The notes under the pieces: model-generated
What the model saw: the letters and a program-made list of their open reading frames with translations, nothing else
What the model was told of the DNA's origin: nothing
Database searches by the model: none
Program-made: the position numbers and the translations under genes
Source of the DNA: Shigella phage JK23
DNA length: 64,000 nucleotides
Direction: 5' to 3' (one strand)
Sequence record: MK962752
Shown here: one piece after another, positions 1 through 64,000 of the stretch
How the letters are laid out: every line of letters starts with the position of its first letter
Numbering within the stretch: the first letter of the stretch is position 1

Positions 1-1008
<1,008 letters not shown>

Positions 1009-1036
1009 TATTAAAGCATATTAAAGAGGATTAAAA

Positions 1037-3016
1037 ATGACTTTATTATCTCCGGGCATTGAGCTCAAAGAAACTACGGTTCAAAGCACCGTGGTTAATA
1101 ACTCTACTGGTACAGCAGCTTTGGCCGGTAAATTCCAGTGGGGTCCTGCTTTTCAGATTAAACAGGTTACAAACGAAGTAGATTTAGTTAATACTTTTGG
1201 TCAACCTACAGCTGAAACTGCTGACTATTTTATGTCTGCAATGAATTTCTTACAATATGGAAATGATTTGCGAGTTGTGCGCGCTGTCGATAGAGATACC
1301 GCTAAAAACTCATCTCCGATTGCTGGTAATATTGAATACACAATTTCTACCCCAGGTAGTAACTACGCGGTTGGAGATAAAATCACGGTCAAATATGTTT
1401 CAGAAGATGTTGAAACAGAAGGTAAAATTACCGAAGTAGATGCTGATGGAAAAATTAAGAAAATTAATATTCCTACTGCAAAAATTATTGCTAAAGCTAA
1501 AGAAGTTGGCGAATACCCAACATTAGGTTCTAACTGGACTACAGAAATTTCTTCATCTTCTTCCGGTTTAGCTGCAGTAATAACTCTTGGAAAAATTATT
1601 ACTGATTCCGGTATTTTATTAGCTGAAATCGAGAGCGCTGAAACTGCTATGACAGCAGTTGATTTTCAGGCAAATCTTGAAAAATATGGAATTCCAGGAG
1701 TAGTAGCTCTCTATCCAGGCGAATTAGGCGATAAAATTGAAATTGAAATCGTATCTAAAGCTGACTATGCGAAAGGCGCTTCTGCATTACTGCCAATTTA
1801 TCCAGGTGGTGGTACTCGTGCATCTACTGCCAAGGCAGTATTTGGATATGGGCCGCAGACTGACTCACAGTACGCTATTATAGTTCGTCGAAATGATGCT
1901 ATTGTTCAAAGCGTTGTTCTTTCAACTAAGCGTGGTGAAAAAGATATTTACGATAGTAACATCTATATTGATGACTTTTTCGCAAAAGGTGGTTCAGAAT
2001 ATATTTTCGCAACTGCGCAAAACTGGCCAGAAGGCTTCTCTGGAATTTTAACTCTGTCTGGTGGATTATCATCAAATGCTGAAGTAACAGCAGGAGATTT
2101 GATGGAAGCTTGGGACTTCTTTGCTGACCGCGAATCTGTTGACGTTCAGTTGTTTATTGCGGGTTCTTGTGCCGGTGAATCTCTTGAAACAGCATCTACT
2201 GTCCAAAAACATGTTGTTTCAATTGGTGATGCTCGTCAAGATTGCTTAGTATTGTGCTCACCTCCGCGTGAAACTGTAGTTGGAATTCCTGTAACTCGTG
2301 CAGTAGATAATTTAGTTAACTGGAGAACTGCAGCAGGTTCATACACTGATAATAACTTTAATATCAGTTCAACCTACGCAGCAATTGATGGTAACTACAA
2401 ATATCAGTATGACAAATATAATGATGTGAATCGTTGGGTTCCATTAGCAGCTGATATTGCTGGTTTATGCGCAAGAACTGATAACGTATCTCAGACTTGG
2501 ATGTCTCCAGCTGGTTATAATCGTGGCCAGATTCTTAACGTTATTAAACTTGCTATTGAAACTCGCCAAGCTCAGCGCGACCGTTTATACCAAGAAGCTA
2601 TTAATCCAGTAACTGGTACAGGTGGCGATGGTTACGTATTGTATGGTGATAAAACAGCTACTTCTGTTCCTTCTCCATTTGATCGTATTAACGTTCGTCG
2701 TCTGTTTAATATGTTGAAAACGAATATCGGACGTAGTTCAAAATATCGTTTGTTCGAATTAAACAACGCGTTTACTCGTTCATCATTCCGCACAGAAACT
2801 GCCCAATACTTACAGGGAATTAAAGCTCTCGGTGGAATTTATGAATATCGTGTAGTTTGCGATACAACAAATAACACTCCGTCAGTAATTGATAGAAATG
2901 AGTTTGTTGCAACATTCTACATTCAACCGGCTAGAAGCATTAACTACATTACCTTGAACTTCGTAGCAACTGCTACTGGTGCAGATTTCGATGAGTTAAC
3001 TGGTCTTGCTGGTTAA
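1037..3016 (+). CDS. 18: tail sheath protein gp18
   Basis: 659-aa ORF, ATG 1037 after AGAGGA RBS and late promoter; length and position match T4 gp18. Confidence 0.93.
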   Translation: MTLLSPGIELKETTVQSTVVNNSTGTAALAGKFQWGPAFQIKQVTNEVDLVNTFGQPTAETADYFMSAMNFLQYGNDLRVVRAVDRDTAKNSSPIAGNIEYTISTPGSNYAVGDKITVKYVSEDVETEGKITEVDADGKIKKINIPTAKIIAKAKEVGEYPTLGSNWTTEISSSSSGLAAVITLGKIITDSGILLAEIESAETAMTAVDFQANLEKYGIPGVVALYPGELGDKIEIEIVSKADYAKGASALLPIYPGGGTRASTAKAVFGYGPQTDSQYAIIVRRNDAIVQSVVLSTKRGEKDIYDSNIYIDDFFAKGGSEYIFATAQNWPEGFSGILTLSGGLSSNAEVTAGDLMEAWDFFADRESVDVQLFIAGSCAGESLETASTVQKHVVSIGDARQDCLVLCSPPRETVVGIPVTRAVDNLVNWRTAAGSYTDNNFNISSTYAAIDGNYKYQYDKYNDVNRWVPLAADIAGLCARTDNVSQTWMSPAGYNRGQILNVIKLAIETRQAQRDRLYQEAINPVTGTGGDGYVLYGDKTATSVPSPFDRINVRRLFNMLKTNIGRSSKYRLFELNNAFTRSSFRTETAQYLQGIKALGGIYEYRVVCDTTNNTPSVIDRNEFVATFYIQPARSINYITLNFVATATGADFDELTGLAG

Positions 3017-3032
3017 TACGGTGCATTCTAAA

Positions 3033-3050
3033 GGCCTGTTTCGGCAGGCC
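3033..3050 (+). terminator. hairpin after gene 18
   Basis: GGCCTG...CAGGCC inverted repeat. Confidence 0.5.
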
Positions 3051-3051
3051 A

Positions 3052-3059
3052 TATAAATA
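3052..3059 (+). promoter_or_regulatory. late promoter TATAAATA (gene 19, distal)
   Basis: Exact motif just after the gene 18 terminator hairpin. Confidence 0.6.
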
Positions 3060-3110
3060 CACTATATCCTTAATTCTTTAATTCTATATGCCCTAGGTTA
3101 AACATAGGGA

Positions 3111-3118
3111 TATAAATA
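3111..3118 (+). promoter_or_regulatory. late promoter TATAAATA (gene 19, proximal)
   Basis: Exact motif 15 bp upstream of ATG. Confidence 0.65.
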
Positions 3119-3132
3119 CTACAGAGGCTAAT

Positions 3133-3624
3133 ATGTTTGTAGATGATGTAACACGAGCGTTTGAATCTGGTGATTTTGCTCGACCTAACTTATTCCAAGT
3201 AGAAATTTCTTATCTTGGACAAAATTTTACATTCCAATGTAAAGCCACTGCTTTACCAGCTGGTATTGTAGAAAAAATTCCAGTCGGATTTATGAACCGT
3301 AAAATTAACGTAGCAGGCGATCGTACATTCGATGACTGGACTGTTACAGTAATGAACGATGAAGCTCATGATGCTCGCCAGAAGTTTGTTGATTGGCAAA
3401 GCATTGCTGCTGGTCAAGGAAACGAAATTACTGGTGGAAAACCTGCAGAGTATAAAAAGAGCGCTATTGTTCGTCAATATGCTCGTGATGCTAAAACAGT
3501 AACAAAAGAAATTGAAATTAAAGGTCTGTGGCCTACTAACGTGGGTGAACTTCAATTAGATTGGGATTCAAACAATGAAATCCAAACCTTTGAAGTAACT
3601 CTTGCTCTCGATTATTGGGAATAA
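3133..3624 (+). CDS. 19: tail tube protein gp19
   Basis: 163-aa ORF after two TATAAATA late promoters; length/position match T4 gp19. Confidence 0.93.
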   Translation: MFVDDVTRAFESGDFARPNLFQVEISYLGQNFTFQCKATALPAGIVEKIPVGFMNRKINVAGDRTFDDWTVTVMNDEAHDARQKFVDWQSIAAGQGNEITGGKPAEYKKSAIVRQYARDAKTVTKEIEIKGLWPTNVGELQLDWDSNNEIQTFEVTLALDYWE

Positions 3625-3656
3625 AATGAATGGGGAGAAATCCCCATCCTGCTTAA

Positions 3657-5281
<1,625 letters not shown>

Positions 5282-5282
<1 letters not shown>

Positions 5283-5521
5283 TGGAAGGTTTAATTGAAG
5301 CTATTAAATCAAACGACCTCGTAGCCGCTCGTAAATTATTTGCTGAAGCCATGGCTGCAAGAACGACTGATTTAATTAAAGAAGAAAAAATCGCTATCGC
5401 TCGTAATTTCTTAATCGAAGGTGAAGAACCTGATGACGAGGATGATGACGAAGACGAAGATAGTGATGATAAAGACGACAAAAAAGACAAAGACTCTGAC
5501 GAAGACGAGGATGATGAATAA
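5282..5521 (+). CDS. 67: prohead core protein gp67 (acidic C-terminus)
   Basis: 79-aa ORF with Asp/Glu-rich tail; ATGA overlap with gene 20 stop; position as T4 gene 67. Confidence 0.85.
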
Positions 5522-5946
5522 TGCTTCTGATCCCTGAAACTCATGAATTAGTTCTCGAGAATGTCGAAGCACTTATTCCTGAAGCACAGGGTCGCTTTGA
5601 CGAATTGTCTTCTGCTTTAAATAAAGACGATATAAATACAATTGTCGAGAATATGCTTGATGATGAAACTGATTTAGCGGTTGCATTAGCTTCTATTAAT
5701 GAAAATATGCCGTTAAATGAATTTATCGTTAAACATGTTTCTGCCCGTGGTGAAATTACTCGCACTAAAGATCGCAAAACCCGCGAACGTAATGCATTTC
5801 AAACTACCGGGTTGTCTAAAGCAAAACGTAGACAAATTGCTCGTAAAGCTACCAAAACGAAGATTGCCAATCCAGCAGGTCAATCTCGTGCTCAGCGTAA
5901 GCGTAAAAAAGCTCTTAAACGCCGTAAAGCATTAGGATTAAGCTAA
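5521..5946 (+). CDS. 68: prohead core protein gp68
   Basis: 141-aa ORF with basic C-terminus; position between 67 and 21. Confidence 0.85.
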
Positions 5947-6584
5947 TGAATGAACCCCAATTACTAATTGAAACTTGGGGTCAACCTGGCGAAATTATTG
6001 ATGGCGTACCAATGCTTGAATCTCATGATGGAAAAGACTTAGGTTTAAAACCGGGTTTATACATCGAAGGAATATTCATGCAAGCGGAAGTCGTCAATAG
6101 AAATAAACGTCTTTATCCAAAACGTATATTAGAAAAAGCGGTAAAAGACTATATTAATGAGCAAGTTTTAACTAAACAAGCTCTCGGAGAATTAAATCAT
6201 CCTCCACGCGCTAATGTTGACCCGATGCAAGCCGCTATCATTATAGAAGATATGTGGTGGAAAGGAAATGACGTATACGGACGAGCTCGTGTTATTGAAG
6301 GTGACCACGGTCCTGGAGATAAATTAGCAGCTAATATTCGTGCCGGATGGATTCCAGGAGTTTCTTCTCGTGGATTAGGTTCATTGACTGACACAAATAA
6401 AGGTTATCGTATCGTAAACGAAGGATTCAAATTAACTGTAGGTGTTGATGCAGTATGGGGTCCAAGTGCTCCAGATGCATGGGTAACTCCTAAGGAAATT
6501 ACCGAATCACAGACGGCGGAAGCCGATACAAGTGCCGATGACGCCTATATGGCTCTCGCAGAGGCCATGAAAAAAGCGTTATAA
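5946..6584 (+). CDS. 21: prohead core scaffold/protease gp21
   Basis: 212-aa ORF, size and position match T4 gp21. Confidence 0.9.
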   Translation: MNEPQLLIETWGQPGEIIDGVPMLESHDGKDLGLKPGLYIEGIFMQAEVVNRNKRLYPKRILEKAVKDYINEQVLTKQALGELNHPPRANVDPMQAAIIIEDMWWKGNDVYGRARVIEGDHGPGDKLAANIRAGWIPGVSSRGLGSLTDTNKGYRIVNEGFKLTVGVDAVWGPSAPDAWVTPKEITESQTAEADTSADDAYMALAEAMKKAL

Positions 6585-6587
6585 ATA
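6580..6587 (+). promoter_or_regulatory. late promoter TATAAATA (gene 22)
   Basis: Exact motif overlapping gene 21 stop. Confidence 0.7.
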
Positions 6588-6614
6588 TTATTATCTAAAC
6601 AACAGGACTACAAA

Positions 6615-7424
6615 ATGCTTAAAGAACAACTGATTGCCGAAGCGCAGAAAATTGATGCTTCCGTTGCTCTTGATAGTATTTTCGAATCAGTTAATATTTC
6701 TCCGGAAGCAAAAGAAACTTTCGGCACTGTATTCGAAGCTACCGTCAAGCAGCACGCCGTTAAATTAGCTGAATCTCATATCGCTAAAATTGCTGAAAAA
6801 GCAGAAGAAGAAGTAGAAAAAAATAAAGAAGAAGCAGAAGAAAAAGCTGAGAAGAAAATCGCTGAGCAAGCTTCTAAATTCCTTGACCATCTTGCAAAAG
6901 AATGGCTCACTGAAAATAAATTAGCAGTAGATAAAGGTATCAAAGCCGAACTGTTTGAATCCATGCTTGGTGGATTGAAAGAGCTCTTCGTTGAACACAA
7001 CGTTGTTGTTCCAGAAGAATCAGTTGATGTTGTAGCTGAAATGGAAGAAGAACTGCAAGAACATAAAGAAGAATCAGCTCGTCTGTTCGAAGAACTCAAT
7101 AAGCGTGACGCATATATCAATTATGTGCAGCGTGAAGTGGCATTGAGCGAAAGTACTAAAGATCTGACTGAGTCTCAAAAAGAAAAAGTCTCTGCTCTGG
7201 TCGAAGGTATGGATTATTCAGATGCATTCTCAAGTAAATTGAGTGCAATCGTAGAAATGGTGAAGAAATCTAATAAAGATGAAAGCACTATTACTGAGAG
7301 TATAAATACTCCTGATACTGAAGCAGCCGGACTGAATTTCGTCACTGAAGCTGTAGAAGATAAATCTGCACAAGGTGCAGAAGATATTGTAAGTGTATAT
7401 GCGAAAGTCGCATCTCGTTTCTAA
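6615..7424 (+). CDS. 22: prohead core scaffold protein gp22
   Basis: 269-aa coiled-coil, Glu/Lys-rich ORF after TATAAATA; matches T4 gp22. Confidence 0.9.
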   Translation: MLKEQLIAEAQKIDASVALDSIFESVNISPEAKETFGTVFEATVKQHAVKLAESHIAKIAEKAEEEVEKNKEEAEEKAEKKIAEQASKFLDHLAKEWLTENKLAVDKGIKAELFESMLGGLKELFVEHNVVVPEESVDVVAEMEEELQEHKEESARLFEELNKRDAYINYVQREVALSESTKDLTESQKEKVSALVEGMDYSDAFSSKLSAIVEMVKKSNKDESTITESINTPDTEAAGLNFVTEAVEDKSAQGAEDIVSVYAKVASRF

Positions 7425-7442
7425 TTTTAAAGGTTAACACAA

Positions 7443-9008
7443 ATGACTATCAAAACTAAAGCTGAACTTTTGAACAAATGGAAGCCATTACTGGAAGGTG
7501 AAGGTTTACCGGAAATTGCTAATAGCAAACAAGCGATTATCGCTAAAATCTTTGAAAACCAGGAAAAAGATTTCCAGACAGCTCCGGAATATAAAGACGA
7601 AAAAATTGCTCAGGCATTCGGTTCTTTCTTAACAGAAGCTGAAATCGGTGGTGACCACGGTTACAATGCTACCAACATCGCCGCAGGTCAGACTTCTGGC
7701 GCAGTAACTCAGATTGGCCCAGCTGTTATGGGTATGGTACGTCGTGCTATTCCTAACCTGATTGCTTTCGATATTTGTGGTGTTCAGCCAATGAACAGCC
7801 CGACTGGCCAGGTATTCGCACTGCGTGCAGTATATGGTAAAGACCCAATCGCTGCTGATGCTAAAGAAGCATTCCACCCAATGTATGGTCCAGATGCAAT
7901 GTTCTCTGGTCAGGGTGCTGCTAAGAAATTCGCTGCTTTGAAAGCAAGTGATACTCTTGAAGTCGGAACTATTTACACTCACTTCTTCCAGGAAACTGGT
8001 ACAGTATATCTGCAAGCTACAGCAGCTAAACAAATTGATTCAGGCGCATCTGACGCAGACAAATTAGATGCTGAAATTAAGAAACAAATGGAAGCTGGTG
8101 TACTGGTAGAAATCGCTGAAGGTATGGCTACTTCTATCGCTGAACTTCAGGAAGGTTTCAACGGTTCTACCGATAACCCATGGAATGAAATGGGCTTCCG
8201 TATCGATAAACAAGTTATCGAAGCTAAATCTCGTCAGCTGAAAGCTGCTTACTCTATTGAATTAGCACAAGACCTTCGCGCTGTTCACGGTATGGATGCT
8301 GATGCTGAACTGTCTGGTATTCTGGCTACCGAAATTATGCTGGAAATCAACCGCGAAGTTGTTGATTGGATTAACTACTCCGCTCAGGTTGGTAAATCTG
8401 GTATGACCCTGACTCCGGGTTCTAAAGCTGGTGTATTTGACTTCCAGGACCCAATCGATATTCGTGGTGCTCGCTGGGCAGGTGAATCCTTTAAAGCTCT
8501 GTTGTTCCAGATTGACAAAGAAGCAGTTGAAATTGCTCGTCAGACTGGTCGCGGCGAAGGTAACTTCATTATCGCTTCCCGTAACGTAGTTAACGTTCTG
8601 GCTTCAGTTGATACCGGCATTTCTTATGCTGCACAAGGTCTGGCTACTGGCTTTAACACTGATACTACCAAGTCAGTATTTGCTGGTGTTCTGGGTGGTA
8701 AATACCGTGTATATATCGACCAGTATGCTAAACAGGATTATTTCACCGTAGGTTATAAAGGTCCGAACGAAATGGATGCTGGTATTTACTATGCTCCATA
8801 TGTAGCTCTGACTCCGCTGCGTGGTTCTGATCCGAAGAACTTCCAACCGGTAATGGGATTCAAAACTCGTTACGGTATCGGTATCAACCCATTTGCAGAA
8901 TCCGCTGCTCAGGCTCCGGCTTCTCGCATCCAGAGCGGTATGCCTTCTATTCTGAATAGCCTTGGTAAAAACGCTTACTTCCGCCGTGTATATGTTAAAG
9001 GTATCTAA
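7443..9008 (+). CDS. 23: major capsid protein gp23
   Basis: 521-aa ORF, size/position match T4 gp23; followed by strong hairpin terminator. Confidence 0.95.
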   Translation: MTIKTKAELLNKWKPLLEGEGLPEIANSKQAIIAKIFENQEKDFQTAPEYKDEKIAQAFGSFLTEAEIGGDHGYNATNIAAGQTSGAVTQIGPAVMGMVRRAIPNLIAFDICGVQPMNSPTGQVFALRAVYGKDPIAADAKEAFHPMYGPDAMFSGQGAAKKFAALKASDTLEVGTIYTHFFQETGTVYLQATAAKQIDSGASDADKLDAEIKKQMEAGVLVEIAEGMATSIAELQEGFNGSTDNPWNEMGFRIDKQVIEAKSRQLKAAYSIELAQDLRAVHGMDADAELSGILATEIMLEINREVVDWINYSAQVGKSGMTLTPGSKAGVFDFQDPIDIRGARWAGESFKALLFQIDKEAVEIARQTGRGEGNFIIASRNVVNVLASVDTGISYAAQGLATGFNTDTTKSVFAGVLGGKYRVYIDQYAKQDYFTVGYKGPNEMDAGIYYAPYVALTPLRGSDPKNFQPVMGFKTRYGIGINPFAESAAQAPASRIQSGMPSILNSLGKNAYFRRVYVKGI

Positions 9009-9022
9009 TCTTTGACGATTTA

Positions 9023-9040
9023 AGGGACCTTCGGGTCCCT
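9023..9040 (+). terminator. hairpin terminator after gene 23
   Basis: AGGGACC-TTCG-GGTCCCT followed by T-rich tract. Confidence 0.7.
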
Positions 9041-9056
9041 TTAGTTGTTTTTATGG

Positions 9057-9064
9057 TATAAATA
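9057..9064 (+). promoter_or_regulatory. late promoter TATAAATA (gene 24)
   Basis: Exact motif between gene 23 terminator and gene 24. Confidence 0.7.
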
Positions 9065-9091
9065 AATCATATAAACTGAAAGGAAAGCGCA

Positions 9092-10375
9092 ATGGCTAAA
9101 ATCAACGAACTTCTGCGCGAATCAACCACAACGAATAGCAACTCAATCGGTCGCCCAAATCTCGTTGCTTTGACTCGCGCTACCACTAAATTAATATATT
9201 CTGACATTGTAGCAACGCAAAGAACTAATCAACCTGTTGCTGCTTTTTATGGTATCAAATACCTTAACCCGGATAACGAATTTACATTTAAAACTGGTGC
9301 TACTTACGCCGGCGAAGCTGGATATGTAGACCGAGAACAAATCACAGAATTAACAGAAGAGTCTAAATTAACTCTCAATAAGGGCGATTTATTCAAATAT
9401 AATAATATCGTTTATAAAGTATTAGAAGATACACCATTTGCTGATATTGAAGAAAGCGATTTAGAATTAGCTCTTCAGATTGCAATTGTTCTTTTAAAGG
9501 TTCGTCTATTTTCTGACGCAGCGTCAACAAGCAAATTTGAAAGCTCTGATAGTGAAATTGCGGATGCTAGATTCCAGATTAATAAATGGCAAACCGCAGT
9601 TAAATCTCGTAAACTTAAAACTGGTATCACAGTTGAATTAGCACAAGATTTAGAAGCAAATGGATTCGATGCTCCTAATTTCTTGGAAGATTTGCTTGCA
9701 ACTGAAATGGCAGATGAAATCAATAAAGATATTCTGCAGTCTTTGATTACAGTGTCAAAACGCTATAAAGTTACAGGAATTACTGATACTGGATTCATCG
9801 ATTTGAGTTATGCATCTGCACCTGAAGCTGGTCGTTCATTATACCGAATGGTATGTGAAATGGTTTCGCATATCCAAAAAGAATCAACTTATACAGCAAC
9901 GTTCTGTGTTGCTTCAGCTCGTGCTGCTGCGATTCTTGCTGCATCAGGTTGGTTAAAACATAAACCAGAAGATGATAAATATCTTTCACAAAATGCCTAT
10001 GGGTTCTTAGCTAATGGTTTACCGCTTTATTGCGATACTAACAGCCCATTAGATTATGTAATCGTTGGTGTAGTAGAAAATATCGGTGAAAAAGAAATTG
10101 TTGGATCAATTTTCTATGCTCCGTATACAGAAGGTCTTGACTTAGATGACCCTGAACATGTAGGTGCATTTAAAGTTGTAGTTGACCCAGAAAGTTTGCA
10201 GCCATCTATCGGTTTATTAGTTAGATATGCTTTATCAGCAAATCCTTACACTGTAGCAAAAGATGAAAAAGAAGCAAGAATAATTGATGGTGGAGACATG
10301 GATAAAATGGCGGGTCGTTCAGATTTGTCTGTTTTATTAGGTGTTAAGCTACCAAAAATTATCGTTGATGAATAA
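9092..10375 (+). CDS. 24: capsid vertex protein gp24
   Basis: 427-aa ORF after TATAAATA; matches T4 gp24; no segD-like gene between 23 and 24. Confidence 0.92.
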   Translation: MAKINELLRESTTTNSNSIGRPNLVALTRATTKLIYSDIVATQRTNQPVAAFYGIKYLNPDNEFTFKTGATYAGEAGYVDREQITELTEESKLTLNKGDLFKYNNIVYKVLEDTPFADIEESDLELALQIAIVLLKVRLFSDAASTSKFESSDSEIADARFQINKWQTAVKSRKLKTGITVELAQDLEANGFDAPNFLEDLLATEMADEINKDILQSLITVSKRYKVTGITDTGFIDLSYASAPEAGRSLYRMVCEMVSHIQKESTYTATFCVASARAAAILAASGWLKHKPEDDKYLSQNAYGFLANGLPLYCDTNSPLDYVIVGVVENIGEKEIVGSIFYAPYTEGLDLDDPEHVGAFKVVVDPESLQPSIGLLVRYALSANPYTVAKDEKEARIIDGGDMDKMAGRSDLSVLLGVKLPKIIVDE

Positions 10376-10380
10376 AACAA

Positions 10381-10398
10381 AGGGACCTTTCGGTCCCT
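10381..10398. terminator. bidirectional hairpin between convergent genes 24 and rnlB
   Basis: AGGGACC-TTTC-GGTCCCT followed by TTTTATTT. Confidence 0.7.
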
Positions 10399-10404
10399 TT
10401 TTAT

Positions 10405-11409
10405 TTAACTTACCAATTCAATCCAAGCCGGACGAAGTACATCTTGTACCATTTTAACTAATTCCTTTTTAACCAAAGAAGGATTATCTGCTTGAGTTAG
10501 AGTAATACCTTCACGAGAAGTTTCTTCCAAAATATCTTGAACAGTTAGTCCCATCACCTTTCCAAAATCCTTCGTACCAATTTCACCAATTTTAGAAATA
10601 ACGTTATTTACTCGGTTCAGTGTAACGTAGCAAGCTAAAATTCCCACCAATTTGTTATCAGCTTCTGATAGTTCAACTTTAGCTTTAATAGGCTTATCAG
10701 ACTTTTTCTTTTCACTAAATTTGGAATTCTTGCATTTGATGGCTACACGATTTCCATTATGAAGCCAAGAAGGATAACAAGGTTTCAATACATATCCTTC
10801 AGCGGTAAATACTTCGCCTTTGGCTTCAGCTTTCCAAACACATTTGTTAGCGTCAACTAATCCAGCATGGTCTACTGTAAAATTATAATCTTGGACGACA
10901 GAATCTAAATCATTTGGCAATTTAATAAGTTCTTCAAATTTACCACGACCTAAAAGTGGAGCCATTTTAAATTTAAATGTATTACAAAATGATTCCATCA
11001 TATAATCATCGACATAAGTCACATCACCACTTTCTGTAGTGACAATAATGTCAAATACATAAAAATCTTTATCGCCATAATCGACATTCTTCTGAATGCC
11101 AGGTCCAGCGAATTCGCCAAAGACTTGATAAGATACAACCGCTGAGGTTTCCATAATATCTTGTACTGCTTTAATAGAATCTTCGTAATTCTTTAGAATA
11201 ATTTCATACCCAAAGAAATCTTCAGCAGGAAGAATCGGTCCAGTACGTTTAGCGCAAGTTACTTTATCACGCTCAATAATCAATGAGAAATTTGTGCCGT
11301 GAATCTTTTCACGAGCTACCCACTCCCCACCAGTCAATCCCAAGCTATAAAGTTTTTCAATAAATTTAGAGTTGTAATGATTTTCAAGACTGCTATACTT
11401 TTTAAACAT
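10405..11409 (-). CDS. rnlB: RNA ligase 2 (Rnl2)
   Basis: 334-aa ORF beginning [16 protein letters not shown], with Lys-containing nucleotidyltransferase motif (REKIHGTN); matches T4 Rnl2 size. Confidence 0.9.
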
Positions 11410-11418
11410 AATTAATCC

Positions 11419-11697
11419 TCAAAATGTAATTTCTAACCAATCACCATCACGCTGATCACTATTGACTTTAAAGCTGAATCCTTCTTTTCTCAGCCAATCA
11501 CCAATTTCTTCAGTAATCAATTTATCACGAGCAATACAATAATAACTAAAATGTGTTTTACCTTGTTCAGCTGCTTTATTAGCAAGTTCCGAAAAATCTT
11601 TAATAAAACACTCTAGCTTAAACTGTTTACTTTTAAGTGCTTTTTCGCGCAATTGATTAGCAAAAGATTCATTTTCATAAAGATCATACTGTTCCAT
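11419..11697 (-). CDS. 24.2: hypothetical protein 24.2
   Basis: 92-aa ORF with ATG start; position as T4 24.2. Confidence 0.6.
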   Translation of the reverse strand: MEQYDLYENESFANQLREKALKSKQFKLECFIKDFSELANKAAEQGKTHFSYYCIARDKLITEEIGDWLRKEGFSFKVNSDQRDGDWLEITF

Positions 11698-11899
11698 TTT
11701 TCACCTTTTTATTGATATGTCTTTTTCTATAGACGACTTTTTCTCGAGTTTCAAATTTATTTTTAGCAGTCATAGCTCGAGCCCATAATACAGCCACTTC
11801 TTTTGCCTGTAAGTTTAATTCACGAGCAATTTCAATGAATGACTTTCCAGACTCATGAAGAGTAAACACCACAACCTCAGTTCTCATAATCAATCTCAT
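11684..11899 (-). CDS. 24.3: hypothetical small protein 24.3, possible HTH
   Basis: 71-aa ORF; segment SFIEIARELNLQAKEVAVLW resembles a helix-turn-helix. Confidence 0.55.
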   Translation of the reverse strand: MRLIMRTEVVVFTLHESGKSFIEIARELNLQAKEVAVLWARAMTAKNKFETREKVVYRKRHINKKVKNGTV

Positions 11900-11966
11900 G
11901 TTATCGAGTTGGTGCCATTATATACATCATTTTCTGATTGTGTTTTGTGTGCTTTCAAAATGAAGA

Positions 11967-11984
11967 AAGGGGCCGAAGCCCCTT
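11967..11984 (-). terminator. hairpin after hoc
   Basis: AGGGGC-CGAA-GCCCCT. Confidence 0.6.
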
Positions 11985-11988
11985 ATGA

Positions 11989-13407
11989 TTATGGATAGGT
12001 ATAGATGATACCAGTTTCTAAAGCAGTTTTATGAATGATGTATCCATTACGCGATTCTTGAACATCAACTTCTGGATAGTCTTTCATCATCTTCTGAAGA
12101 GTGTAACGATGTAGGTAATATTTACTATCTGGGTCGTCAGTTTTCCAATCTTTACCTTCTTCGGTCATTTTTTGGATTTCATCCATAACCCACCAACCGC
12201 ACCAGATATAAGCTGAAGTACGATGTGGAAGAGGATGAACATAAGGTAGTTCACCTTCTGGTTCTGGAGCAACTTTATCAGTTACCTGAACTTGACCTTC
12301 TGCTGTAATAGTTTTGCTATCGTAATCAGTTGCAGTAACGACAGCAGTAACTTCAATAGTTTGACTTCCAACAGATGAGGTATCGACAGTATATACGTTA
12401 GTTGACCCTTCTACAGGAGAAGAATCTTTCTTCCATGAGTAAGTAATTTGTGCTTCTTCTGGAGCACCCGTAACATTAGCCGTAAATGTAGCCGAAGCAT
12501 CTTGCTGAACATTAATAGAAGGAGGAGTCAATGTAACCTGTGGATTCATTGTCTTCTTATTAACTGTCAATGATACTTCATTAGAAGTAACTTCCTTTTC
12601 ATTGTAATTTTCAGCAGTTACTTGAGCTACGCATTTAATTCTTTTTACTCCACTTGTAGTTGGAGTATAGTTAAATGTAGAGTTAGTTTCTCCACCAATT
12701 TGTGAATCATCTACATACCACTGATACGTAGCAGACGCTCCATCAGGTTGAGAAGCTAAGGCAGCAGTAAATTGAACTGGGGTTCCGATTACTCCCGCTG
12801 GAGGACTATCAGGAGTTACTGCCAAAGTAGTTGTCTGCGTCTTTTTATTAACAGTCAGTGACACTTCATTGGAAGTAACTTCCTTTGTATCATAATCTGT
12901 CGCGGTTACTTGAGCTACGCACTTAATTGTTTTAACTCCGCTTGCGTCAGGAGTGTAATTGAATGTAGTGCTAGTTGCTTCGCCCACAGGAGAACCGTCA
13001 ACGTACCATTGATACGTAGCGTTTGCACCTGATGGCTGTGAAGCTAAGGCAGCGGTAAATTCAATTGGAGTTCCAATCACTCCAGCATCAGGGCTACCAG
13101 GAGTTACTGCCAAAGTAGTTGTTTGTGTCTTATTTTGAACTGTGATAGTTGTACTAATTTCAGCTGTTTCAGGTTCAGATTCTGCAACTTGATTGGTTGC
13201 AACTACTTTAATAGTCTTTTGACCGGCAGGTCCTTTTAGTACATAACTAAAAGTTGCTGACGTTTCTTCCTGTGGAGCGTCGTCTACAGTCCAAGCATAT
13301 GTAATAGTTCCGCCTCCAGTTTCACCACTGGGTGTAGCAGTAAACTGCTTAGTTTCATCAATAACCCCTGTCGGTGTTTTAGGAGTTATATCAACTGTAA
13401 AAGTCAT
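11989..13407 (-). CDS. hoc: highly immunogenic outer capsid protein Hoc (4 Ig-like domains)
   Basis: 472-aa ORF of Thr/Val-rich Ig-like repeats with C-terminal capsid-binding region; translationally coupled downstream of inh. Confidence 0.85.
   Translation of the reverse strand: MTFTVDITPKTPTGVIDETKQFTATPSGETGGGTITYAWTVDDAPQEETSATFSYVLKGPAGQKTIKVVATNQVAESEPETAEISTTITVQNKTQTTTLAVTPGSPDAGVIGTPIEFTAALASQPSGANATYQWYVDGSPVGEATSTTFNYTPDASGVKTIKCVAQVTATDYDTKEVTSNEVSLTVNKKTQTTTLAVTPDSPPAGVIGTPVQFTAALASQPDGASATYQWYVDDSQIGGETNSTFNYTPTTSGVKRIKCVAQVTAENYNEKEVTSNEVSLTVNKKTMNPQVTLTPPSINVQQDASATFTANVTGAPEEAQITYSWKKDSSPVEGSTNVYTVDTSSVGSQTIEVTAVVTATDYDSKTITAEGQVQVTDKVAPEPEGELPYVHPLPHRTSAYIWCGWWVMDEIQKMTEEGKDWKTDDPDSKYYLHRYTLQKMMKDYPEVDVQESRNGYIIHKTALETGIIYTYP
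12556..13131 (-). repeat. tandem pair of ~288-bp units encoding two near-identical 96-aa Ig-like domains within hoc
   Basis: Protein residues 93-188 and 189-284 are about 85 percent identical (KTQTTTLAVTP...EVSLTVNK). Confidence 0.8.
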
Positions 13408-13416
13408 AAGTTATCC

Positions 13417-14097
13417 TTATTTTAATGTTACGAAAGAAGAATTACGTGTTTCACGAATTAGAACTGATCCGTCACGATTAATGTAGTAAATTAAGCTAAA
13501 TAAAGTTTGGTGTGCCGACGCATGTTCAAAACTAGTTGGGTGAGATTTCCAATCTGGGGTTTCAGCAATCCATTGATAAATCCACCAAGGAACAGTGCAG
13601 AATCCTGGATTTTTTCCAATCAGCTGAAGATTCGGACTAAAGTTTTCCGGAAGAGTAAATACAGACGGCTTTTCAGATTCAATAATCTCAGCTACAGCCT
13701 GTTCGAATTTTTCTTCAACAAAAGGAGTATCTTCAATTAAAACAGTGGTATTTTCAGGAATTTTATCCGTTTCTACTACTTCAATTTTAATGTCAGATTT
13801 AACCGGAGAATCAATCAAAAGTGCTGCCTCTGGATTGACTTCTTCATCGTCATATTTTAATCCGTCTGCGGCATCAGCAGCATCAATTAAGTCTTTAATA
13901 GATAACCCATCAGTCTCTGGCATAGGTTCACTAGCGAGCTTCTGGAGAGCTTCTTCAATATCATTAACGATATTATCAAAAGATTTATTCTTTTTGACCT
14001 TTATACCAAACTGTTCAGCATATTCAGCTAATTTAGCTTTAGCTTCTTTATTATCATCAAGAGCCTTCAGCTCTGCAATATAATCTTTATCTATCAT
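13417..14097 (-). CDS. inh: inhibitor of prohead protease Inh
   Basis: 226-aa ORF; size and position match T4 inh. Confidence 0.8.
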   Translation of the reverse strand: MIDKDYIAELKALDDNKEAKAKLAEYAEQFGIKVKKNKSFDNIVNDIEEALQKLASEPMPETDGLSIKDLIDAADAADGLKYDDEEVNPEAALLIDSPVKSDIKIEVVETDKIPENTTVLIEDTPFVEEKFEQAVAEIIESEKPSVFTLPENFSPNLQLIGKNPGFCTVPWWIYQWIAETPDWKSHPTSFEHASAHQTLFSLIYYINRDGSVLIRETRNSSFVTLK

Positions 14098-14110
14098 AAT
14101 ATTTCCTCAG

Positions 14111-14118
14111 TATAAATA
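14111..14118 (+). promoter_or_regulatory. late promoter TATAAATA (uvsW)
   Basis: Exact motif 30 bp upstream of uvsW ATG. Confidence 0.6.
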
Positions 14119-14147
14119 TAGATATATTTATTACATGGTATTTAGAC

Positions 14148-15659
14148 ATGACTGACATTAAAGTACATTTTTATGATTTTAGTCACGTGAGAATTGATTG
14201 CGAAGAAAGTACATTTCATGAACTCCGTGATTTCTTTAGCTTTGAAGCTGATGGGTATCGTTTTAATCCGAAGTACAAATATGGCCACTGGGATGGACGA
14301 ATTCGTCTTTTAGATTATAATCGCCTTCTTCCATTCGGTTTAGTCGGGCAAATTAAAAAGTTCTGCGATAACTTTGGCTATAAAGCCTGGATTGACCCAC
14401 AGATTAACGAAAAAGAAGAATTATCAAGAAAAGATTTTGATGAATGGCTTTCTAAATTAGAAATCTATTCAGGAAATAAAAGAATTGAACCGCATTGGTA
14501 TCAAAAAGATGCAGTGTTCGAAGGATTAGTTAATCGTCGTAGAATTCTTAATCTTCCAACATCCGCAGGTAAATCTTTAATTCAAGCTTTGCTTGCTCGG
14601 TATTATTTGGAAAATTATGAAGGCAAAATTCTTATCATTGTTCCAACAACTGCTCTAACAACTCAGATGGCTGATGACTTCGTTGACTATCGTTTATTCA
14701 GTCATGCAATGATAAAGAAAATTGGTGGCGGAGCATCAAAAGATGATAAATATAAAAATGATGCACCAGTCGTTGTTGGTACATGGCAAACTGTAGTAAA
14801 ACAACCGAAAGAATGGTTCTCACAGTTTGGAATGATGATGAATGATGAATGCCATCTTGCTACAGGAAAAAGTATTTCATCTATCATATCAGGTTTAAAT
14901 AACTGCATGTTCAAATTTGGTCTATCTGGTTCATTACGTGATGGCAAAGCCAATATCATGCAGTATGTTGGAATGTTTGGTGAAATATTTAAGCCAGTAA
15001 CGACTTCTAAGTTAATGGAAGATGGACAAGTAACTGAGCTAAAAATTAATAGTATTTTTCTTCGCTATCCCGATGAGTTCACTACTAAATTAAAGGGAAA
15101 AACTTATCAAGAAGAAATAAAAATTATTACGGGGCTTAGTAAAAGAAATAAATGGATCGCTAAATTGGCTATTAAGCTTGCACAAAAAGATGAAAACGCT
15201 TTTGTCATGTTTAAACATGTATCACATGGTAAAGCTATTTTCGATTTAATTAAAAATGAATACGATAAAGTTTATTACGTATCAGGGGAAGTTGATACCG
15301 AAACCCGCAATATAATGAAAACCTTAGCTGAAAATGGTAAAGGAATAATTATAGTAGCTAGTTATGGTGTATTTTCTACTGGTATTTCAGTTAAAAATCT
15401 GCATCACGTTGTTTTAGCACACGGTGTTAAATCTAAAATTATTGTATTGCAAACAATAGGTCGCGTATTACGTAAACATGGTTCTAAAACAATCGCAACA
15501 GTCTGGGACCTCATAGATGACTGTGGTGTCAAGCCAAAATCTGCTAATACTAAAAAGAAATATGTTCACTTGAACTATCTTTTAAAACACGGCATTGATC
15601 GTATTCAGCGCTACGCAGATGAAAAATTTAATTACGTAATGAAAACAGTTAATTTATAA
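14148..15659 (+). CDS. uvsW: UvsW RNA-DNA/DNA-DNA helicase
   Basis: 503-aa ORF with SF2 helicase motifs (PTSAGKS Walker A, DECH box). Confidence 0.92.
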   Translation: MTDIKVHFYDFSHVRIDCEESTFHELRDFFSFEADGYRFNPKYKYGHWDGRIRLLDYNRLLPFGLVGQIKKFCDNFGYKAWIDPQINEKEELSRKDFDEWLSKLEIYSGNKRIEPHWYQKDAVFEGLVNRRRILNLPTSAGKSLIQALLARYYLENYEGKILIIVPTTALTTQMADDFVDYRLFSHAMIKKIGGGASKDDKYKNDAPVVVGTWQTVVKQPKEWFSQFGMMMNDECHLATGKSISSIISGLNNCMFKFGLSGSLRDGKANIMQYVGMFGEIFKPVTTSKLMEDGQVTELKINSIFLRYPDEFTTKLKGKTYQEEIKIITGLSKRNKWIAKLAIKLAQKDENAFVMFKHVSHGKAIFDLIKNEYDKVYYVSGEVDTETRNIMKTLAENGKGIIIVASYGVFSTGISVKNLHHVVLAHGVKSKIIVLQTIGRVLRKHGSKTIATVWDLIDDCGVKPKSANTKKKYVHLNYLLKHGIDRIQRYADEKFNYVMKTVNL

Positions 15660-15671
15660 GGGCTTCGGCCC
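15660..15671 (+). terminator. intercistronic hairpin after uvsW
   Basis: GGGC-TTCG-GCCC immediately after stop. Confidence 0.5.
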
Positions 15672-15684
15672 TTTGGAGAAAAAG

Positions 15685-15915
15685 ATGTTACTAGAATTTA
15701 AACAATTTCTTTATGAAGCTTCTATTGATGAATTTATGGGTAAAATTGCCTCTTGTCAAACATTAGAAGGTTTAGAAGAACTTGAAGCTTATTATAAGAA
15801 AAGAGTTAAAGAAACTGAATTAAAAGATACTGATGACATCTCAGTCAGAGATGCTTTGGCAGGAAAAAGAGCTGAATTAGAAGATTCAGACGATGAAGTA
15901 GAAGAAAGCTTTTAA
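15685..15915 (+). CDS. uvsW.1: UvsW.1 small protein
   Basis: Track start 15673 is TTG; ATG 15685 after GGAGAA RBS gives 76 aa as in T4 UvsW.1. Confidence 0.75.
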   Translation: MLLEFKQFLYEASIDEFMGKIASCQTLEGLEELEAYYKKRVKETELKDTDDISVRDALAGKRAELEDSDDEVEESF

Positions 15916-15970
15916 ATTAAAAAAGGCCCAACCAAAAAGGAAGGGCCAAAACTATAGACTAAAGGTCACA

Positions 15971-16138
15971 CTATAGCAAAAGTTGCGTTTCATTTAATTG
16001 TTCTTCCGAACTTTCTGAAACTGGTAGTTCTTTAATGTAATTATAGCAAGGCCCAGGATGTACAGGACCTTTGTCTGTTTCAACAACCAATGCAGAATCG
16101 ATTGGAGTTTTACAGACAACACAAATCTTATCTGACAT
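15971..16138 (-). CDS. uvsY.-2: small Cys-containing protein (uvsY.-2-like), 55 aa
   Basis: Not in ORF track (<60 aa); ATG 16138 preceded by GAGGAG RBS; product MSDKICVVCKTPIDS...HPGPCYNY. Confidence 0.6.
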   Translation of the reverse strand: MSDKICVVCKTPIDSALVVETDKGPVHPGPCYNYIKELPVSESSEEQLNETQLLL

Positions 16139-16166
16139 GATTGTCTCCTCTGAATTATATATCTAT

Positions 16167-16391
16167 TTATACAACTCTCATATGCATATCAATGCCCATA
16201 TCTTTAGAATAAAAATATTCATCAAGATATCCGGCAAATTTTCCTTTAATATAAAGAACATCTTCACCGCACGGGTGGTCGGCCAGGATACGAATATCCT
16301 GACGCTTAAGATTATGCTTTTTCATTAAGAATTGAATTTCCGTTTCAAATTCTTCTTCATAATTAAAAGCATCATCAATGTTATATCTCAT
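16167..16391 (-). CDS. uvsY.-1: hypothetical protein uvsY.-1
   Basis: 74-aa ORF, ATG start overlapping uvsY stop. Confidence 0.65.
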   Translation of the reverse strand: MRYNIDDAFNYEEEFETEIQFLMKKHNLKRQDIRILADHPCGEDVLYIKGKFAGYLDEYFYSKDMGIDMHMRVV

Positions 16392-16804
16392 TATTTTCCA
16401 GCCTCAAATGCTCGCATGTCTTGAATATGCTTAATAGCAAATCCACGTGATTTAATAGCATCAAGAGCTCCGCTACAGAAATCTAATAAAATCCCCCAAT
16501 ACTGTAACGAGGTATCAACTTTTAAAACATCCTTATCAGCTGATAGAACTGTCTTCATTTCTGATTTCTCGTAACGATCCATACTAAATTCATCACCATC
16601 TCCTCGTCCCGAGTAGTAGTCTAATTTAGCTTTAAGAGCAACTTTTTTCTGTGCATCAATTCTAAGCATTTCCTTTTTAATACTTGAATGCTTATTAAGC
16701 CATTTACTATATAACATCACATTATTAGCTGCTTCATACTGTAATTTAGTCGAATCTATAAACACATCTTTCTTCAATTCTTCTTGAAGATCTTCTAATC
16801 TCAT
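16391..16804 (-). CDS. uvsY: UvsY recombination mediator
   Basis: 137-aa ORF matching T4 UvsY length; MotA-type middle promoter upstream. Confidence 0.9.
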   Translation of the reverse strand: MRLEDLQEELKKDVFIDSTKLQYEAANNVMLYSKWLNKHSSIKKEMLRIDAQKKVALKAKLDYYSGRGDGDEFSMDRYEKSEMKTVLSADKDVLKVDTSLQYWGILLDFCSGALDAIKSRGFAIKHIQDMRAFEAGK

Positions 16805-16844
16805 ATTGTTCTCTATTCAATTGTTATTGGATGGACTTAGATTC

Positions 16845-16873
16845 ATTATACCACGTTTATACGTGAAGCATTA
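16845..16873 (-). promoter_or_regulatory. MotA-dependent middle promoter of uvsY
   Basis: On - strand: TAATGCTTCA (MotA box), 13-bp spacer, TATAAT. Confidence 0.65.
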
Positions 16874-17269
16874 TACTCTATTACTGGAAGCCAGTTGTAG
16901 TTTTATCTGCTCAATATCATCAGGGTTATCGATGACTGAAAAGCGTATTTCTACTATCAAAGTATAATCATCATAAACCGGTATTACATTAACTGCTAAT
17001 TTATCAATACGTGGCTCATAGTTTCTTACTGCGCTTTCGATATTACGCTCAACCGTGTCAGCAGTAAGAGGAGTCATATTCTCAAAAAGTTGGTCAGATA
17101 AATCACATCCAAATTCAGGGTCAAACGGTCTTGAACCTTTTCTTGTTGTAATAATTCCTAAAAGACTATTTTTAATTGACCTTAATCCAAGTGATCTTGA
17201 AACGTCTTTGTTCCAATCCATTTTCATCTCTGGGTCAATATCAGAATAAAGCTTATTAATATTTGCCAT
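16871..17269 (-). CDS. 25: baseplate wedge protein gp25
   Basis: 132-aa ORF; position and size match T4 gp25. Confidence 0.9.
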   Translation of the reverse strand: MANINKLYSDIDPEMKMDWNKDVSRSLGLRSIKNSLLGIITTRKGSRPFDPEFGCDLSDQLFENMTPLTADTVERNIESAVRNYEPRIDKLAVNVIPVYDDYTLIVEIRFSVIDNPDDIEQIKLQLASSNRV

Positions 17270-17895
17270 TACAATAGCTCAAAGAATTCTTTGAGTCCTC
17301 TTATTACATGAGCGTGAGTTTTTCCACACTCTGGACACTTAATTGGAACAGCCAAATAAACAGTAGGCTTTAAAAGCATATCTTTTATAGCTACAATATC
17401 TGACTCTGTGATGATAGAATATAAATCTTCCAATTCTTTTTCATTTAAGTCTTCAACTGGAATGCTTTCACCGTTAGCATGAATCGTTTCTATACATGAT
17501 ACTATCATGTGGGCTATATTTTTATCATCAAAAATTTTAGGGTAATGGAATTTAATTTTAATGTCACCCAGTGTATACCAGAGGTCTTCTGGTGCATCTA
17601 TTTGTGCATGTAATAGATTTATATGGGTTGGTATTTCAGTTCCACAGGTGCACTTCCAGGAGTTTTCGTGATTAACTTCTCCAAGAGAATGTGCCCATAA
17701 ATGAATCAACAATAGTTCTGATTCTTGGCGGTTTAAATCTTTTGCATTTGTGCAGTCTTTGATTAGCTTTTTAACAATTACTTCTACAGAACCATTATTT
17801 TTGGCAGTAATAAGTTCTAGATATTCTTTAAGCGTGAATGCGCGACAATTGATTATTTTAGAACCAACTCTCACATCAAATTTGTATTCATACAT
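17269..17895 (-). CDS. 26: baseplate hub protein gp26
   Basis: 208-aa ORF; position and size match T4 gp26. Confidence 0.88.
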
Positions 17896-17916
17896 ATTTA
17901 GCTCCTTTATTTATCA

Positions 17917-17924
17917 TATTTATA
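17917..17924 (-). promoter_or_regulatory. late promoter TATAAATA on - strand (genes 26-25)
   Basis: Plus-strand TATTTATA overlapping the + strand motif by 4 bp. Confidence 0.6.
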
Positions 17925-17928
17925 AATA
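17921..17928 (+). promoter_or_regulatory. late promoter TATAAATA (gene 51)
   Basis: Exact motif in the 26/51 divergent intergenic region. Confidence 0.65.
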
Positions 17929-17945
17929 GAATAAAAGGAGCATCT

Positions 17946-18695
17946 ATGGCAAACATTATTCGTTGTAAATTACCAGATGGTGTTCATCGTTTTAAACCAT
18001 TTACGGTAGAAGATTATCGAGATTTTTTGTTAGTTCGAAACGATATAGAACATCGGTCACCGCAAGAACAAAAAGAAATAATTACTGATTTAATTGATGA
18101 TTATTTTGGAGACTATCCGAAGACTTGGCAACCATTTATATTTTTGCAGGTATTTGTAGGGTCGATAGGTAAAACTAAAGTACCGGTCACATTTGTATGT
18201 CCAAAATGTAAAAAAGAAAAGACAGTTCCATTTGAAATATATCAAAAAGAATTAAAGGAACCTGTTTTTGATGTAGCTAATGTTAAAATTAAATTAAAGT
18301 TTCCTTCTGAGTTTTATGAAAATAAAGCAAAGATGATTACTGAAAATATTCATTCCGTCCAAGTAGATGAAATTTGGTATGATTGGAAGGAAATTAGTGA
18401 ATCAAGTCAAATAGAACTTGTTGATGCTATCGAGATAGAAACATTAGAAAAAATTCTCGATGCAATGAATCCTATTAATTTAACTCTACATATGTCATGC
18501 TGTAATAAGTACATTAAAAAATACACTGATATAGTAGACGTGTTTAAGCTATTAGTTAACCCAGATGAGATATTTACTTTTTATCAAATTAATCACACAC
18601 TCGTAAAAAGTAATTATAGCTTAAATTCAATAATGAAAATGATTCCTGCCGAGCGCGGATTCGTATTAAAACTGATTGAGAAGGATAAACAATAA
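17946..18695 (+). CDS. 51: baseplate hub assembly protein gp51
   Basis: 249-aa ORF divergent from 26; matches T4 gp51. Confidence 0.88.
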
Positions 18696-19870
18696 TGAGT
18701 ATGTTGCAACGCCCCGGATATCCAAATCTCAGCGTTAAATTATTTGATAGCTACGACGCTTGGAGTAATAATAGATTTGTTGAATTAGCTGCTACTATTA
18801 CTACATTAACTATGCGGGATTCTCTTTATGGCCGAAATGAAGGAATGCTGCAATTTTATGATTCTAAAAACATCCATACAAAAATGGATGGAAATGAAAT
18901 AATTCAGATTTCTGTAGCTAATGCAAATGATATTAATAATGTTAAAACACGAATTTATGGATGTAAGCATTTTTCCGTGTCAGTAGATTCAAAAGGTGAT
19001 AACATCATTGCTATTGAATTGGGAACTATTCATTCTATAGAAAATCTTAAATTTGGTAGACCATTTTTCCCTGATGCAGGTGAATCTATAAAAGAAATGC
19101 TTGGTGTCATTTATCAGGATCGCACATTATTAACTCCAGCAATAAATGCTATAAATGCTTATGTTCCTGATATTCCATGGACTAGCACATTTGAAAACTA
19201 TTTGTCATATGTAAGAGAAGTTGCTCTAGCTGTAGGAAGCGACAAATTTGTATTTGTATGGCAAGACATCATGGGAGTTAACATGATGGACTATGATATG
19301 ATGATAAATCAAGAACCATATCCAATGATTGTCGGTGAGCCATCTTTAATAGGTCAATTTGTCCAAGAATTAAAATATCCATTAGCATATGATTTCGTTT
19401 GGTTGACTAAATCGAATCCTCACAAACGTGATCCAATGAAAAACGCTACTATCTATGCGCATTCATTTTTAGATTCTTCATTACCAATGATTACTACAGG
19501 AAAGGGTGAAAACTCTATTGTAGTGTCAAGGTCAGGTGCTTATTCTGAAATGACTTATAGGAATGGATATGAAGAAGCTATTCGTCTTCAAACTATGGCA
19601 CAATATGACGGCTATGCTAAATGTTCTACTGTCGGTAATTTTAACTTGACTCCTGGCGTTAAAATTATTTTTAATGATAGTAAAAACCAATTTAAAACAG
19701 AATTTTACGTTGATGAAGTTATCCATGAATTATCCAATAATAATTCAGTAACTCATCTATATATGTTCACTAATGCAACGAAACTGGAAACAATAGACCC
19801 AGTTAAGGTTAAAAATGAATTTAAATCTGATACTACCACTGAAGAAAGTAGTTCTTCCAATAAGCAATAA
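18695..19870 (+). CDS. 27: baseplate hub protein gp27
   Basis: 391-aa ORF; matches T4 gp27. Confidence 0.9.
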
Positions 19871-20348
19871 AGAAGTTTCTATTCCTAAAATGGGTCTTAA
19901 GCATTATAACATTTTAAAAGATGTTAAAGGTCCTGATGAAAATTTAAAACTTCTTATTGATTCTATTTGTCCGAATTTATCACCGGCAGAAGTTGATTTC
20001 GTTTCTATTCATTTATTGGAATTTAATGGAAAGATTAAATCTCGTAAAGAAATAGATGGCTATACTTATGACATTAATGATGTTTATGTGTGCCAAAGAT
20101 TAGAATTTCAATACCAAGGAAATACATTTTATTTTAGACCTCCTGGAAAATTTGAACAATTTTTAACGGTGAGCGATATGTTGTCTAAATGCTTGCTTAA
20201 GGTCAATGATGAAGTTAAAGAAATTAATTTTCTTGAGATGCCAGCATTCGTTTTAAAATGGGCAAATGATATTTTTACAACTTTAGCAATTCCTGGCCCT
20301 AATGGTCCAATAACTGGAATTGGCAATATTATTGGATTATTTGAATGA
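19815..20348 (+). CDS. 28: baseplate hub distal protein gp28
   Basis: 177-aa ORF overlapping the 3' end of gene 27 in another frame, as in T4. Confidence 0.85.
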
Positions 20349-22117
20349 AAAAGCCACAAGAAATGCAAACGATGCGTAGAAAAGTTATTTCAGATAATAA
20401 ACCAACGCAGGAAGCGGCTAAATCCGCTTCCAACACTTTATCTGGACTTAATGATATATCTACGAAATTGGATGATGCCCAAGCTGCTTCTGAATTAATA
20501 GCTCAAACTGTCGAAGAAAAATCGAATGAAATAGTTGGAGCAATTGGTAACGTAGAAAGCGCAGTGAGTGATACTACTGCCGGTTCTGAGTTAATTGCTG
20601 AAACTGTCGAAATTGGCAACAATATTAATAAAGAAATCGGTGAATCGCTCGGAAGCAAATTAGATAAATTAACAAGTTTACTAGAGCAAAAAATTCAGAC
20701 AGCTGGAATTCAACAGACTGGAACTAGTTTAGCCACGGTTGAAAGCGCTATTCCTGTTAAAGTCGTTGAGGATGATACCGCTGAATCTGTGGGTCCTTTA
20801 TTACCGGCTCCCGAAGCAGTTAATAATGATCCTGACGCTGATTTTTTCCCTACCCCTCAACCAGTTGAACCCAAACAAGAATCGCCAGAAGAAAAACAGA
20901 AAAAAGAAGCATTTAACTTAAAATTATCTCAAGCTTTAGATAAATTAACAAAGACTGTTGATTTTGGATTTAAGAAATCCATTTCAATTAGTGATAAAAT
21001 ATCAAGCATGTTATTTAAGTACACCATAAGTGCTGCTATTGAAGCTGCTAAAATGACTGCAATGATATTGGCTGTTGTTGTTGGAATAGATCTGCTGATG
21101 GTTCACTTTAAATATTGGTCAGATAAATTTTCAAAAGCCTGGGATTTATTTAATACTGATTTTACTAAATTCTCTAGCGAAACCGGAACTTGGGGTCCTT
21201 TATTACAGAGCATCTTTGATTCTATTGATAAAATTAAACAACTTTGGGAAGCGGGAGATTGGGGTGGATTGACAGCAGCTATCGTAGAAGGACTCGGAAG
21301 TGTTCTTTTTAATTTAGGAGAGCTTATTCAATTAGGTATGGCTAAATTATCTGCTGCAATTCTTCGAGTCATTCCTGGTATGAAGGATACCGCTGATGAA
21401 GTAGAAGGAAGAGCATTGGAAAATTTCCAAAATTCTACTGGAGCATCTCTCAATAAAGAAGACCAAGAAAAAGTTGCAAATTATCAAGATAAACGAATGA
21501 ATGGAGACCTTGGTCCGATAGCAAAAGGATTAGATAAAATTGCTAATTGGAAAACTCGTGCATCTAATTGGATTCGTGGGGTTGATAATAAAGAAGCACT
21601 AACTACCGACGAAGAACGTGCAGCAGAAGAAGAAAAATTAAAGCAACTTTCACCTGAAGAAAGAAAAAATGCTTTAATGAAGGCTAATGAAGCACGTGCC
21701 GCGATGATTCGTTTTGAAAAATATGCTGATTCAGCTGATATGAGTAAAGACTCAACGGTTAAATCAGTTGAAGCTGCCTATGAAGACCTTAAAAAACGGA
21801 TGGATGACCCGGATTTAAATAATTCACCGGCAGTTAAAAAAGAACTTGCTGCTAGATTTTCTAAAATTGATGCTACTTATCAAGAGCTCAAGAAAAATCA
21901 GCCTAATGCCAAACCTGAAACTTCTGCTAAATCACCAGAAGCGAAACAAGTCCAGGTGATTGAAAAGAATAAAGCACAGCAAGCTCCTGTTCAACAAGCA
22001 TCTCCTTCGATCAATAATACTAATAATGTTATTAAGAAAAATACTGTCGTTCATAATATGACACCCGTAACGAGCACGACTGCTCCTGGTGTATTTGGCG
22101 CGACTGGAGTTAATTAA
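20345..22117 (+). CDS. 29: tail tape measure / baseplate hub protein gp29
   Basis: 590-aa ORF; size and position match T4 gp29. Confidence 0.9.
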   Translation: MKKPQEMQTMRRKVISDNKPTQEAAKSASNTLSGLNDISTKLDDAQAASELIAQTVEEKSNEIVGAIGNVESAVSDTTAGSELIAETVEIGNNINKEIGESLGSKLDKLTSLLEQKIQTAGIQQTGTSLATVESAIPVKVVEDDTAESVGPLLPAPEAVNNDPDADFFPTPQPVEPKQESPEEKQKKEAFNLKLSQALDKLTKTVDFGFKKSISISDKISSMLFKYTISAAIEAAKMTAMILAVVVGIDLLMVHFKYWSDKFSKAWDLFNTDFTKFSSETGTWGPLLQSIFDSIDKIKQLWEAGDWGGLTAAIVEGLGSVLFNLGELIQLGMAKLSAAILRVIPGMKDTADEVEGRALENFQNSTGASLNKEDQEKVANYQDKRMNGDLGPIAKGLDKIANWKTRASNWIRGVDNKEALTTDEERAAEEEKLKQLSPEERKNALMKANEARAAMIRFEKYADSADMSKDSTVKSVEAAYEDLKKRMDDPDLNNSPAVKKELAARFSKIDATYQELKKNQPNAKPETSAKSPEAKQVQVIEKNKAQQAPVQQASPSINNTNNVIKKNTVVHNMTPVTSTTAPGVFGATGVN

Positions 22118-22125
22118 GGAATAAT

Positions 22126-23220
22126 ATGGCAATTGTTAAAGAAATAACTGCTGATTTAATTAAAAAGTCCGGTGAGAAAATTTCAGCCGGACAGAGTACT
22201 AAATCAGAAGTAGGAACTAAAACATACACTGCCCAGTTTCCAACTGGGCGTGCTAGTGGTAATGACACTACAGGGGACTTCCAGGTAACAGATCTATATA
22301 AGAATGGATTATTATTTACTGCATACAATATGTCATCTAGGGATTCTGGAAGTCTTAGATCGATGAGATCTAACTACTCTTCTTCATCTTCGAGTATTTT
22401 ACGTACAGCTAGAAACACTATTAGTAGTACAGTATCAAAACTATCAAATGGATTAATATCAAATAATAATTCAGGAACAATAAGTAAATCTCCTATCGCA
22501 AACATTCTTTTACCGAGATCTAAATCTGATGTTGATACATCATCACATAGATTTAATGATGTTCAAGAAAGCCTTATCAGTAGAGGCGGAGGTACTGCTA
22601 CTGGTGTGCTAAGTAATATTGCTTCAACCGCAGTATTTGGGGCGCTGGAAAGTATAACACAAGGTATAATGGCTGATAATAATGAACAGATTTATACGAC
22701 AGCCAGAAGTATGTATGGTGGTGCTGAAAATAGAACTAAAGTGTTTACATGGGATTTGACTCCACGTTCAACAGAAGATTTAATGGCTATTATTAATATC
22801 TATCAATATTTTAACTATTTTTCTTATGGTGAAACGGGTAAATCTCAATATGCTGCTGAAATAAAGGGGTATTTAGATGATTGGTATCGTTCTACGTTAA
22901 TTGAACCTTTATCTCCGGAAGACGCAGCTAAAAATAAAACACTATTTGAGAAAATGACATCGAGTTTAACTAACGTTCTAGTAGTTTCAAACCCGACAGT
23001 TTGGATGGTGAAAAACTTTGGTGCAACATCTAAGTTTGATGGAAAAACGGAAATATTTGGTCCATGCCAAATACAGAGCATCAGATTTGATAAAACACCT
23101 AATGGTAACTTTAACGGATTAGCTATTGCTCCAAACCTCCCTAGTACATTTACTCTCGAGATTACTATGAGAGAAATTATCACGTTAAACCGTGCTTCTT
23201 TATATGCGGGGACTTTTTAA
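22126..23220 (+). CDS. 48: baseplate tail-tube junction protein gp48
   Basis: 364-aa ORF; matches T4 gp48. Confidence 0.9.
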   Translation: MAIVKEITADLIKKSGEKISAGQSTKSEVGTKTYTAQFPTGRASGNDTTGDFQVTDLYKNGLLFTAYNMSSRDSGSLRSMRSNYSSSSSSILRTARNTISSTVSKLSNGLISNNNSGTISKSPIANILLPRSKSDVDTSSHRFNDVQESLISRGGGTATGVLSNIASTAVFGALESITQGIMADNNEQIYTTARSMYGGAENRTKVFTWDLTPRSTEDLMAIINIYQYFNYFSYGETGKSQYAAEIKGYLDDWYRSTLIEPLSPEDAAKNKTLFEKMTSSLTNVLVVSNPTVWMVKNFGATSKFDGKTEIFGPCQIQSIRFDKTPNGNFNGLAIAPNLPSTFTLEITMREIITLNRASLYAGTF

Positions 23221-24185
23221 TGTATTCTTTAGAGGAATTTAATAATCAAGCAATAAACGCAGATTTCCAACGTAATAATATGTTTAGCTGCGTTTTTGCA
23301 ACAACTCCATCAACTAAAAGCTCTTCGTTGATAAGTTCAATTAGCAACTTTTCTTATAATAACTTGGGCCTAAATTCAGATTGGTTAGGATTAACTCAAG
23401 GTGATATTAATCAGGGAATTACCACGCTAATTACAGCTGGCACACAAAAACTGATAAGAAAATCAGGGGTTAGTAAATATCTTATTGGTGCCATGAGTCA
23501 ACGTACAGTTCAAAGTTTATTAGGCTCATTTACAGTTGGTACATATTTAATTGACTTCTTTAACATGGCATATAACTCATCTGGATTGATGATATATTCT
23601 GTAAAAATGCCAGAGAACAGATTATCCTATGAAACTGACTGGAACTATAATTCTCCTAATATTCGTATAACTGGGAGAGAATTAGACCCTTTGGTTATTT
23701 CATTTAGAATGGATTCAGAAGCTTGTAACTATCGTGCAATGCAAGACTGGGTTAACGCTGTTCAAGACCCAGTAACTGGATTACGTGCTTTGCCGCAAGA
23801 TGTCGAGGCAGATATTCAGGTTAATCTTCATTCTCGCAATGGATTACCTCACACTGCGGTGATGTTCACCGGATGCATTCCAGTGTCAGTGAGCGCTCCT
23901 GAGTTATCATATGATGGAGATAACCAAATAACTACATTTGATGTTACTTTTGCGTACAGAGTGATGCAGGCTGGAGCAGTTGATAGGCAAGCTGCGCTTG
24001 AATGGCTTGAATCTGCTGCTATAAATGGTATTCAAAGCGTTCTCGGAAATAGTGGAGGTGTTACTGGACTATCTAATTCGCTTTCACGACTCAGTAGATT
24101 AGGAGGAACTGCAGGAAGCATTTCAAACATTAATACTATGACAGGAATTGTCAATTCGCAAAGTAAAATATTAGGAGCAATATAA
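23220..24185 (+). CDS. 54: baseplate tail-tube initiator gp54
   Basis: 321-aa ORF; matches T4 gp54. Confidence 0.9.
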   Translation: MYSLEEFNNQAINADFQRNNMFSCVFATTPSTKSSSLISSISNFSYNNLGLNSDWLGLTQGDINQGITTLITAGTQKLIRKSGVSKYLIGAMSQRTVQSLLGSFTVGTYLIDFFNMAYNSSGLMIYSVKMPENRLSYETDWNYNSPNIRITGRELDPLVISFRMDSEACNYRAMQDWVNAVQDPVTGLRALPQDVEADIQVNLHSRNGLPHTAVMFTGCIPVSVSAPELSYDGDNQITTFDVTFAYRVMQAGAVDRQAALEWLESAAINGIQSVLGNSGGVTGLSNSLSRLSRLGGTAGSISNINTMTGIVNSQSKILGAI

Positions 24186-24189
24186 CAAT

Positions 24190-24207
24190 GGGGACCGAAA
24201 GGTCCCC
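24190..24207. terminator. bidirectional hairpin between convergent gene 54 and the alt block
   Basis: GGGGACC-GAAA-GGTCCCC followed by T-rich tract. Confidence 0.7.
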
Positions 24208-24213
24208 ATATTT

Positions 24214-24504
24214 TTATTTACGGAATGAAATGAAAGCAGAAACTGAAGCAACTAAACTGTCTTCAATATAAACTTCAATTTTTACCGGAGCTTCTGACTC
24301 AAATTTACCTGTTACTACACCTTGGAAAATGCTTTCAGTCTGTTCTGGTTTTGAAAAATTTTCAGAAGGAAAAATTCCGAACTTTTTATCTGTTCCAAAA
24401 ATTTTAATAAATTCATCGTAAACTGCTTCATTAAAAGCATTATCAGCAGGAATAACGCCTTCAACGACGAGCTCTTGGCCTAAAAAGCGTAAAGAAGATT
24501 TCAT
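24214..24504 (-). CDS. hypothetical protein downstream of alt (alt.-N family)
   Basis: 96-aa ORF with ATG start, GAGGA RBS and early promoter upstream. Confidence 0.6.
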   Translation of the reverse strand: MKSSLRFLGQELVVEGVIPADNAFNEAVYDEFIKIFGTDKKFGIFPSENFSKPEQTESIFQGVVTGKFESEAPVKIEVYIEDSLVASVSAFISFRK

Positions 24505-24511
24505 TTTGTGT

Positions 24512-24565
24512 TCCTCATGTTATGTCAGTAAGACTACTATAACACAACACGAGGGACTTGTAAAC
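24512..24565 (-). repeat. 54-bp exact repeat, copy 1 (early promoter plus leader)
   Basis: Identical to 40482-40535. Confidence 0.9.
24536..24565 (-). promoter_or_regulatory. early promoter (-35 GTTTAC, -10 TATAGT)
   Basis: On - strand GTTTAC, 18-bp spacer, TATAGT, then GAGGA RBS; inside 54-bp repeat. Confidence 0.55.
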
Positions 24566-26622
24566 TACATTTTGAACTTTTTAGACATTCCGTTGATGTT
24601 AACCAAAGAAGCTAATATTTGAGAAACTTCGTTTTCCTCTTCTTTTGATTCTTCTACAAGGAATTGATTAAATCCAGCCATTGGACGAACTTCACCAGTT
24701 TCCATTAAATGGTCGCCATCATATACTGATTCTTCTAATTGGTCAGAAGGAGGAACGATTGTACCTTCGATTAGATACTTGTTATAAGCAGTTTCTTTCA
24801 TAAAGTACGTACTTACTTTATTAATCTTTAGTAAAATTCCGCGCGGTAGAATAACTTCAGCTTCTGATGGAAATCCTGATAAATGACCCGGAACGATAAC
24901 TTTGATTCGCTCAGCTCCTTTAATTACCATACCCACGCTAGTTTCAGCATCTTCATTAGCATATGTAGAATGACTACCCATATGCATCAAATCTTCTGCA
25001 TCAACAGAACCTTCTCCTTCGCCAGAAAATACTGCACCGGAATCATCTAGAGCCATATAGTTTTTACCATGCTCACCGAAGATATTTGGTTTAAGCGATG
25101 TCGATACGAAGTTCTTGAAATAGAACATTTTGTTTTCAATGTTATGACGCAAAGTTTTAAAGGTAACTTCTTGTCCACGATAAAGCGTAGTTCCTGGAGG
25201 AAGAACTGAACCTTTAGCGAATGCAGAATCCAACGTCTCAATGTGCTTAATAGCTCGTTCCATATATTCTTCACGGGTAGAATCTGGTTTACCCAAAAGG
25301 AACGAGTTCATTTCAACATATGAATCTGCACAATAATCTTCAATTACATCAGACTCAGCCTGAGTCAGTCCTTTTGGAGTTACTTCAGTGCTTGCGTATT
25401 CATATGCCTGAGCAGCAGATTCATTAATCAATTTATAAATGCCATTCATGACAAATTGAATAATAGCTGTCTTTTCATCTGGCGTAGCTTTAGAACCTTT
25501 AACCAAATCATTGATAATTTTCTTAATAACATCAAAGCTATTAGAAATATTAATATCAGCAAGATCGCTTAAAATTTTATCAGTTTTATAATCAAAGAAT
25601 TCTTTATTCTTTAAATATTCTTGAGAACCTTGATATGTTATATCGCTCTGCAACTTGATAGATGGATCACGTAAACGTGCATGGGCCAATGCAATATGAT
25701 TTCGGAAGTTTTCTAGTTCATAATCGCTAGATTTAAAACGAGAAGCACTTCTCATACCACCGATAGCTCCTTTGCCGAAGTTTGAACCAATCTGGATAAC
25801 GCCAGAGTTCATCGGACCTTCTGCTTTATATACCGGAACTTTAGATTCAAACTCTTGATATTTCTTGGCAGCGAAGCCATCACCCTGAAGTGAAGCATCG
25901 ACAGTAGAATATTGAGCTTGTGCTGCTAATCGACGACTAATTTTAGTTTTTTGAATAACAGCTTGATCCGTGCGCTTATCATTTTCTAAAGCAATAGAAG
26001 CAGCAACAGCGACAGCTTTAGGAACAGCATTACCTGTTTTAACATCTACATAAACATCACCGACCTTTGATTCAACTTTTGTGAATAACTCGGTTGAAAT
26101 AGGAGGTACACCTGGAATGTCTTCTAAATTGGCATTTTTACGGTAAACCATAATATATGCGTACTTTTTATCATAGTCCCAGATTTCCTTTAAAAGAACA
26201 TATCGACCTGCTCCTTTAGTACGTACTAAACGGTCAGCAATAACTTGCATTTGACGAGCTGCGCCATTTGTTTTACTTTTTAGTACGCGGAATAGACATG
26301 CGTCGATTTTATACTGTTTCATTGTTTGAAGAGCAGTATCAAAAACGGCATTAATGACACCAATTGGATTTCCACCCAAGTTTTTAAGCTTAACTAATGA
26401 TAGTTTCTCATTAACACCTATCATTACGATATGCATCATTTTATCGCCTGGTTTAACGTTTTTATTCGTATCACCACCAGAGGTGTATGTACAAAATCTA
26501 AATCCAGGAAGCACGCTTTCTTCGCCGGCTTGAATAGCAAAAATTTGTGGTATTTTATGCTTAGGATTTAAGTTAACAACCGGCGCCGAAGCGCCGTCAA
26601 ATAATTCTGTAATAAGTTCCAT
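24565..26622 (-). CDS. alt: Alt-like ADP-ribosyltransferase, paralogue 1
   Basis: 685-aa ORF; N-terminal MELITELFD (prohead-protease LxE site); C-terminal R-S-E ART motifs YRGQ / STSL / EAEVILPRG. Confidence 0.85.
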   Translation of the reverse strand: MELITELFDGASAPVVNLNPKHKIPQIFAIQAGEESVLPGFRFCTYTSGGDTNKNVKPGDKMMHIVMIGVNEKLSLVKLKNLGGNPIGVINAVFDTALQTMKQYKIDACLFRVLKSKTNGAARQMQVIADRLVRTKGAGRYVLLKEIWDYDKKYAYIMVYRKNANLEDIPGVPPISTELFTKVESKVGDVYVDVKTGNAVPKAVAVAASIALENDKRTDQAVIQKTKISRRLAAQAQYSTVDASLQGDGFAAKKYQEFESKVPVYKAEGPMNSGVIQIGSNFGKGAIGGMRSASRFKSSDYELENFRNHIALAHARLRDPSIKLQSDITYQGSQEYLKNKEFFDYKTDKILSDLADINISNSFDVIKKIINDLVKGSKATPDEKTAIIQFVMNGIYKLINESAAQAYEYASTEVTPKGLTQAESDVIEDYCADSYVEMNSFLLGKPDSTREEYMERAIKHIETLDSAFAKGSVLPPGTTLYRGQEVTFKTLRHNIENKMFYFKNFVSTSLKPNIFGEHGKNYMALDDSGAVFSGEGEGSVDAEDLMHMGSHSTYANEDAETSVGMVIKGAERIKVIVPGHLSGFPSEAEVILPRGILLKINKVSTYFMKETAYNKYLIEGTIVPPSDQLEESVYDGDHLMETGEVRPMAGFNQFLVEESKEEENEVSQILASLVNINGMSKKFKM

Positions 26623-26625
26623 GAT

Positions 26626-28722
26626 TTATCCTTGAACGAACTTGTAAGGCATGTTTGTAATATCTATGCAAGACGCAATAATTCCAAGAGATGATTCTAC
26701 TTTCTGTTTAACATTTGATGAAACAAATGATGCAAAGTCAACTCTGTCTTCTACTTCAATATCACCTGTCATTGCAACTACTTCGCCGGTTTCCATTAGA
26801 TGGTCACCGTCATAAATTACCGATTCGGTGAGTTCTTCTGTGGTCATAACTTCAGCTTGAATAAGTTTTGTATTATTAGATGTTGTTCCGTCATTATTAG
26901 AAGCATCAGTTATTTTATTAACTTTAACCATCAATCCGCGCGGTAGAATAACTTCAGCTTCTGTTGCTATTCCGAGACTTCCTGGATATACAACATTAAC
27001 TTTATGAGCTCCATCAATTGCCCATCCTATTTGAACTTTAACGTATTCAGGATTTTCTTTATACGCTCTTATTTCGTTTGGATTAATAGTTATTCCTTCT
27101 TCATTTTTATCAACTGTTAATTCATTGCGAGCTTCTGGTTCTAAAAGACCAATACCAGCATGTGTAATTCCAAAACGTCCAAAAATGATAGGAGTTAAAG
27201 AAGTAGATACAAAATTTCTGAAATAGAACACTTTATTTTTAACTAGTGCTTCGTATATAGGAGCAGTCATACTTTGAGCACGATAAACTGTAATGCCTTC
27301 TGGTATACGGTCACCATTTTCAAAAGCTGAATCTAAATTATTTATAGCAGATTCAATTTCTTTTTCACTCATTATATCATATCGTTCTGGATTGTAACGA
27401 CCTAAAAGAAGATTATTGATGTCTGTATATCCTGAACCACAATACTCTCTAATGCCGCGCTTTTGTGATGGAGTATATTTAGAACCATCACGGGCAATAG
27501 TAATATCAATCATTGGACCTGCACCAATTCCGGAAAAGCTATAAATCATTCGTTTGAGGAATTTAGTTTTTGCTGCATTCCAGGCATTTTTAGTTATTTC
27601 TCCCCAGACTTCATCTGGCTGCCCTTTACGAGTTTTATTATGTTTATCAAGCCAATTATCTTTATATTCTTCAAATAATTGATTAACAGCTGCTGCGTAT
27701 TTCTCTAAACATTTTATTGAAGTAGTTGGTTCATTTTTAATCGCATTAAGAATTACATCTTTAATTTTTTCTGAAACTTCACCGACTTGACTCATTGGAA
27801 AGAATTTATAATCATAGTGAAGTTCATCTGCCGTTCCTTCAGCAATAATTTTTGCTGCCTTAGTTTTAGAAGCTAATGAATTAATTCCAAGCTTCATTTC
27901 TTCTGCTTCGGGAATTAAAGGTGCAGTAGCAGGTTTATTGAAATTAGCTGCGGTAGATTCATACTTCTGGAATAATTCACTTTCAAATCTAGAAGATTCC
28001 AATGACTGACTTTGTGCAATTGCTCTACGGGAAATTTTAACTTTAACGATTACGGCTTGGTCAGAACGTTTATCGTTTTCTTGTGCAATAGATGCAGCAA
28101 TTGCCTCATTTTTGGTTACTTGAGCTCCAGTATCTTTATTAATATAAACATCACCGACCTTCGATTCAACTTTAGTAAAGAGCTCGGTACTAATTTCCGG
28201 AACTCCTGGAATGTCTTCTAGTGATACATTTTTGCGATGTATAAGAATATATGCATACTTTTTATCATAATCCCAGAGTTCCTTAAGAAGGACGTATCTG
28301 CCACCTGAACGACTACGGATAAGTCTATCAGCAATAACTTGAATTTGTCGAGCTTGGCCAGCAGTTTTAGACTTAAGAATACGAAGCATACAAGCATCAA
28401 TTTTATACTGACGCATTGTTTGCATTGCAACAGTAAAAACTGAATTGATATAATTAATTGGGCTTGGACCAAGACCTTTTAATTTAGCAATTGAACCTTT
28501 AGCAGTTAATGTAAAAGGAACAATATGCATCATTTTATCGCCCATTTTTAAATCACGATTAGTATCACCTCCAGATGTATAGGTACATAAACGAAAGCCT
28601 GGTTGTTCAATTGCATCATCAACATGAACTGAAAAAATTTGTGGTATTTTCTTCTTTGGATTTAAGTTTGTAATCGGAAGAGTAGTATCTTCGTCAAATA
28701 ATTCTGTAATGAGTTCCATCAT
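26626..28722 (-). CDS. alt: Alt-like ADP-ribosyltransferase, paralogue 2
   Basis: 698-aa ORF; same N-terminal MELITELFD and C-terminal YRAQ / STSL / EAEVILPRG motifs, divergent central region; late promoter upstream. Confidence 0.85.
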   Translation of the reverse strand: MMELITELFDEDTTLPITNLNPKKKIPQIFSVHVDDAIEQPGFRLCTYTSGGDTNRDLKMGDKMMHIVPFTLTAKGSIAKLKGLGPSPINYINSVFTVAMQTMRQYKIDACMLRILKSKTAGQARQIQVIADRLIRSRSGGRYVLLKELWDYDKKYAYILIHRKNVSLEDIPGVPEISTELFTKVESKVGDVYINKDTGAQVTKNEAIAASIAQENDKRSDQAVIVKVKISRRAIAQSQSLESSRFESELFQKYESTAANFNKPATAPLIPEAEEMKLGINSLASKTKAAKIIAEGTADELHYDYKFFPMSQVGEVSEKIKDVILNAIKNEPTTSIKCLEKYAAAVNQLFEEYKDNWLDKHNKTRKGQPDEVWGEITKNAWNAAKTKFLKRMIYSFSGIGAGPMIDITIARDGSKYTPSQKRGIREYCGSGYTDINNLLLGRYNPERYDIMSEKEIESAINNLDSAFENGDRIPEGITVYRAQSMTAPIYEALVKNKVFYFRNFVSTSLTPIIFGRFGITHAGIGLLEPEARNELTVDKNEEGITINPNEIRAYKENPEYVKVQIGWAIDGAHKVNVVYPGSLGIATEAEVILPRGLMVKVNKITDASNNDGTTSNNTKLIQAEVMTTEELTESVIYDGDHLMETGEVVAMTGDIEVEDRVDFASFVSSNVKQKVESSLGIIASCIDITNMPYKFVQG

Positions 28723-28742
28723 ATCCTCTCTAGTGTTTATTC

Positions 28743-28750
28743 TATTTATA
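28743..28750 (-). promoter_or_regulatory. late promoter TATAAATA on - strand (alt paralogue 2)
   Basis: Plus-strand TATTTATA between a hairpin and the alt RBS (GAGAGG). Confidence 0.6.
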
Positions 28751-28755
28751 AAATT

Positions 28756-28773
28756 AAAGGCCCGAAGGCCTTT
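28756..28773 (-). terminator. hairpin upstream of alt late promoter
   Basis: AAAGGCC-CGAA-GGCCTTT. Confidence 0.55.
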
Positions 28774-28960
28774 AATAATCTATTGGTAAGAGAGTACGAT
28801 ATATTTCAAACTTTGGACCTTTTTCATAGGCATCAAAAGTTTCTGTGAATTTATTATAAGCATATGCATCTATAAATTCAATCATGATTTGTGATACAGA
28901 AGTAGAAACATCTCCACCTTCTTTTTGAGCCACGACAATTGTTTCTAAGTAAGCTTTCAT
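28772..28960 (-). CDS. hypothetical small protein
   Basis: 62-aa ORF, ATG start overlapping 3' end of gene 30. Confidence 0.45.
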   Translation of the reverse strand: MKAYLETIVVAQKEGGDVSTSVSQIMIEFIDAYAYNKFTETFDAYEKGPKFEIYRTLLPIDY

Positions 28961-30420
28961 AAACCAGTTACCTCATGAAAATCACCAAATACATCTTCGA
29001 ATGTATTAGCTTTAGTTTTATCTTCACGTAAACGAATCGCAATCGGAAGAAATAATTTAACGTAATCAGTGCGGCCATCAGATTTTAACCAACCGTTGCA
29101 TTCGCACTCTAGAATTTTTCCAATATAATAATTTTGGTTTTCCATAATGCGAGTACGGTCAAGTTCATGCGATTTTACACCGGCTTTATCTTTTAAGCCT
29201 GAACCAGCATTTACTTTAATTTTTCCACACTCTGATTCAAGAATAAATCCACCCGCTTTAGTAGGGTCTTTACGGTGAGGATAAATTCCTACAATTTTTA
29301 AATCAACATCAATTACTTCTTTAAATTTATAGAGATTTTTTGAACGAGCATTTTCCCATAATCCATCGATATTTTTGAGAATAATACCTTCAAGACCTTG
29401 GTCAATATATTTTTTATAAATTACCTTAGCTTCATTTAGGTTATTTACTACCTGGTTTTCAATTAAAATTACTTTATCATAGCCTGATGTCATTTGTTCT
29501 AGTTTAGAAAAACGTACATCATACTTTAAACGAAATGCAGGAAGACCATATATTTCTACTAATGGAACATAGTCCCAGACCTGAAACTTCATGCATTGAG
29601 CTTCTTTTTCGGAAATGGTTCCCTTTAAAGATTTATTAGCGATTCCATTAGAAGCAGTACGTGATTCAGCTACTTCGGCGAATTCTTTAGCTTTACTAAT
29701 TTCAGGATAAGCATCAAAAAGAAAATCTAGGCCTTCTGGTTCCTTTTCAACTTGCTCATGGTATACCAATTCGCCATCAATTAACACACCTTCTGGATGA
29801 ATCTGGCGGGCTTCAGCGGTCATTTTGATTAACTCTTCCTTAAGAAGGTCTAATCCTAGATATTCATTACCAGCTCGTGATAAAAGACGAACATCATCTA
29901 ATTCATCACCTCTAACTTCAGCAAAACACCGAGCTCCATCAGCTTTTAACTGGGCAAAGGCTGGAAATTTGATATTCTTATTAATGCCTTTTTCATCATA
30001 AGAACTTGCCAGCATTTGAGGTTGTTCAGGAATTAAACCTGGCCAAACTTTGTTTGCAATAGATACTGAAGCACCACATTCAAGGTCTCGCATCATCACT
30101 CGACGCAAAACTTCAACATCATCTTTTTTACCATCGGTGATGTATCCAGTTAATTCCTCAATTGCCGCATTTCCAGTCAATTTCCGAGTAGCTAACGTGA
30201 ATTCAATGAAGTCAAGCATATCGGTAAGAGTCAACATTCCAAAACTCTGGGTAGCAATACCAGGTTTAGGCCATTTCTTGATATAATACTGTAACCCACG
30301 AGAATAAGTCAGACGATATACTCGTTTAAGCAATTCATTATCTTTATTCTTTTCAAGAATTGCTTGCTTCTGTTTAGTTGAACCAATAGATGCTATTTCG
30401 TTCAGAATTTTAAGAATCAT
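28957..30420 (-). CDS. 30: ATP-dependent DNA ligase gp30
   Basis: 487-aa ORF (T4 DNA ligase length); adenylation motif KADGAR. Confidence 0.93.
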   Translation of the reverse strand: MILKILNEIASIGSTKQKQAILEKNKDNELLKRVYRLTYSRGLQYYIKKWPKPGIATQSFGMLTLTDMLDFIEFTLATRKLTGNAAIEELTGYITDGKKDDVEVLRRVMMRDLECGASVSIANKVWPGLIPEQPQMLASSYDEKGINKNIKFPAFAQLKADGARCFAEVRGDELDDVRLLSRAGNEYLGLDLLKEELIKMTAEARQIHPEGVLIDGELVYHEQVEKEPEGLDFLFDAYPEISKAKEFAEVAESRTASNGIANKSLKGTISEKEAQCMKFQVWDYVPLVEIYGLPAFRLKYDVRFSKLEQMTSGYDKVILIENQVVNNLNEAKVIYKKYIDQGLEGIILKNIDGLWENARSKNLYKFKEVIDVDLKIVGIYPHRKDPTKAGGFILESECGKIKVNAGSGLKDKAGVKSHELDRTRIMENQNYYIGKILECECNGWLKSDGRTDYVKLFLPIAIRLREDKTKANTFEDVFGDFHEVTGL

Positions 30421-30686
30421 TGTTCATCCTTTAGAGTTTGGTTTACAGCTCTATTATAAATCAATTCATCATTAAGCTCAGTCAAAGACCTGTGGTACGT
30501 GGTTCTAACTTTATTTCCTTGCATCCAGTGCTTGACGTAAATGAAACCTTGCTCTACACATTTTTTAAAAATTCGTTCGTCTTTTTGAGCTCGGAATTCT
30601 GGATTGCATCTAAAAAATTGATTTACGTGACCGTAATCACGTGTAGTATTACCTTCATTTTCATAAATAGTGTGAACAACAAACAT
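30417..30686 (-). CDS. 30.1: hypothetical protein 30.1
   Basis: 89-aa ORF; first of nine small ORFs between 30 and rIII, as in T4. Confidence 0.6.
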   Translation of the reverse strand: MFVVHTIYENEGNTTRDYGHVNQFFRCNPEFRAQKDERIFKKCVEQGFIYVKHWMQGNKVRTTYHRSLTELNDELIYNRAVNQTLKDEQ

Positions 30687-31525
30687 TAGAATGCTCCTTG
30701 GAAAATATTATCACCACTAGTAGGTCTATTATACAAATACTCTATGCCACCAGGTTTAATATAGTTCCATGTCTGAAACGGATGTGTCTGATATGGATGA
30801 TATAGATGATTATAAGGATTAAATCCAGGAGTTCTCCAGGTAGTGTTCCAAGGAAAAGAATCGTTTTTGATCATCTTCTCGATTGCATCTTTTATAGCTT
30901 TTTCACTATCAAAGCTTTCTTTATTTTCCTTTGGTGAAAAAAGCTTATTCTCTACATCGTTCCATGTATAAACTCGCTGAGCAGTTTTTGGAATATTGTC
31001 ACGCTCTCCTCGAGCCATCCAATAAACAGGAACATTTAATATTTCACTCGCGTGATCGCAGTGGTGAGCGAGATCGTCAATATAACAAATTACGTTATAT
31101 TTCTCTTTTGCCTTTTTGAACAACTCTTCTTTTGAAGAATCATGACCACACATCAATACTTCTGAGAAGGCACCAGGAAAAAGAGCATTCAAATTAAATT
31201 GACGATTCAGCAGAGCGTCAATAGAATCACCCAATGCTGTAACAGCTACAAAATTATAATCTTCTTTTAATTTGTTAATTACACACAGGGCATCTTTATA
31301 TGGAGACAAGTAACGAATAAAATCTGAACGATTGTATTTTTCAATTAACTTGACGCCAAGTTCTTCATCACAATTAAAGAGTTTACCAGGAGAAATAAAT
31401 TTCTCATCTTGGATCATTTTTAAAATATGTTCTAACGGAAGATTATATTTCTGAGCAAAATAAGGAAGGCCTGATTGCCAGCTTAAACATACTCCATCAA
31501 TATCAGTTAAAATAGTAGGCTTCAT
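30686..31525 (-). CDS. 30.2: HAD-superfamily hydrolase-like protein 30.2
   Basis: 279-aa ORF with N-terminal motif ILTDIDGV (HAD motif I). Confidence 0.65.
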   Translation of the reverse strand: MKPTILTDIDGVCLSWQSGLPYFAQKYNLPLEHILKMIQDEKFISPGKLFNCDEELGVKLIEKYNRSDFIRYLSPYKDALCVINKLKEDYNFVAVTALGDSIDALLNRQFNLNALFPGAFSEVLMCGHDSSKEELFKKAKEKYNVICYIDDLAHHCDHASEILNVPVYWMARGERDNIPKTAQRVYTWNDVENKLFSPKENKESFDSEKAIKDAIEKMIKNDSFPWNTTWRTPGFNPYNHLYHPYQTHPFQTWNYIKPGGIEYLYNRPTSGDNIFQGAF

Positions 31526-31980
31526 AGAGAGTCTCTTAATAGGTTTAACACATCAATAAATTCAGCTTCGGTTAATATTGTATCATCTTTTGTTAGACCA
31601 CTAGCCATGCTGTGCTTCAAAACTTTTCCTTTCGAGGCGTGTAATGCATCACGAAAGCCCTTGTTTTGGATCGCTGCTTCAAAATATGCATTTGTGTATA
31701 ATTCTTTCCATGCTGGGGAGTATCTTGAAAACGGAACTCCAAGCCAGAAGAGGGTCCCACGGTCCTGAGCTCTAGCATAAGACCTTCCAGCTTGTTGGGC
31801 GGCAAGCCCGGATAACCCAAATATACGACGTTGTTGTTCAGCATTTTTCACCTTGCATCCTTGGAGGAATCCTTCAAGACCTCCGAATTGAATACCATCC
31901 ATGACGAAAGGCCATTGGGCGAAATTACTTAATGCACACGATGGCCATCTAAAATTGCTTCTAATCTCTAACTCAGACAT
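31522..31980 (-). CDS. 30.3: NADAR (YbiA/DUF1768)-like protein 30.3
   Basis: Track start is TTG; ATG 31980 gives 152 aa; motif ALSNFAQWPFVMDGIQFGGLEGFLQGCK resembles the NADAR core. Confidence 0.65.
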   Translation of the reverse strand: MSELEIRSNFRWPSCALSNFAQWPFVMDGIQFGGLEGFLQGCKVKNAEQQRRIFGLSGLAAQQAGRSYARAQDRGTLFWLGVPFSRYSPAWKELYTNAYFEAAIQNKGFRDALHASKGKVLKHSMASGLTKDDTILTEAEFIDVLNLLRDSL

Positions 31981-32179
31981 TTTCAATACTTATAATTTCA
32001 ACATCAGCCCAATGACCATAGCAAGGAAGACGAAATTCAACTGGCCAGTTAGGGTCCTTTTCTAATATAATAGACTTAACTTGTGGTTCTTCATGTTCAT
32101 CAGTATATGGATTTTTATCTGTTACTTTATATGTGACCTTAATGTACTGAATTCCAAAAATCTTATTAATTATATTCAT
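31973..32179 (-). CDS. 30.4: hypothetical protein 30.4
   Basis: 68-aa ORF, ATG start. Confidence 0.55.
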   Translation of the reverse strand: MNIINKIFGIQYIKVTYKVTDKNPYTDEHEEPQVKSIILEKDPNWPVEFRLPCYGHWADVEIISIENV

Positions 32180-32373
32180 ACTAATTCCTTTAATCCGTAG
32201 ATAGGAGATAATTCATCGCCCATACGAAGGTCTTCATTTCCATCTACCCAAGAAACAATATAAGCCTCTTTTATTTGAATACCACTCCATTTAAACGGAG
32301 GTAGAACCTTAAAAATTAATCCAGGTATACCAACTCCCTTTAATTCAACAGTTTGACCTAAAAAAAATTTCAT
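32176..32373 (-). CDS. 30.5: hypothetical protein 30.5
   Basis: 65-aa ORF, ATG start. Confidence 0.55.
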   Translation of the reverse strand: MKFFLGQTVELKGVGIPGLIFKVLPPFKWSGIQIKEAYIVSWVDGNEDLRMGDELSPIYGLKELV

Positions 32374-32660
32374 TAAAACCTCATCTGAAAACCGTGCGAT
32401 TTAACATTACCGCCATTAATATCAGAACTATTAATTTCACGTGCAATTGAGGGATCAATGTCAATTTCGCGATTGAGTTTAGTGATAGCTAAAGTATCGC
32501 GCCCATTTACAGTACGGAACTCTAAAGGGCAGACTACATTAACGTAGTTTTTAATCGATTCACTGGTAGGTTGCAAATGTGCAGGAAGGTCTTTAGGCGC
32601 CTTTGAGAAAACTACTTCGCAGAAGTTTTTACGGGTATCAAAATAAGTAGTCATAAACAT
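32373..32660 (-). CDS. 30.6: hypothetical protein 30.6
   Basis: Track start 32711 is TTG and would include a terminator hairpin; ATG 32660 with AGGA RBS gives 95 aa. Confidence 0.55.
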   Translation of the reverse strand: MFMTTYFDTRKNFCEVVFSKAPKDLPAHLQPTSESIKNYVNVVCPLEFRTVNGRDTLAITKLNREIDIDPSIAREINSSDINGGNVKSHGFQMRF

Positions 32661-32677
32661 AACATTTTCCTCAGTAA

Positions 32678-32691
32678 GGGGCCAAAGCCCC
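32678..32691 (-). terminator. hairpin between 30.7 and 30.6
   Basis: GGGGC-CAAA-GCCCC. Confidence 0.5.
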
Positions 32692-32700
32692 TCATTTATT

Positions 32701-33066
32701 TTAAATATCAAATTCGTTAAGAACTACATCAAAGATTGCTTCAAGATGCTCAGGTTTAGCTCTGTTACTCAGAATATGACGAATCCAAGTTTTAACCAAA
32801 AGCTTGCGATTAACGCCATTCCAGCAAGGATGAGTCCCTAAATCGCGTTCACGGAAATCATCATCCAGAGCGATTTTAAAGTTGGAACCTTCCATCGTGA
32901 TTGAAACCGTGATACCGTTTTCAAATCGCATATAAACGTAATTAGGAGTCATATACTGCTCAATTTCGCATACTGATCCATTTTGATGTTTCCAAAGGCA
33001 AATAGTATCAATAGAACCTGCAATACCATTAGAAACATATTTACGTTCAAAGTTGATGTAGTTCAT
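32701..33066 (-). CDS. 30.7: hypothetical protein 30.7
   Basis: Track start is TTG; ATG 33066 after GGAG RBS gives 121 aa; early promoter upstream. Confidence 0.6.
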   Translation of the reverse strand: MNYINFERKYVSNGIAGSIDTICLWKHQNGSVCEIEQYMTPNYVYMRFENGITVSITMEGSNFKIALDDDFRERDLGTHPCWNGVNRKLLVKTWIRHILSNRAKPEHLEAIFDVVLNEFDI

Positions 33067-33102
33067 TTTATTCTCCAAGATGTTTAATTGCGGTACAGGT
33101 AT

Positions 33103-33131
33103 ATAATATCATATCCTGTACCAAAGTAAAC
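33103..33131 (-). promoter_or_regulatory. early promoter upstream of 30.7 (GTTTAC, 17 bp, TATTAT)
   Basis: Read on - strand; -10 lies in the loop of an 8-bp palindrome. Confidence 0.55.
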
Positions 33132-33133
33132 AA

Positions 33134-33466
33134 TTATTTTACTACTTTCCAATGCTGCATGTCAAGTTTACCAACTTTTTTCATCTTCTCAATTAAGCGT
33201 TCGGCACGTTGGCGAGCTGTAACATAATACCATTCACCTAATTCATTTTGTTCAATTTTTCCAACGATTACTGTATTCAATTCATAAATCCAACCAGTAA
33301 AGAAATTATGAACTTGAATTGTAAAGGTGAAATCTGTTCCCATACCTTCTGTTGTTTCTACTTCAATAATATCACCTTCAACTGCCATTAAGAACCACAT
33401 AGTTTCATCATATTTACCATTGAAGCATTTAGTTTTAACTGCAGCGTTCAGATTAATCGTTTTCAT
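33134..33466 (-). CDS. 30.8: hypothetical protein 30.8
   Basis: 110-aa ORF, ATG start. Confidence 0.6.
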   Translation of the reverse strand: MKTINLNAAVKTKCFNGKYDETMWFLMAVEGDIIEVETTEGMGTDFTFTIQVHNFFTGWIYELNTVIVGKIEQNELGEWYYVTARQRAERLIEKMKKVGKLDMQHWKVVK

Positions 33467-33552
33467 TTTATTCTCCTTTGTTTGTGTAAGATAATACTAT
33501 CACAAAGGAACCATACTGTAAACAACTTTATGCAATCTTTGGAAAATAAAAA

Positions 33553-33572
33553 AGGACTCCCGAAGGAGTCCT
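33553..33572 (-). terminator. hairpin after 30.9
   Basis: AGGACTCC-CGAA-GGAGTCCT. Confidence 0.6.
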
Positions 33573-33576
33573 CAAC

Positions 33577-33753
33577 TTATGCTTTCTGCTTACCAAAACG
33601 AGAAGCATCATCTCGAAGAACCGCACGTGCTCGGCGCATGATCTTCTCAACAGTTTGATTGATACGAGAGTTCGACCCACGCTTGTAGCCAGCGCGTTTA
33701 GAATCACCAACTTTCTTTTCAACTGCTTTCTTTGCTTTAGCTTGTTTTGCCAT
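33577..33753 (-). CDS. 30.9: hypothetical basic small protein 30.9
   Basis: ATG 33753 (MAKQAKAKKAVEKK...) gives 58 aa; track ORF extends further upstream. Confidence 0.55.
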   Translation of the reverse strand: MAKQAKAKKAVEKKVGDSKRAGYKRGSNSRINQTVEKIMRRARAVLRDDASRFGKQKA

Positions 33754-34151
33754 TATAAATTCTCTTTTAAATGAAAATGCAGGACTTATTGGCATTGCCT
33801 GCGCAAGCCCTCAAGGGGAACATAGGTTTTTTGATATTTAACGACCAGGATAACCATAAACCCGTCATCATACCTTATAGCTCTTATCTGTTGCACACCG
33901 TTAGCTTAAAGGTTCCGGGTTCGATTTCTCGAGGATAAGATATATACTGATGGATATATAGGCCTTGAGGCGTACTCCCGATTGGCCATCACCTCGGGGT
34001 AGCATGCACTTGCCGCTATAAGAATAACATTCAAGAGGTACACCGTAAAACTGCCGGGGTCTTAAAACTATAATGATTCGCAAATCATTAATCAGACAGT
34101 TCGACGGCTCCTCGTTTTAACTTCACACTAAGGCAGTGAATCTCCAATAAA

Positions 34152-34400
34152 TTACTTCAGTGTTACCACAAAGTGACGAACTGCTTTTCGTGCAGCAGAA
34201 GCCAGAGGCTTAGCATATTTAAGTTCATCTTTTTCCTGAAGCTCAGCAGCTAATGCAGTTTGAGCAGGATTCAGATGTTTGAAATAACGCAGGATTTCAA
34301 GAGCTTCGGCTTCAACATCAATAGATGCGCCATAGTTTTCGTGACCATTATTCCATGCGTTTCGTTGCAGTTCAAGAGCGTGTTGTAATTGTTTAATCAT
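34152..34400 (-). CDS. rIII: rIII lysis-inhibition accessory protein
   Basis: 82-aa ORF (T4 RIII is 82 aa), located between 30.9 and gene 31. Confidence 0.8.
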   Translation of the reverse strand: MIKQLQHALELQRNAWNNGHENYGASIDVEAEALEILRYFKHLNPAQTALAAELQEKDELKYAKPLASAARKAVRHFVVTLK

Positions 34401-34547
34401 TTAAAAATTCTCGTTAGAGATTAAAACTCGGTAGTCACGTTCTTCTGAATTTCATCTTCTTTCGACAGATCTCTCAGTTGTAGACTACCACATAGAATTG
34501 TTCGGTTAACTTATTATTCCGACACCAAATTCATATTATTATTTATA

Positions 34548-34883
34548 TCACTTATAAAGACACGGAATAGCTTTATAGTGACAGGTAACGAATTTTTGTT
34601 TAATTTCTTTTGGCTGCTTAAGACCCAGAGCTACAAAAGGGTGTGGAACGTTTCGAATTTGACCAACTGGAAGAGAAGTCAAATCACCAACTTCACAGAA
34701 ACCTTCAGGAACATCAGGACCGACAGAGTGAACTACACACAGTTCAGGAACTTCACCTTGAACACGTTTACCGATAATAAGTCCTGATTCTGTAACTTCT
34801 TCATCACCGGCTTGTGCAGGTTCAGAAACTAAAATAACATATTCACCGACAGCACGAATTGGTAGCTGTTGTACTTCAGACAT
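34548..34883 (-). CDS. 31: co-chaperonin gp31 (GroES analogue)
   Basis: 111-aa ORF matching T4 gp31 size and position; MotA-box middle promoter upstream. Confidence 0.88.
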
Positions 34884-34899
34884 CGTTTTTCCTTTTTGT

Positions 34900-34942
34900 T
34901 AACAGATGAATTAATAATAACAAATAATTCTTAAAGCATTTA
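34900..34942 (-). promoter_or_regulatory. candidate MotA-box middle promoter of gene 31
   Basis: On - strand: AAATGCTTTAA followed about 12 bp later by TA-rich -10-like hexamer. Confidence 0.4.
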
Positions 34943-35248
34943 TTTACCAATAAATTGGAGCAAATGCTCAACTTTCATACCATTAACGGAAATCAATTTG
35001 TCAATAGAAAAACCTCGCCATGCACCAAGTTCAACATCAAATACTGGAATCATATCAGTAGATTCTTTCCGAGTAGATTCAGTCAATTTACCAGTTTGCA
35101 TGGTTGGCATAAAGTCAGCATCGCGAGTACCTTTCATAACACGAATAGTACCATCAGACTTTTCAAAAACTACGTTTGAAACACCCATGGACAATTTAGT
35201 TTTCAAAATTTCACGAATTGCTACTTTTTGTTCAGTCGTCAGTTTCAT
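34940..35248 (-). CDS. 31.1: hypothetical protein 31.1
   Basis: 102-aa ORF, ATG start. Confidence 0.6.
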   Translation of the reverse strand: MKLTTEQKVAIREILKTKLSMGVSNVVFEKSDGTIRVMKGTRDADFMPTMQTGKLTESTRKESTDMIPVFDVELGAWRGFSIDKLISVNGMKVEHLLQFIGK

Positions 35249-35485
35249 TTATTTACCTATTACAGTTTTAATATGAGTTGTTCCACGTTCTTTAAGAGTG
35301 GAAAGTAATTTTTGGCATTTTTCTAAATCAGATTTCCAACTATGTGGTCTATCAATACAAACCCAGTTTGACTTATAATACTGCTTCCATTTAGAGAAAA
35401 AATACTTCTTATACTCTACAGCAAATGAAATGTTCTCGTTGGAATAAGAACTAATTGCTGTGAGCTGTACCAAACGAAATTTCAT
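35249..35485 (-). CDS. 31.2: hypothetical protein 31.2
   Basis: 78-aa ORF, ATG start. Confidence 0.55.
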   Translation of the reverse strand: MKFRLVQLTAISSYSNENISFAVEYKKYFFSKWKQYYKSNWVCIDRPHSWKSDLEKCQKLLSTLKERGTTHIKTVIGK

Positions 35486-36066
35486 TATTCACCACAGAAT
35501 TCGTTGATATTTTCCCAGTTTAACTTATTTAAGTTTTTCTTAGGAACATTAAACACTTCAATACCTGCATTTCGCAGAATATCATCCCAGCCAGGTTTAT
35601 TTTTATCGTATGTTTCACAATAAACCAGCTTTTTAATTCCAGATTGAGCTATTGCTTTTGCACAATCTGGGCAAGGAGAAAGTGTTACATACATAGTAGC
35701 ACCTTCAATTGAAGAACCGTTTCGTGCAGCAAACAAAATCGCATTTAGTTCAGCATGAATTTCATTTTTAGACGACCATTCAGAGTGCGCGCTACGATGT
35801 TCTTTCGCCAATACAAAACGATCAGTTGAACCAAACGATACACATTCAGGCTTATGACCTTGAATGATAGTATGTTTAGGCTTATTCAGCAACCAACCTT
35901 GCTCAGCAGCATAATCACAGCAGTTCACACCACCTGCAGGTGAACCATTATATCCAGTAGAAATAATACGTCCATTCTTTTCAATTACTGCTCCTACTTT
36001 CCAGGAGCAACATTTTGATTCTTGTGATACTAAATATGCAATTTGAAGTACTGTACTCGCTTTCAT
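35485..36066 (-). CDS. cd: dCMP deaminase
   Basis: 193-aa ORF with zinc deaminase motifs HAELNAI and PCPDCAKAI. Confidence 0.92.
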   Translation of the reverse strand: MKASTVLQIAYLVSQESKCCSWKVGAVIEKNGRIISTGYNGSPAGGVNCCDYAAEQGWLLNKPKHTIIQGHKPECVSFGSTDRFVLAKEHRSAHSEWSSKNEIHAELNAILFAARNGSSIEGATMYVTLSPCPDCAKAIAQSGIKKLVYCETYDKNKPGWDDILRNAGIEVFNVPKKNLNKLNWENINEFCGE

Positions 36067-36401
36067 TTCATAATCACCAGATAAGCAGATTTAGCAGTTT
36101 CAACACGATAAATTTCGTGACGAAGTTTAGTTATACTTTTAATAACAGAACTAATTATATTCTGCCCATCTTTAAAGCGGTTTTTCTTATCAATAAAAAT
36201 TGCACCAGCCATCTTTTTGTGAAGCTCAACTGGATACTTCGTCACAATAATAGCATCATACACAGAAGGATGAATACTATTCACTAGAGTATCGTTCATT
36301 AAAGTTATTCTAATGAACTGTGCTGTTTCAGAGTCAAGCGCTCTATGATCGCCAGTATCATTTTCAAGACAATTATCAATTATATCAGTTAAATTCATCA
36401 T
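36063..36401 (-). CDS. cd.1: hypothetical protein cd.1
   Basis: 112-aa ORF; five small ORFs between cd and pseT as in T4. Confidence 0.55.
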   Translation of the reverse strand: MMNLTDIIDNCLENDTGDHRALDSETAQFIRITLMNDTLVNSIHPSVYDAIIVTKYPVELHKKMAGAIFIDKKNRFKDGQNIISSVIKSITKLRHEIYRVETAKSAYLVIMK

Positions 36402-36634
36402 AGTACGCCATACACCCTTTGTGCTTCAACTAATCCATCAAAATCCAATTTGAGATGTGTTATTTGGTCACCATCACCTGGATTCACAATTACTAATACC
36501 GAACGAGGAGTTTCGGTAATAACACGAACCGACGTTTCAGGAAATCGTTCAGAAACCTTATTTACCAATTCTTGAGCAAATAGTTTAACTTTTTCTTGGA
36601 ATTCTTTAACAGTAATTGGTTTTTCGCTTAGCAT
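36398..36634 (-). CDS. cd.2: hypothetical protein cd.2
   Basis: 78-aa ORF. Confidence 0.55.
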   Translation of the reverse strand: MLSEKPITVKEFQEKVKLFAQELVNKVSERFPETSVRVITETPRSVLVIVNPGDGDQITHLKLDFDGLVEAQRVYGVL

Positions 36635-37155
36635 GTTGATCCTAGCTCCTTACTTTCAACATTTTTAACTAATTTGACAGAAACTAATTCAGCATCTTGG
36701 GTAATCATTACCGGACCTTCTTCATGCTCTTCAAGATATTCTAGAGCTTTCTTTTTAGCTTCTTCCTTCGTATCAGTTTGAGCATAGATATAGAACATAC
36801 AACCAGTAATACCTACTACTTTCCACTTAATTTCTTTATCAGTTTTAATTTCAAATTTACTTACAGAATCATCTTTTTGAACTTCTTCGAAAAAAGAATA
36901 TTCTAACATATAAGCAATTGAAAATAACGGGCTAACTTTATAGGATTCACCCATTACATCAACAGCTTTATACCAACAATCATCAATTTCACGTTTAATG
37001 CTAATAACATTTTTCGCAGGATCTATTTTTACTTTAAATGAATTTTCCCCAATAAACTGGGCAATTCGTTTATTAGCCTCGCAAGTTTCATTAAAAATAT
37101 CTTTATATCCAGCTTTAAAGCGATAAACCTTATCTTCTTCAAACCATTCGCTCAT
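36628..37155 (-). CDS. cd.3: hypothetical protein cd.3
   Basis: 175-aa ORF with early promoter upstream. Confidence 0.6.
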   Translation of the reverse strand: MSEWFEEDKVYRFKAGYKDIFNETCEANKRIAQFIGENSFKVKIDPAKNVISIKREIDDCWYKAVDVMGESYKVSPLFSIAYMLEYSFFEEVQKDDSVSKFEIKTDKEIKWKVVGITGCMFYIYAQTDTKEEAKKKALEYLEEHEEGPVMITQDAELVSVKLVKNVESKELGSTC

Positions 37156-37185
37156 TTCAATTTCCTCATTTGTTTTGGTAGAGCT

Positions 37186-37215
37186 ATAATATCACAACTC
37201 TACCGTAAAGTAAAC
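37186..37215 (-). promoter_or_regulatory. early promoter upstream of cd.3 (GTTTAC, 18 bp, TATTAT)
   Basis: Read on - strand; -10 lies in the loop of a 7-bp palindrome. Confidence 0.55.
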
Positions 37216-37217
37216 TA

Positions 37218-37493
37218 TTAAATTGCTTTGAATTCTGATGTCTGTGATTCAAAGCGAATGTCGCCTTTGATAACTAGCTCAGCATCAAGACCAAATACAA
37301 CAATGATATGCGCGGAACCTGGATACAACGTAATGGCAATAGAATCCACCTGGTCTGGAAGCAAAGCGTTCAATACATGAGTCACTTGAGCGTGGATTCG
37401 AAGTTCAGCTGCATTATCAAGCTTTTCAAACATGTTATTAGCGATAATTTGGCTAAACACTACTTCTACGATTTTAGAGTAAGTCGGAAACAT
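37218..37493 (-). CDS. cd.4: hypothetical protein cd.4
   Basis: Track start 37523 is TTG; first ATG 37493 gives 91 aa. Confidence 0.5.
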   Translation of the reverse strand: MFPTYSKIVEVVFSQIIANNMFEKLDNAAELRIHAQVTHVLNALLPDQVDSIAITLYPGSAHIIVVFGLDAELVIKGDIRFESQTSEFKAI

Positions 37494-37495
37494 AT

Positions 37496-37696
37496 TTACC
37501 TCACATAATTTTCTTCGAGCCAATCAATAACATCCAAAGCGTTATCAAAAGTTGCGCCATCTACTTTGTCTTCTGTTTCATAATCAAGAACATCTAGGCC
37601 TACTCTTCCGTCAACAATAGGCCATAGACAAAATAGATATTTCTTTTCTTTTTCAATTTTATCACAAAGACGATAAATCTTTTCTAGGTTATTCAT
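37496..37696 (-). CDS. cd.5: hypothetical protein cd.5
   Basis: 66-aa ORF. Confidence 0.5.
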   Translation of the reverse strand: MNNLEKIYRLCDKIEKEKKYLFCLWPIVDGRVGLDVLDYETEDKVDGATFDNALDVIDWLEENYVR

Positions 37697-37884
37697 ACGT
37701 TTTCCATGGTAAAGGCAGTTTAGTTTTCTTTACTACTAGTTCAACATCAGGATTCTTTTCTCTTAATTTAAGGCATTCCTCCCATGCTCTATTTTCACTA
37801 GTAAATACACAAAATTGCCCATTACTAGTACCAACTAAACCGCTATTTACAATAACAAAGCCCAAGTTTCATGGTGCCAAGCCA

Positions 37885-39103
<1,219 letters not shown>

Positions 39104-39107
<4 letters not shown>

Positions 39108-39334
39108 TTATTTTTCTCAACTAATGATTGAATATAATCATGCAAGTCTTTAGATGCTTTACCCCACTTATTTTGATATTCATTTTTGAGATTAGCACGT
39201 GATTGAGCTAATAAAACATCATTAGTTGGAGGTAAAGATTCTAACCGCTGAATCTGGCGTCCATAAATCATTGCAGCCATCTCGGATTCATAAATCAATC
39301 CTTTGAGATGTTCAAATTGATGCCATGAAATCAT
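39104..39334 (-). CDS. hypothetical protein
   Basis: 76-aa ORF. Confidence 0.5.
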
Positions 39335-39630
39335 TTACATTTATCCTCTTTTAACTCTTGACGATAATAACATATCATAGTTTTTTGGTCATGTACATAT
39401 CGTTTTACATCATTAAGCCAAATACGAAATTCCTGGGAATCTTCAAATGGCATACCGACCCAAGCTTTACCATCAATAACTTTAACTTGCCAAGATAGTT
39501 TAGCTTCATCATATGACTTTATCTGTACAGGCCAATTAGGATGAACTGTTTCTTTCTTTACTTCTAGAGGCTTTGTCGAACAACCAGCTAGAAGACCGAT
39601 AGATAATATTACTGCTGATAGTCTAATCAT
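39331..39630 (-). CDS. predicted lipoprotein
   Basis: 99-aa ORF with signal peptide and lipobox (LLAGC). Confidence 0.55.
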   Translation of the reverse strand: MIRLSAVILSIGLLAGCSTKPLEVKKETVHPNWPVQIKSYDEAKLSWQVKVIDGKAWVGMPFEDSQEFRIWLNDVKRYVHDQKTMICYYRQELKEDKCK

Positions 39631-39980
39631 TTAGAAAGGTCCTGGATGTCTTCTGCGAACTTGTTGAAGGAGTTGTTGATTTGTTTTTCAACCAATCCTG
39701 GCTTACGAGCCACCACATCCGCCTTCTTTGCATCTTTGCGCAGTTTTTCATTTTCACGCTCAATAGCAGCAATCGCCTCACGATTTTTATTATTCATCGC
39801 ATCAATATAATTATACTGAATTCGCAAATTATTTAATGCTAAGGCGTTTTCATTGGCTGTTTTTGTAATTTCAGTAACTGATGTTTCTAATCTTTCTACC
39901 TTATTTTTTAAAATAATAGATGTTCCGCCAAATGCTATTACAAGTAATAGCAATCCAGCTGTAAAATTACTTAATTGCAT
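39627..39980 (-). CDS. predicted membrane-anchored coiled-coil protein
   Basis: 117-aa ORF with N-terminal hydrophobic helix (AGLLLLVIAFGGTSIIL) then charged coiled-coil. Confidence 0.55.
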   Translation of the reverse strand: MQLSNFTAGLLLLVIAFGGTSIILKNKVERLETSVTEITKTANENALALNNLRIQYNYIDAMNNKNREAIAAIERENEKLRKDAKKADVVARKPGLVEKQINNSFNKFAEDIQDLSK

Positions 39981-40477
39981 AAAGTTTTAATAACCTCTAT
40001 AATATCGTCTTGAGAAAGACCGTTAATTAAAATATGATGTTCAGCCGGAGATTTAGAAATTTTAAAGCATGCCTCAACATCTTCTGCCATATCCGATGCG
40101 CTACGATTTGGATTACTAATTCCAAGACGATGTTTTCCCGTTAAAGGATTAACGATGATATAGCATTTACAGTTGTTAATATGAACATTAGGTTGAGTCT
40201 GATTAATGAACACATCGCAATCATATTTCGCAAGCTGATTTTCTAAAAAGACTTTCATCTCTTCAACCGCATCAGGAAGCATATCACGGGCTTGCTCAAG
40301 ACGACGATTTCGATATTCTTTAATGGTCGTTTTCCGCTTGACTTGCTTAGCTAAATCTTTCTTAAGATCGGTGATATATCCAACTCGACGGTTTCCTTTA
40401 AATACAGAAATCCCATCTGTAGTATCACCGTATGCTTCAACGACCATTTCAGTAGTAATGAGCTGCAAATCCATCAT
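39971..40477 (-). CDS. alc: Alc transcription-elongation inhibitor
   Basis: 168-aa ORF (T4 Alc ~167 aa) between pseT cluster and rnlA; early promoter upstream. Confidence 0.75.
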   Translation of the reverse strand: MMDLQLITTEMVVEAYGDTTDGISVFKGNRRVGYITDLKKDLAKQVKRKTTIKEYRNRRLEQARDMLPDAVEEMKVFLENQLAKYDCDVFINQTQPNVHINNCKCYIIVNPLTGKHRLGISNPNRSASDMAEDVEACFKISKSPAEHHILINGLSQDDIIEVIKTLCN

Positions 40478-40481
40478 AAAG

Positions 40482-40535
40482 TCCTCATGTTATGTCAGTA
40501 AGACTACTATAACACAACACGAGGGACTTGTAAAC
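40482..40535 (-). repeat. 54-bp exact repeat, copy 2 (early promoter plus leader of alc)
   Basis: Identical to 24512-24565. Confidence 0.9.
40506..40535 (-). promoter_or_regulatory. early promoter of alc (-35 GTTTAC, -10 TATAGT)
   Basis: Identical sequence to 24536-24565. Confidence 0.55.
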
Positions 40536-40538
40536 AGC

Positions 40539-42126
<1,588 letters not shown>

Positions 42127-42134
42127 AATAAAAT

Positions 42135-42148
42135 GGGCCTTGCGGCCC
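42135..42148 (-). terminator. hairpin between nrdB and denA
   Basis: GGGCC-TTGC-GGCCC. Confidence 0.5.
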
Positions 42149-42153
42149 ACTCC

Positions 42154-43332
42154 TTAAAAGTATTTTTTAAAACTCATCATAACTTTATCATCAACATCAT
42201 TATCAATCTGTGCAACAAGATAAGATGACAGTTCTACTTCTTGTGGCGCTGATTGAACATTATCAGAATTAAGATATTCACGAATCCAAGGATATGGATG
42301 TTTAACCGGAGCATCGGTAATTGGGCATGGAAGACCGCACTGTTTCATACGAGATACAGTTAAGTAATCAATAAAGCTCCACATGCTATTTGTATTTAAT
42401 CCAGGAACATCGCCATCTTTAAATAAATGAACTGCCCAATCTTTTTCTTGGCGGTTAACTTCCATGAAAATATCAACTGCTTCTTGTTCACACTCTTGAG
42501 CAATTTTAACCCATTGATCGCCATCAGTACCAGATTGAAGTTGACGAATAATATATTGTGTACCTTTAAGATGAAGCTGCTCATCACGTGCAATGAACTT
42601 CATAATCTTGGCATTACCTTCCATGATTTCCATGTTTTTATGGAAGTTAAAGGTACACGCAAAAGATACATAAAAACGAATAGCTTCTAATGCATTAATA
42701 ACGTGCAAACAGAGGTAAAGAGATTTCATTAGCTCACGCTTCCAATATGTCTCATGCTCAATAGCATCTTCAATAACGTCTTTGTCTGCATTAATTTCTT
42801 TTTGGTATTCGATATCAGCTTTAGCGTTTTCCCAATAACGAGTTTTAATCAGAACATCATCATAATAACGTCCAATGGATTCAGCACGTTTCATAATAGC
42901 TTCATCTAATACAATTTCATCAAATACCTTCGATGGATCAGTATAAAGATTTCGCATGATATGAGTATATGAACGACTGTGAATAGTTTCACTAAAAGTC
43001 CATGTAGCAACCCATGTATCAAGGCTTGGGTCTGAAATTAATGACATAAGTACAGCAGATGGCGCGCGACCCTGAATGCTATCTAAAAGTGATTGATACT
43101 TCAAGTTGTTAGTAAAAATATTTTGCTGATACTGAGGAAGCTTATTAAACTGTGCAGCATCCATCATCAAGTTTACTTCTTCAGGACGCCAGAAAAATGA
43201 TAATTGCTTTTCGGTTAAATCTTCAAAAACTTTATGACGTTGAATATCATAACGCGCAATACCAAGACCTGAACCAAAAAACATAGGTTCTTTTAAAACA
43301 TCAACTGGATTTGTATTAAAAACTGTGCTCAT
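42154..43332 (-). CDS. nrdB: ribonucleotide reductase small subunit, no intron
   Basis: 392-aa continuous ORF with diiron-tyrosyl radical protein character; uninterrupted unlike T4 nrdB. Confidence 0.92.
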   Translation of the reverse strand: MSTVFNTNPVDVLKEPMFFGSGLGIARYDIQRHKVFEDLTEKQLSFFWRPEEVNLMMDAAQFNKLPQYQQNIFTNNLKYQSLLDSIQGRAPSAVLMSLISDPSLDTWVATWTFSETIHSRSYTHIMRNLYTDPSKVFDEIVLDEAIMKRAESIGRYYDDVLIKTRYWENAKADIEYQKEINADKDVIEDAIEHETYWKRELMKSLYLCLHVINALEAIRFYVSFACTFNFHKNMEIMEGNAKIMKFIARDEQLHLKGTQYIIRQLQSGTDGDQWVKIAQECEQEAVDIFMEVNRQEKDWAVHLFKDGDVPGLNTNSMWSFIDYLTVSRMKQCGLPCPITDAPVKHPYPWIREYLNSDNVQSAPQEVELSSYLVAQIDNDVDDKVMMSFKKYF

Positions 43333-43383
43333 AAATTTTCCGCTTAGTTAATAGTTGGTGACTCGTCCGTGAGTCAAATTATA

Positions 43384-45648
43384 TCATAATTTACAGGATG
43401 AACAATCTTCAGCTTTTGGAGTTTCTATTTCATAATCATCAGTACCAGAACCATCGCGGGTATTATGATAATAGAAATTTTTTCCGCCAAAATACCAAAA
43501 ATACAAAAGGTCATCAATCATTATTGACATTGGAACCTTGCCTTTAGGGAAGATTTGGGGGTCATAGTATGTATTCGCCGAAGCTGATTGACAAACCCAT
43601 TTCAGCATAATAGCTACTTGCGTAAGATAAGGTTTATTACCTTTCTTAGCTAATTTCCATGTATAATCATATAGGTCTATGTTATGTTCAATATTGGGCA
43701 CGACTTGATTAAAGGAACCCTCTTTTGATTCTTTAACAGAGACTGGTCCACGTGGAGGCTCGATACCGTTTGTACTGTTAGAAACTTGGGAAGATGACTC
43801 ACATGGCATAAGTGCTGATAGTGTGCTATTACGGATGCCAAAGAGCTTAAGGTCTTCCCGCAGCGACGACCAGTCACAAACGTATTTTGGAGCTGCGATT
43901 TGGTCAATCTTTTTATTGTACCAGTCGATAGGTAATTCGCCTCGAGACCAACGAGTGTCTGAATAATATTCGCAAGGTCCTTTTTCTTTGGCGAGCTTAA
44001 TGGATGCTTTAATGAGTCCATACTGTAATCTCTCAAATAGTTCATGTGTTAAATCGTTAGCATCTTCATAAGAAGCAAAGTTACTTGCCAGCCAAGCTGC
44101 ATAGTTGGTAACACCTACACCGAGGTTACGACGCTTTTTAGCTTTTTCTGCTTCAGGAACTGGATATCCTTGGTAATCCAAAAGATTATCAAGAGCACGA
44201 ACTTGAACTTCTGCCAATTCATTAATTTTATCTTGGTCTTGCCAGTCAAAATTATCTAGTACGAATGCAGAGAGAGTACACAATCCAATTTCAGCATCAG
44301 GACTATTCACATCATTTGTTGGAATAGCAATTTCACAGCACAAGTTACTCTGACGAATAGGTGCCTTTTCACGAATAAACGGAGTATAGTTATTCGTATT
44401 ATCAATGAACTGTACATAAATTCTTGCTGTTCCTGAACGTTCAGTCATGAGCAATTCAAATAGTTCACGGGCTTTAATACGCTTTTTACGAATATTAGGG
44501 TCTTTTTCTGCTGCTTCGTATAATTCACGGAAACGGTCTTGGTCTTTAAAATAAGAATAATAAAGCTCTCCACCCATTTCATGCGGACTGAACAAAGTAA
44601 TGTAATCGTTCTTTCCGAATCGTTCCATCATCAAATCATTCAGTTGAACACCATAATCCATATGACGAATGCGGTTTTCTTCTACGCCTTTGTTATTTTT
44701 CAAAACGAGAAGATTTTCAACTTCCAAATGCCAAATAGGATAATAAGCAGTAGCAGCGCCGCCACGAATTCCACCCTGTGAACATGATTTAACTGCAGTC
44801 TGAAAATGTTTCCAAAAAGGAATAACACCAGTATGGCGTACTTCACCCATGCCAATCTTAGAACCTTCGGCACGAATCATACCAACGTTAATACCAATTC
44901 CAGCGCGTTTAGAGATATATTCAACAATCGAAGCGGAAGCCTTATTGATAGACTTCAGCGAATCACCTGCCTCAATAACAACACATGAACTAAACTGTCG
45001 AGTCGGAGTACGACAACCAGCCATAATAGGAGTTGGTAATGAAATCTGTCGAGTAGATACTGCTTCATAAAAACGAATAACATGTTTTAATCTATCAACA
45101 GGTTCATCTTGATGCAATGCCATTCCAATAGTCATAAATGCAAACTGCGGAGTTTCATAAATTTGACCAGTGGTTTTATCTTTAACGAGATATTTTTCTT
45201 TTAATTGCATCGCCCCGGAATAAGTAAATTCCATATCCCGTTCGTGCTTAATTTTTGATTCTAAAAATGTAATTTCTTCTGCTGAATATTTTGACAACAA
45301 TTCAGGGTCATATTTACCTTCATTTACACAGTAAGAAATATGGTCAATAAATGAACGCGGTTCATACTGCCCATAAACATGCTTACGAAGAGCGAACATT
45401 AGACAACGTGCAGCTACATATTGATAATCAGGCTCTTCAACCGAAATAGAATTCGCAGCGGCCTTAATGACAATAGTCTGAATATCATCAGTTGTCATTC
45501 CATCACGGAGATAAGATTTAATATTTTCATATAATTCATAAGGATCTACTGATGTTCCCTCAGCTGCCCAAGATAAAACTTTAATAATTTTTTGTGGGTC
45601 AAAGCTCTGAGAAACACCACTACTTTTGATAACATTAATTAATTGCAT
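43384..45648 (-). CDS. nrdA: ribonucleotide reductase large subunit
   Basis: 754-aa ORF, same length as T4 NrdA; ATP-cone N-terminus and C-terminal Cys pair. Confidence 0.93.
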   Translation of the reverse strand: MQLINVIKSSGVSQSFDPQKIIKVLSWAAEGTSVDPYELYENIKSYLRDGMTTDDIQTIVIKAAANSISVEEPDYQYVAARCLMFALRKHVYGQYEPRSFIDHISYCVNEGKYDPELLSKYSAEEITFLESKIKHERDMEFTYSGAMQLKEKYLVKDKTTGQIYETPQFAFMTIGMALHQDEPVDRLKHVIRFYEAVSTRQISLPTPIMAGCRTPTRQFSSCVVIEAGDSLKSINKASASIVEYISKRAGIGINVGMIRAEGSKIGMGEVRHTGVIPFWKHFQTAVKSCSQGGIRGGAATAYYPIWHLEVENLLVLKNNKGVEENRIRHMDYGVQLNDLMMERFGKNDYITLFSPHEMGGELYYSYFKDQDRFRELYEAAEKDPNIRKKRIKARELFELLMTERSGTARIYVQFIDNTNNYTPFIREKAPIRQSNLCCEIAIPTNDVNSPDAEIGLCTLSAFVLDNFDWQDQDKINELAEVQVRALDNLLDYQGYPVPEAEKAKKRRNLGVGVTNYAAWLASNFASYEDANDLTHELFERLQYGLIKASIKLAKEKGPCEYYSDTRWSRGELPIDWYNKKIDQIAAPKYVCDWSSLREDLKLFGIRNSTLSALMPCESSSQVSNSTNGIEPPRGPVSVKESKEGSFNQVVPNIEHNIDLYDYTWKLAKKGNKPYLTQVAIMLKWVCQSASANTYYDPQIFPKGKVPMSIMIDDLLYFWYFGGKNFYYHNTRDGSGTDDYEIETPKAEDCSSCKL

Positions 45649-45965
45649 AAGTCCTCAACTTGAAAATCGTCTTTAAACAATCGGTTAACTATATGAGCTA
45701 TTATATCACCATGACACGGCTTTGGTTTACATGTGCATCCTAGCCTCATTCCACGTAAAGGCTCTAAATGTGCTTTAGTTATTTCTCCGGATTTAATTCG
45801 ACGTATAAAATCTTTTTTGAATAATTCAATGGCAGCCTCCCGGCTGCCAGCATCTTTACCGACGTAATTTCCCCAAAATGTACCACGGTGAATATTAACA
45901 TCAAAGTCGGATTTGTATTTATTCACTACCCGACATAGACGGCCCGCGCGGTGATAATTCGGCAT
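45639..45965 (-). CDS. hypothetical protein with Cys/His motif
   Basis: 108-aa ORF; motif [11 protein letters not shown] suggests metal binding. Confidence 0.55.
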
Positions 45966-46182
45966 ATTGTTTTTCCGTTAAAACAGTAATATCGTAGTAA
46001 CAGTCAGAAGAAGTTTTAACTGTGGAAATTTTATTATCAAAATACTCACGAGTCATTTTATGAGTATAATATTTTTTGCCATAAATGATAATAGGCTGAT
46101 TTGGTCCTGGAACTTCTAGCTCACTTGGATTAGGAAGTGTAAAAAGAACTACACCAGAAGTATCTTTAAATCGTAAAATCAT
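45919..46182 (-). CDS. hypothetical protein
   Basis: 87-aa ORF between td and nrdA. Confidence 0.5.
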
Positions 46183-47039
46183 ATTGCCATTTTCCCTTTA
46201 ATTGCTGGATGCGATTCATAATTTTCAAGGATAAAATCTTTCGGTTTCATGTATTCAGTTAACCAGTAAAGCTGTGTTTCGGTGTCACAATTTCCAAACT
46301 CTATAGGCCAATCAATTTTAAGTTCACATAGTTCTTTAGGCTCACGACGTAAAATTTCTTTACATTGCTCAGTATGATTCATATAGATGTGAGTATTACC
46401 ACCAGAAAATATCAAATCTCCTGGGATAAGATTACACATCTTAGCCACAATATGCGTCAAGGCAGCGTACGAGGCAATGTTGAATGGCAATCCCAAGAAA
46501 ACATCTACACTTCTTTGGTACCATTGTAAATCAAGATAACCATTACGCACATTAAACTGATAGAACATATGACAGGGCGGTAATGCCATTTGATTGATTT
46601 CAGCTGGATTCCATGCTGAAACGATTTGACGTCGATCAGTTGGTAATTTTTTAATACGATCAATAGTTTCAACTAATTGATCCACACCGCCGAAATCACG
46701 CCATTGTTTACCGTATATAGGACCAAGTTCACCACTATGATATCCTAGGTCTTTAGCCTGGTTTTCATAGTTATCGTCCCAAATAGTTTTACCTTGAATA
46801 AGACTACCATGTGTGCGAAGACGTAAATCATTAACATTGGTAGAACCGGAAATAAACCATAGAAGCTCAGCAATGCATGCATTCCACGCAAGCTTCTTAG
46901 TTGTTACCGCAGGAAAACCTTTAGTTAAATCCCAACGTAATTTAGTACCGAACAAAGCAATTGTTCCTGTGCCTGTTCGGTCATCGGTTTCATAGCCATT
47001 TTCAAAAATGTCTTTAATTAAATCTTGGTATTGTTTCAT
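46179..47039 (-). CDS. td: thymidylate synthase, no intron
   Basis: 286-aa continuous ORF with catalytic Cys motif (PPCHMFYQF); T4 td carries a group I intron, absent here. Confidence 0.93.
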
Positions 47040-47084
47040 TTAGTACCTTATATAAATTATAATACATTTTATGAAGCTAAATAA

Positions 47085-47432
47085 TCAATACGGTTTAGCA
47101 TCAAATTTTCTCTCAATTTCAGGCGTGAAATATAATTCTTTACCGCGTTTGGAAAAGCGACCAATAATATGATAATTATTCTCATCAAACGTGATATTAC
47201 CAATATCCATAGCTTTCAACCAAATATCGATATTTCTATCCAGCTTTATGTCAAAATTCCAATACGGAGAACTATTACCGAAAATACTGCAAGCGGATTC
47301 AGTGAAACAACTGCTATAAATCTTGTCTTTAGGAACTACTAATTGATAGACACCTTTAATAAACTGAGGACCCTGCCACTTTGGCTGTTTCGTGTCTTTT
47401 TCTAATAGAATAGGGTAATAATTAAAATTCAT
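47085..47432 (-). CDS. hypothetical protein
   Basis: 115-aa ORF inserted between frd and td. Confidence 0.5.
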   Translation of the reverse strand: MNFNYYPILLEKDTKQPKWQGPQFIKGVYQLVVPKDKIYSSCFTESACSIFGNSSPYWNFDIKLDRNIDIWLKAMDIGNITFDENNYHIIGRFSKRGKELYFTPEIERKFDAKPY

Positions 47433-47451
47433 ATTTCCGCCACGCGTTATT

Positions 47452-48278
<827 letters not shown>

Positions 48279-48289
48279 ATTGCCTCCTA

Positions 48290-48622
48290 TTAAAAAGGAT
48301 CAGTAACATATCCGCTAGCTTTAATCATTTTAATTAACGTTAACATTCCTTTGTTAACTGCTCGTGAGATTTCATCAAAAACTTCATCACTAAAAAGTTC
48401 TAACACGCCCTTCTGAACTTTTAATTTACAGCCAACAATTTCGTCATCTCCTATAGTAAATTCGCTTCCGCCAATTCCGCCGAAAAACTTAATTACGCCA
48501 GTTAACTGTCTTCCACGAGAATATGGGTCGTGTGATAAAGTAATATGAGTCACCCCAGGTACAGTTTTAAATTGGCAGCGGATGTTTACTTGAGCAATTC
48601 CAGTTACATGAATGTCAGACAT
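48290..48622 (-). CDS. hypothetical protein
   Basis: 110-aa ORF. Confidence 0.5.
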   Translation of the reverse strand: MSDIHVTGIAQVNIRCQFKTVPGVTHITLSHDPYSRGRQLTGVIKFFGGIGGSEFTIGDDEIVGCKLKVQKGVLELFSDEVFDEISRAVNKGMLTLIKMIKASGYVTDPF

Positions 48623-48632
48623 ATTATTTTCC

Positions 48633-48875
48633 TCAAACAGACTTTTTCACAATTTTCCAATCAGCTTTAAACTGATCAACATCAGAATGATAAATCCAGA
48701 ATCCTGCGCTTTCTCCGTCTTCATAAAGAGGACATCCATCACATTCATCTTCCCATCCCATGTCACGTAAAAGATGTTCAGCTTTTTCAACAAGTTCAGA
48801 ATCTTTACCGATGATATTAAAATACCATTTACCTCTAACTTCTGAATCTTTGATGCTCTGGCGTTGTAATCTCAT
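48633..48875 (-). CDS. hypothetical protein
   Basis: 80-aa ORF. Confidence 0.5.
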   Translation of the reverse strand: MRLQRQSIKDSEVRGKWYFNIIGKDSELVEKAEHLLRDMGWEDECDGCPLYEDGESAGFWIYHSDVDQFKADWKIVKKSV

Positions 48876-49013
48876 TTTATTCTCCTTAGCAAGCTTTAAT
48901 CAAAAGATATAAACAGACCAACATAACTGCTGCCATAATATAAGGTGCGAACATTTTCTTTTCTCCATTAGTTTTGATAGGGTAATAGTATCACACTACT
49001 ACCCTGTTGTAAA

Positions 49014-49379
49014 CTACTTTTTGAAAGTTTTTCGCAAAAGTTCAATGATTTCATCTACATTATTTTCGTCAACAATGCAGTGAATTTTTGTTACGCCAGA
49101 AACTATGTCTTCGGCTCCATCTTCTTCAGAAGTCGGTTCTTTATACTCACGAAAACAATGAAATTCGTCTTCACAAACGTTAAAGTAAAAATGCTTTCCA
49201 TTTGCGCATTCAATGTGTTTTATTACTCTAAATCCATCAACAAAGAAAGCTTCTTTAACTTCAAACCATCCACCATTTTCTTGAATAATTTTAACTATCG
49301 ATGAATTAGAACGTGGGCGATAATTAATAAATGTATCAATAAGTCTTGGAACAAGCTCATACTTTTTGCCAATATACAT
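49014..49379 (-). CDS. hypothetical protein
   Basis: 121-aa ORF. Confidence 0.5.
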   Translation of the reverse strand: MYIGKKYELVPRLIDTFINYRPRSNSSIVKIIQENGGWFEVKEAFFVDGFRVIKHIECANGKHFYFNVCEDEFHCFREYKEPTSEEDGAEDIVSGVTKIHCIVDENNVDEIIELLRKTFKK

Positions 49380-49424
49380 TACGTTTTCCTCATTTTAACG
49401 GGGCTTGTAATAGCCCCTTGATAA

Positions 49425-49655
49425 TTATTGTTCAATCAATCCCATGTAAAATTCTGCGTCTTCAGAATCCATACCATCACAATATTCATTAGCCATAAAG
49501 CGGGTGAGGTCTTCAAGAGGACCTTCAATGACAATAGAAAAATTGCAATAATTGGGATCATCGTGAATACTTGTGATACTAAGTTCAGGATAACGATTAC
49601 GAATAATTTCTTCAATATATTCAAAATCAACGATGTCAATATCAACTTTAGCCAT
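49425..49655 (-). CDS. hypothetical protein
   Basis: Track ORF starts upstream of its own predicted promoter; ATG 49655 after AGAGGA RBS gives 76 aa. Confidence 0.5.
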
Positions 49656-49698
49656 ATTATTTTCCTCTTTAATTATCAGCAGTATTGCCGATAGTTGT

Positions 49699-49728
49699 AT
49701 AGTACCATGGAAGGACAAGGATGTAAAC
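49699..49728 (-). promoter_or_regulatory. early promoter downstream of gene 32 (GTTTAC, 18 bp, TACTAT)
   Basis: Read on - strand. Confidence 0.45.
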
Positions 49729-49759
49729 AGTTTTGTGAAAAAATTTTTGAAATAAAAAA

Positions 49760-49778
49760 GGGGACCTCTAGGGTCCCC
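49760..49778 (-). terminator. hairpin terminator after gene 32
   Basis: GGGGACC-TCTAG-GGTCCCC. Confidence 0.65.
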
Positions 49779-49800
49779 AATTAATTAGTAATATAATCTG

Positions 49801-50709
49801 TTAAAGGTCATTCAAAAGGTCATCTAGATCCGTGTCATCAGCACTAGATGAACTGCCAGAGCTTGAGCTCATAAAATCATCTTCAGTTTTTGTTTTGAAG
49901 TCATCAACATTGAATGCATCCAAATCATCAGCAACTTTATCAGCTTTCTTAGCGGCAGTTGCAGCGGCACCACCCATTGCAGCAGTTCCCATAACTTGAC
50001 TGAACTTAGTGCTCAGTTCTTCAAATGATTTGAATTTATCTTTAGAAGTCATTTCAGAAAGGTCAACCATTTGTTCGAACAGTTCTTTCTGGAAAGATTC
50101 ATCGTCAATGTTTGGAATCGCAGATTGATTCAGGAATTTAGATTCGTCGTAGTTACTAAAACCAGAAACTTGTTTAACTTTCAGTACAAAGTTAGCACCT
50201 TCCCACGGACAAGTTACATCAACCGGAGTTTCACCCATTTCAACATCAACCGCAATCATCGCGTTGATTTTATCCCAGATTTTCTTACCGAAACGATATT
50301 TAAATACTTTACCTTCGTTTTCTGGAGCAGCTGGGTCTTTTACAACAAGAATGTTAGCCCAGTAAGAAGTTTTACGTTTAACAAGACTGTACTCTTTATT
50401 GTCAGTGTTGTACAAATCATTTTTACTGATGTACTGACATACTGGACAAGAATCGTAATCACCGTAGGTAGATGAGCATGTTTCGATATACCATTTACCA
50501 TTTTTCTTGAAACCGTGATTTACAAGAAGTGCGAATGGTGCTTGTTCATCATTTTTAGACGGAAGAAAACGAATTACTGCTTGGCCGTTACCCGCATTGT
50601 CGAGTTTCAGTTTCCACTCGCCTTTATCTTCAGAAGAAAAACCACCTTTATTTCCAGCCAGTTTAGCCATTTGCGCAGCGAGTTCAGCAGTAGATTTACG
50701 TTTAAACAT
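49801..50709 (-). CDS. 32: single-stranded DNA-binding protein gp32
   Basis: 302-aa ORF with acidic Ser/Asp-rich C-terminus; gene-32-type leader with pseudoknot upstream. Confidence 0.95.
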
Positions 50710-50770
50710 TTTTATTTCCTTTTTAATTTAATTAACAGTTGGTGCTATGACGATGTATGACCTCATAGCT
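50710..50770 (-). promoter_or_regulatory. gene 32 translational operator (A/U-rich leader plus pseudoknot)
   Basis: mRNA leader reads GCUAUGAGGUCAUACAUCGUCAUAGC...UUAAUUAAAUUAAAAAGGAAAUAAAAAUG, matching the gp32 autoregulatory site as I recall it. Confidence 0.7.
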
Positions 50771-50793
50771 GGTCAGTGAGATAATTATAATCT

Positions 50794-50801
50794 TATTTAT
50801 A
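50794..50801 (-). promoter_or_regulatory. late promoter TATAAATA on - strand (gene 32)
   Basis: Plus-strand TATTTATA upstream of the gene 32 leader. Confidence 0.6.
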
Positions 50802-50809
50802 ATAAGCAA

Positions 50810-51463
50810 TTAATACTTGCAAGATTTCACAGTTTCAATGAAAACATTTTTAGCTTTCTGTGAATCAATATTTAAAATTTTTCTATAAGCCTTTAACTTT
50901 ATAGAATAATTATTCCAGACTAAATTATCAGTCTGTTCATCATGTTTATCAATTATATTTAAAAACGAATCAAGCAAGATAAACGTTTCAAACGAAATTA
51001 TATTCGATTGAAGTAGTTTAAAAATATAACTTGATTGAACTTTTGGATTATACTCAAAGATTTCTTTAAAAGCAGAAACTTCAACTTTTTTACTAAAATA
51101 GTAAATATTGCGAATATCTTCTTCAAACTTAAATTTAATTTGCTTTAAGCGTCCGATATATTCACGATAAAACACAAGTGCATCAGCGTCAGAGATGTCA
51201 CCAATCCAAGCATCTTGGTTAGCAACCAAATTACTTATAAAAATTAAAGCAAGTTCCTTTAATTTATATTTTTCTGATAACTTCTGGAAAAAATACTTAT
51301 CCCTTCGCTTTTGATAAGCGGCATCAGACACCCGCATGCACCAATTATACTTAATTACATCATACTTTCCATTCATATGCTGTTTTATCATTAAGTATAA
51401 TTTATAAACTGATTTACCATCAATGTATCTTTCACCACCAGCAGGCATGCGGAGTTTAATCAT
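50810..51463 (-). CDS. 59: helicase loader gp59
   Basis: 217-aa ORF, same length and position as T4 gp59. Confidence 0.9.
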   Translation of the reverse strand: MIKLRMPAGGERYIDGKSVYKLYLMIKQHMNGKYDVIKYNWCMRVSDAAYQKRRDKYFFQKLSEKYKLKELALIFISNLVANQDAWIGDISDADALVFYREYIGRLKQIKFKFEEDIRNIYYFSKKVEVSAFKEIFEYNPKVQSSYIFKLLQSNIISFETFILLDSFLNIIDKHDEQTDNLVWNNYSIKLKAYRKILNIDSQKAKNVFIETVKSCKY

Positions 51464-51798
51464 AGTAGAAAATCTAATGTATTAGTTTTTTCACAACGAA
51501 CAACAGAAGGACGTAAAAGATTTTCGTCAATGGCTTCTGACTGAATTTTTTCAATTATACCCGAAGGAATAAATTTAGCAAATTGAGTTTCAGGAATAGA
51601 GTTTTCTTCCAAGAATGCTGTCGTAGCTTCAAGATAACTCATTCCAAACTCTTCTACCATTTTTTCAATGATAAATCCATTTTCTTGACGATCGAGAAGC
51701 TTTGCTATTTCATCCTTTTCTTTCTTGATTGAAAGTTCTTTTTCTGAAAGACCGGTCTCATCGACCGGACGAATATCATTTAGAGAAAACTGTGTCAT
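51460..51798 (-). CDS. 33: late transcription co-activator gp33
   Basis: Track start is TTG; ATG 51798 gives 112 aa (MTQFSLNDIRP...). Confidence 0.88.
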   Translation of the reverse strand: MTQFSLNDIRPVDETGLSEKELSIKKEKDEIAKLLDRQENGFIIEKMVEEFGMSYLEATTAFLEENSIPETQFAKFIPSGIIEKIQSEAIDENLLRPSVVRCEKTNTLDFLL

Positions 51799-52045
51799 AA
51801 AGTTCAACTACCTCTTCAGTTTCAGCTTCAAACACATCACGATTATCTTTATGATACAAAGCTAATAGACGATTAAACATCTTACCATCAACGCCAAGTT
51901 CATCTTTAGCACGAATTCGAATATCTTTAATCAGTTCATTATAACCGGAAATTTTCAGTTTATGATCAGATGCTTCTTTAATAAATTTAGCCAAGTCTTC
52001 GCCATGGATAGCTTCATCAAATTCAACCATTTCTTTTTTAGCCAT
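51776..52045 (-). CDS. dsbA: dsDNA-binding protein DsbA
   Basis: 89-aa ORF, size and position as T4 DsbA. Confidence 0.85.
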   Translation of the reverse strand: MAKKEMVEFDEAIHGEDLAKFIKEASDHKLKISGYNELIKDIRIRAKDELGVDGKMFNRLLALYHKDNRDVFEAETEEVVELYDTVFSK

Positions 52046-52053
52046 TATTCACC

Positions 52054-52971
52054 TCAAAATTCATTAATGCTATTAGTTAATTTAGAAAGACCCGCTTTTA
52101 CAAAATATGAATAAATTTTGCCACGCGGTGGTAATTTATATGAATTATAGTAATTCACAATGTTTGAAGCAATATTATCAGGAATATAATCAAAATCAAT
52201 TAGAACTAAATTTTCTTTATAACGATTATATTCAGATTCTGTGAGAAGCACCTTAGCTTGCTCACGGTCATTAGCAATAGCTTCAACGATTGAAGTTTTC
52301 ATTGAAGGAGTTCGTTCACCTTCAACTCTGGTAAACCAAAAGTCAGATCGTACTTTAACTGAAGCAACGTTATCCTTTTTGTCGCCTTTAAGGATTTTAG
52401 TCATACAGTCAATTTCAGCAGAACCGCTTTTAATTTTAACCCATTTCTTATGCATCGGTGACCATTGCTTAACATTTGGATATTTGTGAAGCTGTGTAAA
52501 GTCACCATCCGATGAAATGATTAAAATCTTATGTCCTTCTAAAGAGAACTTTTTAACAAGAACAGCAATGTGGTCATCTGCTTCATACTTATCAATATCC
52601 ATAACAATGTATGGCATATAAGCTTTCAATTCATCTATAACTTTATGGCTGGATTCAAAATAACCTTCCCAGTCCCAAGTAGATTCTTCTCGTGCTTTTC
52701 CACGGTTTTTCTTGTAATAGTAAGCGAAATCACGACGCCAGTATCCAGATTTCGCGTTATCAATACATAGTACAATTTTAGTGTATCCAAGCGTTTTTGC
52801 TTTTTTGACATTAAACTTAATTGAGTTCAATATCAAATGACGAACCATCGATAAATTAATTTTTTCTTTATCTGGGAAGTTTACCAGAGCAGTTGAAAGA
52901 GCAATTTGACTAAAGTCAATAAAGCAAATTCCTTCTTTGTAATCTTCATCCAGCATCATTTCTAAATCCAT
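52054..52971 (-). CDS. rnh: RNase H / 5'-3' exonuclease
   Basis: Track start is TTG; ATG 52971 gives 305 aa beginning MDLEMMLDEDYKEG, as T4 RNase H. Confidence 0.92.
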   Translation of the reverse strand: MDLEMMLDEDYKEGICFIDFSQIALSTALVNFPDKEKINLSMVRHLILNSIKFNVKKAKTLGYTKIVLCIDNAKSGYWRRDFAYYYKKNRGKAREESTWDWEGYFESSHKVIDELKAYMPYIVMDIDKYEADDHIAVLVKKFSLEGHKILIISSDGDFTQLHKYPNVKQWSPMHKKWVKIKSGSAEIDCMTKILKGDKKDNVASVKVRSDFWFTRVEGERTPSMKTSIVEAIANDREQAKVLLTESEYNRYKENLVLIDFDYIPDNIASNIVNYYNSYKLPPRGKIYSYFVKAGLSKLTNSINEF

Positions 52972-53033
52972 ATGAACCTCGTTCAATTAGTGAGATTTCT
53001 ATTATATACTATCTAAATCTTAAAGTAAACAGG

Positions 53034-53041
53034 TATAAATA
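53034..53041 (+). promoter_or_regulatory. late promoter TATAAATA (gene 34)
   Basis: Exact motif 35 bp upstream of ATG. Confidence 0.7.
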
Positions 53042-53075
53042 CTTATTATTGAAAACACAATAGGAGCCCGGGAGA

Positions 53076-56000
53076 ATGGCCGAGATTAAAAGAAAGTTCA
53101 GAGCAGAAGATGGTCTGGACGCAGGTGGCGATAAAATAATCAACGTAGCTTTAGCTGACCGTACCGTAGGAACTGACGGTGTTAACGTTGATTACTTAAT
53201 TCAAGAAAACACAGTTCAGCAATATGATCCAACTCGTGGATATTTAAAAGATTTTGTAATCATTTATAATAATCGTTTTTGGGCAGCAACGGATAATATT
53301 CCAAAACCTGCTGGAAATTTTAATAGAATTCGTTGGAAAGCATTACGTACTGATGCCGTATATACAACCGTATCATCTGGACCATATCAATTAAAATCCG
53401 GAGAAGCAATTTCAGTAGATACATCAGTTGGCAATGACATTGAGTTTACTTTACCACCTTCTCCGCTTGATGGAGAAACCGTAATAATTCAAGATATCGG
53501 TGGAAAACCTGGCATAAATCAGGTTAAAATAAATTCTTCAAATCAGAGTATTGTCAATTTTAGAGGTGAACAGGTACGTTCAGTTTTAATGACTCATCCA
53601 AAGTCACAGATGATATTCATTTTTAATAATCGTTTGTGGCAAATGTATGTTGCTGATTATAGCAGAGAAGCTGCGATTGTTACTCCATCGACTGCGTATC
53701 AAGCACAATCTAATGATTTTATCGTACGTAGATTTACTTCTGCTGCACCAATTAATGTTAAACTTCCGAGATTTGCTAATCATGGCGATATTATTAATTT
53801 CGTTGATTTAGATAAACTGAATCCACTTTATCATACAATTGTTACTACATACGATGAAACGACTTCAGTACAAGAAGTTGGAACTCATTCCATTGAAGGC
53901 CGTACATCGATTGACGGTTTCTTGATGTTTGACGATAATGAGAAATTGTGGAGATTGTTTGACGGGGATAGTAAAGCACGTTTACGCATTATAACAACTA
54001 ATTCAAATATTCGTCCAAATGAAGAAGTCATGGTATTTGGCGCGAATAATGGAACAACCCAAACAATTGAACTTCAGCTTCCGACTGATATTTCTGTTGG
54101 TGATACTGTTAAAATTTCCATGAATTACATGAGAAAAGGACAAACAGTTAAAATCAAAGCTGCTGGTGAAGATAAAATTGCTTCTTCAGTTCAATTGCTG
54201 CAATTCCCAAAACGTTCAGAATATCCGCCTGAAGCTGAATGGGTAACAGTTCAAGAATTAGTTTTTAATGGTGAAACTAATTATGTACCAGTTTTGCAAC
54301 TTGCTTATATAGAAGATTCTGATGGAAAATACTGGGTTGTACAGCAAAACGTTCCAACAGTTGAAAGAGTCGATTCTTTAAATAATTCTACTAGAGCAAG
54401 ATTAGGCGTAATTGCTTTAGCTACACAAGCTCAAGCAAATGCTGATTTAGAAAATTCTCCACAAAAAGAATTAGCAATTACTCCAGAAACGTTAGCTAAT
54501 CGTACTGCTACTGAAACTCGCAGAGGTATTGCAAGAATAGCAACTACTGCTCAAGTAAATCAGAACACCACATTCTCTTTTGCAGATGACCTTATCATCA
54601 CTCCTAAAAAGCTGAATGAAAGAACTGCTACAGAAACTCGCAGAGGTGTTGCTGAAATTGCTACGCAGCAGGAAACTAATACAGGTATCGATGATACTAC
54701 AATCATCACTCCTAAAAAGCTTCAAGCTCGTCAAGGTTCTGAAACATTATCGGGTATTGTAACTTTTGTATCTACTGCAGGAGCTACTCCAGCTTCTAGT
54801 CGTGAATTAAATGGTACAAATGTTTATAATAAAAACACTAATAATTTAGTTGTTTCACCTAAAGCTTTGGATCAGTATAAAGCTACTCCAACGCAACAAG
54901 GCGCAGTAATTTTAGCAGTTGAAAGTGAAGTAATTGCTGGACAAAGCCAAGAAGGATGGGCAAATGCGGTTGTAACACCAGAAACGTTACATAAAAAGAC
55001 ATCAACTGATGGAAGAATTGGTTTAATTGAAATTGCTACGCAAAGCGAAGTTAATACAGGAACTGATTATACTCGCGCAGTCACTCCTAAAACTTTAAAT
55101 GACCGTAGAGCAACTGAAAGTTTAAGTGGTATAGCTGAAATTGCTACGCAAGTTGAATTCGACGCAGGCGTCGACGATACTCGTATCTCTACACCATTAA
55201 AAATTAAAACCAGATTTAATAGTACTGATCGTACTTCTGTTGTTGCTCTATCTGGATTAGTTGAATCAGGAACTCTCTGGGACCATTATACCCTTAATAT
55301 TCTTGAAGCAAATGAGACACAGCGTGGTACACTTCGTGTAGCTACACAAGTTGAAGCTGCTGCAGGAACATTGGATAATGTTCTAATAACTCCTAAAAAG
55401 CTTTTAGGTACTAAATCTACTGAAGCACAGGAAGGCGTTATTAAAGTTGCAACTCGGTCTGAAACTGTAGCTGGAACGTCAGCAAATACTGCTGTATCTC
55501 CAAAAAATTTAAAATGGATTGTGCAGAGTGAACCTACTTGGGCAGCGACTACTGCGATAAGAGGTTTTGTTAAAACTTCGTCTGGTTCAATTACATTCGT
55601 TGGTAATGATACAGCTGGTTCAACACAGCCATTAGAATCATATGAGAAAAATGGTTATGCAGTATCACCATATGAATTAAATCGCGTATTAGCAAATTAT
55701 TTGCCATTAAAAGCAAAAGCCGTAGATAGTAATTTATTAGATGGTCTAGATTCGCTCCAGTTCATTCGTAGGGACATTGCACAAACAGTTAATGGTTCAC
55801 TAACCTTAACCCAACAAACGAATCTGGGTGCCCCTCTTGTATCATCTAGTACTGCTACATTCGGTGGATCAGTTTCAGCAAATAGTACATTAACTATTTC
55901 TAATACTGGAACGGCAACTCGTCTGATTTTTGAGAAAGGACCTCAAACTGGAACAAACCCGGCTCAAACGATGACAGTCAGAGTGTGGGGAAATCAATTT

Positions 56001-56945
56001 AGCGGGGAATCAGACACAACACGTTCTACCGTATTTGAAGTTAGTGATGAAACGTCTAGTCATTTTTATTCTCAGCGTAATAAAGCTGGAAATATAACAT
56101 TTAATATCAACGGTACAGTAACACCGATAAATGTTAATGCTTCAGGAACATTGAATGCAAATGGTGTAGCAACATTTGGTAATTCAGTCACTGCAACTGG
56201 TGAAATTATTTCTCGAAGCGCAAATGCTTTCCGTGCTATTAACGGAAATTATGGTTTCATTGTTCGCAATGATGGATCAGTAACGAATTTTATGCTTACT
56301 GCATCAGGCAATCAGACTGGTGGATTTAATGGATTACGTCCATTGTCCATTAATAATCAATCTGGGCAGGTCACAATTGGTGAAAGCTTGATCATTGCTA
56401 AAGGTGCTACTATAAATTCAGGTGGTTTAACTGTTAACTCGAGAATTCGTTCTCAAGGTGTTAAAACATCTGATTTATATACCCGTGCGCCGACATCTGA
56501 TACTGTAGGATTCTGGTCAATCGATATTAATGATTCAGCCACTTATAACCAGTTCCCGGGTTATTTTAAAATGGTTGAAAAAACTAATGAAGTTACTGGA
56601 CTTCCATACTTAGAACGTGGTGAAGAAGTTAAATCTCCTGGTACATTGACTCAGTTTGGTAACACACTTGATTCACTTTACCAAGATTGGATTACTTATC
56701 CAACGACCCCAGAAGCACGTACCACTCGCTGGACACGTACATGGCAGAAAACCAAAAACTCTTGGTCAAGTTTTGTTCAGGTATTTGACGGAGGTAACCC
56801 TCCTCAACCTTCAGATATAGGAGCGATCCCATCTGATAATGGAATAATAGGTAATCTTACTATTCGCGATTTCTTACGAATTGGTAATGTTCGCATTATT
56901 CCTGACCCAGTGAATAAAACTGTTAAATTTGAATGGGTTGAATAA
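53076..56945 (+). CDS. 34: long tail fibre proximal subunit gp34
   Basis: 1289-aa ORF (T4 gp34 length) after TATAAATA; internal ~40-aa repeats. Confidence 0.93.
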   Translation: MAEIKRKFRAEDGLDAGGDKIINVALADRTVGTDGVNVDYLIQENTVQQYDPTRGYLKDFVIIYNNRFWAATDNIPKPAGNFNRIRWKALRTDAVYTTVSSGPYQLKSGEAISVDTSVGNDIEFTLPPSPLDGETVIIQDIGGKPGINQVKINSSNQSIVNFRGEQVRSVLMTHPKSQMIFIFNNRLWQMYVADYSREAAIVTPSTAYQAQSNDFIVRRFTSAAPINVKLPRFANHGDIINFVDLDKLNPLYHTIVTTYDETTSVQEVGTHSIEGRTSIDGFLMFDDNEKLWRLFDGDSKARLRIITTNSNIRPNEEVMVFGANNGTTQTIELQLPTDISVGDTVKISMNYMRKGQTVKIKAAGEDKIASSVQLLQFPKRSEYPPEAEWVTVQELVFNGETNYVPVLQLAYIEDSDGKYWVVQQNVPTVERVDSLNNSTRARLGVIALATQAQANADLENSPQKELAITPETLANRTATETRRGIARIATTAQVNQNTTFSFADDLIITPKKLNERTATETRRGVAEIATQQETNTGIDDTTIITPKKLQARQGSETLSGIVTFVSTAGATPASSRELNGTNVYNKNTNNLVVSPKALDQYKATPTQQGAVILAVESEVIAGQSQEGWANAVVTPETLHKKTSTDGRIGLIEIATQSEVNTGTDYTRAVTPKTLNDRRATESLSGIAEIATQVEFDAGVDDTRISTPLKIKTRFNSTDRTSVVALSGLVESGTLWDHYTLNILEANETQRGTLRVATQVEAAAGTLDNVLITPKKLLGTKSTEAQEGVIKVATRSETVAGTSANTAVSPKNLKWIVQSEPTWAATTAIRGFVKTSSGSITFVGNDTAGSTQPLESYEKNGYAVSPYELNRVLANYLPLKAKAVDSNLLDGLDSLQFIRRDIAQTVNGSLTLTQQTNLGAPLVSSSTATFGGSVSANSTLTISNTGTATRLIFEKGPQTGTNPAQTMTVRVWGNQFSGESDTTRSTVFEVSDETSSHFYSQRNKAGNITFNINGTVTPINVNASGTLNANGVATFGNSVTATGEIISRSANAFRAINGNYGFIVRNDGSVTNFMLTASGNQTGGFNGLRPLSINNQSGQVTIGESLIIAKGATINSGGLTVNSRIRSQGVKTSDLYTRAPTSDTVGFWSIDINDSATYNQFPGYFKMVEKTNEVTGLPYLERGEEVKSPGTLTQFGNTLDSLYQDWITYPTTPEARTTRWTRTWQKTKNSWSSFVQVFDGGNPPQPSDIGAIPSDNGIIGNLTIRDFLRIGNVRIIPDPVNKTVKFEWVE

Positions 56946-56953
56946 GAGGTATT

Positions 56954-58069
56954 ATGGAAAAATTTATGGCAGAGTTTGGACAAGGATATGTCCAAACGCC
57001 ATTTTTATCGGAAAGCAATTCAGTAAGATATAAAATAAGTATAGCGGGTTCTTGCCCGCTTTCTACAGCAGGACCATATGTTAAATTTCAAGATAATCCT
57101 GTAGGAAGTCAAACATTTAGCGCAGGTCTTCATTTAAAAGTTTTTGACCCTTCTACAGGAGCATTAGTTGACAGTAAATCATATGCTTTTTCTACTTCAA
57201 ATAATACTACATCAGCTGCTTTTGTTAGTTTCATGAATTCTTTGTCAAACAATAGACTTGTTGCTATATTAACTAGCGGAAAGGTTAATTTTCCTCCTGA
57301 AGTGGTATCTTGGTTAAGGGGAGCAGGAACTTCAGTTTTTCCATCAGATTCAGTATTGTCAAGATTTGACGTATCATATGCTGCTTTTTATACTTCTTCT
57401 AAAAGAGCTATTGCATTAGAGCATGTTAAACTAAGTAATAGAAAAAGCACAGATGATTATCAAACTATTTTAGATGTTGTATTTGATAGTTTAGAAGACG
57501 TCGGAGCGACAGGATTTCCAAAAAGAACTTATGAAAGTGTCGAGCAATTCATGTCAGCAGTTGGTGGAACTAATAACGAAATTGCGCGATTGCCAACTTC
57601 AGCTGCTATAAGTAAACTTTCTGACTATAATTTAATTCCTGGTGATGTTCTTTATCTTAAAGCACAGTTATATGCTGATGCTGATTTACTTGATCTTGGA
57701 ACTACAAACATATCCATTCGTTTTTATGATGCATCAAATGGATATATTTCCTCTACCCAAGCTGAGTTTACTGGGCAAGCTGGGTCTTGGGAATTAAAAG
57801 AAGATTATGTAGTTGTTCCTGAAAATGCAGTAGGATTTACGATATATGCACAAAGAACTGCCCAAGCAGGTCAAGGCGGCATGAGAAATTTAAGCTTTTC
57901 TGAAGTATCAAGAAATGGCGGCATTTCAAAACCTGCCGAATTTGGCGTCAACGGTATTCGCGTTAATTATGTCTGCGAATCGGCTTCACCTCCAGATATA
58001 ATGGTACTTCCTACACAAGCCTCTTCTAAAACTGGCAAAGTGTTTGGGCAAGAATTTAGAGAAGTTTAA
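56954..58069 (+). CDS. 35: long tail fibre hinge protein gp35
   Basis: 371-aa ORF; position and size match T4 gp35. Confidence 0.9.
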   Translation: MEKFMAEFGQGYVQTPFLSESNSVRYKISIAGSCPLSTAGPYVKFQDNPVGSQTFSAGLHLKVFDPSTGALVDSKSYAFSTSNNTTSAAFVSFMNSLSNNRLVAILTSGKVNFPPEVVSWLRGAGTSVFPSDSVLSRFDVSYAAFYTSSKRAIALEHVKLSNRKSTDDYQTILDVVFDSLEDVGATGFPKRTYESVEQFMSAVGGTNNEIARLPTSAAISKLSDYNLIPGDVLYLKAQLYADADLLDLGTTNISIRFYDASNGYISSTQAEFTGQAGSWELKEDYVVVPENAVGFTIYAQRTAQAGQGGMRNLSFSEVSRNGGISKPAEFGVNGIRVNYVCESASPPDIMVLPTQASSKTGKVFGQEFREV

Positions 58070-58074
58070 ACTAA

Positions 58075-58092
58075 GGGAGCCTTTGGGTTCCC
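58075..58092 (+). terminator. hairpin after gene 35
   Basis: GGGAGCC-TTTG-GGTTCCC followed by TTTTTC. Confidence 0.6.
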
Positions 58093-58100
58093 TTTTTCTT

Positions 58101-58108
58101 TATAAATA
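58101..58108 (+). promoter_or_regulatory. late promoter TATAAATA (gene 36)
   Basis: Exact motif after the gene 35 terminator hairpin. Confidence 0.7.
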
Positions 58109-58131
58109 ATATTAAAATAAAGGGGCATATA

Positions 58132-58782
58132 ATGGCTGATTTAAAAGTAGGTTCAACTGTTGGTGGATCTGTCATTTGGCATCAAGGAAATTTTCCATTG
58201 AATTCAGCCGGTGACGATGTACTCTACAAATCATTTAAAATATATTCAGAATATAATAAACCGCAGGCAGCTGATAACGATTTCGTTTCTAAAGCTAATG
58301 GTGGTACTTACACCGGTCCAATTACTATTAATTACGGGGTAAATAGTTATCTTCAATTAAGTAATAATGAAACCCCCATCCGAATTCGTTCTGGTGGCGG
58401 CACTGGTAATACTCTTGTAGTTGGTGGCTCTTCTGGCGGTATTAGTTTTAGACCAGCAGGTAGTGAAATCACTACTGGACAAATTACTATTACGCCAGAA
58501 GGTTTGACAACATTTACCAAAGCTGTAACGGCTCCATCTGTAACTGTCACATCTACTCCTTCCGCAGCATCTGATGCTACTCGTAAAGATTATGTTGATG
58601 GAGCAATAAATACTGTTACAGCAAATGCAAACTCTAGGGTATTACGCTCTGGAGACACTATGACAGGAAATTTAACTGCGCCAAACCTTTTTTCACAGAA
58701 TCCTGCATCTCAACCTTCACACGTTCCACGATTTGACCAAATCGTAATTAAGGATTCTGTTCAAGATTTCGGCTATTATTAA
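58132..58782 (+). CDS. 36: long tail fibre distal connector gp36
   Basis: 216-aa ORF after TATAAATA. Confidence 0.9.
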
Positions 58783-58790
58783 GAGGACTT

Positions 58791-60710
58791 ATGGCTACTT
58801 TAAAACAAATACAATTTAAAAGAAGCAAAACTGCAGGTCAACGTCCTGCTGCTTCAGTATTAGCCGAAGGTGAATTGGCTATAAACTTAAAAGATAAAAC
58901 AATTTTCACAAAAGATGACTCAGGTAGTGTTATAGAATTAGGTTTAAAATATGGAGGAACAATTGATGGTTCTTTAACTGTTAATGGAAATATAATTGGA
59001 AATTTAACAGGTAACGCTGCAACTGCAACGAAATTAAAAACAGCACGAAAAATTAATGGTATATCCTTTGATGGGTCAAAGGATATCACGCTAACTCCAT
59101 CTGACATAAATGTCAATAGCACAACATTTATAAAAAATAATGGCGAATTACCTGTTGATGCTAATTTAGATGAGTATGGGCCTGTTGAAGAATATCTTGG
59201 TGTTTGGTCGAAAGCAACTTCAACCAACGCTCAACCAGCAAATAAATTTCCAGAAGAAAATGCTGTAGGTGTGCTAGAAGTATTTGTGGCCGGTCAATTT
59301 GCTGGTACTCAGAGATATACAACTAGATACGGAAATGTTTATATTCGTTCCTTGACTGCTACATGGAACGGAGTAAATGGTCCGTGGAGTGTGTGGCGAA
59401 ATATTCAATCCGGTACTCGTCCACTGTCAACAACAATTGATCTTAATGATCTAGGAGGCGCTGAACACTTTGGTTTGTGGCGAAATAGTTCAAATTCCAT
59501 TGCTACCTTTGACAGAAATTTCCCAGAAGAGGGGTCGTCAGCTCAAGGTCTTTTGGAAGTATATGAAGGTGGAAACTATTCTCGTACACAAAGATATACA
59601 ACCAGATTTGGTGTTGTATATACTCGTTGTCTTGCTGCCGCGTGGGATGCTTCCGCGCCTAAATGGGGACCGTGGCAACAAGTCGGTAATGTCACACCAG
59701 CGACTTTCTATGACGGAGATCTGAATGATTTTAAAACCCCTGGGTTATATAATATTTTAGGCACTGATGCCGTTATTAACTGTCCTACAGGTGAAGGTTT
59801 GCCGACTGTTATTGTTGGTTTGCTGGAAGTTAAACAACGTGCTTCTGGCGGTGCTATTTTCCAAAAATTTACTACTGCCGGAACGGGTGCAACTACTCGC
59901 GATCGTATTTTTGAGCGTGCATATACTGGTGGTGTGTGGGGTGCATGGAACGAAGTATATACATCTTACTCTCTGCCAATTACTTTAGGTATGGGTGGTA
60001 TTAAAACTCAATTAGCGGAGCTAGATTGGCAAACATTTGATTTTGTTCCTGGTAGTATGTTTAGCGTTCCTTTGAACAAAATAAAGAACATGCCAGCTAA
60101 TATGAATTGGGGCACGATTGACGGAAACTTAATTATGTTTTCTGTTGGTCCTAGCGAGCACACCAGCACAGGACGTACTGTTCAGGTTTGGCGTGGAACT
60201 GTATCCCAGACAAACTATCGTTATTTTGTCGTTCGTGTGTTCGGTAATTCTGGAAATAGAACTTGCACAGTTCGCCGTGTTGTTCTTGAAGACGGATCAC
60301 ATACTTGGACTGCTCAACAAAACTTTAGGGGATTGCTGAATATCACTGCTGCTGTTAATCTTGGTGCTAATCAGAAAATTTCACTTGCTCCAGGAGCATA
60401 TATTCAAGCCCCTGCTAGCGGTTCTGGTTCTAATACTTACGCAAATCAGAATACTACCATTGCGCCATTATATCAGGCTATTGACGATTCAAATAAAAAC
60501 CAGTTTGCGCCAATTGTTAAACAGAAAAATACTGTAAGTAATATCACCTTTGCCACTGGTATGGCTATAGGTACATCCGAATATAAGATCATTGCTCAGG
60601 GTGATTTATCCGCTGATGGAACAGCAGATGGGTTAAAACAGTGGACTTTCATGCCGTCAGGTTATTTTAAATCTCCAGGGCGTGTATATGTCATTATATC
60701 AGGCTATTGA
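58791..60710 (+). CDS. 37: long tail fibre distal subunit gp37, N-terminal 639-aa ORF ending at a frameshift
   Basis: ATG 58791; frame terminates at TGA 60708-60710, 17 bp into the second copy of a 226-bp tandem duplication. Confidence 0.85.
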
Positions 60711-60917
60711 CGATTCAAATAAAAACCAGTTTGCGCCAATTGTTAAACAGAAAAATACTGTAAGTAATATCACCTTTGCCACTGGTATGGCTATAGGTAC
60801 ATCCGAATATAAGATCATTGCTCAGGGTGATTTATCCGCTGATGGAACAGCAGATGGGTTAAAACAGTGGACTTTCATGCCGTCAGGTTATTTTAAATCT
60901 CCAGGGCGTGTATATGT
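60466..60917 (+). repeat. perfect tandem direct duplication, 2 x 226 bp, inside gene 37
   Basis: 60466-60691 is base-for-base identical to 60692-60917; 226 is not a multiple of 3. Confidence 0.95.
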
Positions 60918-61962
60918 CGGTGATGCGTTCCTTAATACAGATGGTAATATTGCCGGTTCAATCTGGAAGAAATATAACAATGCGACAAATTTAGATGCTG
61001 CCTTGAATACTCGCGTAGGTAAAGGCGGTGATACGATGACAGGTCGGTTAACAATCAATGCACCTAATGATTCTATTGTATTATCAACGACTGCTAGTAA
61101 TTCTTTGCATATTCGTGGTGACATAGACGGGACTGGTAACTGGTATATTGGTAAGGGTGGTGCTGATAATTCGCTAGCATTTTATAGCTATGCTTCTCAG
61201 GCGGCAGTACATATCACAAACAATGGTGAGATTGCGTTAAACCCGCAAAATACCGCAATGGTTAACGTTAACCGTGACCGTGTACACATTAACGGTTCTG
61301 GATGGATTGCTAGACAACCGGGTGATTGGGGCAACCAATGGCGAGTAGAAGCTCCATTATTCGTTGATCATGGTTATGTTTCACAGGATTGTTATTATCC
61401 TATTCTTAAAGCAAGAAGCGTTATAACCAATCAAGGATATAGCACCGCTGTTGACTTTGGTATGCGTCGTATTCCATCACAGTGGGGGCAAGCAATCATT
61501 CGTGTCGGATCCACGGAGGCTTCTCCTGATGCTGGACACCCACAAGCTATATTTGAATTCCATCATGATGGATTCTTTTATACACCAGGAAATGGTAGCT
61601 TTAGCGATGTGTATATTCGTTCTGACTCCCGTCTCAAGATTAATAAAGAAGAATTAGAATATGGAGCGGTCGAAAAAGTTTGCCGACTGAAAGTTTATAT
61701 TTACGATAAAGTTAAGTCTATTAAAGACCGTAGTGTTATTAAACGTGAAGTTGGTATTATTGCTCAGGACCTTGAAAAGGAATTACCGGAAGCTGTATCT
61801 AAAGTTGAAGTTGATGGATCTGATGTTCTGACAATTTCTAACTCTGCTGTGAATGCTCTTTTAATTAAGGCTATTCAGGAAATGAGTGAAGAAATTAAAG
61901 AATTGAAAACGCCTCTCTTTACTAAAATTGCTCGCAAAATTAGTAAATATTTTAAATTCTAA
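60682..61962 (+). pseudogene. 37: gp37 C-terminal portion (+1 frame relative to N-terminal ORF), including C-terminal chaperone-like domain
   Basis: No ATG (track start is GTG); repeats residues [10 protein letters not shown]...SPGRVYV of the upstream ORF, then continues; C-terminus has SDSRLKINKEEL motif typical of tail-fibre intramolecular chaperone domains. Confidence 0.8.
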
Positions 61963-61968
61963 CAACAA

Positions 61969-61983
61969 GGGGGAAATGCCCCC
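61969..61983 (+). terminator. hairpin after gene 37
   Basis: GGGGG-AAATG-CCCCC followed by TTT. Confidence 0.55.
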
Positions 61984-61998
61984 TTTGGAGTATAAATT

Positions 61999-62781
61999 AT
62001 GGCAGTAGTTGGTGTTCCTGGTTGGATTGGAAGTTCAGCCGCAAATGAAACAGGACAGCGCTGGATGAGTCAAGCGGCTGGTCAATTAAGATTGGGTGTT
62101 CCTTGCTGGATGAGTCAATTTGCAGGTCGCTCACGAGAAATTATTCACACGCTTGGAGCAGACCATAACTTCAATGGTCAATGGTTCCGAGATAGATGTT
62201 TTGAGGCAGGTAGTGCACCTATAGTGTTTAATATTACAGGTGATTTAGTATCATATTCTAAAGATGTTCCTTTATTCTTCATGTACGGAGATACACCAAA
62301 TGAATATGTTCAGTTAAATATACATGGCGTAACGATGTATGGACGTGGCGGTAATGGTGGTAGCAATAGTCCTGGCTCAGCTGGAGGTCATTGTATTCAA
62401 AACGATATTGGTGGGAGACTAAGAATTAATAATGGTGGAGCTATTGCTGGCGGCGGTGGCGGCGGTGGCGGCGGATATTATTCTCCTTTTTCACAAATGA
62501 GATTAACCTTTGGCGGTGGTGGTGGGCGTCCGTTTGGTGCACCTGGCGGATCTATTGATATGCAATCAGGCGCAACTGCTGGTACTATTTCTGCACCTGG
62601 CTCAGGATCCGTGAATGGTATCTATAATGGTGGAAACGGTGGTGAAGTAGGTTCCGCGGGAGGTAGATGCAATATTCGCGGTCAAGGATCTGAATATAAT
62701 GGCGGCGCTGCTGGTTATGCTGTCATAGGGTCTGCTCCAACGTGGCAAAATGTTGGAGCAATATATGGTCCAAGAGTATAA
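61999..62781 (+). CDS. 38: tail fibre adhesin gp38 (T2/T6 type, glycine-rich motifs)
   Basis: 260-aa ORF with conserved N-terminus and C-terminal Gly-rich blocks ([16 protein letters not shown]). Confidence 0.9.
62449..62475 (+). repeat. (GGN)9 trinucleotide tract encoding poly-Gly in gp38
   Basis: ggcggcggtggcggcggtggcggcgga read directly. Confidence 0.9.
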
Positions 62782-62811
62782 TGTGAATAAATACCCTTAA
62801 AAGGAGGGTCT

Positions 62812-63468
62812 ATGGCAGCACCTAGAATATCATTTTCGCCCTCTGATATTCTATTTGGTGTTCTAGATCGCTTGTTCAAAGATAACGCTACCGGGAAGGT
62901 TCTTGCTTCCCGGGTAGCTGTCGTAATTCTTTTATTTATGATGGCGATTGTTTGGTATAGGGGAGATAGTTTCTTTGAGTACTATAAGCAATCAAAGTAT
63001 GAAACATACAGTGAAATTATTGAAAAGGAAAGAAATGCACGCTTTGAATCTGTCGCCCTGGAACAACTCCAGATAGTTCATATATCATCTGAGGCAGACT
63101 TTAGTGCGGTGTATTCTTTCCGCCCTAAAAACTTAAACTATTTTGTTGATATTATAGCATATGAAGGAAGATTACCTTCAACAATAACTGAAAAATCACT
63201 TGGAGGATATCCTGTTGATAAAACTATGGATGAATATACAGTTCATTTAAATGGACGTCATTATTATTCCGACTCAAAATTTGCTTTTTTACCAACTAAA
63301 AAGCCTACTCCCGAAATAAACTACATGTACAGTTGTCCATATTTTAATTTGGATAATATCTATGCTGGAACAATAACCATGTACTGGTATAGAAATGATC
63401 ATATAAGTAATGACCGCCTTGAATCAATATGTGCTCAGGCGGCCAGAATATTAGGAAGGGCTAAATAA
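62812..63468 (+). CDS. t: holin T
   Basis: 218-aa ORF (T4 T length) with single N-terminal TM segment, downstream of gene 38. Confidence 0.9.
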   Translation: MAAPRISFSPSDILFGVLDRLFKDNATGKVLASRVAVVILLFMMAIVWYRGDSFFEYYKQSKYETYSEIIEKERNARFESVALEQLQIVHISSEADFSAVYSFRPKNLNYFVDIIAYEGRLPSTITEKSLGGYPVDKTMDEYTVHLNGRHYYSDSKFAFLPTKKPTPEINYMYSCPYFNLDNIYAGTITMYWYRNDHISNDRLESICAQAARILGRAK

Positions 63469-63741
63469 TTATTTGTTTGTATACATCTCTAGATATCGAT
63501 ATACACCCTCAAAACCCTCGTTGAATTCGTCGATGAGGGTTTTCTTATCTTCTTGGGTTAATTCAGAAACAATTTTACGAAATGAATTCTGATTTAACTT
63601 TCTACCTTCATGCGTTACTCCAATCTCATTCAGAAATGCAATAAAATTAGCACGATTCTCAACAATATCTTCTCTGGAAAATTTAATCAAAATAGATGCA
63701 ACAGTAATAATTTCACGAACTGTATCAATGTTTTTATTCAT
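63469..63741 (-). CDS. asiA: anti-sigma70 factor AsiA
   Basis: 90-aa ORF (T4 AsiA length) with early promoter upstream. Confidence 0.9.
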   Translation of the reverse strand: MNKNIDTVREIITVASILIKFSREDIVENRANFIAFLNEIGVTHEGRKLNQNSFRKIVSELTQEDKKTLIDEFNEGFEGVYRYLEMYTNK

Positions 63742-63753
63742 TAACTATACCAC

Positions 63754-63906
63754 TCAATTAGTTGACTTTGTTATAATATCATCAGACGCTTGATTTGTAA
63801 ACTGGTCTGTGTTATTTTCTTCAAAAATTTTTTCTACGAATTCCTTGAACGACTCGCGTTCCTGAGCTACATTATGCTCGATTACCTTTTCAAGATTATA
63901 ACTCAT
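63754..63906 (-). CDS. hypothetical small protein (50 aa)
   Basis: ATG 63906 overlaps stop of upstream ORF (ATGA); not in ORF track; asiA promoter lies in its 3' part. Confidence 0.35.
   Translation of the reverse strand: MSYNLEKVIEHNVAQERESFKEFVEKIFEENNTDQFTNQASDDIITKSTN
63773..63802 (-). promoter_or_regulatory. early promoter of asiA (GTTTAC, 18 bp, TATTAT)
   Basis: Read on - strand, about 30 bp upstream of asiA ATG. Confidence 0.55.
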
Positions 63907-64000
63907 TCGAAATAATCTTCAATTTCGTAATCATGGACATAAATCATTATAGTTTTTAATACATCATCAATGCTTTTTCCTGGGGCTGGAATTACGTAGA
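63903..64000 (-). CDS. 3' end of an ORF continuing beyond the window (possibly arn region)
   Basis: Open frame from window edge to TGA at 63903-63905 on the - strand. Confidence 0.35.
   Translation of the reverse strand, partial: YVIPAPGKSIDDVLKTIMIYVHDYEIEDYFE

Follow-up and report, generated by a model that had tools for sequence, protein, structure and literature searches.

A two-copy form of a variable Ig-like domain cassette in the Hoc protein of Shigella phage JK23 and its probable recurrent loss in close relatives

The hoc Locus

The stretch of DNA analysed here (the window) comprises 64,000 nucleotides of Shigella phage JK23 (MK962752). Over 25 kb it is 98.6% identical to the Escherichia phages vB_EcoM_G9062 and G4498, which belong to the genus Tequatrovirus. 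An open reading frame on its minus strand encodes a protein of 472 amino acids, followed by a stop codon, and was identified as hoc, which encodes the non-essential decoration fibre on the head of T4-like phages (Table 1). The reading frame is intact. The prohead protease inhibitor gene inh lies directly upstream, and beyond it uvsW starts at position 14148 on the plus strand. Two small open reading frames lie downstream of hoc, followed in relatives by an RNA ligase gene. The order rnlB, two small open reading frames, hoc, inh, uvsW is that of T4. Comparison with the annotated loci of T4, ESCO58, G29, and C2-3 showed that the position of hoc, from rnlB and the small 24.2-24.3-like open reading frames to inh and uvsW, is conserved.

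A hairpin resembling an intrinsic terminator follows hoc, and a terminator is annotated at the matching place past hoc in G29 and D5505. No exact copy of the T4 late-promoter core TATAAATA precedes inh or hoc on the minus strand. The match nearest to these genes (14111-14118) is on the plus strand and faces uvsW, 30 nt upstream of its start codon. In the whole window this core occurs 19 times, compared with 8.6 expected occurrences, and none of 100 shuffled sequences reached 19.

The intergenic region between inh and uvsW (14098-14147) is 50 bp long in the window and is without a homing endonuclease gene, as is also the case in APTC-EC-2A, G29, and C2-3. T4 and ESCO58 have a gene for a homing endonuclease of 205 amino acids at this place (144-761 in their locus records), which we take to be segE. 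ESCO58 carries this gene despite hoc flanks that are identical to those of the window. Co-conversion associated with homing could add to the mosaicism of hoc.

Table 1. Features of the hoc locus in the window.
Feature	Coordinates	Strand	Evidence or remarks
hoc coding sequence	11989..13407	-	Open reading frame list; 99.8% nucleotide identity to hoc of G4498, PYps5T, and UAB_60; T4 Hoc 5vf3_Z, E = 5e-222
inh (prohead protease inhibitor)	13417..14097	-	Open reading frame and annotated counterpart in ESCO58, T4, and C2-3
Terminator-like hairpin AAGGGGCTTCGGCCCCTT, then T-rich tail	11967..11984	-	5 nt past the hoc stop codon
Ig-like domain 1 (residues 1-92)	13132..13407	-	About 40% identical to the repeat unit; beta-sandwich, mean pLDDT around 88-94 in most 10-residue blocks
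Repeat unit a, first copy of Ig/PKD-like domain 2 (residues 93-188)	12844..13131	-	Falls in the cluster of first copies from other Hoc proteins with two or three units
Repeat unit b, second copy of Ig/PKD-like domain 2 (residues 189-284)	12556..12843	-	Best Pfam PKD stretch at residues 195-267
25-nt stretch shared by both units, copy in unit a	13098..13122	-	ACAACTACTTTGGCAGTAACTCCTG; unit nucleotides 10-34; inferred crossover site of ESCO58 and APTC-EC-2A
25-nt stretch ACAACTACTTTGGCAGTAACTCCTG, copy in unit b	12810..12834	-	Unit nucleotides 10-34
NEVSLT motif at the end of unit a (residues 180-185)	12853..12870	-	Translation
NEVSLT motif at the end of unit b (residues 276-281)	12565..12582	-	Translation
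Ig-like domain 3 (residues 285-376)	12280..12555	-	Ig_3 and I-set (Pfam) over residues 289-373, each slightly short of its cut-off; identity to the unit about 39%
C-terminal capsid-binding domain, alpha/beta (residues 377-472)	11992..12279	-	Nearly invariant in 27 homologues; aligns to the T4 Hoc capsid structures in the PDB

Domain Architecture of the Hoc Protein

The only strong sequence match in the Protein Data Bank (PDB), found with phmmer, is T4 Hoc (5vf3_Z, E = 5e-222), with residues 189-472 of the query aligned to residues 93-376 of the chain. The same search showed the C-terminal domain to be homologous to residues 281-376 of T4 Hoc. The length of 376 amino acids given for T4 Hoc in the original prediction agrees with both the T4 locus and the PDB chain. 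The protein encoded in the window is one domain longer, as had been claimed, and the difference is one unit of 96 amino acids. It is T4 Hoc plus an additional domain-2 unit.

A string of Ig-like domains at the N-terminus is seen with Pfam, AlphaFold, and Foldseek. In Pfam, the two repeat units score 45.3 bits for PKD (cut-off 23.5), 31.4 for Ig_2, 27.6 for PKD_3, and 27.1 for PKD_4, all at or above the cut-off. Ig_3 in domain 3, at 29.4, narrowly misses its cut-off of 30. The four N-terminal blocks are related to one another, and domains 1 and 3 each have approximately 40% identity to unit a. The AlphaFold2 model, for which 27 homologues were used, has a mean pLDDT of 85.1. It shows four beta-sandwich domains over residues 1-376, where the 10-residue blocks mostly have values of 88-96. 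The alpha/beta C-terminal domain is modeled with lower confidence. The best Foldseek matches in the PDB are arrays of four Ig domains (Dscam1 Ig1-4, Sidekick Ig1-4, and ICAM-5 D1-D4; E about 1e-13). Their TM-scores are low, as expected where the angles between domains differ. The identification of the gene as hoc with four Ig-like domains, made originally from the sequence, is supported by Pfam, the AlphaFold model, Foldseek, and the PDB match to T4 Hoc.

Residues 382-472 are almost invariant across the 27 homologues, including H395/R396 and W402/W405/W406. With the offset of +96, H395 and R396 correspond to His299 and Arg300 of T4 Hoc, which are named in the literature (PMC10385173).

The Tandem Repeat

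Tandem Repeats Finder reports a period of 288 bp with 2.0 copies at 12551-13131. A separate repeat search finds two copies of 288 nt with 77% identity at 12551-12838 and 12839-13126. In the translation, residues 93-188 and 189-284 map exactly to 13131..12556. The two consecutive units of 288 bp and 96 amino acids that had been predicted are therefore present at exactly these coordinates. Their predicted identity of approximately 85% was too high. Between the units, 76 of 96 residues (79%) and 222 of 288 nucleotides (77%) are identical. An offset of 288 bp gives the best register; any other in-frame offset gives at most about 40% nucleotide identity.

Copy Number among Related Phages

Among the best 40 GenBank megablast matches (at least 94% identity), hoc spans 1418-1474 bp in 37 and 1131 bp in three, namely ESCO58, APTC-EC-2A, and D5505. 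We also drew an even sample over the whole ranking of 678 matching records, from a database that is redundant. It gave 53 Tequatrovirus-type hoc rows covering the repeat, of which 31 have one copy (T4 and RB51 included), 19 have two copies (approximately 36%), and three have three copies (YUEEL01, A6-6, and slur03, with the copy number shown by tblastn). Hoc protein clusters fall into length classes of 376, 472, and 568 amino acids. With a 568-amino acid member as the tblastn query, full-length three-copy hoc was found in at least 20 GenBank phages.

A four-domain Hoc had been presented as noteworthy. This view did not hold up when Hoc length and domain count were compared across the clade, where the four-domain form is common (37 of the best 40 matches and about 36% of the even sample). 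Two-copy hoc is the usual form in the closest relatives and is carried by about a third of T4-genus phages; it is ordinary. The GenBank record of phage moskry already has a repeat_region feature over the tandem units.

Two database records are worth mentioning. In the 32-kb record of "Staphylococcus phage SAJK-IND" (MG010123.1), labelled as a phage of Staphylococcus aureus, a hoc gene matches that of the window with 93% identity along the full 1419 bp; the record is probably a T4-like fragment, either mislabelled or contaminated. "Escherichia phage T4_ev151" (LR597660.1) is named as a derivative of T4. It has a three-copy hoc of the 568-amino acid class, unlike the one-copy gene of T4, and may have arisen by recombination in an evolution or cocktail experiment.

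Age and Types of the Copies

Synonymous and nonsynonymous differences between units a and b were counted by the Nei-Gojobori method (Sd = 38.2, Nd = 27.8). The resulting dS is 0.955 and dN is 0.140, with dN/dS = 0.147. The copies are thus far from the near-identity at synonymous sites expected of a recent duplication. The hoc flanks of the window are 88-93% identical to those of T4, and the divergence between units a and b is greater than this divergence between the two phages. Copies within one protein are 74-85% identical in every multi-copy Hoc examined, except for one outlier at 56%; none of these proteins has near-identical copies of domain 2. Units a and b each have orthologues of approximately 97% identity at the same position in other phages.

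We clustered 166 units and obtained three main types. One consists mostly of first copies, another mostly of second copies, and the third of most third copies and some second copies. Each type is also found as the sole domain 2 of some one-copy (376-amino acid) Hoc. Judged from these sequence comparisons, the copies are old paralogues under purifying selection whose order is conserved; with a dS of about 0.95 they are not a fresh duplication. The 20 residues that differ between a and b comprise 12 of 39 loop positions and 8 of 57 strand positions, a tendency towards loops that is not significant on its own (Fisher p = 0.07). The population entropy of the unit is 0.59 in loops and 0.29 in strands.

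Loss of One Cassette in Close Relatives

The flanks of hoc in ESCO58 are identical to those of the window at 276 of 276 and 567 of 567 positions, and those of APTC-EC-2A are 99.6-100% identical. Both phages have the 1131-bp gene, and its single unit is a-type at nucleotides 5 and 8 and b-type thereafter. The breakpoint range, nucleotides 9-34, corresponds to the 25-nt stretch shared by the two units. The single unit of C2-3 is a-type at its first 14 informative sites and then b-type, with a breakpoint at nucleotides 78-92, a range that holds a 14-nt identical run. An a-to-b hybrid leaves 15 mismatches in C2-3, and a pure b unit leaves 29. In D5505, the single unit is a-type up to about nucleotides 245-278 and b-type beyond, and the downstream flank is 100% identical. 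The hybrid calls in ESCO58/APTC-EC-2A and D5505 rest on only two to three informative sites each, and C2-3, with many such sites, is the robust case.

The hybrid units of ESCO58, C2-3, and D5505 all run from a at the 5' end to b at the 3' end. Their three breakpoints are different, and all fall where the units are identical. The reverse model, from b to a, fits better than a pure unit in none of the three. A 5'-a/3'-b hybrid is the product expected from deletion of one period of an a-b array, which points to contraction. We conclude that unequal homologous recombination removed one cassette on at least three occasions among the close relatives. The expectation that the repeat is a substrate for expansion and contraction is supported: close relatives carry one-copy derivatives whose units are hybrid, and hoc also occurs with three copies. 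The single unit of T4 is a mosaic, mostly b-type with an a-type patch near the 3' end.

Origin of the Two-Copy Allele

We consider it probable, at roughly 85%, that the window carries an ordinary two-copy hoc allele, and that domain 2 is an ordered cassette of one to three copies, made up of old paralogues and lost by unequal recombination. Across Tequatrovirus, the cassette is present in one, two, or three ordered copies, corresponding to proteins of 376, 472, and 568 amino acids. Unequal homologous recombination between the in-frame 288-bp units lowers the copy number, as the comparison of relatives shows. In a more detailed form of this reading, to which we give about even odds, domain 2 would consist of up to three ancient cassettes (a, b, and c). 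These would be repeatedly trimmed by crossover at short conserved stretches and occasionally exchanged, including across genera. If this is true, the length of the fibre and the glycan-binding modules that the capsid carries would be a variable trait, rapidly adjustable at the level of the population.

Tandem repeats are a classic source of assembly error, and an assembler might have inflated the repeat count here or collapsed it elsewhere. The two units differ at 66 of 288 nucleotides and are nowhere identical for more than 25 nt, which lets short reads be assigned to one or the other without ambiguity. At least 11 records, which come from different laboratories and hosts, also carry the 1419-bp gene with 98% identity or higher (G4498, G9062, PYps5T, UAB_60, Ptacy1496, LF73P1, and 232Ecol030PP among them), and its reading frame is intact. 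We rejected an assembly error on account of this divergence of the units and the many independent assemblies with the same structure; its probability is close to nil. The picture implicit in the original prediction was a recent duplication of domain 2 in situ, specific to the lineage of this phage. The perfect tandem arrangement of the copies, in frame and of equal length, would be as expected from such an event. Their dS exceeds the divergence of the hoc flanks from T4, however, and both the positional orthologues of each unit in other phages and the ceiling of 85% on the identity of copies speak against it. A recent duplication was rejected on the value of dS and is very improbable.

The two-copy allele could also have been built from a one-copy ancestral state, by unequal recombination between co-infecting phages with diverged single-copy alleles of the a-type and b-type. 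This would fit the presence of a-, b-, c-type, or mosaic units in single-copy genes, the heavy recombination of T4-like phages, and the crossing of a genus boundary by hoc, of which the two-copy gene in the Mosigvirus moskry is an instance. Against it, the order a-b-c is conserved in the multi-copy forms, and ESCO58, C2-3, and D5505 are each a single crossover away from a window-like a-b array. One crossover between D5505 and ESCO58 cannot yield the window allele: at nucleotides 5 and 8, ESCO58 is a-type but unit b of the window is b-type, and the 3' end is b-type in D5505 but a-type in unit a of the window. By eye, the end of the unit and the end of domain 1 share only a few bases of homology, so there would be little to drive a gain. 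We regard assembly from single-copy alleles as unlikely; the array may instead be an ancestral multi-copy one.

Functional Implications

The mature T4 capsid has 155 Hoc fibres of about 180 Å (four domains), one per gp23 hexamer, and Hoc is dispensable for growth (PMC10385173). The Ig-like domains of Hoc have been linked to adherence, both to mucin glycans and to bacterial or mammalian surfaces (PMC10385173; PMC9271167). Domain 2 of PNJ-9 Hoc binds MUC2, for which S183, L184, and T185 within the sequence NEVSLT (N180-T185) are required (PMC11853027). This hexapeptide ends both units of the window protein.

By analogy with T4 Hoc, the extra cassette would most likely make the fibre longer by roughly one Ig domain, or about 45 Å. 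The fibre would then carry two non-identical domain-2 modules, and, as extrapolated from Domain 2 of PNJ-9, the additional one would be a second glycan- or surface-binding module on each of approximately 155 Hoc fibres. Such a change would alter reach, avidity, or glycan range, and the number of domains may tune adhesion, as suggested in the original prediction.

In some relatives, hoc is disrupted. The gene of G29 (MK327940.1) contains a perfect 55-bp tandem duplication inside unit a (1855-1909 of the locus record, at hoc nucleotide 354 or about position 13053 of the window). It shifts the frame and splits hoc into two coding sequences annotated as "PKD domain protein". Either the duplication is real and knocks out a gene that is not essential, or the assembly is wrong here. 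The two-copy hoc of UPWr_E2 (1418 bp), vb_GEC_SH_GT (1420 bp), and FriedrichMiescher (1420 bp) is off by one nucleotide in either direction and is annotated as two coding sequences, named "Hoc part 1" and "Hoc part 2" in FriedrichMiescher. These are frameshifted hoc genes or homopolymer sequencing errors. Disruption of hoc in relatives is consistent with the dispensability of Hoc.

Hoc is the protein behind the model of bacteriophage adherence to mucus and is a widely used display platform, and the practical relevance of the present results is modest. In natural phages of the T4 genus, the number of Ig-like domains is three, four, or five, and what separates close relatives is a clean deletion of one cassette. 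The window phage or G4498, together with ESCO58, C2-3, and D5505, forms a near-isogenic set for relating fibre length and domain-2 valency to mucus adherence.

Comparison with Known Systems

Much of this is already known: the allele is in GenBank many times at 99.8% identity, the repeat is annotated in moskry, and a variable number of Ig domains in Hoc homologues has been published. Our literature search found no paper describing the one-, two-, and three-copy polymorphism of the domain-2 cassette or its recurrent contraction, which are an only mildly new angle.

T4 Hoc, the highly immunogenic outer capsid protein (PDB IDs: 5vf3, 8t1x, and 8t9r), is the product of the same gene at the same locus. 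Its single domain 2 has 89% nucleotide identity to unit b compared with 78% to unit a. The window protein has two copies and is 96 amino acids longer. The 472-amino acid Hoc proteins of vB_EcoM_G4498, G9062, Yersinia phage PYps5T, and Salmonella phage UAB_60 are encoded by genes of 1419 bp with 99.7-99.8% nucleotide identity to that of the window. They are two-copy proteins with essentially no difference from it, annotated as "Hoc-like head decoration" or "PKD domain protein". The three-copy Hoc of 568 amino acids is found in Escherichia phages UGKSEcP1/2, YUEEL01, EC101, and slur03/08/14 and in Shigella phages ESh16/26/34/36. Its array has the same register as that of the window, with an a-type first unit (91% nucleotide identity) and a b-type second unit (88%). 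It differs in an extra, diverged copy that is 77-78% identical in nucleotides to the other two units of its gene, which brings the number of Ig-like domains to five.

Homologues of Hoc consist of a conserved capsid-binding domain and a variable number of Ig-like domains (PMC10385173; PMC11853027). PNJ-9 Hoc has two Ig domains and a C-terminal domain, and Hoc of Serratia phage Muldoon has 10 Ig domains in 1174 amino acids; Enterobacter phage PG7 is a further example. These are distant homologues or cases of domain 3 loss, whereas the window belongs to an in-register polymorphism of cassette copy number within one genus. Tandem repeats of Ig-like or BACON domains are reportedly also present in other phage surface proteins, an example being the BACON repeats of crAssphage. 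The likeness lies in the copy-number variation of adhesion-type beta-sandwich domains on the virion surface; the protein families and the domains are different.

A parallel outside the genus is in moskry (MN850651.1, genus Mosigvirus), which has a two-copy hoc of the Tequatrovirus type at 301-1719, with 84-94% nucleotide identity to the window by segment. RB69 hoc matches the window only over the last 273 nt, which encode the capsid-binding domain, with 96% nucleotide identity. These two matches to the window suggest an exchange of the Ig-domain part between genera, with a recombination boundary at the C-terminal domain.

Follow-up and report, generated by a model that had tools for sequence, protein, structure and literature searches.

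The window, a stretch of 64,000 nucleotides from Shigella phage JK23 (sequence record MK962752), carries two tandem, diverged Alt-type genes, as a preliminary description made from the DNA had correctly read. We consider it likely that this is the ancestral two-gene alt locus of the T-even phages, and that each gene codes for a functional mono-ADP-ribosyltransferase of the Alt family, specific for arginine. The adjacent ORFs of 685 and 698 aa were found on the minus strand at 24565-26622 and 26626-28722, as claimed. The 698-aa reading begins at an additional in-frame ATG (28720-28722, minus strand). The T4, RB32, T2 and T6 annotations use the second of the two adjacent ATGs (28719), giving an alt of 697 aa that starts with MELITELFDEDT. 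Flanked by gene 30/alt.1 on one side and alt.-3/gene 54 on the other, the pair occupies the genomic position of the Alt family, is encoded on the late strand and has a late promoter; T4 has the same locus (gene 30 - alt.1 - alt - ... - alt.-3 - gene 54). The genes and their modules, all on the minus strand, are as follows.

26626..28719, minus strand: alt, the first copy, 697 aa from the T4-equivalent ATG, a T2/T6-type allele
28006-28719: alt N-module, aa 1-238
27490-28005: alt helical centre, aa 239-410
26830-27489: alt ART domain, aa 411-630
26629-26823: alt C-terminal propeptide, aa 633-697
24565..26622, minus strand: Alt2, the second copy, 685 aa, named alt.-2 in RB32 and Alt2 in the BASEL phages
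25909-26622: Alt2 N-module, aa 1-238
25378-25908: Alt2 helical centre, aa 239-415
24748-25377: Alt2 ART domain, aa 416-625
24568-24729: Alt2 C-terminal propeptide, aa 632-685

Both proteins match Pfam PF03496, and phrog_802 covers them over their full length (residues 1-685 of Alt2 and 1-696 of alt). They are colinear with T4 Alt from end to end, the alignment and the AF2 secondary structure running in parallel through the N-module, helical centre, ART domain and acidic tail; the sequence of the colinear centre is itself unconserved between the copies. By sequence and by fold, both ART domains belong to the R-S-E clade, and the AF2 models show a fold of the C3/VIP2/Vis type in each. The models have mean pLDDT values of 73 and 75.6 and come from shallow alignments (16 sequences), with modest or low confidence in the centres and tails. 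A sequence search of the PDB with Alt2 returned nothing at E <= 0.01, and its placement came from the fold comparison only. The C-terminal motifs noticed previously were located in both proteins, as YRGQ/YRAQ, FVSTSL and (S/T)EAEVILPRG, with these residues on the minus strand.

27280..27282, minus strand: alt catalytic Arg480 (YRAQ), invariant column, coordinates verified
27199-27207, minus strand: alt S505-T506-S507
26953-26961, minus strand: alt E587-A-E589
25177..25179, minus strand: Alt2 catalytic Arg482 (YRGQ), invariant column, coordinates verified
25096-25104, minus strand: Alt2 S507-T508-S509
24856-24864, minus strand: Alt2 E587-A-E589

The R, S-T-S and E-x-E residues are invariant in both copies in family alignments of 15-16 sequences and also against ModA/ModB. 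Using HMMER, the catalytic residues of alt line up with the YRR and EYE motifs of CdtA. Aligned with T4 Alt and ModA/ModB, neither copy has lost a catalytic residue, and both appear catalytically competent, as had been proposed.

Performing BLASTP, we found alt and Alt2 to be 41% identical (E 3e-162), which is well outside chance. Identity is ~67-75% over the N-terminal ~238 aa and ~35% over the ART domains. The near-identical N-terminus of the preliminary description is borne out, as the first nine residues (MELITELFD) are the same in both. Recent gene conversion within the JK23 genome was rejected for the N-module, where third-position identity ranges from 0.25 to 0.74 and no identical run exceeds 20 nt; this degree of protein conservation with near-saturated synonymous sites argues for constraint instead. 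The centres (about aa 239-415) gave zero BLAST matches between the copies, and hhalign with two small profiles detected no profile-profile similarity (probability 1%, E 0.056). Thus, they are largely unrelated, as had been described, and neither search supports reading them as diverged homologues. A run of about 10 helices looks alike in the centres of both AF2 models, but we did not count this resemblance toward homology because one mixed alignment lies behind both models. There are natural chimeras that join an Alt-type N-module to an Alt2 body, suggesting that the N-module is interchangeable. Metagenomic proteins that have the Alt N-module and lack the ART domain also exist.

The signals for expression around the pair are on the minus strand.

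28743..28750, minus strand: T4-type late promoter TATAAATA, 21 nt upstream of the alt ATG
28756-28773, minus strand: hairpin AAAGGCCTTCGGGCCTTT, before the late promoter and overlapping the alt.1 stop codon, seen by eye and unlisted by the terminator scan
26629..26633, minus strand: Shine-Dalgarno AAGGA of Alt2, within the last codons of alt
24536..24564, minus strand: early-type promoter (G)TTTACA-17-TATAGT with TG, starting directly after the Alt2 stop codon

The late promoter fits the known late expression of alt in T4 (PMC9697503). The alt stop codon (26626-26628, minus strand) is 3 nt from the Alt2 ATG, and this gap suggests that both genes probably share one late transcript. The terminator scan found no terminator-like site between them on the minus strand. 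There is no separate late promoter directly before Alt2, the other same-strand TATAAATA lying 717 nt upstream, inside alt. The early-type promoter serves alt.-3 (24214-24504) and bounds the end of the late alt-Alt2 unit.

The published cleavage consensus of the prohead protease gp21 is L/I-x-E. In T4 Alt, gp21 cuts at ITE-6 and LTE-619, as mapped by MS, leaving 68.2 kDa (PMC5694885), and about 40 copies of the gp21-cleaved protein are present per head (PMC9958956). Presence in the mature head and injection with the DNA are established for T4 Alt only. The N-terminal "LxE" site proposed earlier is inside the gp21 consensus, although the actual motif is I-T-E. A second, C-terminal motif, kept by both copies, had been overlooked. 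The four motifs are listed below.

28702..28710, minus strand: alt N-terminal motif I4-T5-E6, sequence as in T4 Alt, predicted cleavage after E6
26605..26613, minus strand: Alt2 N-terminal motif I4-T5-E6, first nine residues as in alt, cleavage predicted
26824..26832, minus strand: alt C-terminal motif L630-T631-E632, then SVIYDGDHLMETGE, aligning with T4 LTE-619
24730..24738, minus strand: Alt2 C-terminal motif L629-E630-E631, then SVYDGDHLMETGE, putatively cleaved

For alt, the C-terminal motif predicts that 65 aa are removed as C-propeptide and that the mature protein has 70.0 kDa; for Alt2, the predicted values are 54 aa and 69.1 kDa. Run on T4 Alt, the cleavage rule returned 68.2 kDa, equal to the published mass. 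The Glu column of the C-terminal motif is invariant (15 of 15 aligned family members), and 50 of 87 long representatives have [LIMV]-x-E 1-4 residues ahead of (Y/F/W)DG(D/E/N). Both window proteins keep the YDGD..E.GE tail, with L-x-E just ahead of YDGDHLMETGE as in T4 Alt. Candidate gp21 sites thus occur at both termini of both proteins, at equivalent positions; L/I-x-E is short and recurs many times in each, and the one argument for use is the conserved position. In the literature on T2/T6 packaging and virion mass spectrometry, we found no proteomic detection of Alt2 in virions (the "proteomics" of PMC10698182 is in silico), so we infer packaging and gp21 processing of the Alt2 product from motif conservation.

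T4 itself has one full-length alt, as the preliminary description had it, plus remnants of the second copy. Only the first ~116 Alt2 codons are left there, frameshifted into the alt.-1/alt.-2 ORFs, and blastn with frame translations showed this remnant to be 98% nucleotide-identical to the first ~350 nt of the window Alt2. One nucleotide is missing from an A-run close to codon 57 of the T4 second copy, and 1,699 bp between two 9-bp repeats are gone.

26275..26283, minus strand: direct repeat CTAAAAAGT, upstream copy
24576-24584, minus strand: the same repeat, downstream copy

The PHROG fragment families 23015 and 15247 (T4 alt.-1/alt.-2) match Alt2 residues 1-56 and 62-117, and the T4 GenBank note describes these ORFs as the first part of alt, duplicated long ago. 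Of 498 phage records, 91 contain the deletion junction uninterrupted. A laboratory artefact of T4 was rejected, as independent isolates (ACG-C40, G8, HMD-9 and FL23) have the identical junction. The T4 state is derived, the second gene having been lost by deletion between the 9-bp repeats.

By comparison, 401 phage records hold a copy with 90% identity or more to the window Alt2, and the gene is intact in about 400 records, T2, T6 and RB32 among them. The preliminary description had left T2 and T6 open; both carry the tandem pair. The same pair is found in Dhakavirus JS98, where the window Alt2 is 48% identical to, and colinear with, the second gene and 32% identical to the first, making the second gene its positional orthologue. 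The pair therefore predates the Tequatrovirus-Dhakavirus split. Both genes are under strong purifying selection, with dN/dS of 0.03-0.06 for Alt2 and 0.03-0.08 for alt. That Alt2 is a decaying or catalytically dead duplicate might be read from the T4 fragments, or from the RB32 annotation of an 'apparent insertion in alt.-2'. It is refuted, and we give it next to no probability: the ORF is full-length with the same 685 aa in six of six genomes compared, the window copy has no frameshift, truncation or relaxed selection, all catalytic residues are intact, about 400 records hold the gene, and it is the T4 state that is derived.

The pair is already known, as Alt/Alt2 in BASEL phage records, and the window is a good specimen of an under-studied pair and not a novelty; the literature on the second copy yielded just a 2006 comparative-genomics remark (PMC1524935). 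The second gene of the window is the Alt2/alt.-2 of T2, T6, RB32 and BASEL phages Bas35 and Bas37-39 (685 aa, same position, 97-99.6% protein identity), with few substitutions and nothing substantive between them; the gene is whole in the window and broken and truncated in T4. Against Bas37, identity is 98.3% for alt and 99.0% for Alt2. Both window genes share with T4 Alt (gpAlt, 682 aa, a head-packaged NAD+:arginine ADP-ribosyltransferase) the architecture, the R / S-T-S / E-x-E residues, and the ITE-6 and L-x-E gp21 motifs. The window alt is 70% identical to it overall, being near-identical over aa 1-246, ~30-35% in the centre, ~63% in the ART domain and ~95% in the tail, whereas Alt2 has 41-42% overall identity to it and a centre unrelated to its own. 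The regions presumed to set specificity differ between T4 Alt and both alleles. Judged by sequence, neither is the biochemically studied T4 Alt, and its biochemistry (alpha Arg265, MazF, Mokosh evasion) is not to be assumed for either. ModA and ModB of T4 belong to the same R-S-E clade, with Arg, Ser and E-x-E aligned. However, they are ~200-aa early proteins, unpackaged, that lack the N-module, helical centre and propeptides and are only 17-20% identical across the ART core. The bacterial R-S-E ADP-ribosylating toxins (Vis, C3, VIP2, iota Ia, CDTa and Certhrax) are among the closest known systems.

Transposon data for Bas37 from a 2025 preprint bear on the division of labour; the part of that dataset used here is the essentiality sheet plus rows from three host comparisons out of six, and for Alt2 it does not extend to the sheets for CFE303, CFE336 and Mokosh. 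In this part, the Alt and Alt2 phenotypes are non-redundant. On isolate CFE331, insertions in Alt were depleted (log2FC -1.56, adjusted p ~0) and those in Alt2 were not (+0.12). On K-12, Alt was classed 'Non-essential' (164 of 179 TA sites hit, mean count 203.6) and Alt2 'Intermediate' (116 of 164 TA sites hit, mean count 44.5), a class that could also come from toxic truncated products or polar effects. Different targets for the two enzymes, as suggested earlier, are consistent with these phenotypes, the unrelated centres and the divergence of the ART domains.

One alternative is that both enzymes modify the same host proteins, chiefly RNAP alpha Arg265, with the second serving as dosage or back-up. 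Architecture, catalytic motifs and propeptide motifs are alike in both, T4 and 90 other records live without the second copy, and in T4 itself alpha Arg265 is already a target common to Alt and ModA (PMC2988021). We nevertheless regard redundancy as quite improbable, given centres with no detectable similarity, ART domains so far apart, strong purifying selection on both genes since before the Tequatrovirus/Dhakavirus split, and the differing phenotypes in the Bas37 sheets used. Against Mokosh type I, one Alt allele cannot even stand in for another, as plating is rescued by T4 Alt and not by Bas37 Alt, the same allele as the window alt. Alternatively, Alt2 might be an active but unpackaged enzyme that acts late in the producing cell, with host or phage proteins at the assembly stage as possible targets. 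The literature search for virion proteomics described above would agree with this, and an assembly-phase role could also account for the K-12 fitness drop on Alt2 disruption in the Bas37 data used. It is unlikely in our judgement, since Alt2 keeps the first nine residues of Alt with ITE-6, an N-module conserved under constraint and the L-x-E / YDGD..E.GE C-propeptide, and the natural chimeras suggest an interchangeable N-module.

Under the reading that we prefer, that of two functional and different enzymes, alt and Alt2 would be transcribed late as one unit from the TATAAATA promoter upstream of alt. Both precursors would enter the prohead core through the common N-terminal module and the N- and C-terminal propeptides, and gp21 would trim both at ITE-6 and at the L-x-E about 631/632 to mature proteins of ~69-70 kDa. 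Both would be injected with the DNA and, within seconds of infection, would draw on host NAD+ to attach ADP-ribose to arginine residues of host proteins. Different substrate sets may follow from the unrelated helical centres and from the long variable stretch inserted between S-T-S and E-x-E, which would make the two enzymes complementary and not redundant. We propose, tentatively and at somewhat less than even chance, that Alt2 is an injected effector with substrates unlike those of any studied phage ART, taking its specificity from its private helical centre and the variable S-T-S/E-x-E loop. Its target would be important even in E. coli K-12, as Alt2 insertions are about 4.6-fold under-represented there in the Bas37 sheets used and Alt insertions are neutral. 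As part of the same proposal, the Alt N-module with two gp21-cleaved propeptides would be a general head-delivery chassis for swapped cargos, to which the natural Alt/Alt2 N-module chimeras and the metagenomic N-module proteins without an ART domain point.

Alt is a textbook example of a phage enzyme that enters the cell together with the DNA and reprograms the host ahead of any phage gene expression, and nearly all knowledge of it comes from T4. Our analysis shows that T4 is atypical: about four-fifths of its relatives with sequenced genomes encode, and perhaps inject, a pair of diverged enzymes, and many carry a different first-copy allele, as in the window. If Alt2 is indeed an injected effector, decades of T4 work missed one of the two effectors of typical T-even phages, since T4 lost the gene by a deletion confined to a minority lineage. 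The question that Alt2 poses is modest and beyond the reach of T4 work. A conserved delivery module with a swappable specificity region would also matter for the design of proteins that are to be packaged into T4-type heads. Recent genetics indicates that which host defences are overcome depends on the Alt allele (Mokosh type I) and, within the part of the Bas37 data used, that Alt and Alt2 cannot replace each other. Thus, the substrates of Alt2 and of T2-type Alt would help explain differences in host range and defence evasion among T-even phages, including therapeutic ones.

The alt pair lies in a Tequatrovirus (T4-like) genome segment, and the 5.2 kb around it show 98.6% identity with Shigella phage CM8 and 97-98% with RB32, T2 and T6. 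This region matches 539 phage records, 394 of which carry at least 80% of it as one piece. The preliminary description had proposed two adjacent ORFs of 685 and 698 aa, and we confirmed both on the minus strand: alt at 26626-28722 (698 aa) and the second alt gene, Alt2, at 24565-26622 (685 aa), separated by 3 nt. The motifs quoted there (MELITELFD, YRGQ/YRAQ, STSL and EAEVILPRG) were all found on comparing the two proteins. The locus is laid out as follows:

Minus strand, in order: gene 30 (ligase), alt.1, alt, the second alt gene, alt.-3; then genes 54, 48 and 29 on the plus strand
28773-28756, minus strand: hairpin overlapping the alt.1 stop codon, followed by TATAAATA, the ribosome-binding site and the alt start
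28750-28743, minus strand: late promoter TATAAATA, upstream of the alt ribosome-binding site and start
24188-24209, both strands: symmetric strong hairpin ATGGGGACC-GAAA-GGTCCCCAT, between the converging genes 54 and alt.-3

Both proteins match Pfam PF03496 (ADPrib_exo_Tox; E 6e-20 and 1.5e-37), and PHROG 802, 'Alt-like RNA polymerase ADP-ribosyltransferase', spans them end to end (E 1e-256 and 8e-273). The AlphaFold2 models (mean pLDDT 73 and 75.6) each show an alpha/beta N-domain (~1-215), an all-helical centre (~230-470), an ADP-ribosyltransferase (ART) domain and a low-confidence tail. Aligning both proteins to T4 Alt, ModA and ModB, we find that the Arg, S-T-S and E-x-E residues all have their counterparts. 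The catalytic Arg, both S-T-S Ser and both E-x-E Glu are invariant in a 15-sequence family alignment. Thus, the residue loss that the preliminary description had named as speaking against two competent enzymes occurred in neither copy, and its reading holds at the residue level: by alignment, each copy is an Alt-family enzyme whose active site is intact. In the R-S-E clade (C3/iota-type ARTs), arginine-directed transfer is marked by E-x-E as opposed to Q-x-E. The S-T-S to E-x-E spacing is ~77-79 residues in both proteins (24856-25104 in Alt2 and 26953-27207 in alt, minus strand), exceeding that of C3-type toxins by ~40 residues. This segment is acidic and strongly variable among paralogues and alleles, and the Alt2 of JS98 has an extra ~25-residue insertion here. 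In other ARTs, the region holds substrate-selecting loops.

Overall, alt and Alt2 share 41% identity (E 3e-162), and the likeness is modular. The N-terminal ~238 residues (the N-module) are 67-75% identical, the ART domains ~35% and the tails ~40%. Between the centres (residues ~239-415), neither BLAST nor profile-profile comparison detected similarity (hhalign probability 1%), bearing out the earlier view that they are largely unrelated. Recent gene conversion as the source of the N-module similarity in the window was rejected, since the synonymous sites have diverged (third-position identity 0.25-0.74); the similarity thus reflects constraint. In some other phages, the N-module has moved between paralogues. 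Four Alt2 relatives (P0003-P0006) are 97-100% Alt2-type in centre, ART domain and tail, while their N-modules grade from Alt2-type to 98% Alt-type (P0006); in P0004, the switch lies near residue 112, at ...YKIDAC|LFRV.... Alt-type N-modules on Alt2 relatives indicate that these are natural chimeras, formed where the tandem paralogues recombined.

Among 1.84 billion representative proteins, 112 clusters match, many of them in two stretches, the N-module and the ART domain with tail, without the centre. Three metagenomic representatives (P0200, P0217 and P0226; 485, 541 and 1142 aa) carry the Alt N-module at the N-terminal positions of phrog_802 (E 1e-29 to 1e-36), and their N-termini resemble ...LFEIFD. 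The ART domain, S-T-S, E-x-E and the YDGD tail are all absent from these three. This architecture suggests that the Alt N-module is a delivery unit in its own right, here joined to different cargos that lack annotation.

T4 has a single full-length alt (682 aa), as the preliminary description had stated; after it come the small ORFs alt.-1 and alt.-2, described in the T4 GenBank note as an old duplication that covers the first part of alt. The T4 remnant begins at the same ATG as Alt2 and shares 98% nucleotide identity with the first ~350 nt of the window Alt2. One A is missing from an A-run near codon 57, and this frameshift splits the T4 frame into alt.-1 and alt.-2. The remnant then skips to the final codons of Alt2 across a 1,699-bp deletion, which is bounded by a direct repeat:

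26283-26275, minus strand: first copy of the 9-bp direct repeat CTAAAAAGT
24584-24576, minus strand: second copy of CTAAAAAGT

PHROG fragment families 23015 and 15247 match Alt2 residues 1-56 and 62-117. Of the 498 records that match the T4-type deletion junction, 91 have it unbroken, independent isolates among them; the remaining records split the junction and so hold an intact Alt2. In phiC600P9 and Bas35, a T4-type alt stands alongside an intact Alt2. Dhakavirus JS98 has two alt genes at the same genomic place, and the window Alt2 is colinear with the second of them, centre included, at 48% identity (only 32% with the first). By this comparison, the duplication is older than the Tequatrovirus/Dhakavirus split and T4, with its single copy, is derived. 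Duplications of alt had also been noted in 44RR and RB49 in a previous comparative study (PMC1524935).

The first copy also differs from that of T4. The window alt matches T4 Alt near-perfectly at residues 1-246 and in the tail, whereas the centre is only ~30-35% identical and the ART domain ~63%. The window centre is of T2 type, and 318 records have it at 90% identity or more, against 30% for T4.

Alt2 itself is a working gene rather than a relic, judging from its conservation. Its length is unchanged in RB32, T2, T6, JE01 and phiC600P9, and against these phages its dN/dS is 0.03-0.06 at dS 0.09-0.27, compared with 0.03-0.08 for alt, so its constraint at least equals that of alt. By tblastn, 401 phage records contain Alt2 with at least 90% identity, the next matches dropping below 60%; its private centre has the same distribution as the whole. 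One of the Alt2 sequences, 99% identical to those of E. coli Tequatrovirus, is in PV654520.1 (142 kb, 'Pseudomonas phage vB_PSGBLB0006', host P. aeruginosa), a record whose host label or purity seems doubtful.

The prohead protease gp21 cuts after Glu in L/I-x-E (PMC9026906), and T4 Alt is present at ~40 copies in the prohead core (PMC9958956). By mass spectrometry, T4 Alt is shortened by 6 residues at the N-terminus (ITE-6) and 63 at the C-terminus (LTE-619), leaving 68.2 kDa (PMC5694885); applying these sites to the T4 sequence, we recovered the same mass. The gp21 motifs are ITE-6 and LTE-632 in the window alt, and ITE-6 and LEE-631 in Alt2. The C-terminal site, additional to the N-terminal one noticed earlier, directly precedes S-V-(I)-YDGDHLMETGE in both copies. 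All members of the family alignment share its Glu, Y-D-G-D, E, G-E and the terminal K-F. Of 87 long representatives, 50 have a [LIMV]-x-E placed 1-4 residues ahead of a YDGD-like motif. We infer that Alt2 would be packaged and trimmed too, the best available argument being that it keeps both propeptides. Mature Alt2 would then run from Leu7 to Glu631 (69.1 kDa), and mature Alt from residue 7 to 632.

The alt ORF opens with two adjacent in-frame ATGs (ATGATG, 28719-28724, minus strand). Since the second (28719) is the annotated start in T4, RB32, T2 and T6 and the GAGAGGA ribosome-binding site lies at a better distance from it, 697 aa is the most likely length of the protein; BASEL records take the first ATG (698 aa). 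The Alt N-propeptide is given as 7 residues in one review and 6 in the primary mass spectrometry paper (PMC5694885), which may reflect the double ATG.

T4 alt is a late gene (PMC9697503). The Shine-Dalgarno AAGGA of Alt2 sits within the final alt codons and no minus-strand terminator was found between the two genes, from which we infer that both would be on one late transcript. Within alt, 717 nt upstream of where Alt2 starts, TATAAATA recurs exactly (27339-27346, minus strand); this copy could act as an internal late promoter that lets Alt2 be expressed independently, or it could have arisen by chance, the DNA being AT-rich. Directly after the Alt2 stop codon starts the early-type promoter of alt.-3 (24214-24504, minus strand; 96 aa, Pfam DUF5498, phrog_1739, dN/dS near 0). 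The hairpin beyond it scores as a terminator on either strand and is probably bidirectional. C-terminal extensions of T4 Alt.-3 allow escape from CmdTAC defence by blocking CmdA degradation (bioRxiv 10.1101/2024.02.24.581662). On the other side of the pair, alt.1 (28772-28960, minus strand) is a 62-aa ORF between ligase and alt matching Pfam PF24647 'Phage blade protein' (E 7.5e-29); its T6 RefSeq label, 'siderophore-interacting protein', looks like an erroneous annotation carry-over.

Bas37 (KarlGJung) encodes near-identical proteins (Alt 98.3%, Alt2 99.0%). T4 Alt aids evasion of Mokosh type I, for which Bas37 Alt is no substitute (2025 preprint, 10.1101/2025.11.20.689424). In a supplementary table of this preprint, Bas37 Alt2 (bas37_0032) is 'Intermediate' (116 of 164 TA sites hit, mean count 44.5) and Alt (bas37_0033) 'Non-essential' (164 of 179, mean 203.6). 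In the values listed for CFE331, a clinical isolate, depletion affects insertions in Alt (log2FC -1.56, adjusted p ~0) but not those in Alt2 (+0.12). These transposon data argue against redundancy of Alt and Alt2; the 'Intermediate' class of Alt2 could be due in part to polar effects or toxic truncations. For the alt.-3 orthologue bas37_0031, depletion is listed in the first of the host comparisons, which going by the order of the sheets is K-12 vs CFT073 (log2FC -2.70, adjusted p 0.02). The main text of the preprint does not mention bas37_0032 or use the word 'paralog'.

In summary, the tandem pair is real and its first interpretation is supported. The arrangement is not novel but belongs to a known gene family, since annotations and names for the pair already exist in hundreds of genomes: RB32 (2006) lists its second copy under the name alt.-2, with the remark 'similar to alt'; RefSeq T2 and T6, left unverified in the preliminary description, carry both genes as 'Alt-like RNA polymerase ADP-ribosyltransferase'; and BASEL records name 'ADP-ribosyltransferase Alt' and 'Alt2'. 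As T4, the model phage, is without Alt2 and has a different Alt allele, the presence of Alt2 in the virion, the targets of Alt2 and of the T2-type Alt, and the module that sets specificity are worthwhile questions.

Follow-up and report, generated by a model that had tools for sequence, protein, structure and literature searches.

The window analyzed here, a stretch of 64,000 nucleotides of Shigella phage JK23 (sequence record MK962752), carries the 54-bp sequence GTTTACAAGTCCCTCGTGTTGTGTTATAGTAGTCTTACTGACATAACATGAGGA (minus strand) twice, once in front of alc and once in front of alt.-3. The repeat is probably a promoter-in-hairpin cassette that ties the translation of both genes to their own early promoter and insulates it from read-through transcription. 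RNA initiated upstream would contain both arms of an 18-22 bp hairpin that buries the Shine-Dalgarno (SD) sequence, leaving the downstream gene poorly translated. RNA initiated at the cassette's own promoter would start inside the hairpin, lack the 5' arm and have its SD free. This most likely role is predicted from folding and from the co-variation of the two arms across genera.

The window is of Tequatrovirus type (T4 group) and around 500 phage records match the flanks of the repeat at 95-99.8% identity. Within the window the 54-mer was found at exactly two places (Table 1). Allowing up to 3 mismatches did not bring up a third copy there, and 0 matches were obtained from 100 dinucleotide-preserving shuffles of the window, the chance expectation being 0. 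The search bore out the exact identity of the two loci as claimed in an earlier note made from the sequence alone, and the gene assignments given there, alc and a small ORF downstream of alt (alt.-3), hold as well. Copy 1 is located between an Alt-like gene and alt.-3, and its first base is the last base of the stop codon of the Alt-like paralogue, the transcripts of which read into the cassette. Copy 2 is located between rnlA and alc. The identity breaks off abruptly on both sides, with unlike flanks upstream (...aaaatgta vs ...actaagct) and downstream (ACACAAAATG vs CTTTATGATG). The immediate-early protein Alc terminates transcription on DNA that contains cytosine (PMC2988021). The uncharacterised protein Alt.-3 is dispensable, and mutants with a C-terminal extension escape the CmdTAC defence (PMC11618068).

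Table 1. Positions of the two cassette copies, their elements and the neighbouring genes in the window.
Feature	Position	Strand	Basis
Cassette copy 1 (alt.-3 copy), full 54-bp repeat	24512..24565	-	sequence search
Cassette copy 2 (alc copy), full 54-bp repeat	40482..40535	-	sequence search
alt.-3, 96 aa, gene served by copy 1	24214..24504	-	
Alt-like paralogue, 685 aa, upstream of copy 1	24565..26622	-	
alt, 698 aa, farther upstream of copy 1	26626..28722	-	
alc, 167 aa from ATG 40474 (T4 annotation); 168 aa from 40477	39971..40474/40477	-	
rnlA (gene 63), upstream of copy 2	40539..41699	-	
-35 hexamer TTTACA, copy 1	24559..24564	-	promoter scan
Extended -10 (TGT TATAGT), copy 1	24536..24544	-	promoter scan
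-35 hexamer TTTACA, copy 2	40529..40534	-	promoter scan
Extended -10 (TGT TATAGT), copy 2	40506..40514	-	promoter scan
SD GAGGA, copy 1	24512-24516	-	
SD, copy 2	40482-40486	-	
Predicted start of own transcript, copy 1	near 24529	-	inferred from promoter geometry
Predicted start of own transcript, copy 2	near 40499	-	inferred from promoter geometry
5' arm, copy 1 (54-mer 12-25 and 28-31; promoter spacer and -10; anti-SD CCTC)	24535..24554	-	
3' arm, copy 1 (54-mer 36-53; leader, SD GAGG)	24513..24530	-	
5' arm, copy 2, stem extended outward to position 7 (AAGTCC)	40505..40529	-	
3' arm, copy 2, with SD, 3 nt past the repeat (GGACTT)	40479..40500	-	
Late-promoter motif TATAAATA, ~20 nt upstream of the alt start	28743..28750	-	motif search; function inferred

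Both copies contain the same promoter-like site, TTTACA and TATAGT separated by a 17-nt spacer, with a TG in front of the -10 element and 10 out of 12 matches in the promoter scan. The cassette conforms to the early-promoter consensus and, judged by these elements, is predicted to act as a strong sigma-70 early promoter (TTTACA-17-TGnTATAGT). The GAGGA sequence is found 7 nt before the ATG of alt.-3 and 4 and 7 nt before the two ATGs of alc. The earlier interpretation as an early promoter with a ribosome-binding site was therefore sound for both copies, including the TATAGT; the -35 element, read before as GTTTAC, is better placed in the register TTTACA. The proposal that both genes are under identical control applies to the core promoter and the SD, but the UP-element regions, the distance between SD and ATG and the context of upstream transcription differ. 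Directly upstream of the alt.-3 copy lies AAAAAGTTCAAAATGTA and beside the -35 of the alc copy GGATACTAAGCT, with A/T-rich sequence only farther upstream of the latter; all of this is outside the repeat.

The description of the cassette as a promoter with a leader was correct, but it overlooked the main feature, which is a long hairpin in which the promoter spacer is paired to the SD. In the predicted fold of the sense (minus) strand, positions 12-25 of the 54-mer pair with 40-53 and positions 28-31 with 36-39, which makes the hairpin an imperfect inverted repeat of 18-22 bp. At alc the stem extends outward to the pair 7-57. The sense-strand folds reached -23.3 and -29.9 kcal/mol in 91-nt contexts (z = -3.7 and -3.8), and 0 of 200 shuffles were as stable as either of them. 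Since the stem contains three G.U pairs the hairpin is specific for the sense strand (-24.4 and -23.0 kcal/mol, vs -15.4 and -17.2 kcal/mol for the antisense strand). The start site, around 7 nt after TATAGT, would be in the loop or the 3' arm and thus the own transcript should be unable to form the hairpin. The predicted cost of opening the region from SD through AUG was 14.1 (alt.-3) and 16.2 kcal/mol (alc) in read-through RNA, and 4.2 and 3.5 kcal/mol, respectively, in the own transcript. Opening energies were used for this comparison because the probability of an unpaired SD is misleading for the own transcript of alt.-3, in which a weak and trivial 5-bp alternative pairing, of the SD with codons 3-5, is dominant. 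By prediction and geometry, then, the SD is paired in RNA that is initiated upstream, and free in the own transcript, from which the 5' arm is missing.

The same calculation for the other early-type promoters of the window gave 1-7 kcal/mol for six out of seven, with similar values for read-through RNA and own transcript, and the alc promoters of NHEP11 and PSTCR6 likewise cost 1-7 kcal/mol, again with the two RNAs much alike. The exception in the window was the promoter at 33466-33522 (minus strand), which precedes the gene at the position of T4 30.8, with 10.3 kcal/mol for read-through RNA vs 0.3 kcal/mol for the own transcript. Its spacer TTCCTTTGTG pairs with the SD CAAAGGAG, which makes it a third, unrelated instance of the design within the window. 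Most of the other early-type promoters had a stem-loop that straddles the -10 and ends before the SD. Those at 49013, 37214, 33130 and 53029 (minus strand) have inverted repeats of their own, 6-12 bp long, with one arm in the spacer, the other just past the start site and the SD free. The straddling inverted repeat looks like a general feature of the early promoters in JK23, similar to the PeSL cassettes discussed below. A reading of the cassette as a RegB site was rejected, as the SD in Tequatrovirus lacks GGAG.

Read-through RNA would reach copy 2 from rnlA and beyond, and copy 1 from alt and the Alt paralogue. The late-promoter motif in front of alt (see Table 1) is the likely source of late read-through RNA that arrives at copy 1, as judged from the motif. 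No terminator was predicted between alt, the Alt paralogue and alt.-3 and late alt RNA should therefore enter alt.-3, in which case the hairpin would keep alt.-3 silent on late alt transcripts. Upstream of rnlA no late-promoter motif was found within the window, which weakens the rationale for insulating alc.

Homologs of Alc are present in many genera of the Straboviridae, and the region upstream of alc was compared in twelve other lineages. Seven of these (Gelderlandvirus, Karamvirus, Jiaodavirus, Bragavirus, Dhakavirus, Roskildevirus and Winklervirus) shared the layout, with different stem sequences: GTTTACA, immediately after it a 5' arm with CTCC or CCTC in the spacer, TGnTAnnAT, around 15-20 nt, a 3' arm that covers the SD, and the ATG. 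The stem is formed by ATCTCCGTTTAGTT/AACTAAACGGAGAT in Gelderlandvirus and by TCCTCATTTCGTT/AACGAAATGAGGA in Winklervirus. Opening was predicted to cost 8-17 kcal/mol in read-through RNA and 0.6-3.1 kcal/mol in the own transcript in the seven genera. Co-variation of the arms was assessed with an alignment-free test of our own design, in which the duplex energy was calculated between the spacer and the 24-nt region preceding the ATG. The mean was -19.1 kcal/mol for spacers paired with the region from their own genus, vs -10.2 kcal/mol for mismatched genera (permutation p=6e-5). MAFFT and RNAalifold did not return a consensus structure for the eight alc cassettes (one per genus), because the arms shift position between genera. 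The design was absent upstream of alc in NHEP11, PSTCR6, Gaprivervirus ECML-359, Ac42 and phiAS4. In ECML-359 a 234-nt ORF annotated as Alc-like (L018, 354-587) directly precedes the full alc, and this partial alc duplication stands in place of the promoter cassette.

Within Tequatrovirus, the search with the 54-mer recovered 997 places in 499 records, all of Tequatrovirus type and with around 2 copies each, including T4, T2, T6, RB14 and RB32. At least one exact copy was present in 257 of the 499 records. T4 has both copies, with 53 out of 54 positions identical and G40A in the alt.-3 copy as the sole difference. For a closer comparison we used 29 copies from 16 genomes or samples, a set that is small and was in part picked for divergence. 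Of the stem cells 97.9% were paired within the genus. The changes that kept the stem paired included C15U (giving U.G), G16A and G40A (both G.U to A-U), C42U and A46G, and there was one compensatory change, of C15-G50 to U-A, with U.G intermediates. Three stem changes broke a pair, namely G16U, G40U and G29A, of which G29A turns the -10 into the better TATAAT. Co-variation within the genus was not significant, the observed values being attained in 126 of 500 shuffles; conservation among the sequences is too high for such a test. A pattern scan of metagenomes returned 13 loci, 10 of which were Tequatrovirus copies and the other three (L029, L033 and L040) unrelated promoters. In IMG/VR, scans with the protein Alc or Alt.-3 gave no more than 5-6 loci apiece.

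How the two copies came to be identical can be explained in several ways, one being that the 54 bp are just the extended consensus of T4 early promoters. Elements such as GTTTAC, TGnTAnnnT, CTTAC near the start site and a GAGG-type SD indeed recur in the window and in other genera. The window has seven further early-type promoters on this strand (starts at 63801, 53029, 49727, 49013, 37214, 33522 and 33130), which share GTTTAC, TGnTAnnnT and an SD with the cassette. Their agreement with the 54-mer, however, is limited to 17-30 of 54 positions without gaps and 36-40 of 60 with gaps, while the alc/alt.-3 pair reaches 55 of 60. Considering also the lack of a third copy and the limit of around two places per genome, this explanation is hardly credible and was rejected. 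The earlier note had itself named an invariant consensus as the alternative to its own proposal, which was recent gene conversion or promoter-mediated shuffling of modules. Conversion, recent or ongoing, would account for the exact match of 54 out of 54 bases in the window genome. Furthermore, at positions 15, 16, 27 and 32 an identical derived base occurs at the two loci in different genomes, phage GBLB0003 carries G16A and T27C in both copies, and the overlap of variable sites exceeds that of random placement (around 0.02 by our own hypergeometric estimate). The four positions are, however, wobble, bulge and loop positions of the hairpin, and the overlap can be attributed to the constraint that the hairpin imposes on both loci, leaving unpaired and wobble positions free to vary. 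Against conversion, the two copies are present in 499 out of 499 records and at both loci the 54-mer of the window is more frequent than any other sequence (11 of the 29 copies). Where both copies were recovered, in 13 genomes or samples, they are 0-5 bases apart, with 5 differences in T6 and 4 in two other genomes. Moreover, homogenisation within genomes was not apparent in these 13, as the paralogues differed on average at 2.15 positions within a genome vs 2.33 between genomes (permutation p=0.16). Recent or ongoing conversion is therefore unlikely to be what keeps the loci identical, although short conversions may occasionally have taken place between them. The best reading of the perfect identity in the window is that both loci retained the ancestral sequence. 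The sequence comparisons support the view that the two-copy cassette is an old feature, conserved throughout the genus, and not the product of a recent duplication.

The repeat could also be a linker of the PeSL type, with a stem-loop that terminates or attenuates transcription from upstream and with homologous recombination at the repeat, which shuffles the flanked genes, as its main purpose. The anatomy of both copies matches the composite described for PeSL (PMC2839356), 54 bp is around the minimum homology for T4 recombination cited there, and the stem-loops straddling the -10 of most other early-type promoters in the window fit as well. A scan of the minus strand, however, detected no terminator-like site at either copy, that is, no G+C-rich hairpin followed by a U run; a U tract after the stem was missing from both copies and from the seven other genera, and the stems are not of the GGGG/CCCC kind. 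A terminator was rejected on these grounds, and the 3' arm always covers the SD, for which a pure terminator has no need. Shuffling does not agree with the flank comparison either: the flanking genes were the same in 405-496 of the 499 records, thus in essentially all, and with around 2 copies per genome there is no sign of the many copies or the hyperplastic regions of PeSL. In addition, the copies are separated by 16 kb that include DNA ligase and gene 31, and loss of this stretch should be lethal. A linker function of this kind is accordingly improbable. Even less likely is that the inverted repeat acts as DNA, either as the operator of a dimeric regulator or as a cruciform, and modulates the promoter, for instance in early shut-off. 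The centre of the palindrome, in the region of the -10 and the start site, is at a position typical of operators, and the mechanism that shuts off T4 early promoters has been described as not fully understood (PMC3014915). Moreover, the stems outside Tequatrovirus are mostly perfect Watson-Crick palindromes, which fit either strand and are equally compatible with DNA and RNA. Yet the stem sequence is different in each genus and in each promoter of the window, leaving no common site for a protein, and the Tequatrovirus stem has three G.T and no A.C pairs and is much weaker on the other strand. What is constant across the genera is the complementarity to the SD, which is a signal at the level of RNA.

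The homologs of alt.-3 in Gelderland-, Jiaoda-, Dhaka- and Karamvirus also have an early promoter, with a small hairpin that lies wholly in the spacer, an AAGGA-like loop and a free SD. These promoters are unlike the alc cassette of the same phage, and the anti-SD design is absent at alt.-3 in the four genera. We infer that the anti-SD design is ancestral at alc and that the identity of alc and alt.-3 is specific to Tequatrovirus; non-Tequatrovirus records had one place each for the 54-mer. As the cassettes at the two loci are unlike in other genera, the copy event is probably old, at the base of the genus. The simplest history would be a single ectopic copy event from alc to alt.-3 in the ancestor of Tequatrovirus, with a tract bounded by GTTTACA and ACATGAGGA, motifs that would already have been present in both promoters. 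Both copies would since have been conserved, with independent point changes. The direction from alc to alt.-3 is favoured by these comparisons, and also by the fact that the stem of the alc copy runs 3 nt past the repeat. A blastn search did not recover any lineage standing between Tequatrovirus and the other genera. The alt.-3 leader ACATGAGGAACA is common to Gelderlandvirus and Tequatrovirus.

Promoters with a spacer hairpin were found at alt.-3 in the loci L023 (12188, minus strand), L024, L025, L027 and L046, and at alc in L020. In NHEP11 both the alc and the alt.-3 promoter have a small hairpin in the spacer between -35 and -10 with a purine-rich, SD-like loop (ATGGA at alt.-3). These two cassettes, which belong to this other hairpin class, are identical at 48 of 60 positions, a possible sign that alc and alt.-3 exchanged cassettes on another occasion.

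Several other observations concern the surroundings of copy 1 and other parts of the window. The region 24565-28722 encodes a tandem pair of Alt-type ADP-ribosyltransferase paralogues, both full-length (685 and 698 aa), of the second of which T4 keeps only remnants (alt.-1/alt.-2); Dhakavirus UGJNEcP4 has three such paralogues in tandem. The truncation of the T4 type (L001 5094-5130, compared with window positions 24566-24600) stops around 19 nt short of the cassette, with the final codons (...KKFKM) and the stop codon retained. Judged from this comparison, the T4 deletion left the cassette intact and had no endpoint in it. Elsewhere, positions 60466-60917 hold a perfect tandem duplication of 226 nt (2.0 copies, 100% identical), with a period that is not a multiple of 3. 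It is located in the gene for the distal part of the long tail fibre (gene 37 position), which it splits into ORFs 58791-60710 and 60682-61962, and reflects either an error of assembly or a genuine duplication that shifts the frame. A 288-nt tandem repeat at 12551-13126, in two copies that are 77% identical, has 96 codons per unit and would fit repeated protein domains. Ig-like domains, as in Hoc, are a possible identity for them.

A repeated early promoter is by itself ordinary for the T4 group of phages, and for annotation the identity of the copies should be taken as a conserved old duplication and not as a recombination scar. If the masking is real, an immediate-early gene that is situated downstream of continuously or late transcribed genes would be kept off on read-through RNA. 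The promoter spacer, usually deemed free sequence, would then be under constraint at the RNA level, and the cassette would constitute a natural, compact and portable part for phage engineering. A more far-reaching and tentative possibility, which we consider rather doubtful, is that it represents an undescribed 'promoter-of-origin' translational insulator, with an anti-SD in the spacer of an early promoter that would confine translation of the gene to RNA begun there, present at alc in at least eight genera and portable, as it would have been transplanted to alt.-3. Older T4 papers aside, the literature searched contained no earlier description of the alc/alt.-3 repeat or of the alc hairpin, and no start-site maps for T4 were found in it.

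Three known systems resemble the cassette. The PeSL cassettes of RB49 and phi1 consist of an upstream stop codon, a promoter, a stem-loop and an SD with start codon (Arbiol et al. 2010, PMC2839356), and analogous, more AT-rich elements were described on T4 early promoters of T-even phages (PMC2839356); according to the citation given there, PeSL-like elements at the IP loci of T-even phages go back to Repoila et al. 1994. The cassette is likewise an intergenic composite of an upstream stop codon, -35 and -10 boxes, a stem-loop that overlaps the -10 or lies between the boxes, and an SD with start codon, with G-T pairs in the stem and repetition within the genome. It differs in having only two near-identical copies, fixed at the same two loci throughout the genus, without insertions or deletions of ORFs at its borders. 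Its stem is rich in AU and GU and lacks both the polyG/polyC (GGGG...CCCC) sequence and a terminator-like tail, and, with the SD itself forming the 3' arm, the cassette is predicted to affect translation and not termination.

The promoter belongs close to the T4 'UP/-35/TGn/-10' class (PMC2988021), with which it shares GTTTACA, a 17-bp spacer, TGn and a location before an immediate-early gene (alc). The -10 is TATAGT in the cassette and TATAAT in that class, the UP regions of the two copies are unrelated and the spacer is constrained by the pairing to the SD.

With respect to function, the closest parallels are T4 e, soc, 49 and I-TevI, in which an RNA hairpin that contains a promoter masks the ribosome-binding site (PMC3014915, section 29); that review lists neither alc nor alt.-3 among the known cases. 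In both systems the SD is paired in RNA derived from upstream, and the RNA from the internal promoter lacks the 5' arm and is translatable, for the cassette by prediction. The internal promoters of the known cases are late or middle, whereas that of the cassette is an early sigma-70 promoter, and no late motif TATAAATA was found inside the cassette. The direction of control is also reversed: masking of e, soc, 49 and I-TevI silences a late gene on early RNA, whereas the cassette would silence an early gene on read-through or late RNA. Finally, the cassette is set apart from the known masking hairpins by its 5' arm, which is the spacer of its own promoter. If the masking is real, it would add an early-promoter case to the classic promoter-inside-hairpin control of T4.

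What the first reader, a model, noticed from the sequence alone, without database searches (positions are those of the whole stretch)
31522..31980. NADAR-like gene (30.3) in the same early block as the Alt ADP-ribosyltransferases
The 152-aa product carries ALSNFAQWPFVMDGIQFGGLEGFLQGCK, which I recognise as the core of the NADAR/YbiA (DUF1768) fold. That family is linked to processing NAD-derived ADP-ribose adducts, including reversal of guanine ADP-ribosylation. It lies about 3 kb from the two alt genes, next to a HAD-type hydrolase (30.2, DxDGV motif) and DNA ligase. The arrangement hints at a phage toolkit for writing and erasing ADP-ribose marks, possibly countering host ADP-ribosylating defence toxins.
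Basis: partly seen in the sequence, partly recalled or inferred. Interest (0 to 1): 0.45.

Follow-up and report, generated by a model that had tools for sequence, protein, structure and literature searches.

The report
T4 adfN: known anti-DarT NADAR hydrolase

Summary
The ORF is real: window 31522..31980, minus strand, 152 aa, carrying the quoted motif. The window is a Tequatrovirus, and the protein is 149/152 identical to T4 gp30.3.

NADAR membership still holds on other tests:
- 23 of 64 family members hit PF08719.
- The family profile aligns to E. coli YbiA (hhalign 93.9%, E 1.6e-7).
- Catalytic E36 and K43 and the phage-subfamily H123 are present and conserved, and the C-terminal helix is intact.

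Published work shows that T4 gp30.3 (AdfN) hydrolyses guanine-ADP-ribose on DNA and is required for growth on DarTG1 hosts.

The "writer/eraser toolkit with Alt" idea is not supported. No tested activity of T4 gp30.3 bears on Alt's protein marks. Linkage to alt, 30.2 and ligase is T4-clade synteny and is absent around about 60 more distant homologues.

Verdict: already known, low interest.

The parts
31522..31980 (-). adfN (gene 30.3): 152-aa phage-type NADAR, a DNA guanine-ADP-ribosyl glycohydrolase; stop codon at 31522-31524
31873..31875 (-). Codon GAA for E36, the catalytic glutamate (equivalent to PnNADAR E43, E. coli C7 NADAR E88, YbiA E48)
   Evidence: Read from the sequence. Invariant in 64 family members. 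Aligned to the YbiA glutamate. E36A impairs T4 AdfN (PMC11825919).
31852..31854 (-). Codon AAG for K43, the phosphate-coordinating lysine (PnNADAR K50, C7 NADAR K95)
   Evidence: Read from the sequence. Conserved in at least 90% of the family. K43A impairs T4 AdfN. The role of the lysine comes from PMC11543638.
31612..31614 (-). Codon CAC for H123, the last-strand histidine that replaces Glu/Asp and marks the phage (gp30.3) NADAR subfamily
   Evidence: Read from the sequence. Invariant in 64 members. The subfamily definition comes from PMC11125620 and PMC11543638. The strand at residues 120-122 of the model ends just before it.
31525..31569 (-). C-terminal helix (about residues 138-152), intact here; the RB69 allele loses the last 15 residues and is inactive against DarTG1
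   Evidence: Helix 138-151 in the model. Full-length alignment to T4. RB69 truncation and truncation-mutant data in PMC11825919.
31927..31935 (-). Codons for the S18-N19-F20 motif (within ALSNF), invariant and shared with YbiA (FSNF)
   Evidence: Invariant columns. Aligned to the YbiA SNF motif.
30686..31525 (-). Context only: gene 30.2, a HAD-fold hydrolase of unknown substrate with a disordered C-terminal tail. Its ATG overlaps the adfN stop (ATGA).
24565..28722 (-). Context only: two tandem alt ADP-ribosyltransferase paralogs (26626..28722 and 24565..26622)
   Evidence: Pfam PF03496, E 1.5e-37 and 6.1e-20. 70% and 41% identity to T4 Alt.

Best explanation
The gene is adfN (T4 gene 30.3), an orphan, antitoxin-like enzyme of the phage branch of the NADAR superfamily. 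When a host DarT1 toxin ADP-ribosylates guanines in phage DNA and so blocks replication, AdfN cleaves the N-glycosidic bond between ADP-ribose and the base. E36 acts at the distal ribose, K43 holds the diphosphate, and H123 takes the place of the acidic residue used by other NADARs. Removing the adduct restores replicable DNA. What is shown here: the identity of the gene, the fold, the conserved catalytic residues and the intact C-terminus. What is shown in the literature for the 98%-identical T4 protein: the enzymatic activity and the anti-DarTG1 phenotype. What is inferred: that this allele, which differs at A47V, H114Q and M125I and at none of the catalytic positions, behaves the same way.
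For: - Identity: the protein is 149/152 identical to T4 gp30.3, and the window is a Tequatrovirus.
- Family: PF08010, E 1.6e-69. 23 of 64 homologues also hit Pfam NADAR, best E 1.5e-7. The family profile against YbiA gives hhalign 93.9%, E 1.6e-7. The profile against PDB finds only YbiA, E 0.0099.
- Residues: E36 and H123 are invariant and K43 is conserved in at least 90% of members.
- Literature, PMC11825919: T4 and T2 deleted for adfN cannot plaque on DarTG1. Ectopic AdfN rescues RB69. Purified AdfN, but not E36A, removes ADP-ribose from DarT1-modified DNA.
- Literature, PMC11125620: T4 gp30.3 hydrolyses guanosine-ADPr but not thymidine-ADPr.
- Literature, PMC12945103: it hydrolyses G-ADPr but not C-ADPr.
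- Literature, HIDEN-SEQ preprint: transposon insertions in 30.3 are lost on DarTG1.
Against: - The window protein gives no direct Pfam NADAR (PF08719) hit at E<=1. Single-sequence phmmer to YbiA gives only E 1.3.
- No assay exists for this exact allele.
- T4 AdfN does not neutralise DarT1 in uninfected E. coli, and it rescues non-T-even phages only weakly. The simple 'free-standing hydrolase' picture is therefore incomplete: an unidentified T-even factor or context is needed.
Confidence: 0.93

Rival explanations
1. Eraser for the phage's own marks: gp30.3 reverses ADP-ribosylation (or RNAylation) written by Alt, ModA or ModB on host proteins. With the adjacent alt genes it would form a write/erase regulatory pair.
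For: Both alt paralogs are real ARTs lying 2.8-7 kb away on the same strand. NADAR and ART genes are co-located among the early genes of several T4-like phages (PMC9503650).
Against: Every substrate on which T4 gp30.3 has been tested is a nucleic-acid base adduct. It cleaves G-ADPr and not T-ADPr or C-ADPr. In the papers I read I found no test of a NADAR on ADP-ribosylated protein. The adfN deletion phenotype is specific to DarTG1, and the gene is non-essential on K-12. Of 80 viral loci with a gp30.3 homologue, only 15 have alt within 10 kb, and all 15 are T4-like by synteny. In 9 T4-superfamily genomes the NADAR sits 54-69 kb from the 30.2/ligase block, with no alt within 10 kb.
Confidence: 0.03
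2. Small-molecule N-glycosidase: like E. coli YbiA acting on riboflavin intermediates, or acting on soluble ADP-ribose-derived signals or NAD+ breakdown products made by host immunity, rather than on DNA adducts.
Against: There is direct in vitro activity on ADP-ribosylated DNA and a DarTG1-specific genetic requirement. The phage subfamily replaces the YbiA-type glutamate with histidine. A second, small-molecule activity has not been excluded.
Confidence: 0.03
3. Its main target is ADP-ribosylated RNA (G-ADPr on tRNA or mRNA written by other defence ARTs), with DarT1-modified DNA as a secondary substrate.
For: [quoted passage not shown] Johannesman et al. raise possible roles against RNA-ADP-ribosylating defences.
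Against: No defence system that writes G-ADPr on RNA has been shown to restrict T4. The only demonstrated phenotype is on DarTG1, which modifies DNA.
Confidence: 0.01

Closest known systems
T4 AdfN (gp30.3, NP_049816), anti-DarT factor NADAR; Pfam PF08010 Phage_30_3
   Same: Same gene at the same locus: 152 aa, 149/152 identical, with E36, K43, H123 and the C-terminal helix all present, and the same neighbours (30.4 upstream, 30.2/30.1/ligase downstream).
   Different: Three substitutions (A47V, H114Q, M125I, written window residue, position, T4 residue), none at a conserved catalytic position. This phage has two full-length alt genes where T4 has one plus the relics alt.-1 and alt.-2.
DarG1, the NADAR antitoxin of the DarTG1 toxin-antitoxin system (e.g. 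Geobacter lovleyi NADAR, PDB 8bat; E. coli C7 NADAR)
   Different: It is an orphan with no adjacent DarT1 gene. It lacks the N-terminal extension of DarG1. It has His where DarG1 has Asp in the last strand. It cannot act as an antitoxin in uninfected cells.
E. coli YbiA (PDB 2b3w), a YbiA-type NADAR and riboflavin-intermediate N-glycosidase
   Different: 17-20% identity. YbiA has Glu where gp30.3 has His123. YbiA is a housekeeping, LexA-operon gene. YbiA also removes C-ADPr, which the T4 NADAR does not.
Phytophthora nicotianae NADAR bound to ADP-ribose (PDB 8bau)
   Different: Eukaryotic and 189 aa, with Glu125 at the position of H123.
AdfN-Bas32 and AdfN-Bas60 (NADARs of T5-like and Vequintavirinae phages); T4 AdfM (Tk.4 macrodomain)
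   Same: Phage-encoded orphan antitoxin-like hydrolases that reverse DarT-written DNA ADP-ribosylation.
   Different: The Bas32 and Bas60 proteins belong to other NADAR clades and work without a phage context. AdfM has a macrodomain fold and acts against the thymidine-modifying DarTG2.

Membership tests
   No PF08719 hit at E<=1 for the window protein. Only PF08010 matches. Pfam models the phage branch as a separate family.
NADAR superfamily | Remote sequence homology to bona fide NADARs | tested here: met
   23 of 64 gp30.3-family members hit PF08719, best E 1.5e-7. The family profile against E. coli YbiA gives hhalign probability 93.9%, E 1.6e-7 over 91 columns. The profile against PDB finds only YbiA, E 0.0099.
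NADAR superfamily | NADAR fold (helical core flanked by small beta-hairpins) | tested here: met
   [not shown]
NADAR superfamily | Catalytic Glu and phosphate-binding Lys in the E-x6-K segment (PnNADAR E43/K50; C7 NADAR E88/K95) | tested here: met
   E36 is invariant and K43 is conserved in at least 90% of 64 homologues. Both align to the YbiA Glu and Lys. Residue roles come from PMC11543638.
Phage NADAR / gp30.3 subfamily (PF08010; AdfN-T4 type) | Match to PF08010 above the gathering score | tested here: met
   232.5 bits against a cut-off of 36, covering model positions 1-138 of 138.
Phage NADAR / gp30.3 subfamily (PF08010; AdfN-T4 type) | Histidine in the last strand in place of the Glu (YbiA type) or Asp (DarG1 type) | tested here: met
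   H123 is invariant in 64 members. The strand at residues 120-122 of the model ends just before it. The definition comes from PMC11125620 and PMC11543638.
Phage NADAR / gp30.3 subfamily (PF08010; AdfN-T4 type) | Full-length C-terminal helix (lost in the inactive RB69 allele) | tested here: met
   152 aa with no frameshift, and helix 138-151 in the model. The requirement is shown in PMC11825919.
Phage NADAR / gp30.3 subfamily (PF08010; AdfN-T4 type) | Guanine-ADP-ribose glycohydrolase activity and protection from DarTG1 | not testable with these tools
   Shown experimentally for the 98%-identical T4 protein. Inferred for this allele.
DarG1 antitoxin (DarTG1 TA system) | Encoded next to a DarT1 toxin gene | tested here: not met
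   The neighbours are 30.4 and 30.2. No gene other than the two alt paralogs was identified as an ADP-ribosyltransferase among those annotated or scanned in this block. The published term is 'orphan antitoxin'.
DarG1 antitoxin (DarTG1 TA system) | N-terminal extension ahead of the NADAR core | tested here: not met
   The protein is the 152-aa core only, and the NADAR motif starts at residue 16. [quoted passage not shown]
HAD superfamily (for neighbour gp30.2) | HAD Rossmannoid fold with a cap, and motifs I-IV (DxD, T/S, K, DD) | tested here: met
   [not shown]
HAD superfamily (for neighbour gp30.2) | Match to a curated HAD sequence model | tested here: not met
   No Pfam hit at E<=1, no NCBIfam hit, and no significant PDB sequence or profile hit. 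The only signal is a weak PHROG polynucleotide-kinase hit, E 0.0028.

The most novel reading that the evidence does not exclude
T4-type AdfN is reported to need an unidentified T-even-specific factor for full activity (PMC11825919). The most novel reading my data leave open is that this factor is encoded beside it. The candidate is the translationally coupled HAD-fold protein gp30.2, whose ATG overlaps the adfN stop as ATGA. The two could form a two-enzyme DNA de-ADP-ribosylation and clean-up module, or gp30.2 could stabilise or localise AdfN. A related possibility is that one of the nearby Alt ARTs activates AdfN. For: the two genes are adjacent in 17 of 26 genomes that hold both. Against: they lie 54-69 kb apart in the other 9; many distant gp30.3 homologues have no 30.2 within 10 kb; and the T4 transposon screen text names only adfN as conditionally essential on DarTG1.
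Probability: 0.06. Interest if true: 0.5.

Novelty: already known. Interest (0 to 1): 0.1.

Why it matters
As a discovery it adds little. The gene's family assignment was published in 2012 and revisited in 2022-2024. Its in vitro activity was published in 2024, and its biological role as the anti-DarTG1 factor AdfN in 2025. Two practical points remain:
- Public annotation still calls this gene 'hypothetical protein' in the T4 RefSeq record and in the close relatives listed. The Pfam NADAR model misses it, so an annotation pipeline would not flag it.
- The allele here is full length with all catalytic residues. This phage is therefore predicted to resist DarTG1, which matters for host-range prediction of T4-like therapeutic phages.
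The open question is which T-even factor potentiates AdfN. This analysis does not answer it.

Tried and rejected
- Direct Pfam and NCBIfam scans for NADAR on the window protein found nothing. I rejected this as a refutation because the family-level, profile-profile and fold tests all link it to NADAR.
- I tested whether alt, 30.2 or ligase travel with gp30.3 homologues. tblastn of window proteins against 80 viral loci, Pfam-annotated contexts of two distant homologues and a genome-level comparison of 30.2 and 30.3 contigs show linkage only within T4-like synteny. I therefore rejected the functional-module reading. Both locus lists are capped at 80, so the absences are not exhaustive.
- The promoter and terminator scan of 28700-35300 gave counts no higher than shuffled sequence, so I draw no operon boundaries from it.
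- I checked whether the internal +1-frame ORF 30.3' is conserved. It is open in close relatives and broken in distant ones, which is not evidence of coding.

Full report
**Observation.** The minus strand carries an ORF at 31522..31980. It starts with ATG and encodes 152 aa; an in-frame TTG at 31986 would add two residues. Residues 16-43 are the quoted ALSNFAQWPFVMDGIQFGGLEGFLQGCK. The region is 99.5% identical to Escherichia phage vB_EcoM_G4498, and 493 phage records, mostly Escherichia and Shigella phages, cover at least 80% of the 2-kb query around the gene. Against the T4 reference record, the ORF is gene 30.3 and the protein is 149/152 identical (A47V, H114Q, M125I).
- 30.2 lies at 30686..31525. 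It begins MKPTILTDIDGV, and its ATG overlaps the 30.3 stop as ATGA.
- 30.1 lies at 30417..30686 and hits PF11243 (DUF3045).
- DNA ligase lies at 28957..30420 and hits PF01068.
- Two full-length alt paralogs lie at 26626..28722 and 24565..26622. Both hit PF03496.

Taken literally, that test is met. The protein hits only Pfam PF08010 (Phage_30_3, E 1.6e-69, full model length) and shows no PF08719 hit at E<=1. NCBIfam has nothing. phmmer against PDB finds only E. coli YbiA, at E 1.3.

The test is too strict, because Pfam models the phage branch separately. I collected 104 homologues and aligned 64 full-length ones (A1). Four further results establish membership:
- 23 of the 64 also hit PF08719, best E 1.5e-7.
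- The A1 profile finds YbiA as the only PDB sequence, at E 0.0099.
- hhalign of A1 against YbiA gives 93.9% probability and E 1.6e-7. It aligns the SNF motif, E36 with the YbiA glutamate, and K43 with the YbiA lysine.

The residues that define the active site are present. E36 is invariant and K43 is conserved in at least 90% of members. [quoted passage not shown] The C-terminal helix (138-151) is intact.

**What it does.** This has already been established by experiment for the T4 protein.
- Cihlova et al. 2024 (PMC11125620) showed that T4 gp30.3 hydrolyses guanosine-ADP-ribose on DNA but not thymidine-ADP-ribose.
- Johannesman et al. 2025 (PMC11825919) mapped DarTG1 resistance of T2 and T4 to gene 30.3 using RB69 chimeras and renamed the gene adfN.
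- The same paper showed that adfN deletion makes T4 and T2 unable to plaque on DarTG1 hosts, and that ectopic AdfN rescues RB69.
- It showed that E36A, K43A and an RB69-like C-terminal truncation impair the protein.
- It showed that purified AdfN, but not E36A, removes ADP-ribose from DarT1-modified DNA.
- A T4 transposon screen found insertions in 30.3 lost specifically on DarTG1.
- A 2026 paper found that the T4 NADAR removes G-ADPr but not C-ADPr.

With 98% identity and no change at any conserved position, the window gene is very likely a functional adfN. I infer that this phage resists DarTG1.

**The "toolkit" reading.** I tested whether the neighbourhood is a conserved functional module. 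Among 80 viral loci encoding gp30.3 homologues, with 10-kb flanks, alt is nearby in 15 and 30.2 and ligase in 20 each. All of these are T4-like genomes sharing the T4 gene order. The roughly 60 loci with 36-44% identical homologues have none of these genes nearby. In two such phages the gene stands alone among small unannotated genes, with a NUDIX gene or a PRPP-synthetase gene a few kb away. Among 26 contigs that hold both 30.2 and 30.3 homologues, 17 have them adjacent and 9 have them 54-69 kb apart. Both lists are capped at 80.

On chemistry, Alt writes on host proteins, whereas every tested activity of T4 gp30.3 is on guanine adducts in nucleic acid. The phage both writes and erases ADP-ribose, but on different targets and for different purposes. 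The proximity is best read as inherited synteny of early genes. That co-location had itself been noted in print (PMC9503650).

**What remains open.** T4 AdfN does not neutralise DarT1 in uninfected cells and rescues non-T-even phages only weakly. Its authors propose an unidentified T-even factor. The adjacent, translationally coupled gp30.2 is one possible candidate, but the co-occurrence data and the transposon-screen text do not favour it. I give this reading about 6%.

**Verdict.** Interest is low.

Noticed in passing
window 24565..28722 (-): There are two full-length tandem alt ADP-ribosyltransferase genes where T4 has one alt plus the relic fragments alt.-1 and alt.-2. The copy at 26626..28722 is mosaic relative to T4 Alt: about 250 N-terminal residues and about 100 C-terminal residues are nearly identical, while the middle and the ART domain have diverged (70% overall). 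The second copy is 41% identical to T4 Alt.
   Followed up: partly
[not shown]
   Followed up: partly
window 31617..31844 (-): A 75-codon ORF lies in the +1 frame inside 30.3 and is annotated in T4 as 30.3'. The frame stays open (76 codons) in 11 of 12 close T4-like loci but is broken in L012 and in more distant homologues. This is weak evidence at best that it codes for anything.
   Followed up: partly
window 31522..31525 and 31973..31980: Gene junctions overlap on both sides of 30.3. The 30.4 stop overlaps the 30.3 start by 8 nt, and the 30.3 stop overlaps the 30.2 start as ATGA. No obvious Shine-Dalgarno sequence precedes the 30.3 ATG. This is consistent with translational coupling along 30.4-30.3-30.2.
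   Followed up: no
loci L027, L028, L034, L055, L063, L065, L070, L074, L081: In nine T4-superfamily genomes the gp30.3 homologue (about 39-44% identical) sits 54-69 kb from the 30.2/ligase block. The NADAR gene has therefore moved, or was acquired separately, within the superfamily.
   Followed up: partly
literature (PMC11125620, methods): The 2024 in vitro study lists its T4 gp30.3 construct as 'residues 1-208', whereas T4 gene 30.3 encodes 152 aa in the RefSeq record and here. The reason for the discrepancy is not clear from the text.
   Followed up: no
window 33136..33165 (-): The best sigma-70-like match in the block is TTGACA-18-TAAAAT (11 of 12 positions). It lies at the 3' end of 30.8, upstream of 30.7, and could be an early promoter feeding the 30.7-30.1 run. 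The overall promoter-like count is no higher than in shuffled sequence.
   Followed up: no
L082-L084 (6476..7240) and L085-L087 (6506..7843): In two unrelated large-phage lineages, the distant gp30.3 homologue is followed immediately on the same strand by a conserved gene with no Pfam hit (254 aa in one lineage, 445 aa in the other). I did not examine these further.
   Followed up: no

Follow-up and report, generated by a model that had tools for sequence, protein, structure and literature searches.

The window, by which we mean the whole 64,000-nt stretch of DNA analysed here, derives from a Tequatrovirus 99.9% identical to Tequatrovirus G4498 and carries, in two short intergenic gaps of 55-62 nt each, an early promoter on which an inverted repeat is superimposed. 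Site 1 lies between gene 30.8 and gene 30.7 (the latter identified via Pfam PF06919), and site 2 between cd.3 and the gene downstream of it (Table 1). Both repeats were confirmed as perfect, at 33092-33122 (8 bp, 15-nt spacing) and 37177-37204 (7 bp, 14-nt spacing). Read on the minus strand, each site displays the form GTTTAC-N16/17-TATTAT, in agreement with the early promoters proposed by the preliminary description; site 2 is annotated as the early promoter Pe133295 in T4, and the -35 element of the T4 counterpart of site 1 is located at T4 coordinate 129917. In T4, 30.7 and cd.2 are preceded by promoter-hairpins identical to these two, including the position of the -10 hexamer in the loop of the palindrome, a feature that had also been claimed and that we recovered at both sites. 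AT-rich stretches (AAAATAATT and AATTTAATA) precede the promoters of sites 1 and 2, respectively, and a Shine-Dalgarno sequence and an ATG come within 10-26 nt after each hairpin, the 3' arms ending 22-26 nt before the AUG. Transcription starts, inferred from the usual 7-nt distance past the -10, would fall at about G33096 and A37179, i.e. inside the downstream arm, as the preliminary description had it.

Table 1. Features of the two promoter-hairpins and of related elements of the window.
Feature	Position	Strand	Sequence or remark
30.8 stop codon	33136-33134	-	TAA; 2 nt upstream of site 1 -35
Site 1 -35 element	33125..33131	-	GTTTACT; early promoter upstream of 30.7; identical in T4
Site 1 5' arm	33115..33122	-	GGTACAGG; within promoter spacer; 33122-33115 pairs with 33099-33092
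Site 1 loop	33100..33114	-	ATATGATATTATATA, 15 nt; holds -10 TATTAT at 33108-33103
Site 1 3' arm	33092..33099	-	CCTGTACC; contains predicted transcription start
30.7 Shine-Dalgarno through start codon	33064..33076	-	GGAGAATAAAATG; from sequence
cd.3 stop codon	37220-37218	-	TAA; 2 nt before site 2 -35
Site 2 -35 element	37210..37215	-	GTTTAC; Pe133295 (early) in T4
Site 2 5' arm	37198..37204	-	GGTAGAG; within promoter spacer; 37204-37198 pairs with 37183-37177
Site 2 loop	37184..37197	-	TTGTGATATTATAG, 14 nt; holds -10 TATTAT at 37191-37186
Site 2 3' arm	37177..37183	-	CTCTACC; contains predicted (inferred) transcription start
175-aa ORF	36628..37155	-	expressed from site 2; absent from T4
30.8 promoter element	33474..33523	-	GTTTAC-N17-TAGTAT; 8-bp repeat TCCTTTGT (33509-33502) / ACAAAGGA (33481-33474)
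Canonical UUCG-loop terminator with T-tract	33573-33552		precedes 30.8 promoter element
Early promoter pairing with Shine-Dalgarno region	40475..40535	-	spacer and -10 pair with downstream gene's Shine-Dalgarno region; from folding
Near-identical cassette (~50 bp)	24502-24565	-	copy of 40475..40535

The surroundings of the two sites bear the marks of gene turnover. At site 2, the window and T4 diverge just past the Shine-Dalgarno sequence, with a breakpoint in the 5' UTR and an indel abutting the site: cd.2 comes directly after the promoter in T4, with no ORF of 175 aa in between, and no Pfam family was found for the protein that this ORF encodes in the window. At site 1, the upstream flank is replaced as far as the -35 in a related locus (L181), and the 30.7 ribosome-binding region contains GGAGAATAAAA, which matches GGAGRAYARAA, the consensus of strong RegB cleavage sites (PMC3014915). 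In T4, the ATG-initiated frame that follows the site 2 promoter ends at an early stop. The T4 RefSeq record also marks the same 14-nt loop of site 2 as 'inverted complement of previously reported sequence'; we considered this inversion as a natural polymorphism and rejected it, the inverted form being present in the old T4 record X03007.1 only and absent from modern genomes, and it probably arose as an artefact of cloning or sequencing. A search of Rfam returned no family match anywhere in the window.

This arrangement is already known, and both sites match the published PeSL (promoter-early stem-loop) cassettes, described in RB49 and phi1 by Arbiol et al. 2010 (PMC2839356) and widened to the PST/T4 and nt-1/KVP40 phages by Comeau et al. 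2014 (PMC4122927). Sites 1 and 2 share with PeSLs the order of their elements, in which an upstream stop and an AT-rich stretch lead to a sigma-70-like early promoter with its stem-loop, followed by the Shine-Dalgarno and start codon of the next gene, as well as their repetition through early variable regions and the indels that adjoin them between close relatives; promoter, overlapping stem-loop, intergenic position, repetition in the genome and association with indels or replacements were all found at both sites. Furthermore, the consensus TTTACW-N17-TAYWAT given for PST/T4 PeSL promoters in the 2014 article fits both of them. Differences exist nonetheless: the stems of RB49 PeSLs are poly-G/poly-C and not homologous to those of sites 1 and 2, and a figure legend of the 2014 article has the stem-loops of PST/T4 'just upstream of' the promoter, with AGNA-loop-TCNT as the usual stem, whereas the arms of sites 1 and 2 flank the -10 (PMC4122927). 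Functionally, PeSLs were proposed to terminate or attenuate transcription arriving from upstream, and a single GC-rich RB49 stem-loop lowered downstream lacZ expression in a reporter, so that terminator activity was demonstrated for that one stem-loop, not for T4; in RB49, a crossover was also mapped within a PeSL loop, and mini-circles produced by recombination between cassettes form part of the PeSL description (PMC2839356).

Inverted repeats of this size are common, with 191 perfect repeats of at least 7 bp and 3-24 nt loops in the 64-kb window, and palindrome counts alone were discarded as a signal because of this abundance. Their placement was more informative. Among 20 GTTTAC-type promoters of T4, a set that required an ATG-initiated ORF and leaves out T4 site 2, a repeat of at least 6 bp brackets the -10 in 8 cases, versus 6.4% of 2329 other -10-like hexamers (binomial p = 1.8e-5), and a repeat of at least 8 bp in 4 cases, versus 1.1% of the control hexamers (p = 5.6e-5). 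In the window, 3 of 6 promoters have such a repeat (p = 4.5e-3), the one first counted as the third case being a 6-bp AT-rich repeat at promoter 53030, which we rejected as its fold (-2.8 kcal/mol, z +0.7) is no better than shuffled sequence. The explanation by chance palindromes of AT-rich intergenic DNA, to which the 191 repeats and the 53030 promoter would lend themselves, is thus refuted where sites 1 and 2 are concerned: this enrichment, the z-scores of their folds (-4.6 and -4.7) and their covariation across genera leave it a negligible probability. The scan of early promoters suggested by the preliminary description gave a divided answer: the same architecture is enriched, but the same sequence is not. 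The 'similar GGTA-AG stems' hold for the two sites and end there, since the palindrome occurs nowhere else in the 169 kb of T4, its half-sites are not enriched, and the stem sequences of T4 early-promoter palindromes are mutually unrelated.

Comparison with orthologues revealed that pairing, instead of sequence, is what these elements preserve. Upstream of 30.7 homologues of Winklervirus, Mosugukvirus, Jiaodavirus, Serratia phage 4S and Klebsiella phage kv_tblp2, a hairpin of 7-11 bp occupies the same place as site 1 with a different stem sequence; the 5' arm, invariant among close relatives, is replaced by other complementary sequences in these distant genera. In the corresponding alignment (A3), pairing extends to 96.6% of the cells, and both partners have changed in 9 of the 11 pairs, a level of pairing reached by none of 500 shuffles and to be compared with 35-52% in slid controls. 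Site 2 showed 4 compensatory pairs in 4 sequences, with compensatory changes in three orthologous loci (L146, L125 and L081), and a difference between the paralogous T4 cassettes 20611 and 57989 is a compensatory change from C-G to T-A. Additional sampling contributed little: a broad promoter-pattern search of viral contigs matched mostly unrelated phages, the T4-like contigs alone being useful, and a metagenome scan for 30.7 relatives yielded almost no additional stem variants. On this comparative sequence evidence, the hairpins are selected for pairing.

RNA folding then revealed a preference for one strand. Sense RNA folds at -16.1 kcal/mol for site 1 (z -4.6) and -16.3 kcal/mol for site 2 (z -4.7), relative to shuffled sequence, and antisense RNA at -15.0 and -9.1 kcal/mol (z -1.9 for the latter); in the DNA of the window both repeats are perfect, and the folds are nearly strand-symmetric for site 1 but not for site 2. 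In the predicted sense folds, inner ATAT/ATAT pairs lengthen the site 1 stem around a bulged A, and five extra pairs, three of them G·U, lengthen the site 2 stem to 12 bp and reduce its loop to 4 nt. Single stem substitutions in relatives point to the same strand, with all eight (few events) giving a sense-strand G·U and none an A·C; the opposite strand would carry the same variants as A·C. Of 27 hairpin promoters, 23 likewise have a sense RNA that is more stable than the antisense one, the mean margin being 3.2 kcal/mol; T4 promoter 65798 folds better as antisense. The T4-wide count of G·U pairs, 18 sense versus 6 antisense (p = 0.02), becomes marginal once the sense-strand excess of G over C is allowed for. 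Both promoters lie in co-directional gene arrays, so that RNA from upstream promoters carries both arms, and the hairpin is predicted to persist in 146-nt read-through contexts at -16 to -19 kcal/mol. By contrast, the promoters' own transcripts, with their inferred starts at ~33096 and ~37179, begin within the 3' arm, lack the 5' arm and therefore cannot form the hairpin; they are predicted to be unstructured (0 and -1.4 kcal/mol). The G·U bias and the stability of the sense fold, both read from sequence, favour a hairpin in read-through RNA over a symmetric cruciform. As G·T is the least harmful mismatch in single-stranded DNA too, a DNA hairpin of the non-template strand keeps some likelihood.

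Such a hairpin resembles intrinsic terminators, including the UUCG-tetraloop type of T4, in being a stable intergenic mRNA structure at the end of a cistron. It differs in what follows it: the tails, GCAATTAA and AAAACAAA, are devoid of a U-tract and the sequence downstream is A/C-rich, so that canonical intrinsic termination is not expected, and the loops of 4-15 nt are dictated by the -10. An intrinsic terminator was thus rejected for both sites, neither of which is called by a terminator scan, in line with the earlier statement that the structure is not a simple RNA terminator. The 8 nt that follow contain 0-3 T at all six T4 hairpins of this kind, and the true terminator with its T-tract at 33573-33552 looks quite unlike sites 1 and 2. 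The presence of a nearby upstream terminator did not discriminate between promoter classes, as none was found at 6 hairpin promoters and most unstructured promoters are likewise without one. Literature searches for maps of T4 transcript starts and ends found nothing usable.

Sites 1 and 2 belong to a larger set of structured promoters. Such structures were found at at least 11 of ~22 GTTTAC-type promoters of T4 and at 4-6 of 8 promoters of the window; folds from promoter to start codon had a z of at most -3 at 11 of the 21 T4 promoters and also at site 2, always with the 5' arm in the promoter. In about half of the T4 GTTTAC-type early promoters, a hairpin thus takes its 5' arm from the spacer or -10 region of the promoter itself. 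In part of this set, the partner of the spacer or -10 is the Shine-Dalgarno sequence or AUG of the gene, as observed for T4 promoters 13185, 15287, 62796 (regB), 123092 and 136335 and for window promoters 24565, 40535, 33523 and 49728. The folds of the 40475..40535 and 24502-24565 cassettes are strong (-24.4 kcal/mol, z -5.2, and -23.0 kcal/mol, z -5.3), and that of the 30.8 element, the 3' arm of which covers the Shine-Dalgarno, is weak (-12.1 kcal/mol, z about -2). In addition, in Karamvirus-type orthologues of the 30.7 promoter, the spacer/-10 pairs with the Shine-Dalgarno/AUG region (CTCCGTTGTAT/ATACAACGGAG, with the compensatory variant CTCCGAGGTTT/AAACCTCGGAG). A precedent exists in the T4 genes e, soc, 49 and I-TevI, where an inhibitory RNA hairpin has a late promoter inside its 5' strand (PMC3014915). 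The likeness resides in the embedded promoter and in a hairpin restricted to transcripts from further upstream, the promoter's own transcript being without the 5' strand. However, the promoter of these genes is late and the 3' strand hides the Shine-Dalgarno or AUG, whereas at sites 1 and 2 the promoter is early and the 3' arm is clear of both; the sister promoters 24565, 40535 and 33523 of the window, and regB and others in T4, do hide the Shine-Dalgarno as in e, soc, 49 and I-TevI.

Taken together, we consider it probable that sites 1 and 2 are PeSL stem-loops selected as base-paired structures and acting on the sense strand, in read-through RNA. Each short intergenic gap holds a strong sigma-70-type early promoter overlaid by a hairpin, the arms of which take the least-constrained promoter positions, i.e. 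the spacer and the start-site region, so that the -10 hexamer falls in the loop. The hairpin would form in RNA started upstream and crossing the junctions between 30.8 and 30.7 and between cd.3 and its downstream gene, and the RNA of the embedded promoter would begin in the 3' arm, without the 5' arm, and remain unstructured. In read-through RNA, the hairpin could mark the cistron boundary and may attenuate upstream transcription, as proposed by the authors of the PeSL concept; alternatively, it may act as a 3' barrier protecting the upstream message, for instance after RegB has cut the GGAG that starts 16 nt past site 1. Gene swaps between phages could also use the conserved cassette as a homology patch.

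Other readings of the same structures have to be weighed against this one. A switch governed by transcript origin, in which the hairpin makes read-through RNA translate differently from the RNA of the embedded promoter, would be the early counterpart of e, soc, 49 and I-TevI (PMC3014915). Pairing of the spacer or -10 with a Shine-Dalgarno or AUG does occur at many sister promoters and at the 30.7 promoters of Karamvirus type, and the predicted contrast between unstructured own transcripts and a read-through hairpin of -16 to -19 kcal/mol also speaks for such a switch; but at both sites the 3' arm touches neither element, and the extra pairing near the ribosome-binding site at site 2 of the window is not conserved in T4, which makes this analogy rather unlikely here. 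A recombination element operating in DNA, where the palindrome or a single-strand hairpin would be a site of breakage or exchange for cassette shuffling (as in the PeSL mini-circles) with no role in RNA, would account for the indel abutting site 2, the replaced flank in L181, the duplicated promoter cassettes within the genome, the RB49 crossover mapped in a PeSL loop (PMC2839356) and the inverted site 2 loop of the old cloned T4 sequence. Selection for evolvability is weak, yet pairing survives a complete turnover of sequence in five genera; homologous exchange requires conserved sequence, not conserved pairing, and the sense-strand G·U bias is left unexplained, so that we regard this reading as improbable.

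Two further explanations place the function in duplex DNA. If negative supercoiling extruded the palindrome, the -10 would be exposed in a single-stranded loop and the promoter turned off or on; the repeats are indeed perfect in duplex DNA, site 1 folds nearly equally on both strands, and the T4 promoters 57989 and 65798 have long stems of 13-14 bp with loops of 8-10 nt. Inverted repeats at promoters are likewise found in phage N4, whose own virion RNA polymerase recognises a small extruded promoter hairpin, and in an E. coli promoter engineered to be controlled by the extrusion of a cruciform, reportedly the work of Horwitz and Loeb in 1988. Unlike N4, T4 early promoters use the host sigma-70 holoenzyme on duplex DNA, and the evidence here favours the sense strand alone. 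Stems of 7-8 bp with loops of 14-15 nt make poor candidates for extrusion, every tolerated stem variant is G·U in the sense strand and would place an A·C mismatch in the other arm of a cruciform, the antisense hairpin of site 2 is weak, and cruciforms are substrates of T4 endonuclease VII, which also counts against them; the chances of this explanation appear slim. The last, a dimeric DNA-binding regulator recognising GGTA-AG ... CT-TACC at both promoters, is suggested by stems that share 6 of 7 bases, by half-sites about two helical turns apart that overlap the promoter, and by outer GGT...ACC pairs that hardly vary among orthologues. Against it, the palindrome has two copies only in T4 and its half-sites occur at chance frequency, hence our rejection of a recurring GGTA-AG operator motif; unrelated palindromes stand at the same position of other early promoters, G·U-type variants are tolerated, and orthologues swap most of the stem for unrelated complementary sequence, this preservation of pairing despite complete stem turnover arguing against any sequence-specific operator. 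We hold it for very improbable. The preference of the preliminary description for a DNA-level element, be it regulator site or cruciform, thus found no support, with pairing kept through stem turnover, G·U on the sense strand in eight of eight substitutions and a site 2 fold of -16.3 versus -9.1 kcal/mol.

Our results bring little that is new in themselves, as PeSL-type cassettes are found once more, in a phage closely related to the best-studied one, T4. The comparison nevertheless sharpens the picture of these elements, favouring selection for pairing, a preference for the sense strand and formation in read-through RNA only; for annotation, it implies that these palindromes are not to be labelled terminators or operators. 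A wider reading, which we put forward tentatively as a possibility, is that the early promoter inside a hairpin is a genome-wide device of T4-type phages, in which the behaviour of a transcript is set by its start point. If so, this device would take two forms. In one of them (regB, the duplicated 24565/40535 cassette and 30.8), the 3' arm would hide the Shine-Dalgarno of the next gene, which would be translated mainly from the transcripts of its own promoter, and in the other, which includes sites 1 and 2, a hairpin without U-tract would close off the upstream message. The principle of e, soc, 49 and I-TevI would then extend from a few late promoters to the whole early transcription programme, and PeSL stem-loops would gain a post-transcriptional role in place of a purely terminating one.

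The source of the window is a Tequatrovirus, 99.9% identical to Escherichia phage vB_EcoM_G4498 across the pseT-cd-31-rIII-30.x region, where every gene is carried by the minus strand. As proposed in the preliminary description, the inverted repeats studied here (sites 1 and 2) overlap early promoters. These are of the T4 type, with GTTTAC, a 16-17 nt spacer and TATTAT, and the -10 hexamer sits in the loop of a perfect repeat, of 8 bp at site 1 and 7 bp at site 2, whose coordinates had been given exactly. The predicted transcription start, 7 nt past the -10, likewise falls within the downstream (3') arm. The T4 copies of both elements are identical at every base, site 2 being annotated there as early promoter Pe133295. 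At this site the window and T4 are the same through the promoter, hairpin and Shine-Dalgarno, with divergence setting in a few bases 5' of the start codon, the window carrying a 175-aa ORF where T4 has cd.2 instead. Of the genome records, the old T4 entry X03007.1 alone has the site 2 loop inverted, and no modern genome does; this inversion would cut the spacer to 13 nt, killing the promoter, and probably either was selected while a toxic strong promoter was being cloned or is a sequencing artefact.

Coordinates of the hairpin promoters and associated features (window unless T4 is stated; arms read on the sense strand)
Feature	Coordinates (strand)	Details
Site 1, upstream of 30.7	33092-33122 (-), inverted repeat	TAA (30.8 stop), TT, GTTTAC, TTT, GGTACAGG, ATATGA-TATTAT-ATA, CCTGTACC, GCAATTAAACATCTT, GGAGAATAAAATG (30.7 start)
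Site 2	37177-37204 (-), inverted repeat	TAA (cd.3 stop), TA, GTTTAC, TTTAC, GGTAGAG, TTGTGA-TATTAT-AG, CTCTACC, AAAACAAAT, GAGGAAATTGAAATG
Site 2 loop, 14 nt	37184-37197; T4 133300-133313	T4 RefSeq: 'inverted complement of previously reported sequence'
Predicted 5' UTR, site 1	33045-33096 (-)	0 kcal/mol, z +1.7
Predicted 5' UTR, site 2	37135-37179 (-)	-1.4 kcal/mol, z +0.6
175-aa ORF between site 2 and cd.2	36628-37155 (-)	no Pfam match
GC-rich inverted repeats, TTCG or CGAA tetraloops	9022-9041, 10379-10400, 11967-11984, 28753-28776, 33553-33572	last one called as UUCG-loop intrinsic terminator
Region upstream of 30.8	33474-33573 (-)	UUCG-tetraloop terminator with T-tract, then early promoter
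Promoter cassette, ~50 bp (GTTTACAAGTCCCTCGTGTTGTGTTATAGTAGTCTTACTGACATAACATGAGGA)	24502-24565 (-), 40475-40535 (-)	near-identical, 16 kb apart; same pair in T4 at 123092 and 136335
regB promoter region	T4 62737-62796 (-)	loci L003-L006
Form 1 promoters (3' arm directly after -10)	33131, 37215; T4 7214, 20611, 57989, 65798	sites 1 and 2 included
Form 2 promoters (3' arm over Shine-Dalgarno or AUG)	24565, 40535, weaker at 33523, 49728; T4 13185, 15287, 62796 (upstream of regB), 123092/136335	
No significant structure on folding	53030, 63802	

With 191 perfect repeats in the window (stem of at least 7 bp, loop of 3-24 nt), the size of the two repeats is unremarkable alone; the unusual feature is their position around the -10. 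In the assembled whole genome of T4, 20 GTTTAC-type promoters preceding a gene (a set from which the ORF filter wrongly removed site 2) were compared with 2329 other -10-like hexamers. Perfect repeats of at least 6 bp bracketed the -10 in 8/20 promoters versus 6.4% of control hexamers (p = 1.8e-5), and those of at least 8 bp in 4/20 versus 1.1%. The stems of different T4 promoters are unrelated (e.g. GGGACC, GACAAGACT, AGTTGACAAGATT, TCCTAGAATTGTGA), and the GGTA-AG palindrome previously suggested to be a conserved element is confined in T4 to the two promoters, with half-sites at chance level; it is thus the architecture, and not the sequence, that recurs. As RNA, the two are far more stable than shuffled sequence, site 1 folding at -16.1 kcal/mol (z -4.6) and site 2 at -16.3 kcal/mol (z -4.7). 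Promoter 53030 was rejected as a third case, its 6-bp AT-rich repeat folding no better than chance.

Promoters upstream of 30.7 homologues were gathered from phage genomes and viral contigs as well as from metagenomic sequence. Among close relatives, GGTACAGG/CCTGTACC is invariant while the loop, 5' UTR and upstream flank vary. In distant genera the hairpin keeps its position with different stems: GGTGAGAGTCT/AGACTCTCACC in Winklervirus X20, GGTGTAAGAGT/ACTCTTACACC in Klebsiella phage kv_tblp2, GTGAGATAAC/GTTATCTCAC in Serratia phage 4S, TGTAGGAGAC/GTCTCCTACA in Mosugukvirus PM2 and GGGTGGT/ACCACCC in Jiaodavirus. The site 1 alignment (A3, 11 sequences) has 96.6% of its cells paired, with both-sided changes in 9/11 pairs; none of 500 shuffles was as good, and pairing stood at 35-52% once the partner column was displaced by 1-3 positions. 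In the comparison of site 2 orthologues (L146, L125 and L081), four compensatory pairs were found among four sequences, and a compensatory C-G to T-A change separates the related T4 cassettes 20611 and 57989. Selection therefore acts on pairing and not on a particular stem sequence.

The outermost GGT...ACC pairs (A3 columns 10-12 and 39-41, and the site 2 family) are near-invariant across genera and usually followed by an A/C-rich tail (AACAA), which may stem from constraints on the start site and 5' leader instead of the hairpin. In T4-like contigs of Klebsiella/Enterobacter/Serratia type (L060, L061, L078, L083, L127, L132, L138, L153), many early promoters share ACTCCTACAC(C)AACAA directly after the -10, with or without a complementary spacer, possibly a conserved 5' leader or the product of cassette homogenisation. 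Upstream of 30.7 in metagenome contig OBCQ01000004.1 (L181), promoter, hairpin and gene are kept and the flank is unlike T4 all the way to the -35, so that the cassette appears to mark a recombination joint.

The preliminary description favoured a DNA-level element, such as a regulator binding site or a cruciform. Pairing that is kept while the stems change argues strongly against a sequence-specific operator, and the DNA-level reading as a whole is not supported. All eight single stem substitutions among close relatives (L030, L044, L047, L053, L179, L051, L081, L143) yield G·U on the sense strand, hence A·C on the other, and none the opposite; five come from a set retrieved by protein homology, hence unbiased as to the stem. 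The sense RNA of site 2 folds at -16.3 kcal/mol into a 12-bp stem including three G·U pairs, against -9.1 kcal/mol for the antisense, and across 27 hairpin promoters sense is the more stable in 23, with a mean gap of 3.2 kcal/mol to which the promoter consensus TGGTATAGT contributes. Outside the consensus positions, G·U pairs in the structured T4 promoters number 18 for sense folds and 6 for antisense folds, a count only marginal alone because the sense strand has more G than C. Overall, these results favour a hairpin formed by the sense strand. Since both sites lie within co-directional gene arrays, the natural reading is RNA from upstream promoters; both hairpins are retained when folded in 146-nt read-through contexts. 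For transcripts begun at the two promoters themselves, the predicted leaders show no more structure than their shuffled versions and thus appear essentially unstructured.

A simple RNA terminator had already been dismissed, and this holds: both hairpins lack a T-tract downstream and are passed over by the terminator scan, which does detect the true UUCG-loop terminator at 33573-33552. No other T4 hairpin of this -10-bracketing type has a T-tract either (0-3 T among the 8 nt that follow), and Rfam returned zero family matches in the whole window. Upstream of the 30.7 homologue in a Jiaodavirus-like contig (L052), the promoter is immediately preceded by a true terminator with a T-tract and its hairpin has a degenerate 5' arm, a single case that fits a hairpin mattering only under read-through.

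On sequence-level criteria, sites 1 and 2 belong to an already published class, the promoter-early stem-loops (PeSLs), described in RB49 and phi1 as cassettes implicated in gene shuffling (Arbiol et al. 2010, PMC2839356); they share all of its sequence features, including indel association (the 175-aa ORF versus cd.2). A later study added the PST/T4 pair to the class and gave TTTACW-N17-TAYWAT as the promoter consensus (Comeau et al. 2014, PMC4122927); its legend places the PST/T4 stem-loops 'just upstream' of the promoter, a slightly different geometry.

Folding each T4 early promoter from GTTTAC through the start codon gave z of -3 or lower for 11/21 promoters plus site 2, with the 5' arm within the promoter every time and the two forms listed in the table. 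Karamvirus-type orthologues of the 30.7 promoter take form 2, also with compensatory variants. Form 2 resembles T4 e, soc, 49 and I-TevI, for which the T4 post-transcriptional review (PMC3014915) describes a late promoter within a hairpin masking the ribosome-binding site in longer transcripts. In the GTTTACAAGTCCCTCGTGTTGTGTTATAGTAGTCTTACTGACATAACATGAGGA cassette, the downstream Shine-Dalgarno is the pairing partner of the spacer and -10 region (z about -5.3). At the 30.8 promoter, which follows the canonical UUCG terminator, spacer TCCTTTGT pairs with ACAAAGGA in the Shine-Dalgarno region, so the ribosome-binding site could be masked in any RNA that gets past the terminator. The regB spacer (UUUUCCUCUUGACUG) and the Shine-Dalgarno region of the same gene (CAGUUAAGAGGAGAA) can form 15 bp, two of them G·U (-22.4 kcal/mol, z -5.6); the passages searched in that review report that RegB cuts the Shine-Dalgarno of its own message and make no mention of this hairpin.

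The site 1 Shine-Dalgarno region (GGAGAATAAAA) fits GGAGRAYARAA, the published consensus of strongly cut RegB sites (PMC3014915), and a cut there would place a new 3' end ~17 nt from the hairpin; this link is limited to site 1 and fails for other hairpins of the same type. Beyond the observed structure, enrichment, covariation and strand bias, we infer an action on read-through RNA: the hairpin may attenuate read-through transcription even without a U-tract or, alternatively, may shield the upstream message at its 3' end.
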